Shown here one piece after another: positions 1 through 64,000 of a DNA stretch of 64,000 bases. The notes beneath the pieces are model-generated. The model made no database searches and was not told the origin of the DNA. It saw only the letters and a program-made list of their open reading frames with translations. A program made the translations under genes and the position numbers. The stretch is from Promethearchaeati archaeon (GTDB lineage Archaea > Asgardarchaeota > Heimdallarchaeia > Heimdallarchaeales > Heimdallarchaeaceae): NCBI GenBank assembly GCA_013166775.1, contig JABLTJ010000001.1, forward strand, positions 1-64,000. The letters are read 5' to 3'. Numbering within the stretch: position 1 is the first letter of the stretch; each line of letters begins with the position of its first letter.

Positions 1-1395
1 GCTTTCCTTTTTAGCAAACCATGACGCAATATGATTCGCACGTGCTTCGTTGAGGACAATGGTTTGTTTAACTGCTGTTGGAATTTCGTTGAAAAGCTTC
101 CTTGCATTAGCATACTCCTCCCTATCCAGTTCCCCAGATATTTTCCCTAATTCCAAACCTATATCCCACATTGAAATTGTTTGTGCTGTGTAAGTTTTTG
201 TTGCTGCAACCCCTATTTCTGGTCCAGAGTATAAGTAAACAACTTCATCAGAATGACGCGTCACAGTGCTTCCAATTACATTAACTGCTGCTAATATTTT
301 TGCACCAACTTCTTTTCCTTGTTTAATTGCCATAATGGTGTCCATTGTTTCTCCACTCTGACTAACGGGAAGAATAACAGTGTTTTCATCTACTAGTGGG
401 CGTATTGTTTCGTATTCAGATGAAATAATGGAACTGCAAAGTTTCTTTGCATATTTGCGGATAAGATTTTCACCTGTTAATGTTGAGTAATGTGCTGTTC
501 CTGCAGCTAATAAGAAGACTTTTTCTGCTTCGTAGATTTTTTCCGCTATCTTTCTAACGGATGGTTGTTTAATTCTGATGTAATCTGCTAATGAATTCGG
601 TTGTTCATGAATTTCCTTGAGCATAAAATGTGGAAAACCTCCCTTTTGAGCCATTTCAGGTTTCCACGAAATTGTGTATGGCTTTCGAGCTACCTTGTTA
701 TTTGTCTTTAAGTCTATAATTTCATAATCATCCTTTGTTATTGTTACAAATTCTTCATCATGCAACAATACAACTTGCTGAGTGTAAGATAGAAATGCTG
801 GTATATCTGAAGCACAAAACATGCGATCGTTATTAATTCCAATAACTAATGGACTGTCTTTCTTAGCACAGAAAATCTTGTCTGGTTCTAAAGTTGAGAT
901 AACACAGACTCCATAAGTTCCTTCGATTCTCTCAATAGCTTGTATGATTGCTTCTTTTAGAGACAAATTTTCAGCTTCAATATACTCTTCTATTAAATGT
1001 GGAATTATCTCAGTATCTGTATCTGATTGGAATTTATGCCCTTTTTCAAGTAGTTCTTTTTTTAATAGCTGAAAATTCTCAATTATACCATTATGAATAA
1101 CGGATATCTGATTTTTACAATCTACATGAGGATGAGCATTTTCTTTGCTTGGTGGTCCGTGTGTTGCCCATCTTGTGTGCCCAATCGCGATTCTACCTTG
1201 AATTTTTGCAAGATCAATCTTTTCTAAAACCTCTGCAATCTTACCTTGATCTTTCTGAATCACTATTTCTCCATTTGTTATGGATGCAATCCCAACACTA
1301 TCATAACCTCGATATTCTAGATTGGTTAAAGATTCTACAATCTCTTTACCAATGTTTGAATCTGAGTTCTGAACTATACCTACGATACCACACAT
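1..1395 (-). CDS. glmS: Glutamine--fructose-6-phosphate transaminase (isomerizing), 3' end runs off the window
   Basis: Not in ORF track. Manual minus-strand translation from ATG at 1395 gives MCGIVGIV...LEYRGYDSVG...IGHTRWATHG...HNGIIENF, the N-terminal Cys Ntn glutaminase domain; SQSGETMDT and VAATKTY of the SIS domain follow. Confidence 0.96.
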   Translation of the reverse strand, partial: MCGIVGIVQNSDSNIGKEIVESLTNLEYRGYDSVGIASITNGEIVIQKDQGKIAEVLEKIDLAKIQGRIAIGHTRWATHGPPSKENAHPHVDCKNQISVIHNGIIENFQLLKKELLEKGHKFQSDTDTEIIPHLIEEYIEAENLSLKEAIIQAIERIEGTYGVCVISTLEPDKIFCAKKDSPLVIGINNDRMFCASDIPAFLSYTQQVVLLHDEEFVTITKDDYEIIDLKTNNKVARKPYTISWKPEMAQKGGFPHFMLKEIHEQPNSLADYIRIKQPSVRKIAEKIYEAEKVFLLAAGTAHYSTLTGENLIRKYAKKLCSSIISSEYETIRPLVDENTVILPVSQSGETMDTIMAIKQGKEVGAKILAAVNVIGSTVTRHSDEVVYLYSGPEIGVAATKTYTAQTISMWDIGLELGKISGELDREEYANARKLFNEIPTAVKQTIVLNEARANHIASWFAKKES

Positions 1396-1509
1396 ATACA
1401 ACACTTTTTTGATAATACACTGATAAGGTAAACTGTTTTCACTGAATTTTACTCTAAATTAGTTAAAAACCTTTCTGTTATGATAATAATCTTCATAAAT
1501 TTTCTTCTC

Positions 1510-2637
1510 TTATTTGAGAATTTGCTTCTTTACATCCTCTAGCATGTTTAGATTCTTCTTTAGTACCAATTTCAGTTTGTCAATACTGGGAGTAACTGTT
1601 GGATCGACTTCATAGAGAATAGCAAGGTAAATACTCACAAAGTCAATTAGATAAGTAGAACTCAACTGTTTAGCTAAAATGGATTTTCCTTGTGAATAAA
1701 TTTCCAGCACTTTCTCTGTTCTATCACTTGCCAATTTCTTTGTTTCTTCTATTCTGATTTTTAGTGGTTTGGATTCCTCCTTTTCTCGAAAGAAAACAAA
1801 AGCTACATCATTCAAAGCTCTATCTGGATTATCAAATACTACAATTCCATTATGATTATGTTCTGGAATCTCTTCATTAAGAGCTACAATTTTACTGTTC
1901 TCGTTGAATTCACATTTTGCTCTATATGCTACTGGAGAATATATGGTGTTCCCCAAGAAAATTGGTAGCGTGTTAAACAACCCATACGCAATCTTTTTTG
2001 GAACATTATCTTCTGTGGAAATTGAAGGTGAATATTCAGGTGCTAATTTCCTTAGAAGTTTTTCAGTTTCAATTATATCTTCTGCAATACTAGGAACTAT
2101 GTTTAGTTTCTCAAGTAGTGTGATTAAAGTAATGTAAATTAGTGGTAAACTACTTCTGGGAGGTATTCCTTCTTTGATTTTAAGATGAGGGACACCTGTT
2201 GTTTTGGAAAATTCTTCCAAAGCACCTGATGAAGAAATAGTAATTATCATTGAACCTTTTTGTAACGCATCTAGATATCTTGAAAGCGTTTCTTCTGTGT
2301 TTCCAGAGTAACTGATGCAAATAACTAATGAGTTTTCATCAGCAAAAGAAGGTAGGTAATAATCTCTGCTTACGATTAATGGGATTCTCAATTCCTTTTC
2401 GAATAATCTAGCTACATAATCACCTGCGATTGCAGATCCACCCATTCCACATATAATTATGTTTGTTGGTTCTTTGAATTTGAAGAGCCTATCTTTCCAT
2501 TGAAAACTTTGTGGAATTTTAAATTTCAAACTTTTTTCTCTTGCTTCATGAACAAATTTAGCCCAATCTTCCATAATCCCTAGCTGATTGGATTTATCAT
2601 ACTTCACAATTAGATTCTTATCATCTAAATCTATCAT
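1510..2637 (-). CDS. Bifunctional phosphoglucose/phosphomannose isomerase
   Basis: SIS motifs GMGGSAIAGD, SYSGNTEETL, ENSK and PEHNHNG. Confidence 0.9.
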   Translation of the reverse strand: MIDLDDKNLIVKYDKSNQLGIMEDWAKFVHEAREKSLKFKIPQSFQWKDRLFKFKEPTNIIICGMGGSAIAGDYVARLFEKELRIPLIVSRDYYLPSFADENSLVICISYSGNTEETLSRYLDALQKGSMIITISSSGALEEFSKTTGVPHLKIKEGIPPRSSLPLIYITLITLLEKLNIVPSIAEDIIETEKLLRKLAPEYSPSISTEDNVPKKIAYGLFNTLPIFLGNTIYSPVAYRAKCEFNENSKIVALNEEIPEHNHNGIVVFDNPDRALNDVAFVFFREKEESKPLKIRIEETKKLASDRTEKVLEIYSQGKSILAKQLSSTYLIDFVSIYLAILYEVDPTVTPSIDKLKLVLKKNLNMLEDVKKQILK

Positions 2638-2670
2638 TTTTTCACTCTCTCTTTGATTCTCCTTTTGTAA

Positions 2671-3480
2671 CTAGGATGATAGTTTTTCGCCCTTCTCCCA
2701 TAGATATTCGAAATTGTTTGTGAAAAGCTCAATAATACCAAGATTAGAGGAAAAGTGTGGTCGGTAAACATACTTTTCTTGTTTTACAGGAGACACCCAA
2801 ATAACAAAAACAACCTGTTCTTGGTCTACAAGTGTTCCCCTAGCTAGAACAGAACCACTAGTAATAGTTCTGATTTTTGCTCCAATGGATGAGAGATCTT
2901 TAGCTATTTGTTTAGATGTATCATCCTCAATACTCATCAAAACACGTATTGATATTCCTCTCTCCGATGCTTTTTCTAACGCTGCTTCCACTTGGTTAAA
3001 CCAGTAAAAAACGTTAGTAAAAATACAAATCTCATTGTTAGCTTTTTCAATAATTTCTGCAGTTTTAACTTGCATTTCCCCTAATGAGGAATATGCTTCA
3101 AGAAGTTCATCTGGCTTGATTATTAGCTGAGATTGATAATCTGGGTCACTAAGTAAGGATACAATTTCCTCTGATATTCTTCCTATACTAGTTAATTCTT
3201 CCTGATACTCCTGATCTCGAAATCTGAGAAAATTCTTTAATCCTTCTTCAAGATTAAGTGCAACAAACCTCTTAGGTCTTCCTGAAATTATGCGAACCAG
3301 ACCCTTTTTCTGTAAACTTTCTATTGTGTCATAAATTCGAGGCGTAGGTATATCTGTTTGTTTATGAATTTCCTCTGCAGTGGATTCAGATAACGCTATT
3401 AGGGTTTTGAGAGTTTTAATTTCATATAAAGTTAAACCAAGAGCCTTTAACTTCAAGTCAATTTGATCAGGATCAGACAT
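2671..3480 (-). CDS. TrmB-family transcriptional regulator
   Basis: N-terminal TrmB HTH (LGLTLYE...IPTPRIYDTIESLQKKGLV...GRPKRF) plus PLD-like effector domain; ATG at 3480 preferred to TTG at 3501. Confidence 0.88.
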   Translation of the reverse strand: MSDPDQIDLKLKALGLTLYEIKTLKTLIALSESTAEEIHKQTDIPTPRIYDTIESLQKKGLVRIISGRPKRFVALNLEEGLKNFLRFRDQEYQEELTSIGRISEEIVSLLSDPDYQSQLIIKPDELLEAYSSLGEMQVKTAEIIEKANNEICIFTNVFYWFNQVEAALEKASERGISIRVLMSIEDDTSKQIAKDLSSIGAKIRTITSGSVLARGTLVDQEQVVFVIWVSPVKQEKYVYRPHFSSNLGIIELFTNNFEYLWEKGEKLSS

Positions 3481-3612
3481 TAGTTTTACTCCAAGATGCA
3501 ATCTATGAAGAAAGATATATAAATTGCTCGTAAGTAGAACGACAAAGGATAAGATTAATTACCTAAAAATTTAAAATCAGAACTAACGGGTTAGAAATTG
3601 CAAATAAAAGCT

Positions 3613-3690
3613 GGGGCAGTGGTCTAGCTCGGTTATGACAACTCCCTTACGCGGAGTAGGTCGGCGGTTCAAATCCGCTCTGCCCCACCA
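3613..3690 (+). tRNA. tRNA-Val(TAC)
   Basis: GGGGCAG/CTGCCCC acceptor stem, ACTCC-CTTACGC-GGAGT anticodon arm, GGTTCAAATCC T-arm, encoded CCA. Confidence 0.96.
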
Positions 3691-3806
3691 ATTCTTCAAA
3701 CTCTTGCTGAGTTTATATAGATATTTTTACAAGAAAACTGAGATAAATGTTAGTACAATATTGTCTGAAAAAGTTGATAATTAAGAAGAAAAAAGGGAGT
3801 CCAATA

Positions 3807-3923
3807 TTGGAAGAAATTTTACTCATAGGTATTGTTATTCTCATCTTTGCCATAATATTTGGGTTAATATTCAGCTTGGTTGATTGGTCTTCAACAAAAC
3901 AAGGTGAATTCTTTAATTGGTAA
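3807..3923 (+). CDS. Putative 38-aa single-pass membrane peptide
   Basis: Not in ORF track. TTG start about 8 nt after GGGAG; translation (M)EEILLIGIVILIFAIIFGLIFSLVDWSSTKQGEFFNW*, with about 21 consecutive mostly hydrophobic residues. Confidence 0.5.
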   Translation: MEEILLIGIVILIFAIIFGLIFSLVDWSSTKQGEFFNW

Positions 3924-4037
3924 TGCTTAGGAAATTTGATGAGTTTTTAAAGAATAATTATACTAGATGATTCGAAGCTAGCAGTTATAACACACACTAG
4001 TTCTCAACCACAATCTTGTACTAGCTTCCTCCCCTTA

Positions 4038-5138
4038 TCATCTGCATTTGGCTTCTATTTCTTGGCCTGTGGTTAAGTAGAGCTTACCCATTAAGTTTGT
4101 AGCCAAACAAGCGTGAACTGGAATGATTAACAACACATCTCCTATATTTACTTCGTTGAAATATTCAACATTCAATTTGATAGTACCATGTTCCTGGCTA
4201 ATAGAAGTAACATATGAATCTTCTATCTTGGACTCCCATTTTCCATCAATTTCCTTTGTGATATAACCATAAATTTTCCTCTGGTTATCGTCTAAAATAT
4301 AATCTTTGGAGAAGTGAATTGCTCCACCATCAATAAGAACTTCGTTTCGATCCTCATATTTTGCAACAATTGGACATGCAAAGCGGATAGCGATTTCATT
4401 TTCAGAACATGAACTAATTTGGACTTGTTTTAAATCATAGAAAACGAAATTACCCGGTCTTATCTCATCTACACTTGAAAACTCATCAACAATGCTTACA
4501 GTTGGGGTATCACCAACAGAGATTTCAATATTGAAGAAACCTTTTTCTGTTAGATACATTTGGATTGTTTCCATTTTACTAATAGAGTCGATATGAACTT
4601 GAACAATTTCAACCTTTGTTCTTGATTTGTAAGAATGACCTGCGTGGGTAAGTATACCTTTCAAAACTAAAATCTTGGAATCCTCAATTAATCTCGCTAG
4701 TCTAGTTATTTTATCCCATTTATCCCATTTAATTCCATCCCTATGATATCCAACATCAATATTAATCCAGACCTTTACTTCTGATTCTAACTCATTTTCC
4801 AGAAATCGAATAACGTTTTCTGATTCAACAAGTAAATTCAAATCAATTTTCTTTGCCAGATTATTGATTTTTTCTATTTCCAGAATATTAACAGGAAAAG
4901 CAATAGTAATATCGTCCCATCCTGCATTAGCAAAACATTCTGCCATTTTTACAGAAGAAACAGTAATTGAACTAACTCCAAATTCCTTAAACCATTCCCC
5001 TATTACTGCAGATTGATGTGTTTTGAAATGTGGACGAAATCTAACATGATTCTTTTTTGCTTTTTCAATCATCTTACTTATATTTCGATATACTTGATTC
5101 TTGTTAACTAACAAAATTGGAGTAATAATCTTCATCAT
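4038..5138 (-). CDS. PLP-dependent D-threonine aldolase/D-serine dehydratase family (alanine racemase fold)
   Basis: RPHFKTH (PLP lysine), HRDG, HAGHSY, EIRPGNFVFYD, SQEHG and PVHAC motifs. Confidence 0.88.
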   Translation of the reverse strand: MMKIITPILLVNKNQVYRNISKMIEKAKKNHVRFRPHFKTHQSAVIGEWFKEFGVSSITVSSVKMAECFANAGWDDITIAFPVNILEIEKINNLAKKIDLNLLVESENVIRFLENELESEVKVWINIDVGYHRDGIKWDKWDKITRLARLIEDSKILVLKGILTHAGHSYKSRTKVEIVQVHIDSISKMETIQMYLTEKGFFNIEISVGDTPTVSIVDEFSSVDEIRPGNFVFYDLKQVQISSCSENEIAIRFACPIVAKYEDRNEVLIDGGAIHFSKDYILDDNQRKIYGYITKEIDGKWESKIEDSYVTSISQEHGTIKLNVEYFNEVNIGDVLLIIPVHACLATNLMGKLYLTTGQEIEAKCR

Positions 5139-5151
5139 TTTTCCCCTCTAA

Positions 5152-5925
5152 TCACGCATCGAATAATTCCAAAACTCTCTTTGGAACTTGAGCTCCTATT
5201 TTTGTTCTCCCAAGATGAGGACCTAATTCAGGGATTAATCCATCTGCTCTAGTTCCTTTTTTACATACTAATCTATATTCAAGTAATCCTATTCTTTCAA
5301 TAATCTCTATATCTTCAACATGTTCGGTTCGAATAAGTGCTTGTTTAATCATCCTTCTTGTAGTTCCACAAAGAATTAATGCTTCTTTTTCTCTTTCTAG
5401 AGAGTCAAATATCCAATCTAAAGATTGTTCTGTTAACTCTACCCATATTTTCCCCCCTAATATTTCGCGTTTAGTAATTTCAAAAAACATTGGCAGGTTC
5501 TCAACTATGCCAAATGCTCTTAGTATGTTCATCAACGGAACCTTATTTCCATCAGCAAGTTGCTCTCTCATTGCAAATAAAGGGTATAAAGCATCAATGT
5601 TTTGTTTTGAAGTTTCTAATCCAGCATCAACAAAGGAACCGAATTTTACTCCACCGACATCTTTGAATCTCCCGAGTATCTGATCACCGACATTTATGGT
5701 GGATATGCTTCTTTTTGAGCCATGATTGTTGATAAGAAAATTCTTAGCCATGACTTCATCATTGCCATCTAGAGTAATTTCTGCATATTTTTCTTTATTA
5801 AATTCAATCTTGACAATTTCTACATCTAGATTTTCTAACTCTTCACTTAAGATGTAATCTAATGCTTTGGCTGAACTATGTTTAGCAACATTGTAGGTTT
5901 TTTCTAAGATAGTAAATTGCAACAA
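5152..5925 (-). CDS. DUF2110-like conserved archaeal protein
   Basis: G.VKFG.FVD.G and IERIGLLE..LVCK.GT.A.GLIP..G pattern; adjacent to trm56. Confidence 0.65.
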   Translation of the reverse strand: MLQFTILEKTYNVAKHSSAKALDYILSEELENLDVEIVKIEFNKEKYAEITLDGNDEVMAKNFLINNHGSKRSISTINVGDQILGRFKDVGGVKFGSFVDAGLETSKQNIDALYPLFAMREQLADGNKVPLMNILRAFGIVENLPMFFEITKREILGGKIWVELTEQSLDWIFDSLEREKEALILCGTTRRMIKQALIRTEHVEDIEIIERIGLLEYRLVCKKGTRADGLIPELGPHLGRTKIGAQVPKRVLELFDA

Positions 5926-5930
5926 ATCTA

Positions 5931-6467
5931 TTACTTCCTGTTTGCTTCTGCTTGTTTTCCTCGCTCAGTTGGGACAATATTAATCTTGGCGTCAGAGTGC
6001 TTTTTTTTCCTTGCCTCTCCTTTGCTCAAATTATCAAGAAATACTGACAAAGCTGCGATTTCACTGTGGGGTTGATGTCCAATTGCCACATTATAATTTG
6101 CTAACTGATAAATGAAACCTGGAACTTTTGCCCCTCCAACAACAACAAGTAAATCTTTGTCTAACATATTCCTCATGCTTTCTATAAAGTTTGACAATTC
6201 AATACCATACATTGTTAGATGAATTATGATTCCACCTTTTTTCTTCCATTCTTTTATAAAATTCGAAGGTTTCTCAAGGTATTCAACATTGAATACTCCA
6301 CCCCATTCAAGTGCAACATCATTAATGCTTTCTTCTACCCCACCATCATGATCACCAGAATAGAAGAAAGATGATGCACCAAAAGCTCTAGCTGTTAAAG
6401 CTAGATGTGTTGTCATCCTCTTGTCTCTTATTATCCTATGTAAGAGTCGGAGTACAGCTAGAACCAT
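5931..6467 (-). CDS. trm56: tRNA (cytidine(56)-2'-O)-methyltransferase
   Basis: HR..RDKRMTTHLALTARAFGA, HLTMYG, VGGAKVP and QPHSEIAAL motifs. Confidence 0.95.
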   Translation of the reverse strand: MVLAVLRLLHRIIRDKRMTTHLALTARAFGASSFFYSGDHDGGVEESINDVALEWGGVFNVEYLEKPSNFIKEWKKKGGIIIHLTMYGIELSNFIESMRNMLDKDLLVVVGGAKVPGFIYQLANYNVAIGHQPHSEIAALSVFLDNLSKGEARKKKHSDAKINIVPTERGKQAEANRK

Positions 6468-6650
6468 AACTTTGGATTAAACAAATAAAACTTAAAGTTG
6501 GTGTTTCAGAAGTTATTCGATAACTTTGTTTTGATATAAAATGAATTAATTAGTTTTTTCTATTATGTTTTAAAGTTCTGTAAAACTCAAGTATACCAAA
6601 AAAACTCTTTTATATTCATATACTTTAGACTATAATGAGAAATAATAAGG

Positions 6651-7853
6651 GTGCTGAAGCTGTCAAAAGATAGGGTTAAACCTGACCAAAATGATCCCGC
6701 TTACTTAATATCGTATGCACATCATCTTGAACGTCAAGCAAGACAATTAGAAACTGAAAAACAAATGGTTGAAAGCGAAAGGCTTCGGCTACAAAGGGAG
6801 GTTAATAATCTCAAAGTAGAGCTAGAAAGATTAAGATCCCCTCCATTGTTTATGGGATATATTGTCGAAGTACTTGATAATAAATCTGCAGTAGTTAGAA
6901 GCACTACTGGTCCAAACTTGGTGGTATCTATATCACGCCAAGTTGATGTTAATGAGCTTAAACCAGATACAAGAGTTGCATTAAATCAACGAACTTTTGC
7001 TATAGTAAATACCTTACCTTCAACCCAAGATCCAATGGTTCAGAAGATGGAATTAATCGAAAAACCAAATGAAAAATATTCAGATATTGGAGGATTGGAG
7101 GATCAAATTCAAGAATTAAAGGAGACAGTAGAACTTCCATTGTTAAAACCTGAACTATTCGAAAAGATTGGTATTGATCCACCTAAAGGTGTCTTGTTAC
7201 ATGGACCCCCTGGAACTGGGAAAACTCTTTTGGCCAAAGCAGTAGCTAATGAAACACAAGCTGCGTTTATCAGACTCATAGGAAGTGAATTGGTTCAGAA
7301 ATTCATAGGAGAAGGGGCAAGATTAGTAAGAGAAATCTTTGAATTTGCTCGAGAAAATGCACCTAGCATCTTATTTATTGATGAATTAGATGCTATTGGT
7401 AGCAGAAGATTGGATTTAGCAACCAGCGGAGATCGAGAAGTACAAAGAACTTTGATGCAATTACTCTCTGAATTGGATGGTTTCAATCCAAGAGGAGATG
7501 TTAAAGTTGTAGCAGCAACAAACAGGATAGATATCTTAGATCCTGCTATGCTACGTCCTGGAAGATTCGATAGAATTATTGAGATACCAATGCCAAATGG
7601 TGAAAGCCGTACAGAAATATTCAAAATTCATTCATCAGGAATGAACCTTAAAGGAGATATCGACATCGATTATCTTGTTCAAATGACAGAAGGATCAAGT
7701 GGTGCAGATATCAAAAACATCTGCACAGAAGCAGGTATGTTTGCGATTAGAACCAATAAAGATCATGTGATTAATGATGATTTCCTGGATGCAATCAAGA
7801 AAATCACTGGAGAGAAAGAAACAACTGCTAGAGTAACTACTGGTTTTATCTAA
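6651..7853 (+). CDS. pan: Proteasome-activating nucleotidase
   Basis: N-terminal coiled coil and OB domain, [32 protein letters not shown]. Confidence 0.96.
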
Positions 7854-7872
7854 GAAAATATTCTCACAAAAA

Positions 7873-8406
7873 TCAGATTTTCTTACCATGAGATATCATT
7901 TTTTCAATTAGCTCTCTCTGTTTGTAGAATCCTTTAACAACATGAGATTCTGATCCAAATTTCTCAATGAATCTCCCTAACGTCTCTTCAAAAGTACATC
8001 TTTGCATTCCACAAACAAGATTATCAGAGAAAGAAACAATTAACTCTTCAGCAGTTTGAGGGAAATAATCCTGTGAAGGCAAACCTAATTCATTCGCCTC
8101 TTCTTCAGTAATTCCTGTTCCTATGTGTTTCAAAACAATGGATAAAATACGTGGATTCAACCCTTCATTTTCAAGAATTGCTACTCCCTTAACTGCATGA
8201 AAAATGGAGTGGGTTACTGATCTGCCTATGTCGTGCAACATAGAACCTGCAATTACTAATTGGGTATCTATATCAGATATTCTTTGACAGAATCCTTCAG
8301 CAATTTTAGTTACGCACAAACAGTGTTGAATAATTTGAGGTGGTGTATTATGTCTTTTTAAAATCTCTAGACACTGATTTTTAGAAGGTATATGAGTATC
8401 TGTCAT
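7873..8406 (-). CDS. HD-domain metal-dependent phosphohydrolase
   Basis: H...LHDIGR...HA..G...HIGTGIT pattern. Confidence 0.85.
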   Translation of the reverse strand: MTDTHIPSKNQCLEILKRHNTPPQIIQHCLCVTKIAEGFCQRISDIDTQLVIAGSMLHDIGRSVTHSIFHAVKGVAILENEGLNPRILSIVLKHIGTGITEEEANELGLPSQDYFPQTAEELIVSFSDNLVCGMQRCTFEETLGRFIEKFGSESHVVKGFYKQRELIEKMISHGKKI

Positions 8407-8521
8407 TGGCTCTACGCAGCAATATGTCTAAATGATACTTTTATAGTTTTTTGAAGTCAAACAAAAAACAATTGAATCAAAACTTTTTTAAGAAAAATCT
8501 AAAGATACATCACGATAGAAA

Positions 8522-8734
8522 ATGCCTCAAGAGATTACAAAAGATAGATTAGAAGAAATCATTCAATTAACCATTGAACATGGAGGAGAGCTTCGTACAA
8601 AAAGAAGTAAAGATACAATTAAGTTAAAATTCAGAACCAAAAAACGTCTTTATACCATCAAATTGCCTTTAAGAGAGGCTGAATCTCTCATCAATGATCT
8701 TTCTTCAAAAATGAATGTTGAATCATTTTCATAA
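8522..8734 (+). CDS. rpl38e: 50S ribosomal protein eL38 (L38e)
   Basis: MPQEI...IKLKFRTKKRLYTIKL...AESL matches the recalled eL38 pattern MP.EI...KFKVR..R.LYTL. Confidence 0.8.
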   Translation: MPQEITKDRLEEIIQLTIEHGGELRTKRSKDTIKLKFRTKKRLYTIKLPLREAESLINDLSSKMNVESFS

Positions 8735-8744
8735 AAGTGAATAG

Positions 8745-9266
8745 CTAGTCTTCATCATTCTTCTTTTTTATAACCACAATATCGCCAAGAGTTTGAAAAG
8801 CTGACCCTTGTTTCTGATCTTGAGGTCTGTAAGCTTTTACTTCCTCAGTGATTTTTATATCAAAGAATTTTTCTAGTTTTTCTATTATCTTATCGGGAGG
8901 TCTCATTTTTCCTGTTTCAATGCTTTGAAGCTCTGAAACGGATACTTTGGTTTGAATCGAAACATCTTTTTGACTTAATTTCATTTTTTGCCTAGCTAAT
9001 CTTATACGTTCATGATAATCAGGTACTAGTTCATTTTCCCCCCTAGCGATTACAGATTTTGAGCTACTAGAAGATGAATATCTCGAAGGGGATGTTCTTC
9101 TCTGAATAGCAGGTTGAGCACTTGTTCTGGTTCTTGTGGGTTTTTGTTGAGTTACCTTTTTCCCATGTTTTGCACAAGAAGGACATACTTCTAGAACAGC
9201 TCCTTCAATTTCAATTTTTATGGGCCTTGCGTATATTTCTTGACCACACATTTCACATGTTGCCAA
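8745..9266 (-). CDS. mbf1: Archaeal multiprotein bridging factor 1 (Zn ribbon + HTH)
   Basis: CEMCG...IEGAVLEVCPSC, Cro-type HTH, C-terminal TLGD. Confidence 0.92.
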   Translation of the reverse strand: MATCEMCGQEIYARPIKIEIEGAVLEVCPSCAKHGKKVTQQKPTRTRTSAQPAIQRRTSPSRYSSSSSSKSVIARGENELVPDYHERIRLARQKMKLSQKDVSIQTKVSVSELQSIETGKMRPPDKIIEKLEKFFDIKITEEVKAYRPQDQKQGSAFQTLGDIVVIKKKNDED

Positions 9267-9393
9267 TTTTATTCACCGTAAGAATCATGCTTTTGTCTAA
9301 AAAATTAAGACAAATTCAAAAACATTTTTCTATGAGAGTAAATGAACTGATAATGAACAGCTAAAAAGCTACCCATTATATGGTGTCGAGATA

Positions 9394-9744
9394 ATGTCTA
9401 TGGATTTTTGCCCAAAATGTGGAAAATTACTTCAAACTGAGAAAGATAAGAAAGGCAACACTGTTGTTATCTGTTACAAATGTGGATATAAAAGACAACT
9501 AGAAGAGGATGAAAACGTAACTCTGACGGAAGAAATAAAACATGACATGGTCAAAGAGATGACAGTTGTCTTTGATAAAACTGAAATTGATACAACCAAA
9601 CCAGTTAAAGAGATGTATTGCCCAAAATGTGAACAAAATCAGAAGATTAGTTTCTGGATGATTCAAACAAGAAGTGCAGATGAATCACCTACAAGATTCT
9701 TTAGATGTACAGCCTGTGATGAAACATGGCGTGAATATGATTGA
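9394..9744 (+). CDS. tfs: Transcription elongation factor TFS
   Basis: Two Zn ribbons and QTRSADESPTRFFRC..C...WREY with intact acidic DE pair. Confidence 0.95.
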   Translation: MSMDFCPKCGKLLQTEKDKKGNTVVICYKCGYKRQLEEDENVTLTEEIKHDMVKEMTVVFDKTEIDTTKPVKEMYCPKCEQNQKISFWMIQTRSADESPTRFFRCTACDETWREYD

Positions 9745-9757
9745 TGGAAGTTGAAAT

Positions 9758-10129
9758 ATGAGTAAGAAAGAAGAATCAGAAGAATATGAAAGCGAAATAA
9801 GAAAATACTCTAGAGCTAATCCTTTTGTTGAAACTAATATTGCGGAAATTTCAAAACCAGGAAAATATAGAATAATAGGATCCATTGTGAGTTTTGAAGG
9901 AAACACAATTGTTGTCTCCGATGAAACAGAAGAAATTACTGTTGATGTAACAGAATTAGTAGATCAAGATTTTAAAGAAGGAGTACAGCTCCAAATTCTT
10001 GGGTTTGCTGAATTTGAACCTGAGAAAAGATTCAAAGCTATCATCGTTCAAGATTTCAGTGAAGTCAACATCGAGTTATATAGGCAAGTTAGAGAGCTTG
10101 AACAATCTTTAAGAAAAAATTCTCCATAG
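9758..10129 (+). CDS. Replication protein A small subunit (Rpa3/RPA14-like OB fold)
   Basis: P.VE..I.EI...RIIG...D...I.V...IVQDFS...E.....RELE pattern as recalled for Thermococcales Rpa3; next to PCNA and GINS. Confidence 0.72.
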   Translation: MSKKEESEEYESEIRKYSRANPFVETNIAEISKPGKYRIIGSIVSFEGNTIVVSDETEEITVDVTELVDQDFKEGVQLQILGFAEFEPEKRFKAIIVQDFSEVNIELYRQVRELEQSLRKNSP

Positions 10130-10243
10130 AATCTTATTAGGCGATTTCCTTATATATTGAAAAGTTATTGGAAAGAAAGAGGATACTTAGCTGAAAGCAT
10201 TATATATTTAAATCATCAGAACCAGAAAAAATGAGGTAATAAA

Positions 10244-11029
10244 ATGACTTTTGAAATGGTCTTAGAAGACGCAAAATTAATGTCAAATATATGTTCTATT
10301 TTAAGCTCAATAGTAGCAGAAAGCAGTATTAATTTGACAGAAGATGGGATAAAGATCAAAGCATTTGATGCTACTCGCATATCTATGATCGACTTTTATA
10401 TGAAAAAAGAATCATTCAAACATTATGATGTAAAAAATTCAGAAGTAATTGGACTGAGCTTAGAAACACTTAATACTATCCTGAAGACTGCGAGCACAAG
10501 TGAAAGCCTAAGAATGGCATTGGATGATGCCACTAAAAGATTTATAATTGAATTCATTGGAAAAAATCAAAAAAGAAAGTTTGCTCTTTCTTTAATAGAT
10601 ATACCTGAAGAAGGCAATATTCCTGATTCTATACATATTGACTTTGATACTAATTTTGAGGTAAAGGCATCATTTATTCAGCAAGTAATAAAAGATGCAG
10701 AAATGGTTAGCGATTATTTGAGAATTAAGGCTAAAGAAGATGGAATATATTTTGGTGCTGAAAGCGATACAAAAGAGATGGATACTTTTATTGAACCACA
10801 AAGTGAAGAAATGGAAACTGAAGCTTTCCAAGTGACTGGTGAGTCTGAAGCAGTGTATTCTCTGGATTTTCTATCAAACTTTCTTAAAGGAATTAGGTCT
10901 TCTGATTATGTAAAAATATCCTTCAATCAAGAACAACCTATCAGAATAGTATATGAAATTGAAGATAAAGGTCATTTAATTTATTTTGTAGCTCCTAGAA
11001 TTGAAGAAAGCGAAGAGATCGAAGAATAA
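10244..11029 (+). CDS. pcn: DNA polymerase sliding clamp PCNA
   Basis: AFDATRISMI, YSLDFL, P.RI.Y and YFVAPRIE motifs. Confidence 0.95.
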   Translation: MTFEMVLEDAKLMSNICSILSSIVAESSINLTEDGIKIKAFDATRISMIDFYMKKESFKHYDVKNSEVIGLSLETLNTILKTASTSESLRMALDDATKRFIIEFIGKNQKRKFALSLIDIPEEGNIPDSIHIDFDTNFEVKASFIQQVIKDAEMVSDYLRIKAKEDGIYFGAESDTKEMDTFIEPQSEEMETEAFQVTGESEAVYSLDFLSNFLKGIRSSDYVKISFNQEQPIRIVYEIEDKGHLIYFVAPRIEESEEIEE

Positions 11030-11091
11030 GGAGATAGCTGAAATCAACTGCCGAGGGAGTAACTTTAATTAAATACAGATGAGGATGCCCA

Positions 11092-11664
11092 GTGTTCGAT
11101 AAAATTCAATCAAAGTGGAAAGAAGAACGTGAGAAGAACAATCTTACACCAATGTCAGAGGCGTTTTATGGTGCAATGAGGGATTTTCTGAAACAACGGA
11201 CTATTAAAGCTAAAGAGGAAATAAATCCTTTTATGAAAAAAATGCTTGAATCAAGATTGGATAGATTGAGGTATGTAATTAACGATCTAATCAAAATCAG
11301 AACTACAAAAATAATTAGAATGGTGACTAGTAAAGAAGAAATCACTGTCAGCACTACACGTGAAGAATCGGACTTTTACATTAGAATGAAGAAGATTTAT
11401 GATATATACAGAAAGGAAATATTCTCACCCAAAGATGTCGCTTTTACAGATATAGAAGCAATATTAGATGCAGAAGATACAGAGAAGGACGAAAAAATAG
11501 AATATGTGGCAGTTAGATTTCTTATAAGCACAAAAGATAAGATACAGGGTCTAGATGGTAGAACATATGGACCCTTTGCTAAAGAAGACGTTTGTCTTTT
11601 ACCAAAAGAAAATGCTATAGGTTTTGTACGTAGAGAAATTGCAGAGGATATTGATTTTAAATAA
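11092..11664 (+). CDS. GINS complex subunit Gins51/15 (helical A domain then beta B domain)
   Basis: L.PMSEAFY helical domain with R..KI; C-terminal GLDGRTYGPF..EDV..LP.ENA B domain; downstream of PCNA. Confidence 0.85.
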   Translation: MFDKIQSKWKEEREKNNLTPMSEAFYGAMRDFLKQRTIKAKEEINPFMKKMLESRLDRLRYVINDLIKIRTTKIIRMVTSKEEITVSTTREESDFYIRMKKIYDIYRKEIFSPKDVAFTDIEAILDAEDTEKDEKIEYVAVRFLISTKDKIQGLDGRTYGPFAKEDVCLLPKENAIGFVRREIAEDIDFK

Positions 11665-11683
11665 AAAGAACCTAATTAAGTTT

Positions 11684-11869
11684 CTAAGAAAGATTCTCTA
11701 AAATTTCACCTAGAATTTTAGCTTTACCACCACGAGGTTGTGCCAATTCAGCCTCACACACATTGCATTTTACAACTATTTTTGCTGAATCAAACACTAT
11801 TTGTTCATTATTACAACCTGGGCATTTTACCTTAAGAAAGCTTGTAGTTGGATAAGGTATTTTTGACAT
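11684..11869 (-). CDS. rps27e: 30S ribosomal protein eS27
   Basis: FLKVKCPGCNNEQIVF...C..C...LAQPRGGKAKI; ATG at 11869 preferred to the track start at 11923. Confidence 0.95.
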   Translation of the reverse strand: MSKIPYPTTSFLKVKCPGCNNEQIVFDSAKIVVKCNVCEAELAQPRGGKAKILGEILENLS

Positions 11870-11938
11870 GATTGTAGCAAAATAGATGGAATTTAAATGT
11901 CTTTTGATAAAAGGGAAAAACATAACCTAGGAAGGTAT

Positions 11939-12055
11939 TGGTGCGGGGAGGGAGATTCGAACTCCCGAACCACTAAGGATCCGGTTACTCATCTAGCCCT
12001 TATTTCAGATGATAAATCTTGAGCCGGACGCCGTTGACCGCTTGGCTATCCCCGC
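11939..12055 (-). tRNA. tRNA-Leu(CAA) with 32-nt intron at 37/38 (11986-12017)
   Basis: GCGGGGA/TCCCCGC acceptor stem, long variable arm, CCA end; BHB with CTCA/TGAG helix and 3-nt bulges. Confidence 0.95.
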
Positions 12056-12147
12056 TTAAATTAACTGATCAAGTTAATTGTATTTGTGCTATCCCCGTCT
12101 TCTTTTTAATATTTTCTCTTTGTTTGTAAATTATTAAAAATAAGAAA

Positions 12148-13404
12148 TTATGATGTTCTATATCTTCTTCTAGTTCTTCCAGAAAGACAATATACAACAA
12201 TTAATACAAAACCTAATCCCCACATGCTTAGTGAAGCTTCTTCTTCTCCATTAAAAACGACTAGTGTGGTATCTATGTTCTCATTCCCCCAATCATCGAC
12301 AACTGTAAGAGATACATTGTAATCTTCATGTGGCTCAACATTTACTTTGCATAACAATTCCAGTTCTGCATATGGACCCATTACGTTTCCATATTTGTCT
12401 AATTTGCTATTTACATAGCAATAGTAGTAGAGAGAAGATCTATCGGATACAAAAAAAGGTACTGTAATTGATTCATTTTCTTCTGTAAAATAAATAATAT
12501 CATAGTTGTGGATTGTGGGTGCAATAATATCATCCTCCCATTGATACTTTTCGTTATTCAAAATATAATCAGTTGCATTTAATGACAACTCATAATAGAT
12601 ATTATCAACTACTGTTGGAAAAGGATAATTTTCTGTAAACCCTGCAGTGAATCTAATTAAATCCGCAATATTTGGATAACTCTCAAACGTTTCGTTGTAA
12701 CTTTCTCTGATTAATGGAAGAGAATATTCATACATCTCATCAATACTTACAACACCATCTCTAGATAGATCCGCATTTATGTCTTTCATTGTTTTCGCCC
12801 AGAAATGAGATGAAATACCTCCAACAAAAGGTGGTTCACTTAAAACCCATGTGTCATTTTCTGGTGTACAGGTGATAGCATAACTATCCTCACCTACACT
12901 ACCCATCGCAAACAAATTTCCATAGAAATTCTTGATGAATTCCCCAGTAAAGCAAGTTTCCATGAAGATTACTTTATTGCTGGTTCCTATGTCATTAAAT
13001 TCTTTCTGAAACCAGTCATTGAAATTCAGAACATCACGACAATAAGTATGGCCATGAGCTGTAATATAAACAAAAACTAAATCATTCTCATCTACATTTT
13101 CTTCTAAATAATCTAGTTGCTCGAGGAATATTTCTTCTGTGATATTTTCTTCCCCTAGAAATAATGTGATATTTTCATCCTGCCACCCCAATTCTATCAA
13201 GCTACTTCTTATTTCAATCGATGAGCATAAAGTTTCATCGTTTACGACATAAGGAAATTGGTCGAAAAGTAAAGCATAGGTACTTATTGGATTATATTTT
13301 TCCTGAAAAATGTTTGAAGGTGTTAATGATGTTGAATCAAGCGAAAAACTAATGGAAGTAAGTAATAATGCTAAAGTTAAGAAGTGATATATGCTCATTT
13401 TCAT
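12148..13404 (-). CDS. Secreted, C-terminally anchored clan CD (caspase/legumain-like) cysteine peptidase
   Basis: N-terminal signal peptide; DLVFVYITAHG (His) and KVIFMETCFTG (Cys) dyad; D.S.DG.VSIDE motif; C-terminal TM helix followed by RTRRRYRTS. Confidence 0.75.
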   Translation of the reverse strand: MKMSIYHFLTLALLLTSISFSLDSTSLTPSNIFQEKYNPISTYALLFDQFPYVVNDETLCSSIEIRSSLIELGWQDENITLFLGEENITEEIFLEQLDYLEENVDENDLVFVYITAHGHTYCRDVLNFNDWFQKEFNDIGTSNKVIFMETCFTGEFIKNFYGNLFAMGSVGEDSYAITCTPENDTWVLSEPPFVGGISSHFWAKTMKDINADLSRDGVVSIDEMYEYSLPLIRESYNETFESYPNIADLIRFTAGFTENYPFPTVVDNIYYELSLNATDYILNNEKYQWEDDIIAPTIHNYDIIYFTEENESITVPFFVSDRSSLYYYCYVNSKLDKYGNVMGPYAELELLCKVNVEPHEDYNVSLTVVDDWGNENIDTTLVVFNGEEEASLSMWGLGFVLIVVYCLSGRTRRRYRTS

Positions 13405-13463
13405 ACGCTCAACTCATGCACTTATATTGGTATCGAACTCAATTGCATAGGATTAACCACGAG

Positions 13464-14645
13464 TCATAGTTTGAGTAAAATCATGTCTTCTTGCCTTTTA
13501 GAGAGAAATTCACATCCGGTTTTTGTTACAATAACATCTTCTTCCACGCTGCAAAAACCATGGTTTTCGATGAATACATGAAGCTCCAAGGTAAATGTCT
13601 GTCCCTCCTCTATTGTTTGAAAAGGTGAGTTTCCATATTTTTCCCAACGTGGTCCTAGAAGACAGCCACCATCATGAACATTTCTTCCAATTTGGTGACC
13701 CAACGCATGTTTAAATTCTTCATATCCTGCATCAGTGATAATTTTCCTTGATACGAAATCTACTTCCCATCCCTTCAATCCTGGTTTGAGCTTCTCGGCT
13801 CCTGCAGATATTGCTTTTATTACAAAATCAAAAGCTTTCTCAACTTCTTTTGGAGGGGAATCTTCATTTTCTTTTAATACATAGTGAACTCGTTGGATAT
13901 CTGAAGCATAACCATCGTAAAAAACTCCATAATCAATATTAATCAGATCACCTTGTTTCACGACTACTTCTGAAGTTGCTTTTCCGTGGCCAATAGTTGT
14001 TTCTGATCCCACATTTATCAAGGGTTGATATGAAACTGTAACATTATTTTCTTCTGTAAATTTCAACAAGATACTCTCAAGATCCTGTTCAGTCATACCT
14101 AATTTTACTGACTCAGCAAGATGTTTGTGTCCCCTTTCACTGATTTCAACAGCTTTTCTTATTTTTTCCAATTCTAAAGGGGTCTTTCTTCCTCTCAATG
14201 CTGCGAGTAAATTGTCTGAAGATATCAATCTGTCTTTGTAAGGAGTGTTTTCCAGAAATTTATTCAATCTCAACCATAAACCATGTGTTAAGCCATCAGC
14301 TGCTACATTGTCCTCAGAATAGTTAATTGCAATAGAATTGGGGTCTATTTCATCTAATACTCTTAATAAATCGGGTTGAAGGCTCTCATCAAAACTTATT
14401 ATTTCATCATATATATCTATCATCTCTATATTTGGAACGTCATAACGACCACAGATTACGGTTTTTCTTCCATCTTTACTAATTAAGAACATTGTTTGCC
14501 AAGTTAGCCAAGAATCTTCAGTAAGGAAGTATAAACAAGGATCATGAATTTCAGAAGTTTTTCTGACATAGGTTAGCCATAAATCTATTTCTAATTCGTT
14601 TAAAATATCTACAACTTGATCTGTTTTTTGCTTTACAATACTCAT
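13464..14645 (-). CDS. Xaa-Pro aminopeptidase family (M24)
   Basis: IDYG...GYASDIQR, HALGHQIG..VHD, TLE and EEDV metal ligands. Confidence 0.92.
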   Translation of the reverse strand: MSIVKQKTDQVVDILNELEIDLWLTYVRKTSEIHDPCLYFLTEDSWLTWQTMFLISKDGRKTVICGRYDVPNIEMIDIYDEIISFDESLQPDLLRVLDEIDPNSIAINYSEDNVAADGLTHGLWLRLNKFLENTPYKDRLISSDNLLAALRGRKTPLELEKIRKAVEISERGHKHLAESVKLGMTEQDLESILLKFTEENNVTVSYQPLINVGSETTIGHGKATSEVVVKQGDLINIDYGVFYDGYASDIQRVHYVLKENEDSPPKEVEKAFDFVIKAISAGAEKLKPGLKGWEVDFVSRKIITDAGYEEFKHALGHQIGRNVHDGGCLLGPRWEKYGNSPFQTIEEGQTFTLELHVFIENHGFCSVEEDVIVTKTGCEFLSKRQEDMILLKL

Positions 14646-14818
14646 TTCAAACAGGTATGCTCATCCCTCTTTTTGTATTTTCCTCTGTAAACATCATCTA
14701 TTATGTTAAAAGAAAACGATATACTCAGCAAAGGATAAAAAAAACGTTTCATAAGAGAAAGTTAAAGAATGTTTAAATACATAATATTTTGTAAGTTGAT
14801 GGTCAATAGCTTTCACGC

Positions 14819-15445
14819 GTGAGAATGCCAATGTCTAAAGAAGATGTCAGTAAATCAGGGGAAAATGAAGATGTCAGTTCAAGCAAAATGACATCCAAAA
14901 TCAATATTTCTGAAAGGCAAAGGCAAACCCTGATTGAGGTTGTGGATGATATAGCTGGTGAAGAAGTAAAAAAAGTTACTTTAGTTTTATTAAACGTAGA
15001 TGAAGAAACAACCGATGAGGAAATATCAGAAAAACTAGATATGAGATTAAATCAGGTACGAAAATCTCTTTACAAGTTATATGATCTCCAATTAGCTACT
15101 TTTAGAAGAATAAGAGATAAATCTACTGGATGGTTTGTTTATTTTTGGACTCTTCATCCTGAAAGAATTGATATGTTTGTAGAAAAGAAACAACAAGAAG
15201 TATTAGAAAAACTACAGTCAAGATTGGATTATGAAGAATCTAATATGTTTTTCACATGTAACAATCCTGAATGTCCTCGAGTTATTTTTCAGGAAGCAAT
15301 GGATCAAAATTTTGAATGTGATCGTTGTGGAGGTCGGTTAGAAGCTTTTGACAATGAACAACTTATCACTGTTCTAAAAGAAAAAATCGTGGAACTAGAG
15401 GAAATCAAAGATAAAACACAGAAAATAATGAAAGGTGAAAAATAA
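14819..15445 (+). CDS. tfe: Transcription factor E, alpha subunit
   Basis: TDEEIS...LNQVRKSLYKL...RD..TGWF.YFW winged helix plus Zn ribbon (F.C..CGG.L...DN). Confidence 0.93.
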   Translation: MRMPMSKEDVSKSGENEDVSSSKMTSKINISERQRQTLIEVVDDIAGEEVKKVTLVLLNVDEETTDEEISEKLDMRLNQVRKSLYKLYDLQLATFRRIRDKSTGWFVYFWTLHPERIDMFVEKKQQEVLEKLQSRLDYEESNMFFTCNNPECPRVIFQEAMDQNFECDRCGGRLEAFDNEQLITVLKEKIVELEEIKDKTQKIMKGEK

Positions 15446-15458
15446 ACAAATTCCCAAA

Positions 15459-16143
15459 TTATTTTCTAAGTCTTTCTTGTATAGTATCACTTTCAAGTTC
15501 TTTTATTGCATTTCTTGCAATCCATTTTGAGCTCTTTGATTCCAATACAAGTATTTTCTTTGCAACTTCACATGCTTTTATGTTGAGTAATAAGTTTCGT
15601 TTTCCTATCTGTCTTAATGCCCAATTAATCGCCTTTTTTACATTATTTCTATCATCTACAGATTCTTTCTTAATATACGTGAAAAATGTTTCAAATTTAC
15701 TATTCTCAGCTTTCGTGTCCTTCCATGCTAGAACTGCCATCAATGCGAATGCTGCACGTTTTACAAATTCCTCTTTTCTGGAGCTCCATTCAATTGCTTT
15801 TTCATACGCGAATTTCGTTAAATAAAACAAGTTCATACATGTTTGATCTACGCCCTCCCAATAAGAGAAATATTCTGAAATAACCCACCTTTCCATTTGC
15901 TTTTCTGTTACTTGAGTGGGATTGTCAATCATTGTTGCAAGAATCATCGTCTCTCTAAAGCCTAGTTCCCATAATTCTTGTGCTAAATCGTGATTTGTTC
16001 TGATTTTTTTTTACCATTTTTCTAAGAATGGGAATCTTTACACCAAACACTTTATTTGGGTTTATTCCACTCCTCTTCATTCCTTCAATACTACTTGGAT
16101 CATAAAAGGATTTCAACTCTTCTAGTATTTCTTTACTATTCAT
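15459..16143 (-). pseudogene. AlkD-like DNA alkylation repair protein split by a frameshift in an A9 run (16004-16012)
   Basis: ORFs 15955-16161 and 15459-15947 join if one A is removed: ...GVKIPILRKMVKKIRTNHDLAQELWELGFRETMILATMID...; C-terminal VKKAINWALRQIGKRN. Confidence 0.8.
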
Positions 16144-16262
16144 GCGTATCTCAAGAAACAATTGTTTTTTAGATATAAACTTGTTACTGAATATTTAAAT
16201 CAATAAAGTTTTATTTACCAAAATTCTTATTTTCAATATCTTTCATAAGTGGTGTTCATATT

Positions 16263-16811
16263 ATGATATTGGATCTTGCACAAGTACAGGAAGAAGTTCA
16301 AAATGCAGGTTTGAGTGGTTTAATAATAAAATTAGATCATGTAGCTTATCGTGTGGAAAAAGGAAAAAGAGAAAAAACTATGGTCGAGCTCGCAAGTTTG
16401 GTACCTTATCATGAATTCAAAACCTTCAAAGTAATTCCAATGAATGCAATAACAAGTTGTATCAAATTATATGATACATTACCAGTTATTGTTGTGAGTG
16501 AGGGGTTAACAGAAGATTCTATAGTTGAGAAATATGTTAAGAAGTATGGCGGACGGATACATCACCTAGCCTATTTAGTTAGTGATATTGATAAAGTTGT
16601 AGAGATTCAAAGAAAAAGAGGAGTGAAGTTTACTACTGATCATATCATAGGAAGTGTAGAAGAAGGTATAAAACAAATATTTACCTTACCCACAGAAACT
16701 GCAAACCATATAATAGAGTACATACAGCGATTTGGAGATTTTGACGGTTTCTTTACTCCTTCAAACATTGGATCTTTAATGAAATCAACTGAAAAATTGG
16801 GTGAAGCTTAG
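16263..16811 (+). CDS. VOC-family metalloprotein resembling the C-terminal domain of 4-hydroxyphenylpyruvate dioxygenase
   Basis: DHVAY, IHHLAY, QIFT and EYIQR...GFF...N...LM.S motifs giving a His/His/Glu metal triad. Confidence 0.7.
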   Translation: MILDLAQVQEEVQNAGLSGLIIKLDHVAYRVEKGKREKTMVELASLVPYHEFKTFKVIPMNAITSCIKLYDTLPVIVVSEGLTEDSIVEKYVKKYGGRIHHLAYLVSDIDKVVEIQRKRGVKFTTDHIIGSVEEGIKQIFTLPTETANHIIEYIQRFGDFDGFFTPSNIGSLMKSTEKLGEA

Positions 16812-16858
16812 GATAGGAAAAATTTATCTTCTAAAACTAGAATATAAAAACGATAAAC

Positions 16859-17380
16859 ATGAAAAAATTACAAGAAAATCCTTCCTCTGCTCTTTATCCT
16901 AATCCTGTTATGCTTGTTTCTTCTTCCTATAAAGGAAAAGACTCTATAATAACACTAGCTTGGGGTGGTACACTCAGTTCATCACCTCCTACTGTTGGAA
17001 TAGCTATTAGAAAAAACAGATTTTCATATGATTTAATTGCAAATTCCAAAGAATTTGTTGTTAATATACCTACAACTGAGATGTTAGAAGAAGTAGAGCT
17101 TTGCGGAACAGAATCAGGACGAGATGTCGATAAGTGGAAGGGATGTAATTTCACCAAAGGACAAGGTACCATTGTAGAAACACCGCTTATTGTTGAATGT
17201 CCTGTTAGCATAGAATGTAAACTCTTCAAAATAGTTGAGCTTGGATCACATGATTTATTCTTAGGTGAAGTAGTAGCCTTGCACTTGGACGAAGAATGGA
17301 AACAAGACAAATTCCCTAATATGCTTACATATACAAGGGGAGTTTATAACAAGTGTGAAAAAACTGATAAAATACTGTAA
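16859..17380 (+). CDS. Flavin reductase-like FMN-binding protein
   Basis: LYPNPV.LV, EFVVNIP, CG..SGRD.DK, ECPV.IEC and GSHDLFLGEV motifs. Confidence 0.9.
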   Translation: MKKLQENPSSALYPNPVMLVSSSYKGKDSIITLAWGGTLSSSPPTVGIAIRKNRFSYDLIANSKEFVVNIPTTEMLEEVELCGTESGRDVDKWKGCNFTKGQGTIVETPLIVECPVSIECKLFKIVELGSHDLFLGEVVALHLDEEWKQDKFPNMLTYTRGVYNKCEKTDKIL

Positions 17381-17382
17381 TG

Positions 17383-17459
17383 TGGTGGCAGAACAGGGAT
17401 TTGAACCCTGGTTCCTTTGCTCCCGAAGCAAAAATCTTGCCAAGCTAGACCATCCTGCC
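17383..17459 (-). tRNA. tRNA-Pro(CGG)
   Basis: Minus strand GGCAGGA/TTCTGCC acceptor stem, TTTGC-TTCGGGA-GCAAA anticodon arm, GGTTCAAATCC, ACCA end. Confidence 0.92.
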
Positions 17460-17537
17460 TTCTTTTACATTACATAATTATTGTTCTTTTCTATCTTATT
17501 TTTTTTAATTAAAAAAATTATGACGTAGTCATATATT

Positions 17538-18350
17538 TTGATTCTTCAACTAAAAAATTATAACATACAATGTTTAACGATGTTACTAATGCCTATCCAC
17601 ATAGAAAGCCCTTTTACAATCAGGAAATTAAAAACACCTGGTAATGCAGTATACATAGTTGTCGATACATTTAGAGCTACTAGCTCTTTGGTTACTCTGA
17701 AAAATTCTGGTGTGGAAAACATAATTGTTGTTAAAGAAGGCTCTTTTGCAAAAAAACTTAGAAAAGAAAACTTTCCCAACTATTTCTTAATAGGTGAAGA
17801 AGGTGGATTGAAAATTCATGGATTTGATTATGGAAATTCTCCTTCCTTATTCCACAACCAAGATTTTAGAAAGAAGAATGTTATTTTCACATCCACAAGT
17901 GGAGCAAAAACAATTCTAATATTAAAACCACACAAACATGTCTTTTTAGGTTCATTAGTTAATCTTAATAGAATATCGACAGAGGTTGTTTCAATACTAA
18001 ATGAGGAAAAATCTGATCTTTACATCATTCCCGCAGGATATTATAAGGATGAGAATGCATATACAGTTGAAGATTGGGTTACTAGTCTTTTAATTGCACA
18101 CAAGGTTATTGAGAGAACAAATGATTATATTGAAAGCAAAAATGAATTCTTTCTTAAAACAAAACAGCTGCATGAAAAAAATTCGAACATAGTACATTTA
18201 CTGAAAAATTCTCCAAATGCAAAACGTCTAAGAAAACTTGGATTCGCAGATGATGTTAATTTTGCTCTTTCCATTAATATAATAGATAATTTTCTGAAAG
18301 TTAAAAAATGGGAGAATTATGGTGAAATAAACTGTATAGTTTTAGAATAA
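17538..18350 (+). CDS. 2-phosphosulfolactate phosphatase (ComB) family protein
   Basis: VVDTFRATS, GEEGG.KI.GFDYGNSP, STSG and ED motifs; true start may be slightly downstream. Confidence 0.85.
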   Translation: MILQLKNYNIQCLTMLLMPIHIESPFTIRKLKTPGNAVYIVVDTFRATSSLVTLKNSGVENIIVVKEGSFAKKLRKENFPNYFLIGEEGGLKIHGFDYGNSPSLFHNQDFRKKNVIFTSTSGAKTILILKPHKHVFLGSLVNLNRISTEVVSILNEEKSDLYIIPAGYYKDENAYTVEDWVTSLLIAHKVIERTNDYIESKNEFFLKTKQLHEKNSNIVHLLKNSPNAKRLRKLGFADDVNFALSINIIDNFLKVKKWENYGEINCIVLE

Positions 18351-18371
18351 AATAAAAGAAATGGAAGATAT

Positions 18372-19820
18372 CTACACATCGATAGCGTTGAAATCTGTTT
18401 TTTCATCTCGTTTTTCTGGATGAAACTTATCTATGTATTCTGAAGGAATTCTTTTAAGAACTCTATAAGGGTTATCAAAGATTGTCAATAACTCCCAACC
18501 AATATCGAGAGATTCAAAGATTGATCTATCTTCGTGATAGTCTTGATTAATGAATTTCTCTTCAAAACGTTCGGCAAATTCCAACACTTTTTTATCAGTC
18601 TCTGAGAGTGACTCATCACCCACTACTGCTACGAGATCTCTCAAGTCTCTACCTGTCGCATAGAGTGCATAAAGCTGATCTGCAACATATTTGTGATCGT
18701 CTCGAGTGGATCCTTTACCTATCGTATCTTTCATCAATCTTGAAAGTGAAGGTAATGGATTGATAGGTGGATAAAGCCCTTTACGATTTAGGGCAATATC
18801 TACATACACTTGCCCTTCTGTGATATAGCCAGTAAGGTCAGGGACTGGATGAGTGATATCATAATTTGGTAGCGTTAAGATAGGTATTTGAGTGATAGAA
18901 CCCAATTTTTCGTGAATTCTCCCTGCTCTTTCATAGATTGTGGAAAAATCAGAATACATGTATCCTGGATAACCACGCCTACTAGGAACTTCACTTCTGG
19001 CTGCTGCTACTTCACGAAGAGACTCTGCATACGCTGTAATATCGGTTAGAATTACTAAAACATGATAATTATGCTCAAATGCAAGGTGTTCTGCAACAGT
19101 TAATGCTAATCGAGGAGTCAGTAGTCGCTCAATTGCGGGATCATCTGCCAAATTCAGGAAAAGAGCTACTCTATCAAGTGCTCCTGTCTCTTCGAAATCA
19201 TCTCTAAAGAATCGAGCCTCATCAGCTGTGATTCCCATAGCGCAAAAGATAACTGCAAATTCTTCTTCTGTTCCTAAAACCTTTGCTTGACGAGCAATTT
19301 GTGCTGCAAGCATATTGTGCGGTAATCCACTACCACTAAATAATGGAAGTTTTTGACCTCGTACAAGAGTAAGTAGAGTATCAATGGTACTTATTCCGGT
19401 CTGAATGAATTCTTTAGGATATCTACGAGCAGAGGGATTTATTGGTGATCCTGTAACATCAAGGATTTTATCTGGTATGATTCCTCCTCCACCATCAATT
19501 GGTTCACCTCTTCCATTGAAAACTCGTCCAAGCATTTCACGGCTCACACCAATTTTCATTGTCTCTCCAAGAAAACGACAGACTGTATCTTTAGTTTCCA
19601 ATCCTGAAGTTCCTTCAAAACACTGAATAATAGCTAAATTTTTTGAAATATCTAGAACTTGTCCTCTTCGTCTTTCGCCACTAGTTGTAGTGATTTCAGC
19701 GATTTCTCCGTAACTTACTCCACCCATTCCCTTCAAATCTACAAACATTAGGGGTCCTGAAACTTCAGTAACAGTCTTAAATTCTCTTGCTTCATATTGT
19801 TTAACGGTCATCATAAACAC
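18372..19820 (-). CDS. atpB: A/V-type ATP synthase subunit B
   Basis: [33 protein letters not shown] and [11 protein letters not shown] motifs. Confidence 0.97.
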
Positions 19821-19822
19821 CT

Positions 19823-21637
19823 CTACTGAACATCCTCCGCTCTTATAATTGTCATTCCATCAATCTCCTTCATGAGCTCATTCAAACTTTTTTCTACTTC
19901 GCTTCGTTCTATATATTTCATTCTTGCAACCCTAATAACAATATCGTGTTCAAAGATATCCGCAACGCTTTCTCCCCTTCTATAAAGTTCATTTGCTTTT
20001 TCATTGAAACGAAGTATTGTTTTGAGCATTAAATATTGTTTTTCTAAACTACAGAAACTATCAGTTTCATGATATGCATTTTGTTGTAAGAAATCTTCTT
20101 TGATCATCCTTGCTGTTTCTAAAATTATTTTCTCGCTTGGAGGTAAAGCATCAGGACCAACAAGCGCAACTATATCTTGTAATTCTTTGTCCTTTTGTAA
20201 TAGTGCTAAGGCTTCAGCTCTTAATTGTGGAAATTCTGTGCTAACATTTTCAGCATAATATTTTTCTAGAGCTGACCAGTATAGTGTATAACTCAAAAGG
20301 TAATCTATGGCAGGAAAATGTCTTCTACTTGCTAGTTCTTTAGATAATGCCCAGAACACCTTGACAATTCTTAATGTATTCTGAGTTACTGGTTCACTGA
20401 AATCTCCTCCAGGTGGACTAACTGCTCCCACAACACTAATACTTGCTTCTCTCGGTTGAGTACCAATGGTAAGAACTCTTCCTGCTCTTTCATAATATTG
20501 TGCTATTCTTGAAGCTAAGTAAGCTGGGAATGATTCTTCACCAGGCATTTCTTCAAGACGGCCAGAGATTTCACGCATTGCTTCTGCCCATCTTGATGTA
20601 CTGTCTGCCATCATAGCGACATCATACCCCATATCTCTAAAGAATTCAGCTAAAGTTATTCCTGTATAAACACTGGCTTCGCGTGCAGCTACAGGCATAT
20701 TTGAGGTATTGGCAATCAACACTGTACGATCCATAAGTGGTCCTCCCGTGTAGGGATCAACAAGTCGTGGAAATTCACGGAGCACATCTGTCATCTCGTT
20801 CCCTCTTTCACCGCAACCAACATAAACTACAATTTTTGCGTCTGACCATTTTGCGAGTTGATGTTGAGATACTGTTTTTCCTGTACCAAATCCGCCTGGA
20901 ATTGCACCTGTTCCTCCCTTTGCTATTGGAGCGATAGTATCAAAAATTCTTTGACCTGTTATTAAAGGAACAGTAGGCGGCAATCTGTTTTGAATGGGTC
21001 TAGGTTGACGTACAGGCCATTCATGGTAGAATTTCAAATCAATCTTTGATCCTTCTGGGGTAATTAAGGTCGCTGCTGTCTCATCTATTGTGTAATCACC
21101 ACGTTTTGCTATAAACTCAATTTTACCTTTTACATTAGGTGGAACCATCAGTTTAAAATCAACTGTAGGTGTTTCAGGAATCTCACCTAATATATCCCCA
21201 CCAACCACCATATCTCCTTCCTTTACTGATGGTTCAAAATCCCATAATTTTTTATGATCTAGTCCAGGGATTTCAATTCCTCTTGTAATGAAATCTCCAG
21301 ACTCCTGCATAATTACAGGTAGAGGTCTTTGAATACCATCAAAAATCTGACGCATTAAACCAGGTCCTAGTTCAACTGACAAGGGTGCATTAGTTAGAAA
21401 TACAGGCTCTCCGGGCATTAATCCCTCAGTGCTCTCATATACTTGAATGGTTGCAACATCGCCAATCAATCTAATTATCTCTCCTACAAGTTTTTCCTCT
21501 CCAACTCTTGCTACGTCATAAAGCTTTGAACCTAACATGTTTGATGCTTGTACGACTGGCCCTGCAATTCTTTCGATTACACCTACTTGTTCTGAATCAG
21601 CTACTGTCATCTTAACTACACTCAATTTGCTACCCAA
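19823..21637 (-). CDS. atpA: A/V-type ATP synthase subunit A
   Basis: [26 protein letters not shown] and [12 protein letters not shown] motifs; no intein; true start may be the Met at 21610. Confidence 0.97.
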
Positions 21638-21746
21638 CTTTTAGATTTCGTTTTTTAAGTTTTGTTAAATCAACGCTTGACCTTAAGTTGTGTATTCTAA
21701 TAATTTGCTTAAAAATTGCATAGTAATAGCACATCTAAGCACTACG

Positions 21747-23114
21747 TCAATGTACGCTTTTAATTGCCTTGTTTACTATTTTTAATCCTTTTTCCATGAT
21801 TGTATTTGCTTTATCTACAGATTTCGCTTCTACAAAAATTCTAAAAATGGGTTCCGTACCTGAAGGACGAATTAATATCCAACTGTTAGGATAGATTAAT
21901 TTAACACCATCAATAGTTAAAATCTCAACTTTCTCTTGTACATTATCAATAACAAAATCCATTACTTTTTTCTTAAGTGAATTTGGACAATTGATTTTGT
22001 TTTTTTTCTGATGATATTTGGGTAATTCATTGGCTAATTCACTAAGACTAGTGTCTGATTTAGCAATAATTTCAGCCATAAGGGCAGCAGCCATAGGTCC
22101 ATCTCTAACACTTTGATGAGGTGCAAAAAACAGTCCACCATTTTCTTCTCCCCCCAATAAATTCTTCTCCTGTATCATCTTTCTACTAACGAATATGCAG
22201 CCTACTGGTGTCCATATTACTTCTCCACCAATTTCTTCAGCAATATCTGAAATAATAAGAGAAGAGCTGATTGGAGTTACAAATTTCTTGTTTCTTTCAC
22301 CCTTTAGAATAAATTTCTGGAATAAAGCTATTGATATATCCCCATAGAAAACTCTACCTGTCTCATCGCCAAAAATAGCTCTATCTGCATCACCATCATG
22401 AGCCACTGAGAAATCGGCATTGGATATTACAGTTGAATTTGACATAGTTTTCAAATTTTCCAGCGAAGGTTCAACACCTCTGCCTGGAAACCTACCATCT
22501 AATTGACCATTGATTGTTATTGTTTTTACTCCTAGTTTTCTTAATAACAATGGTGTAACTAATCCGCCTACTGCATTTCCCGCATCAATCACCGCGCAAA
22601 GTTTTTTCTTTTCTATACGATCTCTATCTACGAAACCACAAATTTGCTCAATATACTCATTTTTTAGATCTAATTTTGTTACTTTTTGGTTCTTATCCCA
22701 AGAAACCAAATTAAATTCCTCATCTTCATAAATATCTTCAACTTGCTTCTGTTTCTCCAAATCAATTTCAATACCATCAGAATCAATAACTTTGATCCCA
22801 TTAAACTCTGGGGGATTATGGCTTGCAGTAACTACAACACCTAAATCTGCTTTAATATTGTTAACAGCGAATTGTACTAGGGGAGTTGGGACAATCCCTA
22901 AATCAATTACTTCAAATCCACTTGCCAAAAAACTCGCAATTACACCGTGTTTTATGAATGGACTGCTTGTTCTACTATCAGAACCAATTATCATGGTTCC
23001 CTTGCTTTGGAACGAAGCTGCTATAGCAGCGCTTATTTTTGAAACAAAAGCTGGAGTAAAAAGTACATTTATTTCTCCCCTTATACCATTGGTTCCAAAG
23101 TATTTTCTCTTCAT
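21747..23114 (-). CDS. Phosphoglucosamine mutase / phosphomannomutase family
   Basis: FGTNGIRG, TASHNP, DGDADR, GEENGG and RPSGTEP motifs. Confidence 0.93.
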   Translation of the reverse strand: MKRKYFGTNGIRGEINVLFTPAFVSKISAAIAASFQSKGTMIIGSDSRTSSPFIKHGVIASFLASGFEVIDLGIVPTPLVQFAVNNIKADLGVVVTASHNPPEFNGIKVIDSDGIEIDLEKQKQVEDIYEDEEFNLVSWDKNQKVTKLDLKNEYIEQICGFVDRDRIEKKKLCAVIDAGNAVGGLVTPLLLRKLGVKTITINGQLDGRFPGRGVEPSLENLKTMSNSTVISNADFSVAHDGDADRAIFGDETGRVFYGDISIALFQKFILKGERNKKFVTPISSSLIISDIAEEIGGEVIWTPVGCIFVSRKMIQEKNLLGGEENGGLFFAPHQSVRDGPMAAALMAEIIAKSDTSLSELANELPKYHQKKNKINCPNSLKKKVMDFVIDNVQEKVEILTIDGVKLIYPNSWILIRPSGTEPIFRIFVEAKSVDKANTIMEKGLKIVNKAIKSVH

Positions 23115-23276
23115 TAGATTCAGAACACATTGTTACATTAAATCTTTTTCTACATAAAGTTAACCTAGTGATTTAACATTAATTCTCTTAAAAGTTTAAT
23201 AATTGGAGACGTAACAAAATCTTTTAAAAACATCTATATGGGTTTATTTAGAAAAGGAAAATGAGTTAGAGGTAAT

Positions 23277-23585
23277 ATGAGCGTAGATTTCCTTAAAACA
23301 ATAAGAGATACAGAACGTGAATGTGAAGAAAAGATTAAGAAAGCTGAAACAGCGAAAAATGAGTCAATTATGGAAGCTGAGAAAAAAGCTGTTTTGAACC
23401 TACGAGATAAAGAAATAAAAGCTAAAGAAGCAGCCAATAAAATCTTGTCAGAAGTAAAGGGAAGAGTTGACAAGGAATACGCTACTATGCTCAATAGGTT
23501 TGAAGAAGAACAAAACGAATTGAAAGAAAAAGCAAAACAAAAAGAGAAGAAAGCAATCGATTTTGTAGTTTCAACAGTTATGTAA
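23277..23585 (+). CDS. A/V-type ATP synthase peripheral stalk subunit H (G)
   Basis: Charged coiled coil of about 100 aa (L..I...E......I..A), directly upstream of subunit F. Confidence 0.72.
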   Translation: MSVDFLKTIRDTERECEEKIKKAETAKNESIMEAEKKAVLNLRDKEIKAKEAANKILSEVKGRVDKEYATMLNRFEEEQNELKEKAKQKEKKAIDFVVSTVM

Positions 23586-23594
23586 TTTTAGTGT

Positions 23595-23936
23595 GTGATT
23601 CTTATGAGTTCAGTACAACGCAATAAGATTGTCAGTATAGGGGATGAAGAAACTTCGCTTGGATTTAAGTTATCGGGAATCTCCCAGGTTTTTACAGAAG
23701 AACCAAAAAAAGCTGCACCAATATTACGTTCTCTTTCTGAAGATCCTGAAATTGCAATTATTATAATTACAGAAGAAGTCGCAAAAACAAATCGAGATCT
23801 TATAAACAGAATCCAAATAAATCCTTATCCAGTAATAGTAGAAGTCCCAGGAAAGAAAGCGAAGTATGAAAGCGCTGAAGACAGAGTTCGGGTTCTTATC
23901 AAAATGGCTTTAGGAATAGATATGGAAGCTGAATAA
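23595..23936 (+). CDS. atpF: A/V-type ATP synthase subunit F
   Basis: IGDEET.LGFKLSG, IIIITE, P.IVEVP and I..ALGID motifs. Confidence 0.93.
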   Translation: MILMSSVQRNKIVSIGDEETSLGFKLSGISQVFTEEPKKAAPILRSLSEDPEIAIIIITEEVAKTNRDLINRIQINPYPVIVEVPGKKAKYESAEDRVRVLIKMALGIDMEAE

Positions 23937-23988
23937 AGACAAAAATCTAAATAAAGAAAACAGCCTACTTCTACAAGAGGACACCAGA

Positions 23989-24252
23989 ATGAATGATAAA
24001 CTTATAGGCCTCGTGATGATTTTTGGTTCATTTGGTATTATTATTTTTATGTTTGTTTGGACTGTTCTTTTTCCGATATTAAAGGGAGAGGAATTTTTAC
24101 TAAAAGCCTATCTAGCTGTTGCAATTGTTATATTCATATCAATATTCATTCTTATGCTCCTTACTGCATGGATAGGATGGACATTTTTGAAAACAAGAGC
24201 ACCAAAGGAAGGGATGTTACAAGAAGAAATTGAAGAAGAGTATACAGATTAA
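23989..24252 (+). CDS. Two-TM membrane protein, DPM2-like
   Basis: D..IG...S......W..L.P...FL..AY.AVAI...LKT pattern resembles recalled eukaryotic DPM2; alignment by eye only. Confidence 0.55.
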   Translation: MNDKLIGLVMIFGSFGIIIFMFVWTVLFPILKGEEFLLKAYLAVAIVIFISIFILMLLTAWIGWTFLKTRAPKEGMLQEEIEEEYTD

Positions 24253-24263
24253 AAATAAAGTAT

Positions 24264-24647
24264 GTGAAAAACATGATGGGTGGAAAAAGACCTTTATCTC
24301 CTCGTGAAGCAAAAAGAATGCAAGCAAGGATGAGACAAGTAGAGTTAGATGGTGTGGAAGAAGTAGTGATTAGATTTGCAGACAAAGAGACTGTCATCTA
24401 CAATCCCACTGTTGTAAAAGCTTTTATTCCAGGAATGATGGAATCCGATACTTTCCAAGTAGTAGGTGAAGGAATAGATCGTCCAAGGGGAAGTGAAACT
24501 TCCGTAAGTAAAAAAGAAACTTATTCCGATACTGATGTAGACTTAATTATGAAACAGACAGGAGTTTCCAAAGAAGAAGCTGTAGAAGCATTAGAGGAAG
24601 AAAATGGTGATTTAGCAGGAGCTATTGTCAAACTAAAAACTAAATAA
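24264..24647 (+). CDS. nac: Nascent polypeptide-associated complex protein
   Basis: VEEVVIR...I.NP.V...FQVVG NAC domain plus C-terminal UBA (DVDLIMKQTGVS.EEA..AL....GDLA.AI..L). Confidence 0.93.
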   Translation: MKNMMGGKRPLSPREAKRMQARMRQVELDGVEEVVIRFADKETVIYNPTVVKAFIPGMMESDTFQVVGEGIDRPRGSETSVSKKETYSDTDVDLIMKQTGVSKEEAVEALEEENGDLAGAIVKLKTK

Positions 24648-24654
24648 AAGGATT

Positions 24655-25134
24655 TTATCCCTCTCCCACTCCTTTTCTTGTGTCAACTGCAACACCGCTT
24701 TTCATTTCTTTCATTAATAAACCTGCGATTTTAGCGGTACCTATCCCTATAAATTCCTCTTTCTGGTTTACAATAATAACTTCTTCTCTTACTGAAATAT
24801 TGGCATTCGCCTCAATAACGTGTTTGGAATAAACAGATTTGCCTTTTCTAACGAATGGCTCTGCATCTTGATTTACTTTAACTTTTAATCCCAGAGCTTT
24901 TTCATATAGCAATCTCGCACCCATCAAAGATAACACTAAATAACCATCTTTTACTCTGAATGAGCAAACTCTTTCGTCAGCTAAATAAACAAAGCGTATT
25001 CTGTTAGTTCCTTTTGATCTTTCTATAGTTATATCTTCTGGAAATAGTACATTTCCTGCACCTTTACCAAATTGAAAATCAGCTATTATCTTAAGTTTAA
25101 GTTTTTCCGAAAGACTAGGTGAAACCTTACGCAT
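24655..25134 (-). CDS. PUA-domain protein (archaeosine TGT C-terminal-like)
   Basis: IADFQFG.GAG, S..T.RIR, PFVRKGKSV..KHV and GVAV..RKG motifs. Confidence 0.85.
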   Translation of the reverse strand: MRKVSPSLSEKLKLKIIADFQFGKGAGNVLFPEDITIERSKGTNRIRFVYLADERVCSFRVKDGYLVLSLMGARLLYEKALGLKVKVNQDAEPFVRKGKSVYSKHVIEANANISVREEVIIVNQKEEFIGIGTAKIAGLLMKEMKSGVAVDTRKGVGEG

Positions 25135-25175
25135 TAATTTTACTTAGTTTTCGTTGCTTTAATCTTTTCTACATT

Positions 25176-26009
25176 TCACTTTCTGATTTTAATATCTGCA
25201 CACTTATGTTCCAGCCTTGGAGAAAATTTTTTGATTCTCCTTGTATTAATCTGTTCTATTTTAAAATTCATTAGTTTGGTTGTCTCTGAAACAATTTCCT
25301 CTATTTGAATACTAGAACCTCTAGAATCAATGTAATGATAATGAATCCAACCTTCTTGTTTGATAGCTTCTACTGCATTTTCGAATTGTTTTTTGTCAAT
25401 ACCAAAGAATCCCATTATTACTCTTGTAGCTACATTCTTCGGTGTTACTATTCTATTGTCCCCTAAAATTGAATGATATCTTTTCTCAACTCTGTTTAAG
25501 ACAATATTCTTCGTTAAATAGTCGTATGCTTCTTTATTTATTTCAATACCATAAATTGTTACGGAAGGATTGTTTACAACAATTGGGAGAGACAGATTTC
25601 CAACACAGGCAAACATATCACAAATTACTTCATTTTCTTTAATTATCTTAATAAGATGTCCTCTTTCTCCTTTATTTCCTGGTGAAAAAGTAATTGTATT
25701 CAAGTCAATTTTGAACTTGGTGTTGAATTCTTTGTGAACCGTTTTTGTTTTTTTCTCTCCTGCTATGTGGCGTACTTCAGGTCTTCTGAATTCAGTTCTC
25801 GTTTCTATTTGTTCAATTACTGTTTTAACTCTAGGGTCAATTTCAATTAAAATTTCTCCAATTATCTTCTTGTGTTCTAATAATCGTTCATCAATTCGAT
25901 GAAAAATAGCAATATCACCTAAAACAGCATAACTTGAAGGTAGTTTATTCAATAATTGTGGGTCTATTTTATCCTTTAATGATTTCTGCAATTTTTCTTT
26001 GAATCTCAT
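25176..26009 (-). CDS. Trm5/Taw2-family tRNA position-37 SAM-dependent transferase
   Basis: LP.SY..LGDI, T.HKE....F..D, FSPGN..ER, DMFACVG and RVIMG motifs. Confidence 0.85.
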   Translation of the reverse strand: MRFKEKLQKSLKDKIDPQLLNKLPSSYAVLGDIAIFHRIDERLLEHKKIIGEILIEIDPRVKTVIEQIETRTEFRRPEVRHIAGEKKTKTVHKEFNTKFKIDLNTITFSPGNKGERGHLIKIIKENEVICDMFACVGNLSLPIVVNNPSVTIYGIEINKEAYDYLTKNIVLNRVEKRYHSILGDNRIVTPKNVATRVIMGFFGIDKKQFENAVEAIKQEGWIHYHYIDSRGSSIQIEEIVSETTKLMNFKIEQINTRRIKKFSPRLEHKCADIKIRK

Positions 26010-26076
26010 TTAATCTAAAGAATCTTTTAACGCCAATTTTTAATATTATCCACATTTTCAATATATTAGAATAAAA

Positions 26077-26634
26077 ATGGTACCTATTGCGCAACTAAAC
26101 AAGGATTATTCGCTAATAACAGATAAAAGTGGTAATTCCATCTATAGTCAAGGTTGGTTTGGAAAGTTCACAAAATCGAATCATTTGAAGCTTAATCCAT
26201 TTGAGACCGTCTTATTGCTAGAAAGAAAGAAAATAGAGGTTGTTGATACTAATAAAGAATCACTTCCGGTTTCAAAAGTGGTTGCATTTTTTTCAGAAAA
26301 TATCCAGAACTTTCTTGTCCATTATCTTCTTTACAAAGATCTTAGGGGTAGAGGATATGTTGTGAAAAAGCATTCTATTATTGGTAAATATTTCGAACTT
26401 TATGAGAGGGGAGCAACACCAAATAAAGCAAAACATTTAGCTCTTGTGGTACCAATGATTGAGGGAGTACTCTTTAATATAGATGACATTGATCAAATAG
26501 TTTCAGAAGCAAAGAAAATAAACAAACAACTAATCTTTGCAGTAATTGATAGTTTGGGTGATGTGTCTTATTATAGTGTTAGTGAGCTAGAGTTTGAGGC
26601 AGTAAACAAAAATATAGGTGAAGAAATCAAATGA
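26077..26634 (+). CDS. endA: tRNA splicing endonuclease subunit (possibly the structural subunit)
   Basis: L...E...L.E, YKDLRGRGYVVK, F.LYERG and AVID..GDVSYY; the usual G.KFG..FR segment is degenerate. Confidence 0.82.
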   Translation: MVPIAQLNKDYSLITDKSGNSIYSQGWFGKFTKSNHLKLNPFETVLLLERKKIEVVDTNKESLPVSKVVAFFSENIQNFLVHYLLYKDLRGRGYVVKKHSIIGKYFELYERGATPNKAKHLALVVPMIEGVLFNIDDIDQIVSEAKKINKQLIFAVIDSLGDVSYYSVSELEFEAVNKNIGEEIK

Positions 26635-28439
26635 AATATGTTCCTGATACCTCTACTATAATAAATGGTCAGTTTTTAAAATACATCAAAGAACAGCAAG
26701 ATACAGATGAGATTATTCTTTCGCGAGTAGTTTTAGCAGAAATTGAAAACATGGCAAATCAAGCTAAAGCAACAGGAATGGTTGCTCTTGAGGAACTCCA
26801 AAGGATGAGAGATTTTTGTGCACAAAAAGGTTTAGGCATTATAATTGATGGAACTAGACCTAATTCTTATCAGATTAGGGGTGCTCCTGCTGGAGAGTTG
26901 GATGCAAAAATACGAGAACTTGCTGAAGAATACCAAGCGGTTCTTATTACTTCTGATAGAGTAATGGCAGAAATAGGAAAAGCCGAAGGATTAGCTGTAG
27001 TATATATTAAGGAATCTCCAAAGAGCATAGGAAAGAAGATAGAAGATTATTTTGATGAAAGAACTATGTCTATCCATCTAAGAGAAGACAATCCTCCATT
27101 AGCAAAAAAAGGAGTTCCTGGAAACTTTGAATTAGTTGCATTATCAGACGAAGGAATTCTTTCCCGCGAGTTTCTTGAAGATCTTGCAAAAGATATTGTA
27201 GAGAGAGCTAGTAGAGAAAAGGATAGTTTCATTGAATCAGATAAACATGGAACAACAGTTGTTCAGCTGAAGAATTCTAGAATAGTTATCATCAGACCTC
27301 CCTTTAGTGATGCTATGGATATAACTGCAGTAAAACCAATTCTTAAACTGTCCTTAAAGGATTATAGTCTTGATTCCAAGCTACTTGAAAGAGTAGAAAA
27401 GCAAGCTGATGGGATTATAATAGCCGGGCCACCTGGAGCTGGAAAGAGTACTTTTGCTACAGCTATTGCTGAGTTTTATGCGGATAAAGACAGGATTGTT
27501 AAGACTTTCGAAAATCCAAGAGATCTGCAAGTAGATAACAGGATTACTCAAATGTCTGGTTTTGAAGGAGATATCTCGGCTTCAGCTGATTTAGTGTTAT
27601 TAATGAGGCCTGATTATGTTATCTATGATGAGTTAAGAAAAACGAAGGATTTTGAGACCTACTCAGACTTAAGATTAGCAGGTATAGGTCTAATAGGTGT
27701 GGTTCATGCAACCCAAGCAATTGATGGCATACAACGTTTTCTGCGAAGGGTTGATTTAGGGATAATACCTTCAATAGTTGATACAATTATCTTCATAAAT
27801 AAGGGTGACATAGCAGAGGTTTATACACTCGAAATAACAGTCAAGCTACCGTCAGGCATGAAAGAACGAGACTTAACCCGTCCTGTAATATTAGTGAAGG
27901 ATTTCCATACAAATACATTGGAATATGAGATATACACTTTTGGAGAACAAATTGTTGTTGCTCCATTATCAAAAGCAGACAAAGCTAAGGCTGGAAGAGT
28001 TAGAACAGAAATTTCCCCAATAACAATTCAGAAGGTATTAAAGAGATACTCAATTTATGATTATGATTATGAATTTGATCCTCCAGACTCACTAATACTC
28101 TATGTAACAAAAAAAGATAAACCTAGAATAATAGGAAAAGAAGGAAAACGAATTGATGAAATAGAACAAAAACTTGGTCTATCAATTGATGTTAAAACCT
28201 TTGATGAAAAAGAAACTGCTGAATTTGTTATTGATGTGTATCCTATTAAGAATAAAGTAAACCTTTCGTTTCCAAGTATTTTCATAGGTAAAGATGCATC
28301 CATTGCTATTAATGGGAAAGTTATAGTTCAATTAACTGTTGGAAAGTCTGGGGAAGTCAGTATAGATAAAAATAGTCAAGTAGGCAGAGAATTAATGGAT
28401 GCTTATTCAAAAGGAGCTACCATTACAGCTCTTTTTTAG
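26631..28439 (+). CDS. PIN-domain ATPase with KH domain (PINA-like)
   Basis: VPDTS PIN domain, GPPGAGKST, RPDY..YDE.R, IIGKEGKRI KH motif. Confidence 0.9.
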   Translation: MKYVPDTSTIINGQFLKYIKEQQDTDEIILSRVVLAEIENMANQAKATGMVALEELQRMRDFCAQKGLGIIIDGTRPNSYQIRGAPAGELDAKIRELAEEYQAVLITSDRVMAEIGKAEGLAVVYIKESPKSIGKKIEDYFDERTMSIHLREDNPPLAKKGVPGNFELVALSDEGILSREFLEDLAKDIVERASREKDSFIESDKHGTTVVQLKNSRIVIIRPPFSDAMDITAVKPILKLSLKDYSLDSKLLERVEKQADGIIIAGPPGAGKSTFATAIAEFYADKDRIVKTFENPRDLQVDNRITQMSGFEGDISASADLVLLMRPDYVIYDELRKTKDFETYSDLRLAGIGLIGVVHATQAIDGIQRFLRRVDLGIIPSIVDTIIFINKGDIAEVYTLEITVKLPSGMKERDLTRPVILVKDFHTNTLEYEIYTFGEQIVVAPLSKADKAKAGRVRTEISPITIQKVLKRYSIYDYDYEFDPPDSLILYVTKKDKPRIIGKEGKRIDEIEQKLGLSIDVKTFDEKETAEFVIDVYPIKNKVNLSFPSIFIGKDASIAINGKVIVQLTVGKSGEVSIDKNSQVGRELMDAYSKGATITALF

Positions 28440-29160
28440 AATGTGAAGAGGGTTGATCTATAATTTCCACTGAATCTGGATGCCCAATAATCAAACGATG
28501 AATATCTAATGTAAAAATGCCGTTTTCTATAACTCCTGGAATGTTGTTAAGGTTTCTCTCAATCTCTTTTGGATTATACTGCTGTTTAAAATAGACATCT
28601 CCTATAATATTCCCATTATCTGAAATAACTGGTCCTATCTTTCCTTTTCCATAGCGAAGCTTGAACTCACCACCTAAGTTGTATATTGGTTCGACAACGG
28701 TATTAACTGCTAGAGGAAGGATTTCAATCGGAACGGGATGGCTAAGAAGATCTTTAGGGTATTTTGAATTATCAATAACTACAATAAACTCTTTAGCTGC
28801 TTTAGCCATTATCTTTTCCATTGTCAATGCCCCCCCTCCTCCTTTTAAGAGAACATAATCGCTAGTCACAATATCAGCTGAATCCACATAGGTGTCTAAT
28901 TCTGGAAATTCAACCAAAGTGGAAATGGATAATCCTGATCTAGCTAATTCTAAATGTGTTTCAAAAGAAGACGGAACAGTAATTATTTCAAGTTCATCTT
29001 GTACTACAAGTTCTGATAGAGCTTTAATAAAATACTTAATGGTGCTTCCAGTTCCTATTCCAACTATGAAATCATCGAAAACAAAGTCTTCCAAAGTTTT
29101 TTTTGCTGCAAGAACTTTGGCTTTTTCTTTCTGTGGTAGGTTATTGTCTGTAGTAGTCAT
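28423..29160 (-). CDS. rpiA: Ribose-5-phosphate isomerase A
   Basis: GIGTGST, DSAD, KGGGGAL..EK, SDNGN and PGVIENG motifs. Confidence 0.95.
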   Translation of the reverse strand: MTTTDNNLPQKEKAKVLAAKKTLEDFVFDDFIVGIGTGSTIKYFIKALSELVVQDELEIITVPSSFETHLELARSGLSISTLVEFPELDTYVDSADIVTSDYVLLKGGGGALTMEKIMAKAAKEFIVVIDNSKYPKDLLSHPVPIEILPLAVNTVVEPIYNLGGEFKLRYGKGKIGPVISDNGNIIGDVYFKQQYNPKEIERNLNNIPGVIENGIFTLDIHRLIIGHPDSVEIIDQPSSHSKKEL

Positions 29161-29316
29161 ATAATCTCTCGTATTAATTTCTATTACTTTATGTAATATT
29201 GTTATTTGATATTATTAAAATCTCACCCATTGAATATTTAGATATAAAATAAAATGAAAAGAAAATAACAATTTTCTATTTTCTTTTCTCTATAGTGTAT
29301 AACTTAACCTATTGGT

Positions 29317-30168
29317 TTATTGTTGCTCGCTCATAAATTTCTTGAGTCTATCAAGTTCCTTTAGCATCTCTTTCCTTAATGCAGCAATAGATGTGCTTTT
29401 AGCAAATAGATCTCCTTCTCCTTCTCCGGATGATGTTGATGCAGCGCCAGGAGGTTTAGGAGCTGGAATAGAAGGTGCTGGAATACTAGGTCCTGCAGCT
29501 GCTCCTGGAGGTTTTGGTGTAGGAGCTGGCATTGGAGGTGATGGTACTGATGTTGCTGGAGGAGTTTTTCCAACTGTTGGTGGTGGTGGAGGTGTTGCTC
29601 CTGCTGATGGCATTGGAGGGCTTGGTGGGCCTGCAGTTTTTCCAGACTTTGGTGTTGGAGGAGCTGGAGGTGCAACGCTAGTTTTAACCGCTGGTGTCTC
29701 AATCTTTGCATCACCTTTTATTTTACTTAAATAATCTCCTTGCATTTTCTTCAGTTCTTCTTCTAATTGAGATACTTCTACTTCTCTTGTAGTTTTCTCA
29801 ATTTCATCTTCTATTTTCTTAACATCAGATGCATATCTCACTGATAATCTTCCAAAGATTGTCTCACTTATTTCCTTCTTTCTATTGGCATCAGACAATG
29901 CTCGTTGCCCTGCTTCGAATTTAGCTTTTTCAATCTTTAATATAGCGATTCTTTCTGCAGGTGGGATATCACTTGGAGTAGGTATATCCGTTTCTAAATC
30001 TAGATCAAGTAATGAAGGTCCTTTTCCTTTCTTATATACTTTAGTTGTTAGAAACACTACTAACGCACTTAAGATGGTAAATATAACAACAAGATAAATT
30101 AGCATTTTTAAACCAGCATCAGTTAAACCGACTGGAGGTAAATTAGCAAACCACTCTGTAATCGACAT
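29317..30168 (-). CDS. Membrane-anchored coiled-coil and proline-rich protein with C-terminal WH2-like helix
   Basis: TM at aa ~22-41, helical/coiled-coil aa ~72-150, Pro-rich aa ~159-240, C-terminal STSIAALRKEMLKELDRLKKF; function inferred. Confidence 0.75.
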   Translation of the reverse strand: MSITEWFANLPPVGLTDAGLKMLIYLVVIFTILSALVVFLTTKVYKKGKGPSLLDLDLETDIPTPSDIPPAERIAILKIEKAKFEAGQRALSDANRKKEISETIFGRLSVRYASDVKKIEDEIEKTTREVEVSQLEEELKKMQGDYLSKIKGDAKIETPAVKTSVAPPAPPTPKSGKTAGPPSPPMPSAGATPPPPPTVGKTPPATSVPSPPMPAPTPKPPGAAAGPSIPAPSIPAPKPPGAASTSSGEGEGDLFAKSTSIAALRKEMLKELDRLKKFMSEQQ

Positions 30169-30323
30169 ATCCTTGCCTCTGAATTTTATATATTTAGAAA
30201 CTTTTTATTTCTTTGTCTATTATTATCCATATTATAATATAAAGTCTATTAATGTTGCCAAGTGAAAAATTGAAATCAAATTTTGATTTTTCATGAAAGG
30301 AAATTAGAAAATCATTTTGTTAT

Positions 30324-30971
30324 TTATGCTTTTTTTGCTTCTAATATCGCCTTTACTCTCTTCAATCTTGAAAAAGTCTCTCTTTCTTGTTCTTCAAGAG
30401 TGCTGGCAATAAATGTTGCTGTTGCTATTAGCTTTGGAATAAGAATATAGTTCAGAGCATTAACTCTTCTCTTTGTCTTATTAATTTCCAATGCAAGTTT
30501 CTCAAGAAGCGTCATTTTTTCAGCCATAATCATTAAAGTCTTCAAGGATTTTCGGAAGAAAATTATAGCTCTATCAAGTTGAGCACTTGAACTGGATAAG
30601 CCGTAAAATACATCCTCGCCATCTTTCTGAATTTCCTCTACAACAAAACGTGGGGATCTTACTCCCATTATACTTACAGTTTGTGTTTTGATTTCTAAAA
30701 CAGCAGGAGCATATAATGCTAAATCTCTTATTCTATCTGGTCCTAGAATCATTTCAGCTTTGGCTAAGGATTGATAAGCGATTAACAGTTCTTCCTCAAC
30801 TTGTTTTCTAGCTTGGCGGACTTCATCTTTAATTGCATACAACTCAATTACTAACGCATCCATTTTTTCCTTTAGGAGATCATGGCCTTTCTGAGCTAAT
30901 CGTATTCTAGCTCTAGTATCGAGTAGTTCCATTCTTGTTGCACTTATTGTGCCGAATTCAGGCGTCGCCAT
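30324..30971 (-). CDS. atpD: A/V-type ATP synthase subunit D
   Basis: TRMELL...A..GH.LLKEK.DAL, MGV..P, EI.KTKRRVNAL...LIP and ERE.F.RLK motifs. Confidence 0.95.
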   Translation of the reverse strand: MATPEFGTISATRMELLDTRARIRLAQKGHDLLKEKMDALVIELYAIKDEVRQARKQVEEELLIAYQSLAKAEMILGPDRIRDLALYAPAVLEIKTQTVSIMGVRSPRFVVEEIQKDGEDVFYGLSSSSAQLDRAIIFFRKSLKTLMIMAEKMTLLEKLALEINKTKRRVNALNYILIPKLIATATFIASTLEEQERETFSRLKRVKAILEAKKA

Positions 30972-31096
30972 TATCGAGGAGTTTGAAAATCATAATATAT
31001 AGTTTTTGATAAGTAGAGGATAACCTTGTGATGTATGGAAAGGTATTTTATAGAATTATTTTACCATCATTAAAAATAAGACAAATGTGACGATGA

Positions 31097-31699
31097 ATGA
31101 AAAGCGACATTTATGATAGAGCAAAAGATTCCAAAGAAATGGTTTTTCCAGGAACTCGCCTTGCTGTTACTGAAGAGTTCGTGTGTGGTTCTGGTACTTA
31201 TTCAACAGAAAATTACATCTTCGCTTCAGTTACAGGACATGTAGTCATAAATTTGGAACACCATGAAATTTCAGTGATGCCTAAAGCTAAAATGACGCCC
31301 GTTCCTAAGGTAGGAGACATTTTCATAGGTGGTGTTGTTAATTTATCGCGTCAGATGGCAACAATATCTGTTGGTGTTATTAATAACGTTGCAATTTATC
31401 CAACATACACTTTAGTCTTACATGTATCTCAAGTTTCTCGAGAATATATAGAAACAGCTGATGAGGTATTAAGATACGGGGATGCTGTTCGAGGGAAGAT
31501 TCTTGATGCAAAGACTATACCTTTACAAGGATCTTTAATTGGATCACAATTGGGGGTTATATTTGCGTTTTGTTCTTTATGCGGTACAAGATTAAATAAG
31601 ATAGGTCGAGACAAATTAAAGTGTCCTGAATGTTCAAACATTGAGAAAAGGAAAACTACTATTGATTACGGAAGCGGAGATTTAGCTTTCAAATTATAA
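31097..31699 (+). CDS. csl4: Exosome RNA-binding subunit Csl4
   Basis: V.PG..L...EEF..G.GTY, S1 domain, LGVI.A.CS.CG...C..C...E.RK Zn ribbon. Confidence 0.93.
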   Translation: MKSDIYDRAKDSKEMVFPGTRLAVTEEFVCGSGTYSTENYIFASVTGHVVINLEHHEISVMPKAKMTPVPKVGDIFIGGVVNLSRQMATISVGVINNVAIYPTYTLVLHVSQVSREYIETADEVLRYGDAVRGKILDAKTIPLQGSLIGSQLGVIFAFCSLCGTRLNKIGRDKLKCPECSNIEKRKTTIDYGSGDLAFKL

Positions 31700-31720
31700 A
31701 ATTAACAATAAAGATGAAAG

Positions 31721-32419
31721 GTGAGTTTTTTGGCAAAGGCTACAATGAAAGAGATTCACATTAACTTTCCTCACAAAAAACATCTTGAACACTTCATAGA
31801 GGTGTTATCAACAGCTCTAAAACATGTAGAATTTACACTAACATATAAACAAGGTGTGCTTAAACTTCGTATTATAGGAGAAAGAGATGCAGTAATCGAA
31901 TCTGTGAATATTGCAAAATCTGCTGGTAAAATGTTTGTTGGATCTATGACTCCTAACAAAGACGGTTTTTATGTTCATCATCTCCGTTTAATACAACAAA
32001 TAAGCACTAGAATTATATCTATTGATAGTATTAGTTCTGCTTTAACCCACTCTGGAAATGAATCCTTTGTTAGAGGGCAAGAGTTATTCACAAAAGCAAG
32101 CATGCAAGAAGTTCAATACATTCTATCAGAATTATATGATTTAATTCAGGAGTTTCCAAGAACAATTCGAACTCAAACAATGAAAAAAGTGCTTCTGACA
32201 ATAAGCTATGTTACTGATTATCCTCATGAATTCATTATTGATAAAGGCTTATCCCTTGGTTACTTCAAACAAAAAAACGAATCTATAATTATCAATGTAG
32301 CACCTGATCAATGTATAGAGGGTCTAATTGAAAAGTTATCTGATGATAAAACAAAGAAAGAACTCAATCAATATATTAAAGAGCAAAATTCATCACGTAG
32401 AATATATATTCGAGATTGA
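31721..32419 (+). CDS. Conserved archaeal protein (DUF2067-like)
   Basis: Sits between csl4 and rpo11, a known archaeal arrangement; family call is from context and weak similarity. Confidence 0.5.
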   Translation: MSFLAKATMKEIHINFPHKKHLEHFIEVLSTALKHVEFTLTYKQGVLKLRIIGERDAVIESVNIAKSAGKMFVGSMTPNKDGFYVHHLRLIQQISTRIISIDSISSALTHSGNESFVRGQELFTKASMQEVQYILSELYDLIQEFPRTIRTQTMKKVLLTISYVTDYPHEFIIDKGLSLGYFKQKNESIIINVAPDQCIEGLIEKLSDDKTKKELNQYIKEQNSSRRIYIRD

Positions 32420-32485
32420 TATAATAAATCTCATAACTAAAAAAATATATAAATTCGATAGAAAAAAGTCTCGCGAGGCAAGAAG

Positions 32486-32770
32486 ATGCAGATAAAAGTT
32501 CTGAAAAAGGATAAAGGATATGTAAAACTGAATATAAAACAAACTGACCCTCATACATTATTTAATCTTTTAAGAGAAGAGTTGTTAAAAGACGATGCTG
32601 TAGATTTTGCAGGATATTGGAGAGATGAATCTTTTTACGAATCAGTTGTTTTTCAAGTCAAGATGAAGAAAAAAACTGCAGATCCTATACCCGCAATTCA
32701 TAGTGCTTTAGACAGGTTAAGAAAACAAACAGATGAATTTGTTAAAATCTGTAAAGAAAAAATCGAATAA
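32486..32770 (+). CDS. rpoL: RNA polymerase subunit Rpo11 (L)
   Basis: HTLFNLLREELL.D..V.FAGY...P..AI..A motif. Confidence 0.9.
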   Translation: MQIKVLKKDKGYVKLNIKQTDPHTLFNLLREELLKDDAVDFAGYWRDESFYESVVFQVKMKKKTADPIPAIHSALDRLRKQTDEFVKICKEKIE

Positions 32771-33215
32771 AAGAGGATGGAGTCTTTTGGACGCATCTTT
32801 CATTAATACTTTAAAATTTGAGGAAATATTTTCTAGCAATGATTTTGCTAAATTTGGTGATTCAGTTGTTAATTTTATCTACAATGCTGCAATTTTTGAA
32901 GCACAGACAAAGTTACAAGGAATAAAAGTCTGGGATTCTTGCCTTGCTGAAGCATGCAAGAAATCTCCTTTGAGGAGTTATATTGGAAGCAGAAAGAATA
33001 AAGGTGAGCTAGGGGATGCTGTCGAAGCTTTCATTGGCTATATCTATTTAACGCACAAATTTCCACTAAACCAAATGATTGATATTTTAGCCAAATACCT
33101 AAAACATAGAAGCGGTCATGACGAAAAAAACGAACAAGAATTGTGTTCTGCAGCTTTCATTCATCTAGTTAATCATCTATGTGATAAACTAGGTATAGTA
33201 GATAAATTAATGTAA
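32733..33215 (+). CDS. Archaeal ribonuclease III-like protein
   Basis: AKFGDS.VNFIY...G.KV....LA.A and GDAVEA motifs; true start probably near 32787. Confidence 0.78.
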   Translation: MNLLKSVKKKSNKRGWSLLDASFINTLKFEEIFSSNDFAKFGDSVVNFIYNAAIFEAQTKLQGIKVWDSCLAEACKKSPLRSYIGSRKNKGELGDAVEAFIGYIYLTHKFPLNQMIDILAKYLKHRSGHDEKNEQELCSAAFIHLVNHLCDKLGIVDKLM

Positions 33216-33231
33216 ATACGTATTCTGATTT

Positions 33232-33813
33232 TCATATTATGTAATTTTTGAAACTCTGTCCGATCATATCTGCTAATCTTAATCCTTCAGGAATTGAACT
33301 GGAATAAGTAGTGAATTGAAGAAGTTCTTTAACTTCTTTCTCATCTTTAAACCCAATATATTGAACAAACATTTTGCAGATTCTACTCATTTGATTCTTA
33401 AATTCCATTTTTTGCAAAGGGGGATTGAATTTTAAAATCTTATAACGTTCTTCCCAATCTACTAAATGAGATAAAGCACTTTTAACCTCTTTTTCATTCG
33501 GAAGTTGGGATAATACAGTTATCACAGGAATTGAAGTGTTTTCATGAAGTTTTTTCAAATCAATTATATTAAAAGCAGCAATAGTTGAGCTCCCAAGGAT
33601 TATAGCTTTTAGTTGATCTATGAATTTGCTTTCGTTTATCATCTTACTTATCTTCTCTGTTGCATCTAATCCATCAATCTTGATATTTGTGCGCAGTATT
33701 CCCTCCACCAAACTATGCCCTCTCATTATCACTCCAAAAACAAAAGTCTTCTTAGAGTTTTCTCTCTGAAAAGCTGCATCGTCAATACCAATTGTACGTA
33801 TATCTTTTTTCAC
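33232..33813 (-). CDS. DUF99 (endonuclease V-like) protein
   Basis: R.IGIDD..F, DGLDAT, FNIID and IPE.LRLA motifs. Confidence 0.85.
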   Translation of the reverse strand: MKKDIRTIGIDDAAFQRENSKKTFVFGVIMRGHSLVEGILRTNIKIDGLDATEKISKMINESKFIDQLKAIILGSSTIAAFNIIDLKKLHENTSIPVITVLSQLPNEKEVKSALSHLVDWEERYKILKFNPPLQKMEFKNQMSRICKMFVQYIGFKDEKEVKELLQFTTYSSSIPEGLRLADMIGQSFKNYII

Positions 33814-33872
33814 AATTAAGTTAAGGTTAATTAAGTTTTTAAATATGGGGAATACAAAGAGTAATGATTTGA

Positions 33873-34661
33873 ATGAGTAGAAGAAACCTTCCAGAAAAAG
33901 GGGCTTTGGTAATGGGTACTGTGAAAAGTATCTTCGATCATGGTGTCTATGTTGATCTAGATGAATATGATGATCTCCAAGCTTACTGTCATGTTTCAGA
34001 AGTAAGTTCCACTTGGGTAAGAAACATCAGAAATGTTATGAGGTTGGGGAAGAAGGTTGTAGGACGTGTAATGAGGGTAAAGGAAAATCAAATTGATATT
34101 AGTATTAAACGAGTTTCTGATGAACTTAAACGAACCAAAGTTGAAGAATGGAAACATTACAAAACCGCTATTACTCTTCTAGAGATGGCAGCGAAACAAA
34201 GAAAAATAAACTTAGAAACAGCACGTACAGAAGTAGAAGATGCAAGTGATGAATTTTATGGCAGTTTGTTTCATGCGTTTGAGGAATCGCTTTTCAAAGG
34301 AGAAAGCGTTTTTACAGATGCTGGGATATCTGAAGAATGGGCAAAAGTTCTTGCAGATATTGCTCGAAAGAATCTTACCATTCCTAAGGTTGCTATTACT
34401 AGAGATGTGGAAATCATTTGTTGGGAAGGGGATGGTATCAATACAATAAAGAAAGCGTTGAAAGATGCTCTTAAAGCAAGAGAAGAAATAGATGCTGGAG
34501 AAAAAGAACTAGATCTTGAGTTGTATGTAAGAGGGGCTCCTGTTTATAGATTTATGATATCTGCAAGAGATTATCAACTAGCCGAACAATTAATGTCTCT
34601 AGCTTATGAGAATATAGAAAAATCCCTTGCTAATCATAATGCATCTGCTAAAATACTATAG
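33873..34661 (+). CDS. eif2a: Translation initiation factor 2 subunit alpha
   Basis: S1 domain with SEVSSTWVRNIR, IDISIKRV and GAP.YR. Confidence 0.95.
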   Translation: MSRRNLPEKGALVMGTVKSIFDHGVYVDLDEYDDLQAYCHVSEVSSTWVRNIRNVMRLGKKVVGRVMRVKENQIDISIKRVSDELKRTKVEEWKHYKTAITLLEMAAKQRKINLETARTEVEDASDEFYGSLFHAFEESLFKGESVFTDAGISEEWAKVLADIARKNLTIPKVAITRDVEIICWEGDGINTIKKALKDALKAREEIDAGEKELDLELYVRGAPVYRFMISARDYQLAEQLMSLAYENIEKSLANHNASAKIL

Positions 34662-34681
34662 AGAATATTACGTGAAAGAAA

Positions 34682-34852
34682 ATGACAAAATCAATTTTAA
34701 GATGCGCTGAATGTAAAAAATATACTTTGGAAAGCACAGAATGCTCCGTTTGTGGGGGAAGAGTAATCTCTCCTCAACCAGCTAGATTTTCTTTAGAGAA
34801 AGAGAGAAAATACTCAAAATATAGAAGAAAGTTGATTAAGGAACAACAGTAA
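34682..34852 (+). CDS. nop10: H/ACA RNP protein Nop10
   Basis: Not in ORF track. MTKSILRCAECKKYTLESTECSVCGGRVISPQPARFSLEKERKYSKYRRKLIKEQQ, in the usual position after aIF2-alpha. Confidence 0.93.
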   Translation: MTKSILRCAECKKYTLESTECSVCGGRVISPQPARFSLEKERKYSKYRRKLIKEQQ

Positions 34853-34873
34853 TCTATTCGATGTTCGTAGGCC

Positions 34874-35473
34874 TCAAGCACTACGCAAAATGGCTATTTT
34901 GATGATATGATGTTTTTTCTTATGGAAGGAATACATTCTTGGTATTTCGAATTCAGCAGTTATTACCTCCGTAACCTCTTTATTGTGTTTTCGAATAAAA
35001 TCAATTAAGAACTCGATATTTTTCTGTTGGTATAAATGGATAGAATAACAAGTTTTTGAGTTTTTAAGAGCTGATAGTAGAAATATCTGATCCTTATGAG
35101 CTCCTTGAATACCAAATGGACTATTCATTAAAATTGTATCAACTTTTATTTTAGTTTCTCTTACATCTTTACAAAGAAAGATGATGTCTACTCCAGAAAT
35201 TTGTGCGTTTTTTTCAGCTATTTTCAAAGCTTCGTTATCGATTTCAATTCCGTAAACCTTAGATCCTCCTAATTTTGCAGCGGATATTGCAAATAATCCA
35301 GTACCACAACAAAAATCTGCAACCATTTTATTTTCAATATCTCCTAATTGAAAAGCTCTCCATGCAATCATAGCTACTAACCGCGGTGGAGTTTGGTATT
35401 GTTCCAATTGTACTTTAGGATTTTCAAAATTATGAAGTTTTGAAAGCATAATTTCCAATTCTTTTTGTTTCAT
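34874..35473 (-). CDS. METTL5-family RNA methyltransferase
   Basis: PKVQLEQYQTP, D.CCGTG, NSPFG and AEFEIP..Y.FH motifs. Confidence 0.9.
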   Translation of the reverse strand: MKQKELEIMLSKLHNFENPKVQLEQYQTPPRLVAMIAWRAFQLGDIENKMVADFCCGTGLFAISAAKLGGSKVYGIEIDNEALKIAEKNAQISGVDIIFLCKDVRETKIKVDTILMNSPFGIQGAHKDQIFLLSALKNSKTCYSIHLYQQKNIEFLIDFIRKHNKEVTEVITAEFEIPRMYSFHKKKHHIIKIAILRSA

Positions 35474-35482
35474 GTTGATACA

Positions 35483-36229
35483 CTATTCTTGAGTAGATAA
35501 TTGATTGAAAATTGTTCTAAAAATTCCAATCAAAGCATGAATCTCTTCCTTGTTTGTAAAACTTCTGTTGACAATATTTCTAAATGTGTGCTGTAAAATG
35601 GGTTTCCTATACTCTTCATAAGGTAAAACATCGGTTATTTGAGTGAATTTCTCAAAAAGAACCTCTCTCTCTTTGTAGGTAGATGTTTGCTTTTCAGCAA
35701 TTTGTAATTCCAATTCTAAAGGTGCTTTCCAAATTTCATAGACCATAATACCTACAGCATGAGAGATATTAAGCACCTTGTGCTTTCCTGGAACTGGAAT
35801 TGATACTAGAAAATCACACATCCGTAATTCTTCATTGGTTAATCCTTTATCTTCTCTCCCAAAAACTATCCCGAAATTGCCTTCATTCAAAATAATATTC
35901 TTACTTAGATGCCAAGGGAAAATTGGTTGTCTCAGAACATTATAGGAGCTTCCTGCTTTAGCTGATGTACCAATCAAGAAATCATACTCTCCTCTAATTT
36001 CATCAATTGAAGACAGGACTTTTGCACTTGTTAAGTAATTTCCTGAATGTTTTGCTCTAGCTTTTGCCTCATCTGAGAGGTGATCTACTTGAGGTGACAC
36101 TAGTACTAGCTTGTTAACATTGAAATTGTTACATATTCTTGCAATAGCACCTATGTTACCTGCAATTTTAGGCTCTAATATAATCACATCATAATTGATT
36201 TCTATTTTCTTTTCAAGCATCTGTATCAC
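35483..36229 (-). CDS. TrmJ-family tRNA 2'-O-methyltransferase (SPOUT)
   Basis: EP...GNIGAIAR...NF, FGRED.GLTNEEL..CD and LNISHAV motifs. Confidence 0.88.
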   Translation of the reverse strand: MIQMLEKKIEINYDVIILEPKIAGNIGAIARICNNFNVNKLVLVSPQVDHLSDEAKARAKHSGNYLTSAKVLSSIDEIRGEYDFLIGTSAKAGSSYNVLRQPIFPWHLSKNIILNEGNFGIVFGREDKGLTNEELRMCDFLVSIPVPGKHKVLNISHAVGIMVYEIWKAPLELELQIAEKQTSTYKEREVLFEKFTQITDVLPYEEYRKPILQHTFRNIVNRSFTNKEEIHALIGIFRTIFNQLSTQE

Positions 36230-36842
36230 TAAGTTCTGATTTAACTAAATATAATTTTTCGAAGAACATGTTAATTTCGTCTATGATTTGTACAGAAAAT
36301 CCCGTATCTTCAATGTCGTGCAAATCTTCTTTACTCCAAGCAAGAGAAGAGAATAAAGTGTAGAAACTCGTCCTAATCTTGTTTTGTTTAAGATATTTGA
36401 ATAATTCATAGACCTCTTCATATCCTTTTTTTCCTCCAATCAGCATTTTCTTATCCTCAAATGAAAATGAATCTGTATCTTCGTCTGATGGAAGATAAGG
36501 GGGGTTCCAGATAATAATATCTGGACAAAACTGTCTTAGTGCTTGCATTTTATCCATGCAGACAGCATCTATCTGTTTTTCTAAATGGTTAAGTCTGGAA
36601 TTCTTATAAATTGTTTTTACTGAACTCAAAGATATATCAGTAATTAGACATCTGAGTTTTGGATTTCTATGAGCTAAAACAATAGAAATGATGCCACTTC
36701 CACCACCAATTTCTAGCAAAAATCTATAATCTTCTATGATCTCAATTGAATTGAGAATAAGAAAAGTATCCTCTTCTGGAAAATATACGTCTTCAGGAAT
36801 TTCCAATTTTATTTCATATTTAGGGAAAATATATCTGACCAC
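36213..36842 (-). CDS. HemK2/N6AMT1-like methyltransferase (release factor Gln methylase family)
   Basis: VY.P.EDTFL, LEIG.GSG, NPPYLP, GG..G and FFE.L motifs. Confidence 0.85.
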   Translation of the reverse strand: MVRYIFPKYEIKLEIPEDVYFPEEDTFLILNSIEIIEDYRFLLEIGGGSGIISIVLAHRNPKLRCLITDISLSSVKTIYKNSRLNHLEKQIDAVCMDKMQALRQFCPDIIIWNPPYLPSDEDTDSFSFEDKKMLIGGKKGYEEVYELFKYLKQNKIRTSFYTLFSSLAWSKEDLHDIEDTGFSVQIIDEINMFFEKLYLVKSELSDTDA

Positions 36843-37699
36843 AAATCTTCGCCTATTTTAGTTCTGATAAATTTGTACAAATCAATAAGTTCTACTAAAG
36901 AGAGTGTAAAAATCCTTCGTTCTAAGTACGGTAAATTGTTTACTATTTTATTTCTAAGCTCTCCATATCCCTTTCTTTTTAATAAATTGGTAATAATGCT
37001 TCGTAAGATTTTCTTCTTATGAGAAAAAATAAGCGTTATAAAATTATCAAAATCAGAGTTCATATTGACTGTAATCTTTTCTTTTCTTTTCATTGATACA
37101 ATAGCTGAGTCAATTTTCGGAGCTGGATAAAAGGAAGACGGTTTTACGGTTTTTAGATATTGACATTCTGATTTTAGATTTATCATTACAGTAAGTCTGG
37201 AATAATCTTTTGTCCCAACCTTTGCAAAAAACCTTTGAGCGAATTCTCTTTGAAACATTAAAATCGCAAAATCAAATTTCTTTTCCAATAACTTGAATGT
37301 TATTGGAGATGATATTTGATAAGGTAAATTAGAAACACACTTTGTAAAAGTGGGAAATTCAACTTTTACTGCATCTCCCTGGATAACCTCTACGTTTGAT
37401 GAGGTACTGAATTTATCTGATAAAAAACCAGCAAACTTGATGTCGGATTCTATGACATAAACGAATTTTGCTCTGTTTACTAAACATCTAGTGAGGTTTC
37501 CAACACCACCTCCTATCTCAAGAATGGTGTCAGAAGGTTTGATATTTGCATGATCCACTTGGAAATTTATGATGCTAGCACTTATGAGAAAATTCTGACC
37601 TTTGTGGTAATAAGGTTTAGATTCCATCTCTTTTAAGCTATCAAAAACATACTTCCTCAATTCAGACGAGGTTTTCCAACATTCCATTACTCTTACCAT
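36809..37699 (-). CDS. rsmA: 16S rRNA adenine dimethyltransferase (KsgA/Dim1)
   Basis: GQNFL, LEIG.G.G.LT, SNLPYQISSP, MFQREFA.R and F.P.PKIDS motifs. Confidence 0.95.
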   Translation of the reverse strand: MVRVMECWKTSSELRKYVFDSLKEMESKPYYHKGQNFLISASIINFQVDHANIKPSDTILEIGGGVGNLTRCLVNRAKFVYVIESDIKFAGFLSDKFSTSSNVEVIQGDAVKVEFPTFTKCVSNLPYQISSPITFKLLEKKFDFAILMFQREFAQRFFAKVGTKDYSRLTVMINLKSECQYLKTVKPSSFYPAPKIDSAIVSMKRKEKITVNMNSDFDNFITLIFSHKKKILRSIITNLLKRKGYGELRNKIVNNLPYLERRIFTLSLVELIDLYKFIRTKIGEDLWSDIFSLNMK

Positions 37700-37710
37700 A
37701 CAATCTAATA

Positions 37711-38400
37711 TTATTTTCTTGGACCCGTTTCTGGATTTGCTGTGAATAATCTGTGTTTTTCGTCTTCTTCTAATTCTTGTATGACTCTATTTAGAACCAT
37801 TTTACGAATGTCCGATATTTTTACCCTTTCTTCAACATCAATGAAAGAAACAAAAGGCATTCCTTTTCTGGTTTGTAATATTTCCCACATTAGTTTTTTT
37901 CCAATTCCAGGGATTAGTTGTAAGGAATGAATGCGATTGGTTATGGGTTGTGCTTTGTTAAAGAATGAAACAAATCTCTTCTCATTCTTATTGATTATTT
38001 TCAATACTGCTTCTTCTAAGGATTGATATCCGGTATTAGTGATATCATTAATCGTGAGTCTTCGTTTCACTTGTTTAATTGGAGATTTTTCACTAACTTT
38101 CGGTAGAGCAATTTCCTCAAACTGATTAAAAGATCCTCTTCTATCTGTTATCAATTCAAGCAGTGTAAACCATGTAGTTCCAATTCCTTGAATAATAGGT
38201 TCTCTTTGTTTATCTTGACCAAATCCCTTCCCTTCTGGCAAATAATCTAGTACTAATACTCGAGATTCTACTTTCTTAGATTGCTTTATGTGAGTAATTG
38301 GACCAATGATGAAATCATCGCTTTCACTACTCTTGTCCAGAATCTTATTTTTCTTAGGATGTCGGTTGTCTACCATCTTCCTCTCACCATAAATAAGCAA
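37711..38400 (-). CDS. DUF655 family putative RNA-binding protein
   Basis: VLDYLP.G, Q.IG...FTLLE, FFN.A.PIT.R.HSL.L.PGIGKK; usual rpo4-DUF655-rsmA context. Confidence 0.9.
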   Translation of the reverse strand: MLIYGERKMVDNRHPKKNKILDKSSESDDFIIGPITHIKQSKKVESRVLVLDYLPEGKGFGQDKQREPIIQGIGTTWFTLLELITDRRGSFNQFEEIALPKVSEKSPIKQVKRRLTINDITNTGYQSLEEAVLKIINKNEKRFVSFFNKAQPITNRIHSLQLIPGIGKKLMWEILQTRKGMPFVSFIDVEERVKISDIRKMVLNRVIQELEEDEKHRLFTANPETGPRK

Positions 38401-38454
38401 AGACCCAAAAAAAGTTTTTGTTCTCCTTTAAATCAAAAAATAGAATTTTTTATT

Positions 38455-38808
38455 CTATTTCTCCTTTTTATATTTCTCAATAAAGGGTTTGATAATGTCA
38501 AACATCTTTTTTATATCTGTTTCAGTCAGCATCGTTTGTTCTTTTTGTAGCAAGTCTTTTAGTTCCTCAGGAGATGGAGGGAGAATATTTGCAATAGTAA
38601 ATGCTGATAGTTCTGTTAGATCAAATTGCTTCTGTAATTTTGTTAGAATTTCTAGTGACTCTTCAGGCTCTATACGTGCATTTTGCATAGCATGCTCAAA
38701 AGCAACACGTTGCCAGTAAGAAAGCTCTGATTCTTCACTTCTCTGTTGTAAAATACGCATTGCTTCTGAAATTGTTGTTGGTTTTTTAGCAAGAACTTCT
38801 CTAGGCAT
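38455..38808 (-). CDS. rpoF: RNA polymerase subunit Rpo4 (F)
   Basis: ELSY.Q....EH and IANILP....EL motifs; follows eL21. Confidence 0.9.
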   Translation of the reverse strand: MPREVLAKKPTTISEAMRILQQRSEESELSYWQRVAFEHAMQNARIEPEESLEILTKLQKQFDLTELSAFTIANILPPSPEELKDLLQKEQTMLTETDIKKMFDIIKPFIEKYKKEK

Positions 38809-38820
38809 AAAATCACTATC

Positions 38821-39132
38821 CTAATTACTCTGTTGAATTACTGAACGACTTAAGCGTAAGTGTTCTCTATTAGCAATAATCTTCTTTATTGCTCTTCCTT
38901 GTTTTATTGATACTATGTAAGCTTTGCCCTGTTTTTTTGTAATCTCTCCGGTTTTTCCGTGATATCTTCTGTGGGGCATTCCCTTATGTTCTCCAGAATC
39001 AATAATAATATCTACAATATCTCCTTCATTAAAGTCTCTTAACAAATAGTCTGGAGGACGAAGACCCTTCTTTCTTGTATGTTTCTTGAAGAGACGTCTA
39101 GTACCATGACGATAACCTCTGGATTTTCGCAT
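38821..39132 (-). CDS. rpl21e: 50S ribosomal protein eL21
   Basis: S.GYR..TR and HKGMPHRRYHGKTG...EHL; start at MRKSRG (39132). Confidence 0.96.
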   Translation of the reverse strand: MRKSRGYRHGTRRLFKKHTRKKGLRPPDYLLRDFNEGDIVDIIIDSGEHKGMPHRRYHGKTGEITKKQGKAYIVSIKQGRAIKKIIANREHLRLSRSVIQQSN

Positions 39133-39239
39133 CGATAATTCACCTATTATTGTATAGTATCTTGTAAGTGTGCAAAATCCCTCACTGTAACTTTTAATCT
39201 TTTCGTTCTTCGTTTTAGAAAAAGTAGAGTATTTGTTTT

Positions 39240-40562
39240 TCAAACAAAGGGTTTATCTCTAATCTCTAAAACATCTAATTCTTTACAATTTGCTTGAATC
39301 CCGATTACTTCGCTTACACTTGGAATTGTTCGATTATCATCCCCTGAAATTAGTTCTTTTACATAACATCCACCCTCACACTCAATAGTCAGCTCTATTT
39401 CCTGATTGTTTATTTTCCTACTTTGAATAGAATAGACCTCTTTTTTTCTAATTTTATCGGCTCTTCTATGAGAAACTCGAGTTGGTGTCCTTTGTTTAAT
39501 AGTTATATCCTTAAAATATGAATCAAGCTTCTTCAAAGTTTCTTCTGAAATAGAAGAACTTAGAGTGACAAATGCTCTGTATTTCTTAACGGATTCTTCA
39601 GCATTTCCCTTAAGATAAACAAGCTCTTTTTTTGATGACCAACGATAATCTCTCACTTCTATTTTTCCTTTTCCATATTCATTTGTTGCCTTTTCCAATT
39701 TGAGGAGGTCTATTGATCTAATTTTAGGAGAAACAATTTCTAGAACGAACGGTCTTCCTGTTCCAAGCATTCTGGCATCAATATCTTCTCGACCAGATCC
39801 ATGTAAGACTCCTTTATCACCTTGTGCTATCTTTATAGCTTCAGCTTCAACAAGTTCCTCTACCGATTCTGAGTATTGCTTTCCTGTATTACTGCATTCT
39901 TTACACCCTTTTCCTTTACATTTTCTGCATGGCCAGCGTGTTTGAGGAATTGTTCTAAGATGTTTTAAGTACCGTCCATAAATATACAAAGATCGAACTT
40001 TAAGTTTCAGAGAATCAGAAAAAGGTTGTATCTCTGCAATAATTTCAGGCTCGTTGAAATTTGTTTCCACAGACATTTTTCTTGAGAGTTTTTTTCCAAC
40101 TTCTCTATTAAATTCCTGTTTCAAGTATTCTGATTGATGCAAATCGTATTTTGCCTTCAAATTGTGTTCTTTTTCAAACAATTCTTGGGGCATTAAAGTC
40201 CCTATTAGGAATGTACTAAATTCAATTGAGTTAAGTTTCAAAGAAAGATTTTCAGCAAGCTCATCTATTCTTTGTAGAGAATTTTTACATATGAAGCACA
40301 TCTCTTTCTCTTTTGGAATTATTTTGATTTTTGACAGAACCATTTTAGCATGTTCTGAATCCGATTTACACAGTGCTTGAAGAAAATTTATGCTATCATC
40401 AGTAATCCTTTTGGAAAAATTCATTACTAAAAACATTTTAATTGATTCTCCTCGAATGAAATTCGTTGTACCAGTAGCAAGATTTGAAAATTGCCTCCCA
40501 AGACAGTAATTACATAGTGAGTGGTTGTTAAGTAATTGAATTGTTTTCTCTTGTAAATCCAT
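39240..40562 (-). CDS. pus10: tRNA pseudouridine(54/55) synthase Pus10
   Basis: LC..CLGRQF, GRY.K..R.IPQT.W, GREDIDARMLG.GRPF and Q.TP.RV.HRRAD motifs. Confidence 0.95.
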   Translation of the reverse strand: MDLQEKTIQLLNNHSLCNYCLGRQFSNLATGTTNFIRGESIKMFLVMNFSKRITDDSINFLQALCKSDSEHAKMVLSKIKIIPKEKEMCFICKNSLQRIDELAENLSLKLNSIEFSTFLIGTLMPQELFEKEHNLKAKYDLHQSEYLKQEFNREVGKKLSRKMSVETNFNEPEIIAEIQPFSDSLKLKVRSLYIYGRYLKHLRTIPQTRWPCRKCKGKGCKECSNTGKQYSESVEELVEAEAIKIAQGDKGVLHGSGREDIDARMLGTGRPFVLEIVSPKIRSIDLLKLEKATNEYGKGKIEVRDYRWSSKKELVYLKGNAEESVKKYRAFVTLSSSISEETLKKLDSYFKDITIKQRTPTRVSHRRADKIRKKEVYSIQSRKINNQEIELTIECEGGCYVKELISGDDNRTIPSVSEVIGIQANCKELDVLEIRDKPFV

Positions 40563-41132
40563 TTACATCATGCTCTCAATATAGTGATTGGTAAGAATAA
40601 TCTGTTCATCAATTTCCAATGGCCCCCATGATATTCTATGCTCTATGTTCTCGGAATCTATTTTATCGAAACCAAACAAGAACAAGATAGGAAATGACAT
40701 TGAAAATTTGAATAATTGCTTTTCCTGTATGTTTGAATAATTTATCTGTATCCATTCATCTTTGGAGTGTTTTTCAAAAATCCAACTTGATTCTTCATTA
40801 TGAATAGTAATACCAGGTGTAAGTTTTTTTTGCTTTGAACTAGGGTTAATTATATGTTTCATCACTCTGATTAGTAGGTGAGCTGCTGAAAAAAAACTAG
40901 GTCCTAAAAAACGTAAAGACGAGCCATCAAATGTTATAATTAAAGATTTGTTGTTGAAACTGGTGCAATAATAAAGGAATAAATTCTTACGAAACTGGTT
41001 AGATAAAAAAAATGCGTCAGATATTGCCTTTATATATGGACTAATTTGAATCATGTTCTCGTTTTTGGAATATAGGTCTGATTTAGTGAAAGAAATGGGA
41101 GGAGAATTCAAAGCAAAGTAATATTGAGACAT
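40563..41132 (-). CDS. Divergent TrmY-like SPOUT protein
   Basis: AFFLS...R, G..LR.L.P, TPGI and IS.GP remnants; directly upstream of pus10. Confidence 0.6.
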   Translation of the reverse strand: MSQYYFALNSPPISFTKSDLYSKNENMIQISPYIKAISDAFFLSNQFRKNLFLYYCTSFNNKSLIITFDGSSLRFLGPSFFSAAHLLIRVMKHIINPSSKQKKLTPGITIHNEESSWIFEKHSKDEWIQINYSNIQEKQLFKFSMSFPILFLFGFDKIDSENIEHRISWGPLEIDEQIILTNHYIESMM

Positions 41133-41159
41133 GAAGACTTCACGTATTAAAGTTTTTAA

Positions 41160-42500
41160 TTACCCAAAAAGTCCTGGTGGAAGCCCTGGAATTTGCATGC
41201 CACCTCGTCTGCCTTTCCTCATACGTTTTACAAGCGATGTAACAGTTTTATGTTGGTTTACAAGCTCTCTAACTTCTGCTATTGTTCGACCACTGCCTTG
41301 AGCAATTCTTTGAATTCTTGAGCTGCTCAATTTTACCTTTCCATCTAGCTCTCCATCTGTCATTGAAGACATAATAACCTTGAATCTTTTCATGTTCTCT
41401 TTCGAGAGATCAAGCATATCTTCATCGAGCGACATTCCAAGCCCAGGAACCATAGATAACATCCGTTTCATGGATCCCATAGAACTAAAATTATCCAAAA
41501 GTTCCATCATCTGCCTATAAGAAATCTTCCCGCTTAGCATACTCATTGCTTCTTCTTTTGAAGGAAGGATTTCCATATCTCGTACTTCTTTTAACAATCC
41601 TTCTAAATCTCCAACTCCAATGAGTCTACCAACAAAAGATGTTGGATTAAATTCTTCTAGAGCGTCTACATCCTCTCCATCAGCTAAGAATTTAATAGGT
41701 ACTTTTGCTGCTGCTGCCGCAGAAAGACTTCCTCCTCCTTTAGCAGAACCATCCATCTTAGTGACAATAATCGAACCGATTTTTGTTGTTTGAGAAAATG
41801 CTAAGGCTTGATCATGTGCAGCTTGACCTTGATTGCCATCTACAACCAGAATAATCTCATCTGGTTTAATTTTGTCACTTATATCTTTCATCTCTTTTAG
41901 AAGTGACTTTTCCTCCTTGTGACGACCTGCAGTATCGATGATTATTACATTAAATTTCTCATCTAAGAATTTTTTAACACCATCTACAGCAATTTTAACG
42001 GCGTTGTTGTTTTCAGGATCACCATAAACTGGAACATCTATTTTTTCACATAATTGTTGAAGTTGCTCGTAAGCTCCAGGTCTAAAATTATCTGCTGTAA
42101 CAACAGCAACTTTCTTACCTCGTTTCTTTATATATTTCGCGAGTTTTGCTGTGGTTGTTGTTTTTCCAGAACCTTGAATACCAACAAGTTCAATCAGTGT
42201 AGGCCGATCAGGATGAAGTTTTAAGGGATAAGCTTTTTCTCCCAAAAATTTAGTTAATTCCTCATGAATGGTTGAGAGAACACTTTTCTTACGAGAAAGC
42301 CCATCTGGTAATTCTTTCTCGAAAGATTTTCTTTCTACTTCGTTAACAACACTAGCCGCTAAATCAAATTGGACATCAGCTTCAAGCAATGCTCTTAACA
42401 TTTCATTCTTTAGTTCTTGAATTGTTTTTTTATCAGGAGGTCCTCCTCTGATTATCTTTGTAATTGCTTTGTTAAGAGCTGTACCAAGTTTGTTCAACAT
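41160..42500 (-). CDS. srp54: Signal recognition particle protein SRP54
   Basis: ALLEADV, GIQGSGKTTT, DTAGRH, TKMDGSAKGGG, M domain SMT..E...SRI.RIA.GSG. Confidence 0.97.
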   Translation of the reverse strand: MLNKLGTALNKAITKIIRGGPPDKKTIQELKNEMLRALLEADVQFDLAASVVNEVERKSFEKELPDGLSRKKSVLSTIHEELTKFLGEKAYPLKLHPDRPTLIELVGIQGSGKTTTTAKLAKYIKKRGKKVAVVTADNFRPGAYEQLQQLCEKIDVPVYGDPENNNAVKIAVDGVKKFLDEKFNVIIIDTAGRHKEEKSLLKEMKDISDKIKPDEIILVVDGNQGQAAHDQALAFSQTTKIGSIIVTKMDGSAKGGGSLSAAAAAKVPIKFLADGEDVDALEEFNPTSFVGRLIGVGDLEGLLKEVRDMEILPSKEEAMSMLSGKISYRQMMELLDNFSSMGSMKRMLSMVPGLGMSLDEDMLDLSKENMKRFKVIMSSMTDGELDGKVKLSSSRIQRIAQGSGRTIAEVRELVNQHKTVTSLVKRMRKGRRGGMQIPGLPPGLFG

Positions 42501-42581
42501 TAATTATCAAAAAAAGGAAGAAAAAGAGATTAAAGAAGATTTTGTTTTAAGGGTGATGGGAAAGAAAAATTATTCCAATTT

Positions 42582-43334
42582 TTACTCATTTAATTTTATT
42601 GGTTCTCTGTTAGTTTTAGCTTTACGATGTACCTTTATGGAATCTTGGTAATATATTTGTCCTTGTACATCTGAATACTTGCGGATATGAACATCTCGTC
42701 CTTTAACATCGTTTTTCACTATTGTACCTCTTAGATTTACTCTGTTTTTGCTAATAATAGATCCTGATATTTTGTATGGCCTATTTGATCCCTGCTTTAT
42801 AGCAAAAATGTTCCACCCTCTCTTTTTCCCAAGAGTAACATTGTTAGCAAATATATTCCCAGAGACAGATACAGATCCCTTTACTTTCACATCGCTTTCG
42901 GTTAAGATGTCTCCACCAGTACTAGCTGATCCAAAAATCATTATGTTTGATCCAGTTTCTATGCTGTTTCCTGATTTAATTGATCCAAAAGCTTTAAGTT
43001 TTCCTTTTAAATCAATTTTTTCTCCAATGCTTGCTGAACCAAAAAATCTTGCATTTTCTGTTCCTTGAAGCGATCCAGCAATACTAAAAGAACCAGAATT
43101 CTTAACTGATCCCTGTGAAATTATTGCGCCATTACCTCTTGTTGAGCCACGACTCTTAAATCCATGACATTCAAGATTTCCCTCTATTTTTGCAGATCCA
43201 GAGGATTTTACAAATTTCTCTATTTTACCTCCTGCTATTCTAACTGATCCCATTACTTTAATTTTAGTTTCCTTTTCTTTTATTCTTCCAGAAGAGCTAA
43301 AAGATGCTTTTTTTTCTTGTTGCATTTCACTCAT
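42582..43334 (-). CDS. Bactofilin-like (polymer-forming cytoskeletal) beta-helix protein
   Basis: Repeated (S/F)GS..I.G.l beta-helix units; C-terminal V...V.G..V.I.....V.G.IYY. Confidence 0.72.
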   Translation of the reverse strand: MSEMQQEKKASFSSSGRIKEKETKIKVMGSVRIAGGKIEKFVKSSGSAKIEGNLECHGFKSRGSTRGNGAIISQGSVKNSGSFSIAGSLQGTENARFFGSASIGEKIDLKGKLKAFGSIKSGNSIETGSNIMIFGSASTGGDILTESDVKVKGSVSVSGNIFANNVTLGKKRGWNIFAIKQGSNRPYKISGSIISKNRVNLRGTIVKNDVKGRDVHIRKYSDVQGQIYYQDSIKVHRKAKTNREPIKLNE

Positions 43335-43342
43335 TTTTTCAC

Positions 43343-44233
43343 CTACAGTTTTAATTTCTCATAACTTATTTTTACGGGCTCTTTATGCAATTTTGCTTTA
43401 TCATCAATGTCAACTTTTTCAACATAATATACTGTCCCCTTTACTTCAGAAAAAGGTCCTATTTCTACAAAAACACCTTTAACATCCTGTTCAACAATTG
43501 TATTTCTTAGTATTACTTCTTTTGTTCCAAATACACTGCCTTTGACGATAGATGGTCTACTTCTCTTTAATCTATGTGCAACTACATCTTTGTTAATTCC
43601 AACATCCTCACCCACTAGATTACCTTCAATCTGTGTTCTTCCAGCAAGTGATACGGTACTTTGGGAAAGCATGTTTCCTTCAACTTTCGATGAACCTGCG
43701 ATTCTGATACCATTTTCTGCTTGCAAATCTCCTCCACATGAGAAGCTTCCTGAACTACCAAATTTACCTCCAATTAATACTTCACTTCCAACTTTACAGC
43801 TTCCTGCAACATTAACATCGTAATCTGCATGTAGAAATCCCTCACATTTGAATGAACCAGAGGTTTTAACATTGCCATGAGCGGTTATGTTGCCTGCACT
43901 TCTTACAGATCCTGCAGCTTTCAAATTATTACAAATAATATCATCGGAGAACTTGGCTGATCCAGCAACTCTAATATCTCTATCCACATTCCCACCATTA
44001 ATGGTTACTGAACCTGCAAAAGAAGCTACAGTATCAGAAATTGTCTGAGCACCAGCTACTTTCATTCTAGGTGTTGCCTTGCGTTTCTCTGCGAATTCTT
44101 TAGCAATCTCAAGTTTTTCTGTGTATCTTTCTTTTAATTCTTCATAATTCTCTTTATCAATCTCATTTTCTTCTCGTCTTTTTTCAAGAAGTTCTAGCAA
44201 TTCTTTATACATTTTGTATTCATTTTCAGACAT
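43343..44233 (-). CDS. Bactofilin-like beta-helix protein with N-terminal helical hairpin
   Basis: Repeated (V/A)AGS....G.l units; C-terminal V.G..V.IGP.SEV.G.VYY; charged helical N-terminus. Confidence 0.75.
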   Translation of the reverse strand: MSENEYKMYKELLELLEKRREENEIDKENYEELKERYTEKLEIAKEFAEKRKATPRMKVAGAQTISDTVASFAGSVTINGGNVDRDIRVAGSAKFSDDIICNNLKAAGSVRSAGNITAHGNVKTSGSFKCEGFLHADYDVNVAGSCKVGSEVLIGGKFGSSGSFSCGGDLQAENGIRIAGSSKVEGNMLSQSTVSLAGRTQIEGNLVGEDVGINKDVVAHRLKRSRPSIVKGSVFGTKEVILRNTIVEQDVKGVFVEIGPFSEVKGTVYYVEKVDIDDKAKLHKEPVKISYEKLKL

Positions 44234-44388
44234 TTAGCTCATCAAGATATCTCTCTCACTCCCTTTATTTAACCATTTTTTTAAATAATTAGGATAATCT
44301 TTTAATTGTTGAGTTAGATGCTTGTAAGTGATAGGTAAAAGCATTAAACCATTGAGCTTAAGCTTTCAAGAAGAAATTAGAAGAAAAA

Positions 44389-44511
44389 TGGTGCGGGGAG
44401 GGAGATTCGAACTCCCGAACCACTAAGGAACGGATGACTTTTCTAGCCCTTTTTCTTGGTTTTTCAACTAGATCTTAAGTCCGCCGCCGTTGACCGCTTG
44501 GCTATCCCCGC
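44389..44511 (-). tRNA. tRNA-Leu(TAA) with 38-nt intron at 37/38 (44436-44473)
   Basis: Exons nearly identical to tRNA-Leu(CAA); GCGGA-CTTAAG|intron|A-TCCGT; CCA end. Confidence 0.94.
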
Positions 44512-44597
44512 ACAGTGTTTTATATTTTGTAATTACTATAGAGACTTTTGTTTATTTTTTAAAACTTTTTATTTTGATATAAATTTACAGTATTTAT

Positions 44598-45911
44598 TTA
44601 AGGTTTTAATCTAGTGGGATCTCTTGGTAATAATCTCGCTTCTCGTATATTTGGTAAACTCAGTATCTGTTGGACAAATCTCTCTATTCCAGTTCCACTT
44701 CCTCCGTGAGGAGGTGCTCCGTTTCTGAAGAACTGCAAGTAACTATCAACATGTGCTATTTCAAATCCTTTTTCCAGAGCTTGTTCTGTTAATATATTTA
44801 CTCTGTGTTCTCTTTGACCACCAGTTGTAAGCTCTTGTCCTTTATAGAGTAAATCAAATGATTTTGTTAATCTTGGGTCATTATCATCTTTCATAGTATA
44901 AAATGGTCTAACATCCCAAGGATACAGGTCAACAAAAACAAAATCGGAATTCCACTTATCCTTGACATATTTTCCAATAATTCTTTCAGCTTCAGCATCT
45001 AGATCATCATAAAGATCTAGTTCTTTACCTTCATTTTCTAAAATTTCATTGCTTTCGGGTATTGTTATGATAGGCCATTCTTTTGGTTGAGGATCAATTT
45101 TGGCATTGAGTTCTTCTAAAGATTCCGCTTTTTCTTTTTGTACTCTTTCCAAAGCAAAGGTTATTGCATCCTGTAAAACTTTCATAACATCTCTTTGGTT
45201 GTCTATGAAAGAAATCTCAAAATCAATTGATGTATATTCACAGAGATGTCTTATTGTATGATGTTTTTCAGCTCGAAAAACCGGTCCTATTTCAAATACA
45301 CGCTCAAAACCTCCCATGAGCATCATTTGTTTATAAAATTGTGGAGATTGTGCAAGATATGCTTTTTTATCAAAATAACTTATCTCAAAGACATTAGCTC
45401 CACTTTCTGTAGCCGAACCAACAATCTTTGCTGAGAAAAATTGAAGAAAATCATTTAACCTAAAGTATTCCTCAATTGCGTAAGCTACACAACTTTCTAT
45501 TTCAAATATTTGTGCAACTTTACGATTTCGTAAATCAAGAAATCTATAATCATATCTTTTATCTGGATTCGTTTCTATCTTATCTGTGATATCGATGGGA
45601 TATTCTTGAACTCTTTTATTTATTATCTCTAACTTAGCAGGAAGAATTTCTTTTCCTTCTGGAGCGCTATTATTATCCACTATCTCACCACTCACTGATA
45701 TTATGTCACCTTCTTGTAAGTCAAGCGAAAAGATTTCCTGAGAAACCTTTTTTTTAGGTAAAACAATCTGGATAATTCCTGTCCGATCTTGTAATTTAAC
45801 AAATCTTAATCCTCCAAGATCTCTTACTTGTTGAATCCAGCCTGCTACTGTTATTTCTTTCAAATCGCTGGTAAATGCCTTACTAATAGTTTTTCTCTGC
45901 TTTAGATTCAT
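44598..45911 (-). CDS. aspS: Aspartyl-tRNA synthetase, archaeal type
   Basis: RDLGG, R.LDLR, YLAQSPQFYKQ, FRAEKH.T.RHL.E and PPHGG.G.GIER motifs. Confidence 0.93.
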   Translation of the reverse strand: MNLKQRKTISKAFTSDLKEITVAGWIQQVRDLGGLRFVKLQDRTGIIQIVLPKKKVSQEIFSLDLQEGDIISVSGEIVDNNSAPEGKEILPAKLEIINKRVQEYPIDITDKIETNPDKRYDYRFLDLRNRKVAQIFEIESCVAYAIEEYFRLNDFLQFFSAKIVGSATESGANVFEISYFDKKAYLAQSPQFYKQMMLMGGFERVFEIGPVFRAEKHHTIRHLCEYTSIDFEISFIDNQRDVMKVLQDAITFALERVQKEKAESLEELNAKIDPQPKEWPIITIPESNEILENEGKELDLYDDLDAEAERIIGKYVKDKWNSDFVFVDLYPWDVRPFYTMKDDNDPRLTKSFDLLYKGQELTTGGQREHRVNILTEQALEKGFEIAHVDSYLQFFRNGAPPHGGSGTGIERFVQQILSLPNIREARLLPRDPTRLKP

Positions 45912-46071
45912 TATTGAATCCCCAATATCTCTGTCTGCACCTTTGAAACTTAATTAAAAAAGATTCTCTTCTAGTTGAACTGTGATTGAATGTATTAAAA
46001 GCGTATTATTTTTGCATTCAAAGAGAAAATATTATTTACTGATTAGATATAATAGGTTCTAGCGATCACTT

Positions 46072-46761
46072 ATGAAGAAGATTGTAATAAAATTTGGTGG
46101 GTCTGTTCTTTATAAAGAAAACATGATTATGAATATAGATTTAATTCAACGCATAGTAAATGTAATTAATGAACTATATGAAGAAGGACACAAAATTGCT
46201 ATAGTTGTGGGAGGAGGAAAATTAGCTCGAGTTATAATTAAAGCGAGTGATGTTCTTGGGCATGTTACAACATTCAAAGATATTTTAGCTGTAGAATCTA
46301 CAAGAATTCATGCTTTATTGATCATTGCATCCTTAAAAGATAAAGCATATTTACTTGTCCCTAGATCTTTTGAAGAAATAGGAAACGCACTATCTTCAGG
46401 AAAGATTGTTGTTTCAGGAGGATTACAACCTGGACAGTCTACAAGTGCAGTGTCTGCATTACTCGCAGAATATTGGGGGGCAGACATACTAATTAATCTC
46501 ACAAATGTTGACAAAGTTTACGATAAAGATCCGAACAAGTTTGAAGATGCAAAACCAATAGACAAAATGACCTCTGAAGACCTAACTAAAATAATCAGTA
46601 AGCAAGTAGAAGAACCTGGGAAATACGATCTCTTTGATATGGTAGGTTGTGAAATAATAAACCGTTCGAAGATAAAATTAGTATTTACATCGGGTGCTTC
46701 CCCTGAAAATATCTTAAAAGCAGTTAAAGGAGAACCTATTGGAACTATAGTAGAAGGCTAA
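46072..46761 (+). CDS. pyrH: Uridylate kinase
   Basis: IKFGGSV, VVGGGKLAR, GGLQPGQST.AV and NVDKVYDKDP motifs. Confidence 0.94.
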   Translation: MKKIVIKFGGSVLYKENMIMNIDLIQRIVNVINELYEEGHKIAIVVGGGKLARVIIKASDVLGHVTTFKDILAVESTRIHALLIIASLKDKAYLLVPRSFEEIGNALSSGKIVVSGGLQPGQSTSAVSALLAEYWGADILINLTNVDKVYDKDPNKFEDAKPIDKMTSEDLTKIISKQVEEPGKYDLFDMVGCEIINRSKIKLVFTSGASPENILKAVKGEPIGTIVEG

Positions 46762-46813
46762 TTTGGAAATTATTGATCATAAGGAGAATCAGTTCTTTTT
46801 TCCAAATTGATAA

Positions 46814-48088
46814 CTAGTAATTTTCGTAAAGCTTGTATCTCAGTATTGCTGCTATTCCACCAAACACATTGTATAACATTGCACCATCTTCATGTGCACT
46901 CGATATAACCTCTACAACTGCACTAGTATCTTTTGCAAGTTCATTCAATTCAGTTATGAGATCTTTTTCTGATGCTATATTTAGCTTGGATTCATTGCAT
47001 TTTGGGCACTTTCTTTCTGATAGTTCTTTCATAAAATCAATATAGTTTTTTGTTTTAAACGATTCAGTCTTTGTGTATTCACACCCATCGCATTTTAAAT
47101 CAATATTTACACGATCAACTTCTTCACTAACCAAAACTGTTTCTACAGCACCCTTTACAAGAGCATCCATAACCTGTTTTTCTCCGTAAGTAGCGAGCCC
47201 AGTGTCTTTTCCAAGGTGTTCCATGAATTTCTTTGTTAAATTTCTTTCTTTTATTAGCTCAAAATCTGATAATTTATCTTGAGCTTTATCAAGTAATTCC
47301 CTAATTCCAACTGTTCCTCGGTATCCTATATCATAGATTCCTATTACCTTTTCGCGTATCCTATAATCTATTTCTTTATTTTCTAAGAATTCAGCTTTTG
47401 ATAAAGCGGGACCACCTATGATGATTGCTTCAACTGGATGGTCTTCTAAATAAGTTTTATTCATTATCTCTGCTACTTTACTGTACCATCTCTGTGCTGC
47501 TTCTTCTGTCAAACGTTGAAAACGTGCTTGGGATTGTCCTCCCATTTTGTGTTTACCTGGCACATAAGATTCTTCCTCTCTAATAACATCTAAACGAGAA
47601 CCTTGCACTACTGCTAGAGTGGCACCACCTCGTTCAATTAAAGCTAGACCATACTTTAATTTGCTTTCCATCATTTCTTTCAAATGATCCACATGGAAAA
47701 CATAATCACATAAATAGAGCTTAATTCCTATTTTTTCAGGAGGATTAACTAAAAAGAATTCTACTTTATTGCCTTGAGTGATTCCACAAAAAATGGCTAT
47801 TCCATTTTCTCCAGAATCTGCAATGGATTTCATTCTTGACATAATTGAGGAAATAGCTGCTTGTACAGCTTTTCCTGTGCTTTTGTCTTTGATATTTGTA
47901 GCTGTTCCATATTCGTCTCTCAATTGTGCATTTGTGTCTGACAATCTGGTTCTTGGGGGAATGTATAGCGTGACCAAACTTGTTGACATGTTAAAGCTAC
48001 GTTTTGCTTCTAGTTTTTCAATATCATGTTTGAGCAAATAACGTTCTATTGAAGATCTTTTTTCTTCGTTTTTCTGATTGTGAGACAT
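46814..48088 (-). CDS. prf1: Peptide chain release factor aRF1
   Basis: A.NIKD, YLCD..F, GKH..GGQSQARF.R and FGGIAAILRY; Zn-ribbon insert CDGC...CPKC. Confidence 0.96.
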   Translation of the reverse strand: MSHNQKNEEKRSSIERYLLKHDIEKLEAKRSFNMSTSLVTLYIPPRTRLSDTNAQLRDEYGTATNIKDKSTGKAVQAAISSIMSRMKSIADSGENGIAIFCGITQGNKVEFFLVNPPEKIGIKLYLCDYVFHVDHLKEMMESKLKYGLALIERGGATLAVVQGSRLDVIREEESYVPGKHKMGGQSQARFQRLTEEAAQRWYSKVAEIMNKTYLEDHPVEAIIIGGPALSKAEFLENKEIDYRIREKVIGIYDIGYRGTVGIRELLDKAQDKLSDFELIKERNLTKKFMEHLGKDTGLATYGEKQVMDALVKGAVETVLVSEEVDRVNIDLKCDGCEYTKTESFKTKNYIDFMKELSERKCPKCNESKLNIASEKDLITELNELAKDTSAVVEVISSAHEDGAMLYNVFGGIAAILRYKLYENY

Positions 48089-48245
48089 TTTATCCCCTCT
48101 TTGGAACTTTTATTGAGCGGAAGAAGGAAGAATATCACTATTTCCTAAATTCAACGCTTTAGATAAACAAATTTAATTCGCTAATATTAGTTTTGGTTAC
48201 ATACCAATTTGCATAAAATTTTAGAGAGAGAAAGTAATAATCTAC

Positions 48246-48509
48246 TTGAGCAACATGTTGGAAAAGGAGAAAGTTATAATTGATGTGTTAGATATTTTTG
48301 TGTCTGCAAGGAGAGGTCTTGCGTTTTCAGATATTATGTTTCAGTTAAATGACATCTATCAATCTCGGGGGGCAATGATGGAAAAATCATTGTTGGAAGA
48401 TATAATGAATGATTTAACTATGCAGGGGCATCTGAATAAATTCAAAGTAGGTACAGTTGATACTTGGAAGATTACTGAGGAAGGAGAAGACTACTTCTAT
48501 TCAATGTAA
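48246..48509 (+). CDS. Small winged-helix protein
   Basis: L..L...G.L......W.ITEEG wHTH wing signature. Confidence 0.6.
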   Translation: MSNMLEKEKVIIDVLDIFVSARRGLAFSDIMFQLNDIYQSRGAMMEKSLLEDIMNDLTMQGHLNKFKVGTVDTWKITEEGEDYFYSM

Positions 48510-48536
48510 CGTAAAATTTTACATGAGAAGATCATA

Positions 48537-49295
48537 ATGGATATACGAGAAAGTACTGGTCTTCCAATAGAAAGCGATGAAGAGAAAATCAGCTACAATT
48601 CTAACGAAATCAATGTTAAGAAAACTATTTCCTACAAGAAGGGGGATTTACAAAATTTTGTGAAAAACCAGACTTGGGAGACAAATGAAGAAAAACAAGA
48701 GGTTTATAGGCTCTACCAGGAAGTCAAAAAAGTAGAAGATAAAGAGTTTTGGATAGACATTCAATTTGATATAATAATGATGTGGTCTGGATCTTTGGGA
48801 GAAGAATATAGTAAGACAATAGGTTACCAAAGGTCAACAGCTGAAAATGGTTTTAGATTCCCAGAAATTTATCAGATGGCAGAAGGATATGCAGAATTCT
48901 TCTTACAACAATCTAGAGAGAAGCATGAACAAATCAAAGAAGCGATAATAATCAGAGCGCAAAAGTTCGATTTAATTGTAATTCCACCCTCCTATAATGT
49001 TACTATCATTAATCCAAGTGAAAAGAAGAACATTATATCTAGATTGAGAGCTTCAGATGTAGAAGAGATGTCTGAACACTATGCAAGAACAAAAGGAGAA
49101 TGCTATTATAGATTGGAAGGAGGAAAATGGGAATTTAACGAAAATTATGAAGAAATTCCTGTGCTAAGATTAGAAAAACCTCAGAACCATTGGAAATCAT
49201 TGAAAAGAGGAATTCCAATTTATGCTTCTTACATATATAATCCAAAGAGACTCTATTGTTTAGTAGAACCAGATCCTATAGATTTTATTTTGTAA
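48537..49295 (+). CDS. Cupin-type glucose-6-phosphate isomerase-like protein with degenerate metal site
   Basis: G.LGEEY.KT.G, PEIYQ..EG.A.F.LQ, IPP.Y...IINP and N.NY motifs; the His ligands are replaced. Confidence 0.75.
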   Translation: MDIRESTGLPIESDEEKISYNSNEINVKKTISYKKGDLQNFVKNQTWETNEEKQEVYRLYQEVKKVEDKEFWIDIQFDIIMMWSGSLGEEYSKTIGYQRSTAENGFRFPEIYQMAEGYAEFFLQQSREKHEQIKEAIIIRAQKFDLIVIPPSYNVTIINPSEKKNIISRLRASDVEEMSEHYARTKGECYYRLEGGKWEFNENYEEIPVLRLEKPQNHWKSLKRGIPIYASYIYNPKRLYCLVEPDPIDFIL

Positions 49296-49316
49296 TTAAA
49301 GTCTATTATTATTCTG

Positions 49317-49790
49317 CTAGCCATAAATTTCGTCATCACTCCAACCAGTAGAACGTTTAAGTAACCATTGTATATGTCCAATGTGTCTGTGTTCGTGATT
49401 GATTAATCTTACCAGATAGATTCTTCTTTGCATTTTACCCTTCCACATGTCAATTTCCTCCTCTTCTTGCTCAAGTGTAAGTGAAGATAATTTCTCGCAA
49501 AGAATTGGGGAAATAATATCAAATTCAGCTATAATCTCATCCAAAGTTGCCCTGTCATTAACCTCCTCACCTAAATCAAATGCGAGTTTAGAAGGTTCCA
49601 TAGAATAATCGGGAAGTTTCTCAAGCATCCAATGGATGTTCATAAGAAGATGACGAAAGATTAATTCTGGACTCCAAACATTTTCTATGATTGAATCGTA
49701 GAAATGTTTTTCATCAATTTTTTTGAAGAAACTGAAGTGTTTCTTTCTATCCTCTTCAACTATATTGTAGAGTTGCAGTAATGAAATCAT
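49317..49790 (-). CDS. DinB-family protein
   Basis: WS...I.RHL and C-terminal HEHRH.GHI motifs. Confidence 0.8.
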   Translation of the reverse strand: MISLLQLYNIVEEDRKKHFSFFKKIDEKHFYDSIIENVWSPELIFRHLLMNIHWMLEKLPDYSMEPSKLAFDLGEEVNDRATLDEIIAEFDIISPILCEKLSSLTLEQEEEEIDMWKGKMQRRIYLVRLINHEHRHIGHIQWLLKRSTGWSDDEIYG

Positions 49791-49904
49791 ATTGTCTCAG
49801 AGGAGTTCAAAGTTCAGACACTTATAATTATTCTACAATCTAACTGAAAAGAGAAGTGTAAGAAAAAACTTTTAAAAGTAATAAGAAAGGAAAAATGCAA
49901 GTAA

Positions 49905-50013
49905 GGGCCAATAGCTCAGCTTGGTTAGATGTTTAAAGGTTGCGTACCTTAAATTAACAAGCGCACGGCTGATAACCGTGAGGTCGGCGGTTCGAATCCG
50001 CTTTGGCCCACCA
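49905..50013 (+). tRNA. tRNA-Ile(GAT) with 31-nt D-arm intron at 23/24 (49930-49960)
   Basis: GGGCCAA/TTGGCCC acceptor stem, CACGG-CTGATAA-CCGTG anticodon arm; removing the intron restores the GCTC/GAGC D stem; BHB helix GTTA/TAAC. Confidence 0.93.
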
Positions 50014-50087
50014 AATTTCATTTTATTTTAAATCAAAAGAGAGACAAATTTCTTACAGAACCTTCCATAAAACATGAAGGTGCTTGT

Positions 50088-50461
50088 TTGAGTTCATATG
50101 ATATTATTGACGTTAAAGAAACACTGCAGATTTATTTTGAAGGAAACAAAGAATTAGATACAGTAAAAATACTATCGTCTTGGATGAAGATCTCAAAATC
50201 ATCTCAACAGAGAGAACTAAAGGACCTGCTGTTTGGGTAGAGATGGAAGGTTATTACAGAAATGAAATAAACAATGACATGAGTAAATGGGGAATCGAGT
50301 TTGATATTGTTACTAAGGATGTTTTTAGAAACTGTGCATCAGTTAGAGTCGATGTAAGATATAGAGTTGATTCTAGAAATTTTAAGGAGACACAGTTTCT
50401 ACATCTGCTCAAGAAAGAAAATACATGGTTAATCTATAGTAAAATATTTACGTTTTATTAA
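50088..50461 (+). pseudogene. NTF2-like (lumazine-binding-like) protein with an apparent 1-nt deletion near 50183
   Basis: TTG at 50088 after AAGGTG reads SSYDIIDVKETLQIYFEG...KILSSW, then continues in the -1 frame as DEDLKIIS...FLHLLK....W.I.SKIF. Confidence 0.65.
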
Positions 50462-50502
50462 TATGAATAAACAAGTAAGGTTTAGAGATTCAGCATCTAA
50501 TC

Positions 50503-50709
50503 TTACTTTCCTGCTTTTACTTTCGAGTAAGTTTGAAGCTTCTTCTTATCCAGCATTTTAAGAAGTCTATATGCTGCTTCAATCTCTTTAGCACTTGCTC
50601 TTGGTTTTTCAGTCATCAAACCTTCCAATCTTCGGATAACTTGTTTTTCACTTCTTATTCCTGTTAAACTTGGAATAGATTCAATCAAATCCTCTATGTC
50701 TTTGGACAT
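50503..50709 (-). CDS. Small hypothetical helical protein
   Basis: ATG preceded by AGTGAG, fills an intergenic gap, plausible composition; no family recognised. Confidence 0.55.
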   Translation of the reverse strand: MSKDIEDLIESIPSLTGIRSEKQVIRRLEGLMTEKPRASAKEIEAAYRLLKMLDKKKLQTYSKVKAGK

Positions 50710-50838
50710 AATAACTCACTTTTCTTTAGGATTCATAAGATTCATCTCCTTTTGTTTGAATGTATTACCTAGGTAATTATGTATTAGAATTGTGTGAGAC
50801 AAGTAATATTTTATATCATTCACACTCTTTTTTTACAT

Positions 50839-51255
50839 ATGTCTCCACCCGAAAATGATGAATATATTGAAGCAGGTGCTGATCTTTTGCTGAAAGGTTG
50901 GATGATGCTTAATAAGGCATGCCCAACTTGCTTTCAACCATTATACGAAAGACAAGGAGAAGCAGTTTGTGTAAAATGTAAGAAGGATTACATTCTAGTA
51001 GATTCAATCTCTCAAATACCACCAGCTCAGAGTAAACAAGTCAAGAGAGAAGCTTCATCTACACTTCCTAATTTGATCAAATCTTTTGACTTTTCAAACC
51101 TCCCACTTGAATTAAAAGATACTGCAAAGACAATAATTGAAAAAATTAATGCCCTTAATAATCAACTCAAAGAGTCTACAGATCTTAAAGAAATAACTGA
51201 GCTTTCAAGTGCAATTAATTCATTGGTTGATTCACTTCGCTCTCTTACTTCTTAG
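50839..51255 (+). CDS. UPF0148 / Sjogren autoantigen p27-like Zn-ribbon protein
   Basis: ADLLLKGW.ML..ACP.C..PL....G...CV.C; ATG at 50839 preferred. Confidence 0.85.
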   Translation: MSPPENDEYIEAGADLLLKGWMMLNKACPTCFQPLYERQGEAVCVKCKKDYILVDSISQIPPAQSKQVKREASSTLPNLIKSFDFSNLPLELKDTAKTIIEKINALNNQLKESTDLKEITELSSAINSLVDSLRSLTS

Positions 51256-53686
51256 TCTTTCTTTCTTTTTGTTCTCCTTTTAGAAAATCTAATTCTTCCT
51301 TCATCCCTTTTATTTCCTCCCCTTTCTCAATTTCATTATAATTTGAATAAACATAATCAATTATATCTGAAGCAATTTTCTCTCCTATACCTTTGATTTC
51401 AAAGAAATCTTCCAATTTTGCTGTAATTATTTCTCTAACAGACCCAAAATGCTTTAGCAAGCGATTTGCAATTTTCTGATCAACATGAGGTAGAGAAGCT
51501 ATAGTTTCTTCTAGTTGAATCTTCAACCCTAAACCTTTTCTCTTACCTATTGAAACTCTCCTTTTTCTCTCTTCTTGTTCTCTCTTGGCTAATGCGAATA
51601 ATATTTCGGCGGTCTCTTTTTGATTTTTGGTGTATATTATTGGAATCCTGAAATCAGTTGCTAATGAGGTTATGGCTCCAGCTAAGGCACGAGGATGAAG
51701 AGAAGAACCATATAAACTGAATTCTCCTTCTAAAAGAATTATAGGCTTAGCACAGTTTTCAACAAGTATTTTTGTTTGAGTAAATAGTCTTTTATCCAAA
51801 ATAGATTTGACGAAATCCTCTCCTGTTTTTCTTTCAACAACAACTTGATCTGAACAAATATAATCACCCATTTCCAATCTTTCAAAACCTAACTCAACTT
51901 CTTTGTTAATCAGCTCTTTGATAACAAGTGTATTTCTTTCTCTGCTATCGCATATGATTTTAATTCCATCTTTTCCTTCTTCGATTTCTTTACTTTCTTC
52001 TGTTTCAACTGCCAAACCATCTTCAATTTCTTCAGATTCTTCATCTAATTTAGTTTCGCTTTTTGCTTCTTCTAGATACTCCATAATACCTTTTTGTTTT
52101 TCTTTTTTAGTTGGACTTTTTTGTTTGTCTGTAGCATTCATCTCTCTTATGATTCTTTTCATTTTTTGAGCTTGCTTCTTAGATGCCCACATATAAGCTT
52201 CATCTCTGGTTCCTTCAGCTATTAGCATAATTACTTTACCCTTCTTTCTTCTGCCAGTTCGCCCTTTTCTTTGTATTAATCTAATAGCATTTGGGACTGC
52301 ATCATAAAAAACGACTAATTCACATTCACCTATGTCTAGACCTTCTTCTGCAACGCTTGTAGAAACAAGAACATTATAAGAACCGTCGCGAAAAGCTTGC
52401 ATAATCTCTATTTGCTCCTTTTGCGATAGTCCCTTATCCCCTCTTCCTGATGATTGCCCCACAAACCAATGAGCGTTAACGTTTTCTATTGCATTAAGTT
52501 CGTCGCTTATCATCTTAGCTGTTACTCTAAAGTGAGAAAAGACTAAGATTCTATTTTCAGGATTTCTTTTAACTTCTTTCTCTATTATATCCTTCAAGCG
52601 TTCTAGTTTAGGGTGTATTTCCTTTTTATCTTGCAAGGTTTCAACAGCTTCTATGACTGTTTTCATTTCATCTGAGAACATTAGTTCCTTTAATGCTCTA
52701 CTACCCTTTCCGAATTTAATATCATTTATTTGCCCTTCTAGATACTTACTCAAAGAAGGTATTCCCTGAGTTTCTATCAACTCAATAGCGTGAGATAAGC
52801 GTATCGAGTTCCCTACATAAGACATTGCTCTGAAAAAATCTGTTCGATTTTCTTCATGTTTGTCTGAAAATTTTTCATTAACTTTAGCTCTTAATGTTAA
52901 CAATACTCTCCTCGGATTATTTCTAGGAAGGGCGGATTGAATTATTTTTAGCTCTTTTAATCCTTCTAGCATTATCTTAAATAATTCATTTAATATATCT
53001 ATAATTGTACTGAATTCTTTGGGTAAAGGTATTATCTCCCAATTCTCTTCTATATCATGTATATACAATTTAACATCATCAGAGCTTTCATCTCTCATCT
53101 CAACATTTGAGATATTGAGATTCTGCTGAACTTCTTCTATCCTCTCGGGATTTGCACCAGGACTGGCAGTGATTCCTAACAATAGGGGGTTCTTGGTCTT
53201 TTTATAATACTGTTCTGCAATGAAAACGTAGCTATGGTCTCCAACTGCTTTATGTGCTTCATCAAAGCAAAGAAAAACAACATCCTCAAGTTTTACTCTC
53301 CTTTGAATAATATCATTTTGAATTGTTTGTGGAGTACAAATAAAAACCTGACCTGTTTCCCAAATCTCCCTTCTTTTTTTTGGTTCAATTTGACCTGATA
53401 TTTGTATTATTTTGTCTGTATCAATGTTTAATGATTCTCTTGTAGTATACTCGTGCTGGTCAAGTAATGGTTTTGTAGGAGCGCAAAAAACTATCTTTCC
53501 TTCAGGAAATTTCTCCAAACGATGAGCTGCAATCATTAGAAAAAGTATTGTTTTACCTAATCCCGTTGGAAGAATTACTAAAGAATTCTTCTTAATGCAC
53601 GAAGCAAATAGTGTTTGCTGATATAGTCTTGCTTCTACCTTGTCAGGCTTGATTAGTGGGTGATTGATATACTCAGTTTGCACCAT
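51245..53686 (-). CDS. hef: Hef helicase/nuclease (FANCM-like helicase + ERCC4 nuclease + HhH)
   Basis: R.YQ, LPTGLGKT, DEAH, TASPG, QRKGRTGR, D.RE...GDY...VERK and HhH KGIGEK; ATG at 53686 preferred. Confidence 0.95.
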   Translation of the reverse strand: MVQTEYINHPLIKPDKVEARLYQQTLFASCIKKNSLVILPTGLGKTILFLMIAAHRLEKFPEGKIVFCAPTKPLLDQHEYTTRESLNIDTDKIIQISGQIEPKKRREIWETGQVFICTPQTIQNDIIQRRVKLEDVVFLCFDEAHKAVGDHSYVFIAEQYYKKTKNPLLLGITASPGANPERIEEVQQNLNISNVEMRDESSDDVKLYIHDIEENWEIIPLPKEFSTIIDILNELFKIMLEGLKELKIIQSALPRNNPRRVLLTLRAKVNEKFSDKHEENRTDFFRAMSYVGNSIRLSHAIELIETQGIPSLSKYLEGQINDIKFGKGSRALKELMFSDEMKTVIEAVETLQDKKEIHPKLERLKDIIEKEVKRNPENRILVFSHFRVTAKMISDELNAIENVNAHWFVGQSSGRGDKGLSQKEQIEIMQAFRDGSYNVLVSTSVAEEGLDIGECELVVFYDAVPNAIRLIQRKGRTGRRKKGKVIMLIAEGTRDEAYMWASKKQAQKMKRIIREMNATDKQKSPTKKEKQKGIMEYLEEAKSETKLDEESEEIEDGLAVETEESKEIEEGKDGIKIICDSRERNTLVIKELINKEVELGFERLEMGDYICSDQVVVERKTGEDFVKSILDKRLFTQTKILVENCAKPIILLEGEFSLYGSSLHPRALAGAITSLATDFRIPIIYTKNQKETAEILFALAKREQEERKRRVSIGKRKGLGLKIQLEETIASLPHVDQKIANRLLKHFGSVREIITAKLEDFFEIKGIGEKIASDIIDYVYSNYNEIEKGEEIKGMKEELDFLKGEQKERKTKK

Positions 53687-53837
53687 ATGATACCACAATT
53701 GCAATTTGCATACAATGTTTGACTTTTTACTATATAAGAACTGTTGATATAGATTCCATGCCAAACAATGAGTTCCTAGGAATATTGAATGCGTAAATCT
53801 TATATGTCACTTTCATCAGAAACAATTGTGATTTAAA

Positions 53838-55355
53838 TTGAGTTCTTCCGACGCACTATCAAATAATGGTGACTCGTCACTTCCTACAGTTAAAGTAGGT
53901 ATTTTAGTTAGTGCCATCGGAATTGGAATTTTCATGTCTACGCTTGATGCTACGATTGTTGTGATTATTTTAGAGAAAATAAAAAGTTTTTATGAAGTTA
54001 CTTCAAATAGAGTTCAGTGGGTAATATTAGCATATCTTCTTGTAATGATGGCTTTCACTGTAATTGCTGGAGATTTAGGAGATAAATTCAGCAATAAACT
54101 TATTTTTCAAATTGGCATGGCTGTATTCGCGTTAGGATCTATGTTCTGTTTTTTGGCAAGTCGACCTGGTCTAATTCTAAGTAATTCTTTTTGGTGGTTA
54201 GTTCTTGGTCGTGCAATTCAAGCATTTGGAGCAACTGGAATGGTTGCTAATGGAATGGCTCTTATTACGTGTTTCACAACAAAAAAGAATCGAGGAACCG
54301 CAGTTGGTATAAACAATCTATTAATCTCTATTTCCGTTGTTATAGGTCCCGTTTTGGGTGCTGTGATTAGTGATTCAATTTTGAATTGGGGAGGTGTTTT
54401 TATAATTAATGTACCTCTTGGCATTATAGGATTTATATGGGTCCAATTTGCAATTCCTGCAACTCCTCCATGCGCTGGAGAACAAAAAACTGATTATGTT
54501 GGTTCTATTCTTCTTTCCCTATTCCTTACAACTCTTATACTCAGTTTTACTATATTTGTAGACATAGATATTGAAAGCGCAAAATTGTGGGCAGGAATCA
54601 GTTTATTATGCAGCATAATCATATTTCCATTGTTTATCTTTTGGGAAAAGAGAGTAGAGAATCCTATTGTCGACTTAGGGATGTTGAAAAATAAGAAAAT
54701 ATCTATTGGTCTATTTACAGCTATTATGAAACACCAGGGTTATATTGTTATTATTTATCATATTAATCTCTATTTACAAGAAATGGGAATAGTAGAGAAT
54801 ATTCTGCAGGTGGGGCTTATAATTGCGGGATTACCTGTTGGGATGGCATTAATGGCTGCATTCGCAGGTAAATTATCAAATACTATCGATGCTCGTATCT
54901 TATGTACGGTGGCAGCAGCTGGAGTTGCAGTATTATTATTATTGTTAGCTATATTCTTAGACATTCAAACTCCAATCTGGTTTTATGTTTTTACTGCCTT
55001 TACAATTGGTTTAAGCATTGGTTTGTTCATGTCACCAAATGCCAATTCAATAATGTCTGCTGCTCCTAAAGAGAAATTGGGAGTTGCTAGCAGTTTGCAC
55101 GGATTAACTACAAGCATCGGTATAAATTTAGGTATAGCTCTTTCTACTCTAGTATTCACATTATCAGGTAACATTCTTTCGAAATCCAATGGTCAACCTG
55201 CTGAAAATCCAATTAACTATGTACCTGCAATGCAATGGATGTTTGGTGTGTTTGCTATAATACTAGCTATAACTGCAGTAATTTCCTACTTTAGAGGAAA
55301 AGAAGATAGAACAGTTAGTCAACCAACACTAGAACCTGAATTAAAAACAATTTAA
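53838..55355 (+). CDS. MFS transporter, DHA2/EmrB-like
   Basis: About 14 TM segments; LDATIV, GRAIQAFG, GP.LG and F.INVP.G motifs. Confidence 0.92.
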   Translation: MSSSDALSNNGDSSLPTVKVGILVSAIGIGIFMSTLDATIVVIILEKIKSFYEVTSNRVQWVILAYLLVMMAFTVIAGDLGDKFSNKLIFQIGMAVFALGSMFCFLASRPGLILSNSFWWLVLGRAIQAFGATGMVANGMALITCFTTKKNRGTAVGINNLLISISVVIGPVLGAVISDSILNWGGVFIINVPLGIIGFIWVQFAIPATPPCAGEQKTDYVGSILLSLFLTTLILSFTIFVDIDIESAKLWAGISLLCSIIIFPLFIFWEKRVENPIVDLGMLKNKKISIGLFTAIMKHQGYIVIIYHINLYLQEMGIVENILQVGLIIAGLPVGMALMAAFAGKLSNTIDARILCTVAAAGVAVLLLLLAIFLDIQTPIWFYVFTAFTIGLSIGLFMSPNANSIMSAAPKEKLGVASSLHGLTTSIGINLGIALSTLVFTLSGNILSKSNGQPAENPINYVPAMQWMFGVFAIILAITAVISYFRGKEDRTVSQPTLEPELKTI

Positions 55356-55432
55356 TTATTCAAGTTAAGAAAAGTTGTCGATTTTTTAATAAAGCTATTT
55401 CATTAGTTGTTAATATAACAAGAAAGAAATTT

Positions 55433-55454
55433 ATTGAGTGTGTTATCACTCAAT
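55433..55454. promoter_or_regulatory. Perfect inverted repeat ATTGAGTG-N6-CACTCAAT upstream of valS
   Basis: 8-bp arms seen directly, followed by a T run; role unknown. Confidence 0.35.
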
Positions 55455-55487
55455 TTTTAAAGCAAAGACAAAAGAAAGATAGTGTAG

Positions 55488-57965
55488 GTGACAGCGTTGA
55501 ATGAATTTATTCCCCAACTGAAAGAAAGAACCTATAACCCAAAAATTCAGGATATTGAGTTATTCAAAAAATGGCAAAAAGAGAGGTTGTTTGCTTTCAA
55601 CAAAAATTCTGGTAAAGAAATTTATTCTATAGACACTCCTCCACCTTATGCAAATGCTCCTTGGCATATGGGAGGTGCGGTCCATTATAGCGGTATTGAT
55701 ATGATTGCTAGATATATGAGAATGAGAGGACATGAAGTTTTGTTTCCCATGTGCTTAGATAGAAATGGACTGCCTATTGAGGTTCAAGCAGAAAAAGAAT
55801 TCAAAATATCAATGCACGAAGTACCTAGAGAAGATTTTCTTAAAATGTGTAAAGACATTCTAGATCGTGTGGGAGATCAAATCTTACATGTTTGTCGAAT
55901 ACTTGGTTTCAGTAATAATTCATTCGAATGGGAAGAAGTGTATAAAACAGATCACGAACAATACAGAGCACTAACTCAATCAACGTTTATTCAGCTTTAC
56001 AAAAAAAATCTTATTTATGAAGATAATAGACCTAACAATTATTGCACTAGGTGTAAAACGACAATAGCAGATAATGAAATCGATCATAAATCGGGCTCTC
56101 ATCTTCTTTATGATGTAAAATTCAAGGTAAAGGAGACAGGGGAAGAACTAATCATTTCTACTTCTCGTCCAGAGTTGATTCCTGCAATTGGAGTTGTGAT
56201 TTTTAATCCTAAAGATGAAAGATATGCACATTTGGATAGTAAAACGGCTATATCTCCATTGTTTCAAGATGAAGTTCCAATAATGACTCATCATTATGCA
56301 AAAATGGATTATGGGACTGGAATAATGATGGTTTGTGCATATGGTGATTCAGGTGATGTACAGATACTAAGAGAACTGCAATTGAATCCCAGAACAATAA
56401 TCAATATGGATGGGAAAATTACTGGTGCTGTCTCACAATATGAGGGATTAAAAGTAAAGGAAGCTAAAAAGCAAATTGCAAGAGACTTAGAGAGTCAAGG
56501 ATTTATTGAAGATAAGAAGGATGTGCCTCACAACTTTCCTATTTGTTCTCGATGTTCTAATGAAGTAGAATTTCTTGCAATGCCCGAATATTACTTAAAA
56601 CAAGTGGAATTTGTTCCAAAACTGAAAGAGTATTCGGACATTATGACTTTTTTCCCTACTTACATGAAGCAAGTATGGGTAGACTGGTTAAATTCCATAA
56701 CCATTGATTGGCCAATTAGTAGGCGTCGTTATTATGGTACTGAAGTTCCAATATGGTATTGTAAAAAATGTAATCATCCATGTTTACCAGAGTCTGGATC
56801 ATATTATCAACCTTGGAAGGATGATCCTCCTTTTGAAAGTTGTGAGAAATGTGGTACTTCAGAAGGATTTGAAGGAGATACTAGAACCTTTGATACTTGG
56901 ATGGATTCATCCATTAGTGAAATTTATATTACATCGCACCCCCATAATAAAAGAGATGATGATTTATTTGAACAATTGAATAACAGATCTTACATTTGCG
57001 ATATGAGGCCACAAGGTAAAGATATAGTACGAACTTGGTTACACTATACTATGTTGAGAGGATTTCAGCTTTACAATAAACCAGCATTTAATCATGCATG
57101 GATTTCAGGACATGTTGTAGATAGTAAAGGGGAAAAATTTTCTAAAAGCAAAGGAACAGCTGTTATGCCTGAAGAAATGATTGAAAAGTACGGTGGGGAT
57201 GCAGTTCGATTTTATGGCGCTTCAGAAGCAAGTCATGGCTCTGATATTCGTTTTAATGAGCAAAGGTTACAAGGAGTTTCAAAATTTATCAATAAGATAT
57301 TCAATATTGCGAAGTTTGTTAGCAGATTTCCAATTATCGAAGATGAATCAGAGATCGATTTACAACTTGCTGATGAATGGATTCTATCAGAACTTGCATA
57401 TGTGATTCAAGAATCGATGAAAGGTTATGATATATACGATTTCCAGATACCTAGTAAGATTTTGCGAAACTTTGCCTGGGAGACCTTCGCATCTCATTAT
57501 GTTGAGTTGGTTAAGGGAAGAGCATATAATAGAGATAACGCTTTTACAGACAAACAACAGAAAGCTGCTTGGTTCTCTCTGCATAAAGTAATAAGAGAAT
57601 TGACAAAAGCTTATGCTCCAATTATTCCATTTGTTACAGATTTAATTTATAGAGATTTATATGGTCGAACTGTTCATTTGGAATCTTTTCCAAAACCTAC
57701 GGAGATAATCGGTCAAGAAAAATACCGGGAGTTAACATCACAGATTCTGGAAATTAATTCTGCAATTTGGAAATTTAAGAAGAGCAAAAAAGTAGCTCTT
57801 TCCGCATCAATAAAACGAGCAATAATCCCCGCAAGTCTAACTCCTCTCTCAAAGGATTTAGTTTCCATGCATAAAATAGAGCAAATCGCGAACAAGAAGG
57901 ATGAGATGGAAACAATGGAAAGTATAGTTTTAACTGATGGTGTGAATATTTTCCTAGACCTGTAA
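55488..57965 (+). CDS. valS: Valyl-tRNA synthetase
   Basis: IDTPPPY, HMGG (HIGH), DWPISRRRYYG, DTWMDSS, RPQGKDIVRTW and KFSKS (KMSKS) motifs. Confidence 0.95.
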   Translation: MTALNEFIPQLKERTYNPKIQDIELFKKWQKERLFAFNKNSGKEIYSIDTPPPYANAPWHMGGAVHYSGIDMIARYMRMRGHEVLFPMCLDRNGLPIEVQAEKEFKISMHEVPREDFLKMCKDILDRVGDQILHVCRILGFSNNSFEWEEVYKTDHEQYRALTQSTFIQLYKKNLIYEDNRPNNYCTRCKTTIADNEIDHKSGSHLLYDVKFKVKETGEELIISTSRPELIPAIGVVIFNPKDERYAHLDSKTAISPLFQDEVPIMTHHYAKMDYGTGIMMVCAYGDSGDVQILRELQLNPRTIINMDGKITGAVSQYEGLKVKEAKKQIARDLESQGFIEDKKDVPHNFPICSRCSNEVEFLAMPEYYLKQVEFVPKLKEYSDIMTFFPTYMKQVWVDWLNSITIDWPISRRRYYGTEVPIWYCKKCNHPCLPESGSYYQPWKDDPPFESCEKCGTSEGFEGDTRTFDTWMDSSISEIYITSHPHNKRDDDLFEQLNNRSYICDMRPQGKDIVRTWLHYTMLRGFQLYNKPAFNHAWISGHVVDSKGEKFSKSKGTAVMPEEMIEKYGGDAVRFYGASEASHGSDIRFNEQRLQGVSKFINKIFNIAKFVSRFPIIEDESEIDLQLADEWILSELAYVIQESMKGYDIYDFQIPSKILRNFAWETFASHYVELVKGRAYNRDNAFTDKQQKAAWFSLHKVIRELTKAYAPIIPFVTDLIYRDLYGRTVHLESFPKPTEIIGQEKYRELTSQILEINSAIWKFKKSKKVALSASIKRAIIPASLTPLSKDLVSMHKIEQIANKKDEMETMESIVLTDGVNIFLDL

Positions 57966-58183
57966 CACTTATCCAATCGATTTTTCTGCTTTATTTAATC
58001 ATGATTTTCTTTTTTTCTCTTTCACACATTAGCTCAATAAAGAAAACCATTTTAAATGAAGAATTTGACGAAGAGTTTACTGGGCGTATTAAGATAACAA
58101 ATTGTAAGCGTTAATAAACCTTAAAAATTGTGCTCTTACCCGCTAATGTAGTCAATAAAACAAAGAATATAGGAGAATTAAGA

Positions 58184-58648
58184 TTGCCAACCTATAGATA
58201 TTCAGTTCAAACCGATCCAGATAGATCAGCAAAAGCTTCTGCTAGAGACATAGGAATTAGTAGAAAAGCTTCAAGAGAAATATGTAGAGCAATAAAGGGT
58301 ATGACTATCCATCAATCCATAGAATTCCTTGAAGCAGTAATAGAAAAGAAGGTTGCTGTACCATACAGGCGTTTTAAAAGAAATGTAGGTCACAAAAGTA
58401 ATGTGGTTGGGTGGACTGGTGGGCGATATCCAGAGAAAGCAGCAAAAGAAATTTTGAAAGTTGTAAGGAATCTTGAGAACAATGCAGAGAATAATCAATT
58501 GCAACTCGATAAGTGTAGAATTGTTCATGCATCAACTCTTCAAGGTACTAAACAGAAAGCAATTTTCTATAGAGCACAAGGAAGATCTTCTCCTAAAGTT
58601 AGAGAGTTTGTACATATTGAATTAATTGCTGAAGTAGCAGAAAGCTAA
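58184..58648 (+). CDS. rpl22: 50S ribosomal protein uL22
   Basis: S.K...EIC.AIKG, GRYP.KAA, RAQGR and HIEL motifs; TTG at 58184 follows AGGAG. Confidence 0.95.
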   Translation: MPTYRYSVQTDPDRSAKASARDIGISRKASREICRAIKGMTIHQSIEFLEAVIEKKVAVPYRRFKRNVGHKSNVVGWTGGRYPEKAAKEILKVVRNLENNAENNQLQLDKCRIVHASTLQGTKQKAIFYRAQGRSSPKVREFVHIELIAEVAES

Positions 58649-58658
58649 GGTGTAATGT

Positions 58659-59672
58659 ATGCCAACAACTAAAGATTATCTATTAAAAAAATATCAAAGA
58701 AATGCTATTGATGAATATTTAGCAAAGGAGTTAAGAAATGCTGAATATGGGGGAGTTGAGTTAAGAAGAACCCCTCTTGGGGATAGAGTTATTTTAAAAG
58801 TAGGGAGAGTAGGATTAGCAATTGGGGGGAGAGGAAGAAATATACACAGAATAACTGAAAGACTTAGAGAAGATTATGGTCTTGATAATCCACAAATTGA
58901 AGTTACTGAAGTTGATAATCCAGAGTTAGATTCAAGAATTATGGCATACCGTTTAGCTTCCTCACTAGAAAGAGGAAGACATTTCAGAAGAAGTGCACAT
59001 GGTATCATAAGGAGAATTCTTTCTTCTGGAGCTAAGGGAGTAGAAATTAAAATTAGTGGTAAAATAACAAGTCAAAGGGCAAGAGTAGAAACATTCAGAG
59101 CTGGATTTGTTGCAAAAGCCGGTGATCCCGCTGATCGATTTGTTGATGTTGGAAAAGCTCAAGCGCTAATTAGAAGAGGACTAATTGGGGTTCAAGTTCA
59201 TATAATGCAAGGAGAAGCATTGCTTCCTGATGATATAGAAATAACTGCTGAACCTACTTCAACATCAATGATTGTGGTTACTGAAGGTGAAGAACCAGAA
59301 ATAATTGAAGAAATTAGTGAAGAAGCTATTGAAGATGTTTTTGAAGAACTTGAAGAGTACCCAGAGATTGAAGCAGAAATTAAGGCAACCAAAAAAACAA
59401 AGAAATCCAAAGATGAATTTGCAGAGCTCGATGAAGTAGATAAAGTATCCAAGCCAAAGAAGGCACCTAAGAAGGAAGAAGTATCCAAGCCAAAGAAGGC
59501 ACCCAAGAAGGAAGAAGAAGCTAAGCCAAAGAAGGCACCTAAGAAGGAAGAAGAAGCTAAGCCAAAGAAGGCACCTAAGAAGGAAGAAGAAGCTAAGCCA
59601 AAGAAGGCACCTAAGAAGGAAGAAGAAGCTAAGCCAAAGAAGGTAACTAAGAAAAAGGAAAAAGAAGAATAA
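58659..59672 (+). CDS. rps3: 30S ribosomal protein uS3 with long acidic and Lys/Pro-repeat C-terminal tail
   Basis: TPLG, IG..G..I KH domain, GAKGVEI.ISGK...RAR. Confidence 0.96.
   Translation: MPTTKDYLLKKYQRNAIDEYLAKELRNAEYGGVELRRTPLGDRVILKVGRVGLAIGGRGRNIHRITERLREDYGLDNPQIEVTEVDNPELDSRIMAYRLASSLERGRHFRRSAHGIIRRILSSGAKGVEIKISGKITSQRARVETFRAGFVAKAGDPADRFVDVGKAQALIRRGLIGVQVHIMQGEALLPDDIEITAEPTSTSMIVVTEGEEPEIIEEISEEAIEDVFEELEEYPEIEAEIKATKKTKKSKDEFAELDEVDKVSKPKKAPKKEEVSKPKKAPKKEEEAKPKKAPKKEEEAKPKKAPKKEEEAKPKKAPKKEEEAKPKKVTKKKEKEE
59451..59650 (+). repeat. 36-bp coding tandem repeat, 5 full units plus a partial unit, encoding KPKKAPKKEE(EA/VS)
   Basis: AAGCCAAAGAAGGCACCTAAGAAGGAAGAAGAAGCT units in frame within rps3. 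Confidence 0.95.
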
Positions 59673-59683
59673 AGGTGATATGG

Positions 59684-59887
59684 ATGGCACTTATTCGAAC
59701 AAGCGAAATCAGAAAAATGACTAAAGAGCAAAGAATAAAAAAATTAGATGAATATAAAAAGAAATTATTCACAGTTCGTTCAGAATTGTCTTCTGGAGGA
59801 TCAATTGAAAATCCAGGTCAAATTAATGATTATAAAACAGCAATAGCTCGTATTTTAACAATAATGACTGAATTAGATGAAATTTAG
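59684..59887 (+). CDS. rpl29: 50S ribosomal protein uL29
   Basis: EIR.M...R..KL...ENPG.I...K..IARILT. Confidence 0.93.
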   Translation: MALIRTSEIRKMTKEQRIKKLDEYKKKLFTVRSELSSGGSIENPGQINDYKTAIARILTIMTELDEI

Positions 59888-60196
59888 ATGAATCTTAAAA
59901 CTAGAAAAAAAGATAGGTTATCTGAAGTTTGGTCTAAACTAGCTGCTACATTATGTGGCTTGAAGCTTATCATAAAAGAAAGTTCATCTAAAGAACTGGA
60001 GGGAATTAAGGGATTAGTTTTAGAAGAAACAGCTCAAATGATAAAATTGAAAACAGAGGAAAAAACAATCTGGATTCCAAAGAAGAACCAGTTTTTTGAA
60101 ATAGAACTGAAAAATGGTTTAAAATATCTAGTGGACGGTAAGATTTTGCTTGGAAAGCCTGAAGCAAGAATTAAAAGAAAAATCCCAAATTGGTAA
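59888..60196 (+). CDS. rnp1: Ribonuclease P protein component 1 (Rpp29/Pop4)
   Basis: L.GL...I........GI.G.V..ET...IPK....F...VDG..L...PE.R. Confidence 0.88.
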   Translation: MNLKTRKKDRLSEVWSKLAATLCGLKLIIKESSSKELEGIKGLVLEETAQMIKLKTEEKTIWIPKKNQFFEIELKNGLKYLVDGKILLGKPEARIKRKIPNW

Positions 60197-60323
60197 TAAG
60201 AAGCAATTTTACGTATTTTATTCCACTAAAGAGATTTTTCTTAACAATGAAAAGGATTAAAAAGATAAGAGAGGGGAAATGATAGTCAAAAATAAATTCT
60301 ATTAGAATATAAATAGGATTTGA

Positions 60324-60420
60324 GGTATTTGACGTCTTACTCCAAGAAAATTGGAGCCGAGATTGTTAGCTCTTTACTTTTGAATAATAAAGAGCGAACA
60401 TGGGTATAAGACGCTGTACC
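60324..60420 (+). ncRNA. Candidate structured cis-regulatory leader (three-way junction) upstream of rps17
   Basis: Nested pairings CGTCTTA/TAAGACG, CTCCAA/TTGGAG, TGTT/AACA and GCTCTTTA/TAAAGAGC, ending directly before the SD GAGGTG. Confidence 0.55.
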
Positions 60421-60435
60421 GAGGTGGAAAAAAGA

Positions 60436-60768
60436 ATGTCTAAAGTAAAAAATATAGGACTTCCAGGTGTAGAACCACCTGCAACAGAATGCGAAGATCC
60501 TCGTTGTCCTTTTCATGGTAAACTTCCTGTAAGAGGAAGGGTTTTCCAAGGTAAAGTGATATCAGATAAAATGAGGAGAACTGTAGTTATCCGACGAGAT
60601 TTCTTGAAATACGTAAAGAAGTATAGAAGATACGAAAGAGCTCACGGGAAGATTTCTGCTCATAATCCACCATGTCTCAATGTAAAAGAAGGAGATGTGG
60701 TCTTAGCTGCAGAATGTCGTCCATTAGCAAAAACAGTCAGTTTCGTAGTCGTTCAAAAGTTGAAATAA
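60436..60768 (+). CDS. rps17: 30S ribosomal protein uS17
   Basis: C.D..CPFHG.L.VRG, KY.RYE, AHNPPC and ECRPL.KT..FVV; ATG at 60436 follows GAGGTG. Confidence 0.96.
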   Translation: MSKVKNIGLPGVEPPATECEDPRCPFHGKLPVRGRVFQGKVISDKMRRTVVIRRDFLKYVKKYRRYERAHGKISAHNPPCLNVKEGDVVLAAECRPLAKTVSFVVVQKLK

Positions 60769-60777
60769 GGTGGTATT

Positions 60778-61194
60778 ATGGCGAAAAGAAAAACAGTTGG
60801 ACGAACTCAAGTTCATATAACAAAAGGACTAATGGTGGGCTCCAAAATTAGATGTGCAGATAATTCTGGAGCAAGAATAGTGCAAATTATAGCTGTAAAG
60901 CACTATAGAGGAAGACTCAATCGTATCCCTCGTGCCTCCGTATCAGATATGGTTATTGTATCTGTAAAGCAAGGAACTCCTCAAAGAAGAAAACAGATTT
61001 TTTCAGCGGTTGTCGTAAGACAAAAATTAGCTTATCGTCGCCGTTCTGGAGATTGGATTCAATTTGAAGAGAATGCTGTTGTGTTAACAAACGAAGTAGG
61101 GGATCCCATTGGAAGTGAAATTAGAGGACCCATTGCCAAAGAAGCAGCTGAAAAATGGCCAAGGATTGCTCATCAAGCATCCATTATAGTTTAG
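60778..61194 (+). CDS. rpl14: 50S ribosomal protein uL14
   Basis: CADNSGA, GRLNR.P.A, FEENA.V and GPIAKEAA motifs. Confidence 0.97.
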   Translation: MAKRKTVGRTQVHITKGLMVGSKIRCADNSGARIVQIIAVKHYRGRLNRIPRASVSDMVIVSVKQGTPQRRKQIFSAVVVRQKLAYRRRSGDWIQFEENAVVLTNEVGDPIGSEIRGPIAKEAAEKWPRIAHQASIIV

Positions 61195-61205
61195 GAGTGA
61201 TGAAG

Positions 61206-61766
61206 ATGACAGCAATAAAAACAAAACAACCACGAAAACAACGTAAAAGATACTTCAAAGCTCCTTATCACATTCGAAACAGAATGATGACAGCTCCACT
61301 CTCTGATGCACTTAGAGAAAAATATGGCGTTCGTCGTCTTCCAGTTCATAGGGATGACAAAATTGTGGTTTTCAAAAACAAATCAGGCGATGAGGAAATC
61401 AAAGGAAAAGTAATTAAAGTTTTACCTCAACAATACGCAATTCATATTGAAGGACATAGTAAAGAGAAAGCTGATGGTACCATTGTTAGTTTTCCTGTTC
61501 ATCCAAGCAATGTTGTAATTACTTCTTTACATTTAAGAGATAGAAAACGTAGAGAAATGATTCAGCGACGTTCAAGGAAGGAGCTTACTGAAGAAGAGTT
61601 GACTGCGGGAATATATGATGATGAGGAAGAGTTAGAAGAAACTCTTGAAGATCATGACATCCCTGAGGAAGAAGATCTATTTGAAGAATTTGAAGAATTA
61701 GAAGCTGATGACTCTGCAGCGGTTGAAGACTCTACAGAAGCTGAAAAAGAGGAGGTGTCATCATGA
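61206..61766 (+). CDS. rpl24: 50S ribosomal protein uL24 with acidic C-terminal tail
   Basis: QPRKQRK...AP.H, LS..LR.KYG.R..PV...D and HPSNV.I motifs. Confidence 0.95.
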   Translation: MTAIKTKQPRKQRKRYFKAPYHIRNRMMTAPLSDALREKYGVRRLPVHRDDKIVVFKNKSGDEEIKGKVIKVLPQQYAIHIEGHSKEKADGTIVSFPVHPSNVVITSLHLRDRKRREMIQRRSRKELTEEELTAGIYDDEEELEETLEDHDIPEEEDLFEEFEELEADDSAAVEDSTEAEKEEVSS

Positions 61767-62530
61767 CAAAAAGTGGTAGCAAAAGACATCTAAAGAGATA
61801 TATGGTTTCTAAACATATTCCTGTTTCCAAGAAAGAATTCAAGTATACAGTTAAACCAGCTCCGGGACCACATGCAGCAGATGATTGTATCCCTATAGCA
61901 ATTTTGCTCAGAGATATGTTCAACTACGCTCGAAACATGAGTGAAATAAAGAGAATTTTATACGAACGAAATGTAGTTGTAGATGGGAGAGTAAAAACAA
62001 ATAGAAAACATCCTTTAGGATTTATGGATGTACTTTCATTCCCAAAAATAAACGAGCACTATAGGTTGATTTACTTGCCAAAAATGGGACTTAGAACCGT
62101 TCCAATAACTGAAAACGAAATGAATGTAAAACTGTGTCAAATCAAAAATAAGACTACAATAAAAGGAGGATTGACTCAAATAAATCTTCATGATGGTCGA
62201 AACATAATTTTAAGTCCAGAAGATTCAAAAAACCAATCCTATTATACTCATAACACATTGAAAATATCCATTCCAGACCAGAAAATACTAGAAAGCTATG
62301 AATTGAAAATTGGCAATTATGGTTTTGTTACAAGTGGTAGATGGATGGGTAAGCACGGGATTATTGAAGAAATAAGTAGTCATGGAACAAAGAAAACACG
62401 AACAGTGACATTAAACACATCTGAAGGAGAAAAATTAGTTACTCTGTACCGGTATATCTTTGTTGTTGGAGCTGAATCTCCAAGTGTAACTATTGAAGGC
62501 AAGAAGATAAAGGTGAAAGCTAATGAGTGA
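61763..62530 (+). CDS. rps4e: 30S ribosomal protein eS4
   Basis: HLKR, P.PGPH, VDG.V, PLGFMDV and LHDGRN motifs. Confidence 0.96.
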   Translation: MTKSGSKRHLKRYMVSKHIPVSKKEFKYTVKPAPGPHAADDCIPIAILLRDMFNYARNMSEIKRILYERNVVVDGRVKTNRKHPLGFMDVLSFPKINEHYRLIYLPKMGLRTVPITENEMNVKLCQIKNKTTIKGGLTQINLHDGRNIILSPEDSKNQSYYTHNTLKISIPDQKILESYELKIGNYGFVTSGRWMGKHGIIEEISSHGTKKTRTVTLNTSEGEKLVTLYRYIFVVGAESPSVTIEGKKIKVKANE

Positions 62531-63089
62531 TGAAGCTGTAGAACAAGAGACTTTTGTACCTCAATTTGCTGAGGAGTGGGAAAAAAGTCCAATGAAAAAA
62601 CCTCGATTAACTGCTTTAATTATTAATGCTTCTATTGGTGAATCAGGACCAAGATTCGAAAGAGCAAAAGAGATTTTGCGACAGATTACAAACAAAGAAC
62701 CAGCGGATAGACATGCTAAAGAAAGTGTTAGAGGTTTCAATATCAGAAAAGGAGAACCCATAGCTGCTTTAGTTACATTAAGAGGAGAAGATGCTAAAAC
62801 AATGCTAAAAAGATTGCTTTACGCTTATGATTATATCTTAAAAGCAAATTCTTTTGATAATCAAGGAAACTTTGCCTTTGGTATAAACGAACATGTCGAT
62901 ATCGAAAATGCACCATTTGATCCAATGTTAGGAACTATAGGATTCAATGTAGTTGTAAAACTGGAAAGATCTGGTTATAGATTGAAGTATAGACAAAGAA
63001 AAAGAAAGAAGATCCCCAAAAAACATTTGTTAAATCCATCAGAAGCAATGGAGTTTATGAGGACAGAGTTTGGGGTGAAGATAATTTAG
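62523..63089 (+). CDS. rpl5: 50S ribosomal protein uL5
   Basis: GESG, F.IRKGEPI...VTLRG and FD..GNF.FGI.EH motifs. Confidence 0.96.
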   Translation: MSDEAVEQETFVPQFAEEWEKSPMKKPRLTALIINASIGESGPRFERAKEILRQITNKEPADRHAKESVRGFNIRKGEPIAALVTLRGEDAKTMLKRLLYAYDYILKANSFDNQGNFAFGINEHVDIENAPFDPMLGTIGFNVVVKLERSGYRLKYRQRKRKKIPKKHLLNPSEAMEFMRTEFGVKII

Positions 63090-63099
63090 GTGACGGAAA

Positions 63100-63267
63100 A
63101 TGCAAAAAAGAAGAGAAATTAACTATGGAAAAGGATCTCGAACCTGCAGACGTTGCGGAACACACAAAGCTATTATTAGGCGAGGTGGTTTGTCTGTCTG
63201 TAGAAGATGTATTAGAGAAATTTACACCAAAATAGGCTTCAGAAAAACAGGAAGTCGTGGAGGATAA
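63100..63267 (+). CDS. rps14: 30S ribosomal protein uS14 (Zn-binding)
   Basis: Not in ORF track. MQKRREINYGKGSRTCRRCGTHKAIIRRGGLSVCRRCIREIYTKIGFRKTGSRGG. Confidence 0.95.
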   Translation: MQKRREINYGKGSRTCRRCGTHKAIIRRGGLSVCRRCIREIYTKIGFRKTGSRGG

Positions 63268-63279
63268 GGAGGTAATAAT

Positions 63280-63669
63280 ATGCAAATGGATACACTATCA
63301 GATGCTTTAACTGCAATCTTGAATGCTGAAAAGACAGGAAAGAAAACCGTCACTGTTAAACCTGCAAGCAAGATAATCGCTAATGTACTAAGAACTGTAC
63401 AAAGAGCAGGATATCTCGGCGAGTTAGAATATATAGAAAATCATAGAGGGGGCATGTTCGATATCCAACTTCTTGGACGAATAAACAAATGTGGAGTTAT
63501 CAAACCTCGTTTTCCTGTTAAAAAGGATAAATTTGAAGAAGAAGAAAGGAAATATCTACCTGCTAGAGGTTTTGGGATTATAGTAGTTACTACTCCAGAA
63601 GGAGTTATGAGCCACGAAGATGCAAAAGAAAAAGGAATTGGAGGACGTCTATTAGCCTATATGTTCTGA
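63280..63669 (+). CDS. rps8: 30S ribosomal protein uS8
   Basis: D.L.DAL..I.NAE, GRINKCG.IKPRF, LPA..FG and GG.L.AY motifs. Confidence 0.97.
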   Translation: MQMDTLSDALTAILNAEKTGKKTVTVKPASKIIANVLRTVQRAGYLGELEYIENHRGGMFDIQLLGRINKCGVIKPRFPVKKDKFEEEERKYLPARGFGIIVVTTPEGVMSHEDAKEKGIGGRLLAYMF

Positions 63670-63678
63670 GGTGATTAC

Positions 63679-64000
63679 ATGCAACAATTATATTTAAAAA
63701 GGGATATTGAATTGCCGGAAGATGTTACTATTACACTGAAAGATAATGTTGTAACAGCAGAAGGAGCTAAAGGAAAACTCACACGAGATTTCTCTGATTT
63801 CGATGTAGAATTGAAGAAAACGAAGACAAAAGTCAACGTTAAAGCTTATTTCATCAACAAGAAAAAGAAAGCTAAAGCATTAGCTTTAGTAGGCTATATT
63901 CAAAACATGATTAAGGGAGTAACTGAAGGGTATATTTACAAATCAAAAATAGTCTATAGTCACTTTCCCATCACAGTGGAACCAGATAATAAGAAGAAGA
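63679..64000 (+). CDS. rpl6: 50S ribosomal protein uL6, 3' end runs off the window
   Basis: Not in ORF track. MQQLYLKRDIELPEDVTI...G.KG.L.RDF...IQNMIKGVTEGY.YK.KIVYSHFPI. Confidence 0.94.
   Translation, partial: MQQLYLKRDIELPEDVTITLKDNVVTAEGAKGKLTRDFSDFDVELKKTKTKVNVKAYFINKKKKAKALALVGYIQNMIKGVTEGYIYKSKIVYSHFPITVEPDNKKK

Follow-up and report, generated by a model that had tools for sequence, protein, structure and literature searches.

Among known organisms, Asgard archaea stand closest to eukaryotes, and they build actin-filled protrusions; we know of no Asgard factor by which actin, or ESCRT, is tethered to the membrane. As the main regulators of Asgard actin, only profilins and gelsolins have been named in a preprint of December 2025 (10.1101/2025.11.30.690169). 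Binding of a polyproline peptide by Heimdall and Thor profilins is weak (PMC8410842), and the introduction of the same paper mentions reports that Asgard profilins are not regulated by polyproline. In arcadin-2 of Pyrobaculum, an unstructured linker leads to a conserved helix at the C-terminus; this helix, within the last 17 residues of the protein, binds the hydrophobic groove of the actin homologue crenactin (PMC5173319).

The gene considered here lies in a window of 64,000 nucleotides (the whole stretch of DNA that was analysed, from the start of contig JABLTJ010000001.1 of a Heimdallarchaeaceae genome). An original prediction, made from the letters alone, had described its product as a membrane-tethered protein with polyproline and WH2-like parts, a candidate actin nucleation or elongation factor. 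The general idea of a membrane tether that offers a conserved peptide at its end to a partner in the cytoplasm has gained support, and by its sequence the protein looks like an undescribed, pan-Asgard, putative docking adaptor for a conserved partner. Should actin be that partner, the finding would be of the first rank for eukaryogenesis; should it be Vps4 or another protein, a new Asgard-specific recruitment system would be at hand.

The gene and its surroundings

The open reading frame occupies positions 29317-30168 on the minus strand, starts with ATG and encodes 283 amino acids; it is a real gene, with exactly the coordinates first given for it. The overall anatomy described at that time (transmembrane helix, helical part, proline-rich linker, terminal helix) has also been upheld, and comprises, from the N-terminus onwards and followed by the two neighbouring genes, the following features:

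30118..30168, minus strand: N-terminal, probably extracytoplasmic peptide, aa 1-17, motif W-F-x-N-L-P-P-x-G-L (family conservation)
30043..30105, minus strand: single transmembrane (TM) helix, aa 22-42, a predicted N-out/C-in signal anchor (hydrophobicity and AlphaFold2 helix)
29962..30042, minus strand: basic stop-transfer and disordered juxtamembrane loop, aa 43-69 (pLDDT, alignment)
29713..29961, minus strand: predicted alpha-helical hairpin, aa 70-152, signature LKIEK...AL...KKEISExxFxRLSxRY (AlphaFold2)
29410..29712, minus strand: disordered proline-rich arm, aa 153-253, ending in the acidic patch EGEGD (composition, pLDDT)
29578..29592, minus strand: sole run of five prolines, aa 193-197, TPPPPPT (read from the sequence)
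29449..29490, minus strand: semi-conserved PSIPAPSIPAPKPP element, aa 227-240 (alignment)
29320..29409, minus strand: near-invariant terminal amphipathic helix, aa 254-283, core S-I-x-x-L-R-x-E-M-L-x-E-L-x-R-L-K-K-phi-M (conservation and AlphaFold2)
30324..30971, minus strand: atpD (A/V-ATPase subunit D), upstream neighbour, context only (PF01813, E 4e-53)
28423..29160, minus strand: rpiA (ribose-5-phosphate isomerase), downstream neighbour, context only (PF06026, E 1e-52)

An operon was rejected as a functional clue, gene order around the reading frame not being conserved: adjacency to atpD is lost in Heimdallarchaeum endolithica, where rpiA still adjoins the gene, and neither neighbour adjoins it in the three distant relatives examined. 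No functional link of rpiA to the gene is evident. The whole protein matches no Pfam or NCBIfam family, and the SHOCT Pfam model finds no match on its 283 amino acids. DNA of the locus occurs in marine-sediment metagenome runs, no RNA run being listed.

Membrane anchor and helical hairpin

In the family alignments P12 of the N-terminal peptide is invariant and L10 and P11 are nearly so, the LPPxGL motif persisting in relatives at about 20-35% identity. The transmembrane helix, formerly placed at about residues 22-41, corresponds to a hydrophobic stretch at 22-42 within an AlphaFold2 helix spanning residues 18-46 (pLDDT about 86). Its N-terminal flank has a net charge of -1 and its C-terminal flank (TKVYKKGKG) one of +4, from which it follows that the C-terminal part should be cytoplasmic; by the positive-inside rule, the N-terminal peptide would lie outside the cell. 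In distant relatives RRR or RKR stands at the same position of the C-flank. Within the juxtamembrane loop, aa 49-62 have a pLDDT below 50, and the stretches PSLLDLD and DIPP...ERIAIL are conserved in close relatives.

For residues 72-150 or thereabouts a helical or coiled-coil stalk had been proposed. The helical character stands, but AlphaFold2 predicts a hairpin (helices 70-96 and 102-152, pLDDT 85-90) rather than a single stalk. Among orthologues, 34% of the hairpin codons differ synonymously and 16% non-synonymously. A fold search with the full model returned generic alpha-hairpins only (HIV gp41, OST1, CdvA, Snf7, ESCRT-I), with Z up to 9.8, which is below the level expected for helical proteins. 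The hairpin of CdvA (9s9g; Z 9.1, rmsd 1.5 over 71 residues) is tied with many others among these matches, and the OST1 chain (Z 9.1, rmsd 2.0, 71 residues) is one of the top ones. When the hairpin profile is compared with the PDB, its best match is the cytoplasmic domain of the MK-D1 OST1/ribophorin I (8whn_A), a marginal one (E 0.034, 17.4 bits, 54 residues); among the reading frames of this genome the profile gave no further significant match and, in particular, no OST1 homologue. The CdvA Pfam model PF18822 does not match this protein, and its best match in the genome is a different gene; of 29 family hairpins it matches one, the distant P0112 (E 3e-4, 21 bits, below the cut-off of 30). 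Functionally, the hairpin may pair or cluster the protein at the membrane.

The proline-rich arm

Proline makes up 33% of the arm, which has the highest proline content over 100 residues among the 3721 reading frames of at least 100 amino acids in the genome. Its GC content is 52.5%, versus 33% in the remainder of the gene and 34% in the genome as a whole, and such a composition is far from chance. AlphaFold2 gives it a pLDDT below 50, and the motifs listed in the original prediction (PPAPPTP, PPSPPMP, TPPPPPT, PSIPAPSIPAP and PKPP) are all present.

Both length and sequence of the arm are variable, 44% of its codons differing non-synonymously among orthologues. TPPPPPT is present in close relatives and gone in the Heimdallarchaeum-type and more distant members, and long polyproline runs are not conserved across lineages. 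The PSIPAPSIPAPKPP region reads PSIPAP..P.PKPP in most close relatives; at the same location distant relatives with the transmembrane architecture carry SIP[ATS]P arrays of up to about 16 copies. The repeat unit differs by lineage, being SIPAP, SIPTP, SIPSP or GPPKPP. The arm would serve as a long, flexible, polyproline-II-like tether.

The terminal helix

The protein ends in ...LDRLKKFMSEQQ. As anticipated, an amphipathic helix is predicted here, continuous over 29 residues (254-282, about 5 turns, pLDDT 69-78), with LKK at 275-277. The pattern FAKSTSIAALR.EML.EL.RLK is invariant in relatives whose overall identity is only 33%. Across 28 orthologues 52% of the helix codons differ synonymously and 1.4% change the residue, so that this 20-30-residue peptide is under extreme purifying selection and is among the most constrained elements measured in this analysis. 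In 31 tails drawn from the whole phylum M268, L269 and L272 do not vary at all, and L264, R265, E271, R274, L275 and K276 are nearly invariant. The expected conservation of LKK in orthologues applies to L275 and K276, invariant in the family alignments, but not to K277, which is replaced by A or T in Heimdallarchaeum and, in other members, by S, G, Q, N or D. At position 278 only F, L, I and Y occur, and T and V are absent. On our own reading of the helical wheel, the variable positions 262, 263, 266, 270, 273 and 277 appear to share one face.

Two arguments from conservation suggest a docking peptide: the helix keeps its residues in spite of synonymous change while the arm beside it changes freely, and one helical face is free to vary while the remainder is fixed. 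The wide conserved face would then enter a groove on a cytoplasmic protein that is itself strongly conserved and present throughout the Asgard archaea. A low-complexity membrane protein of no specific function, with a tail that resembles a motif by chance, would agree with the lack of family matches and of a conserved operon; such a reading is hardly credible, being already contradicted by the conservation data, that is, by purifying selection on the helix although synonymous change is saturated, by its recurrence throughout the phylum and by an arm maintained against the base composition of the genome.

Membership of the helix in WH2 has found no support. The WH2 model PF02205 matches neither the whole protein (E up to 1), nor aa 226-283 (E up to 5), nor the 31 tails (E up to 10), limits to be read in the knowledge that the HMMER filters drop most matches above an E of about 0.1, in these as in the VASP searches. 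A WH2 element consists of a helix of 2-3 turns, a non-helical spacer and an extended L-[KR]-[KRH]-[TV]; here, according to the model, LKK 275-277 lies inside the continuous helix, and residues 277 and 278 depart from the pattern. Nor did the check for a VASP-like helix yield anything in its favour, since the VASP, VASP_tetra and EVH1/WH1 models have no match in the protein, its tail or the 31 phylum-wide tails, the last again searched to an E of 10.

The helix has hydrophobic residues in 3-4 spacing (I261, L264, M268, L272, L275, M279), flanked by L269 and F278, and it stands at the end of the chain behind a proline-rich region, as in VASP. It could on these grounds be a coiled-coil oligomerisation element comparable to the Ena/VASP tetramerisation helix, bundling several arms or linking the heads of distinct members of the family, and the only PDB matches of the helix profile are GCN4 leucine-zipper constructs, found through E-[VL]-A-R-L-K-K-L with a non-significant E of about 0.2. 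We consider self-association quite unlikely. Apart from the silent VASP_tetra model, surfaces that bind themselves can co-vary and are rarely identical across a phylum, while this helix hardly varies over the range from Heimdall- to Loki-type genomes; the fixed polar residues R265, E271, R274 and K276 and two fixed methionines likewise suggest a specific partner.

A feature search of the ESM Atlas with aa 250-283 gave no usable match. Two further candidates were discarded: an OAR motif on STSIAALR (sub-threshold, 12.6 bits, in 18 of the 31 tails), treated as chance or convergence because OAR is, to our knowledge, confined to animal homeodomain proteins; and a supposed second, diverged helix copy in the reading frame C78:6147-7082 (6.7 bits), judged to be noise.

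Distribution of the module among Asgard archaea

The helix profile matches 236 of 399 Asgard genomes. Among 1.84 billion proteins, the motif profile finds 40 representative ones (E up to 0.001), about 30 of them divergent and of the same transmembrane architecture. The module of arm and terminal helix is carried across Asgard archaea by at least five types of head, the architectures having been read directly: the transmembrane segment with hairpin, a multi-pass membrane protein (in one family, about 570 aa long), small soluble heads, fusions to Ras/Roc-type GTPases (at least two proteins) and a protein with three tandem copies of the helix. N-terminal and internal copies also occur. Loki-type forms are soluble and 190-260 aa long; their head is helical and measures about 55 aa, and their repeats are of the GPPKPP type. 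The membrane-anchored form is typical of the window's own class. The present protein belongs to the family as defined, with the core L-R-x-E-M-L-x-E-L-x-R-L-K-K-phi-M after a proline-rich disordered arm; members are annotated as hypothetical proteins in Heimdall-, Loki- and Odin-type genomes. That the same helix is found on at least five different heads argues for a partner acting in trans, and not for folding of the helix onto its own head.

It may well be, though we would stop short of calling it probable, that the helix serves an Asgard-wide protein other than those discussed below: a small GTPase or its regulator, a component of ubiquitin or ESCRT-I/II systems, or the ribosome-translocon machinery. 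The GTPase fusions point to the first, but small GTPases are too diverse for an invariant ligand. The ribosome is brought in by OST1, both best PDB profile match and a top fold match of the hairpin, whose MK-D1 cytoplasmic domain pulls down ribosomes (PMC11417166); that match is nonetheless marginal, no counterpart was found among the reading frames of this genome, and the helix itself has no specific ribosome link. Finally, a conserved protein of about 88 aa is the steadiest neighbour of the soluble member in the Loki-type and two other families. It was rejected as a universal partner: it is missing from all 82 other genomes of the window's class, the one in which conservation of the helix is highest, and it occurs in families in which no helix was detected.

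Actin and Vps4 as candidate partners

The protein is a single-pass membrane protein of predicted N-out/C-in topology with a cytoplasmic hairpin, a disordered arm of about 100 residues and a constrained end helix. Our tentative preference, possible rather than probable, is that hairpin and arm form a tether and that the end helix docks on a conserved Asgard-wide partner, for which the groove of actin is the foremost candidate. The helix would insert into the hydrophobic groove between subdomains 1 and 3, as arcadin-2 does on crenactin or as the helices of WH2, gelsolin and cofilin do, the likeness to WH2 being in that case analogy and not homology; the protein might in this way hold monomers of actin, or the ends of its filaments, at the membrane.

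Actin comes into consideration because the partner must be Asgard-wide and highly constrained, and identity among the main actins of the phylum is 72-82%. The genome has two actin loci at about 445 bits and one paralogue, so that the lack of actin which would have spoken against the original prediction does not apply, and it encodes three two-domain gelsolins. Every helix-bearing family with more than one genome sampled has actin, and in three genera of one Loki-type family a soluble member lies 1-6 kb from an actin paralogue. Also counted in favour are the tandem copies and the GTPase and polyproline fusions, reminiscent of the layouts of eukaryotic actin nucleators, the precedent of arcadin-2, the weak polyproline binding of Heimdall and Thor profilins, and the behaviour of the ESCRT-III tails, confirmed ligands of MIT domains, which drift between lineages where the end helix stays fixed.

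Several observations count against actin. A PIG-L deacetylase gene stands between the soluble member and the actin paralogue in that Loki-type family, and no actin gene lies near the helix gene in ten other lineages. The absence of WH2 and VASP matches, the intrahelical LKK with its variable third residue, and a heptad-like pattern equally compatible with a coiled coil weigh on the same side, as do arm repeats that vary by lineage without keeping long proline runs and the lack of regulation of Asgard profilins by polyproline reported in the introduction cited above. Co-occurrence of motif and actin, which had been put forward as a check, is indeed found but is uninformative: actin is nearly universal in the phylum (358 of 399 genomes, including families without a profile-detected helix) and its presence carries no weight. 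The profilin model PF00235 has no match in this genome, but it is likewise silent in every control genome.

The proline arm might add weak profilin contacts. A fuller version, in which an Asgard-specific binder of the actin groove is fed profilin-actin by the arm and acts as a membrane-bound factor of actin assembly or anchoring, we hold to be unlikely. If this fuller version were true, the soluble, GTPase-fused and tandem-copy relatives would constitute a whole prokaryotic family of actin factors, and the protein would supply the link, so far missing, by which lokiactin filaments are joined to the membrane in cell protrusions; it would be a functional forerunner or analogue of the WASP/VASP-type regulators.

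The original prediction also allowed for an ESCRT MIM-like element. In its developed form, which we rate as rather unlikely, the end helix would be an Asgard-type MIM1 docking on the MIT domain of Vps4, and the protein a CdvA-like membrane hairpin with a linker and an ESCRT-recruiting peptide. The hydrophobic spacing fits: M268, L272, L275 and K276 reproduce that of MIM1 (phi4, phi8, phi11, basic 12). Of the consensus (D/E)xxLxxRLxxL(K/R), the spacing and basic residue are present and the acid of position 1 and R7 absent, position 7 being E271, as in the genome's own ESCRT-III tails. This glutamate recurs in the Asgard tails LEEELQSLKKK, LEAEIQKLRRK, LREEVKKLKKK and IRKELEDIKKG, which belong to the two ESCRT-III proteins of this genome and to several of other Asgard lineages. 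Defined post hoc, the pattern phi-xx-E-phi-xx-phi-[KR][KR] is found within 10 residues of the C-terminus in 6 of 9208 reading frames, both ESCRT-III proteins and the present one included, and the single MIT domain of the genome lies in Vps4. The tied fold match of the CdvA hairpin and the sub-threshold PF18822 match of P0112 point the same way, but fold matches of this kind do not rise above noise for helical proteins. When all 5609 hits of the phylum-wide helix profile are ranked without bias, the two ESCRT-III tails fall at chance level, in places 565 and 783 (-1.5 and -1.9 bits). Moreover, those tails change between lineages and the end helix is constant; the conserved helix is about twice the length of a MIM1; N-terminal, tandem and internal copies are unusual for MIM1; and the gene lies about 245 kb from the ESCRT-III/Vps4 cluster, or 326 kb in a complete Odin-like genome.

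Comparison with known systems

With the MIM1 tails of ESCRT-III (Vps2/CHMP1-3) the protein shares an amphipathic helix at the extreme C-terminus after a flexible linker, with the pattern phi-xxx-phi-xx-phi-K; unlike ESCRT-III, it has no Snf7 core, its helix is longer and far more conserved, and its gene is not near ESCRT. CdvA of the Thermoproteota and ZipA of bacteria offer the same succession of membrane binding, helical or charged region, disordered linker (P/Q-rich in ZipA) and partner-binding end. Their Pfam models do not match this protein, which has neither the PRC barrel nor the E3B peptide of CdvA and lacks a domain such as the globular FtsZ-binding one of ZipA. Compared with OST1, whose cytosolic part is a four-helix bundle following the last TM, there is one hairpin only, and the ribophorin luminal domain is absent.

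The order of parts in WH2 proteins (WASP/WAVE/WIP, the GAB region of Ena/VASP), namely a targeting part, then a proline-rich region and then an amphipathic helix with L-K-K, is also that of this protein, and its tandem-copy and GTPase-fused relatives recall the layouts of eukaryotic nucleators. It differs from them in matching no WH2 profile, in a continuous helix of about 5 turns and in not conserving the third K or the T/V position; in contrast to the WASP/VASP regulators, it has no EVH1, GBD, FH2 or acidic-W element. Arcadin-2, with no sequence similarity to it, is soluble, is encoded in the arcade cluster beside crenactin and binds in a tryptophan-dependent manner, whereas the protein studied here is anchored in the membrane, bears a far longer arm rich in proline and is not encoded beside actin in this genome. 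In their plan the two are alike, a structured core being joined to a small, conserved helix at the C-terminus by a linker that is not conserved and presumably unstructured.

The gene and its genome

The protein of 283 residues studied here represents, with its membrane anchor, one form of a putative docking adaptor that occurs across the phylum and is so far undescribed. Pfam and NCBIfam scans gave no family match for it. When 5.8 billion proteins were searched by a word index, 86 relatives were retrieved, all annotated as hypothetical; their host, where the source names one, is nearly always Heimdallarchaeota/Heimdallarchaeaceae. The gene was located by ORF calling and translation in archaeal DNA of low GC content (~34%), and its two flanking genes, assigned by Pfam, lie on the same strand:

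28423-29160 (-), rpiA
29317-30168 (-), ORF of 283 residues
30324-30971 (-), atpD (A/V-ATPase subunit D)

There are no further ATPase subunit genes immediately upstream of atpD, and an apparent A/V-ATPase proteolipid (c-subunit) ORF is found ~245 kb from it, adjoining the ESCRT-III/Vps4 cluster. The genome (3.85 Mb, 88.7% complete) contains two actin loci (~445 bits) and one actin paralogue, three gelsolins, each with two domains, and two ESCRT-III genes, as well as one Vps4 carrying its sole MIT domain.

Architecture of the protein

The AlphaFold2 model, built on an input alignment of 51 sequences, predicts a short N-terminal helix, a transmembrane helix (18-46), then a disordered loop and a hairpin of two helices modelled with confidence (70-96 and 102-152, pLDDT 85-90), followed by a disordered arm (153-253, pLDDT mostly <50) and a terminal helix (254-282, pLDDT 69-78), referred to below as the end helix. 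The net charge is -1 before the transmembrane helix and +4 after it, with RRR or RKR in distant relatives, so that the large C-terminal part would be cytoplasmic. Proline makes up 33% of the arm, and no other 100-residue stretch among 3721 ORFs of at least 100 residues in the genome is as rich in it. The arm's coding region has 52.5% GC against 33% for the remainder of the gene, which indicates that selection maintains the composition of the arm in the face of mutational drift. The transmembrane helix, proline-rich linker and terminal helix of the original prediction are thus borne out, while its helical or coiled-coil stalk is predicted as a helical hairpin and not as a single stalk.

Two long shadow ORFs overlap the arm coding region; they arise from the repetitive, GC-rich codons there and are not genes:

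29312-29734 (+), 140 residues
29376-29714 (-), 112 residues

Conservation of the end helix

Two alignments, of 26 and of 51 relatives, show no substitution at F255 to R265, M268, L269, E271, L272, L275 or K276, not even in members whose overall identity is down to one third. The arm, in contrast, is free to vary both in length and in sequence. The codon differences show that the constraint acts on the peptide and not on the DNA.

Codon differences between the gene and 28 orthologues, all from its own family
End helix: 52% synonymous, 1.4% non-synonymous
Hairpin: 34% synonymous, 16% non-synonymous
Arm: 24% synonymous, 44% non-synonymous

Across 31 phylum-wide tails, M268, L269 and L272 are invariant and L264, R265, E271, R274, L275 and K276 nearly so, the variable positions of the helical wheel all falling on one face. 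At the sequence level, this pattern is the signature of a groove-docking amphipathic helix, the wide face of which would be buried in a groove of a partner protein.

A module on varied heads

A tail profile of 40 positions, searched against 1.84 billion representative proteins, gave 40 matches, with the motif C-terminal in nearly all full-length ones. About 30 of them are divergent clusters sharing one plan: LPPxGL, transmembrane helix, basic stop, hairpin with G-E-I-S-x-x-A-Y, acidic helix, proline repeats, acidic patch and end helix. The arm repeats differ among these clusters, reaching for example ~16 copies of SIPAP, SIPTP or SIPSP units. Other heads include a multi-pass membrane protein of 580 residues and a Ras/Roc-type GTPase with two helix copies either side of PIPPPPPHLP; furthermore, one protein bears three tandem N-terminal copies at a spacing of ~41 residues. 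In six-frame searches the profile was matched in 236 of 399 Asgard genomes (58 of the 90 of high quality). Outside the class of the window's genome most matches are soluble proteins, 190-260 residues in length, with a ~55-residue helical head, GPPKPP-type repeats and the tail G-L-S-S-L-R-D-E-M-L-x-E-L-x-R-L-K-K-I-M. This variety of heads argues for a partner acting in trans.

The Ras/Roc-type small GTPases fused to polyproline and one or two end-helix copies (locus L055:368-1561 (-) and protein P0121) have a cysteine-rich, zinc-ribbon-like C-terminal domain.

A second family with an arm and an invariant tail is encoded in the same genome, outside the window (contig C1:164802-165704 (-), locus L084:4803-5705); this soluble protein has a near-invariant helical head, KSLVNSVNMVKNMVESIV..., an acidic/proline-rich arm with SIPVPPIPESIPVP and APPPPAPKP, an invariant tail, PEEGKSAELFGEAVSGDKAELLKALKKLEDL, and 57 relatives, almost all from Heimdallarchaeota/Heimdallarchaeaceae where named. 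The end-helix profile does not match it. Within the window, two tandem genes with bactofilin-domain matches (PF04519, 30.6 bits each) adjoin SRP54; the second, which begins with a hairpin motif resembling that of the 283-residue protein, ...EENEIDKENYEELKERYTEKLE, is the no. 2 match of the hairpin profile in the genome:

41160-42500, SRP54
42582-43334 (-), first bactofilin-domain gene
43343-44233 (-), second bactofilin-domain gene

A 275-residue protein (contig C27:63406-64233 (+)), which combines a zinc ribbon at its N-terminus with a series of helical hairpins of the G-x-I-S-x-x-x-Y type, is the genome's top match to the CdvA coiled-coil model PF18822, at a sub-threshold 20 bits.

Candidate partners

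Actin is a tentative candidate, possible rather than probable, as judged from gene neighbourhood, conservation and analogy. In one Loki-type family, a distance of 1-6 kb separates the gene of the soluble member from that of an actin paralogue (~296 bits) in three genera, a PIG-L deacetylase gene standing between the two and adjoining the latter. This adjacency is restricted to that family, no actin gene being found near the end-helix gene in ten other lineages. Co-occurrence of the motif with actin, put forward as a check on the original prediction, is uninformative because actin is present in 358 of the 399 Asgard genomes. Sequence identity among the main actins of the phylum is 72-82%, which fits the need for a highly constrained, Asgard-wide receptor. 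As for the arm, the affinity of Heimdall and Thor profilins for a proline peptide from VASP is low, in the sub-millimolar to millimolar range (PMC8410842).

Another conserved Asgard protein may equally be considered, as a serious possibility still short of likely. In the PDB, the hairpin finds its best sequence match in the cytoplasmic domain of MK-D1 OST1, which binds ribosomes (E 0.034, marginal). This chain is also among the tied fold matches; the sequence match was not reproduced within the window's genome.

A conserved protein of ~88 residues (...FLGLAEYFHTVVIKKGDxFYIPH...) is a steadier neighbour of the soluble member than the actin paralogue in that Loki-type family, f20. It adjoins the soluble member in f20 and f26, and in one genome of f19 it is encoded ~3 kb from it:

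L058:8487-8753 (+), ~88-residue protein
L057:8297-8572 (-), ~88-residue protein
L059:14038-14310 (+), ~88-residue protein
L049:261-557 (+), ~88-residue protein

Present in 178 of 399 Asgard genomes, it was rejected as a common receptor, as none of the 82 further genomes in the class of the window's genome has it.

Docking on the Vps4 MIT domain as a MIM1, in line with the MIM-like element already raised as an alternative, is unlikely. The genome's ESCRT-III tails, ...DLEEELQSLKKKVSE and ...DLEAEIQKLRRKEE, have in common with M268 to K277 a phi-xx-E-phi-xx-phi-K-K spacing, a pattern defined post hoc after inspection of the sequences, which also occurs in the majority of the ESCRT-III tails inspected in three further lineages. 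Against this, an unbiased ranking by the phylum-wide helix profile placed the two tails only 565th and 783rd of 5609 ORF matches. Moreover, ESCRT-III tails drift among lineages while the end helix is fixed, which would be unexpected if one MIT groove read both, and no ESCRT genes lie near the end-helix gene in the window's genome or in one complete Odin-like genome. Self-association as a coiled coil is slightly less probable again. The only PDB matches of the helix profile are GCN4 zipper constructs; though not significant, they point to a coiled-coil role as a possibility.

Comparison with known systems

The tail had been read as a WH2-like helix with an LKKT-like motif, or else as a VASP-like helix. 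WH2 and VASP models match neither the whole protein, nor its tail, nor any of the 31 phylum-wide tails. Unlike in WH2, LKK lies within a continuous five-turn helix in the AlphaFold2 model, its third residue is variable, and the residue that follows is aromatic or aliphatic instead of T or V; the WH2 identity is not supported.

The OAR motif of animal paired-like homeodomains (PF03826) gives a sub-threshold match at STSIAALR (residues 258-265), scoring 12.6 bits where the cut-off is 20.1; it matches 18 of the 31 tails, probably by chance or convergence.

The resemblance to WH2 proteins is one of layout only. In arcadin-2, a precedent for such docking on an actin homologue, an unstructured linker is likewise followed by a conserved C-terminal helix, which is bound in the hydrophobic groove of crenactin (PMC5173319).
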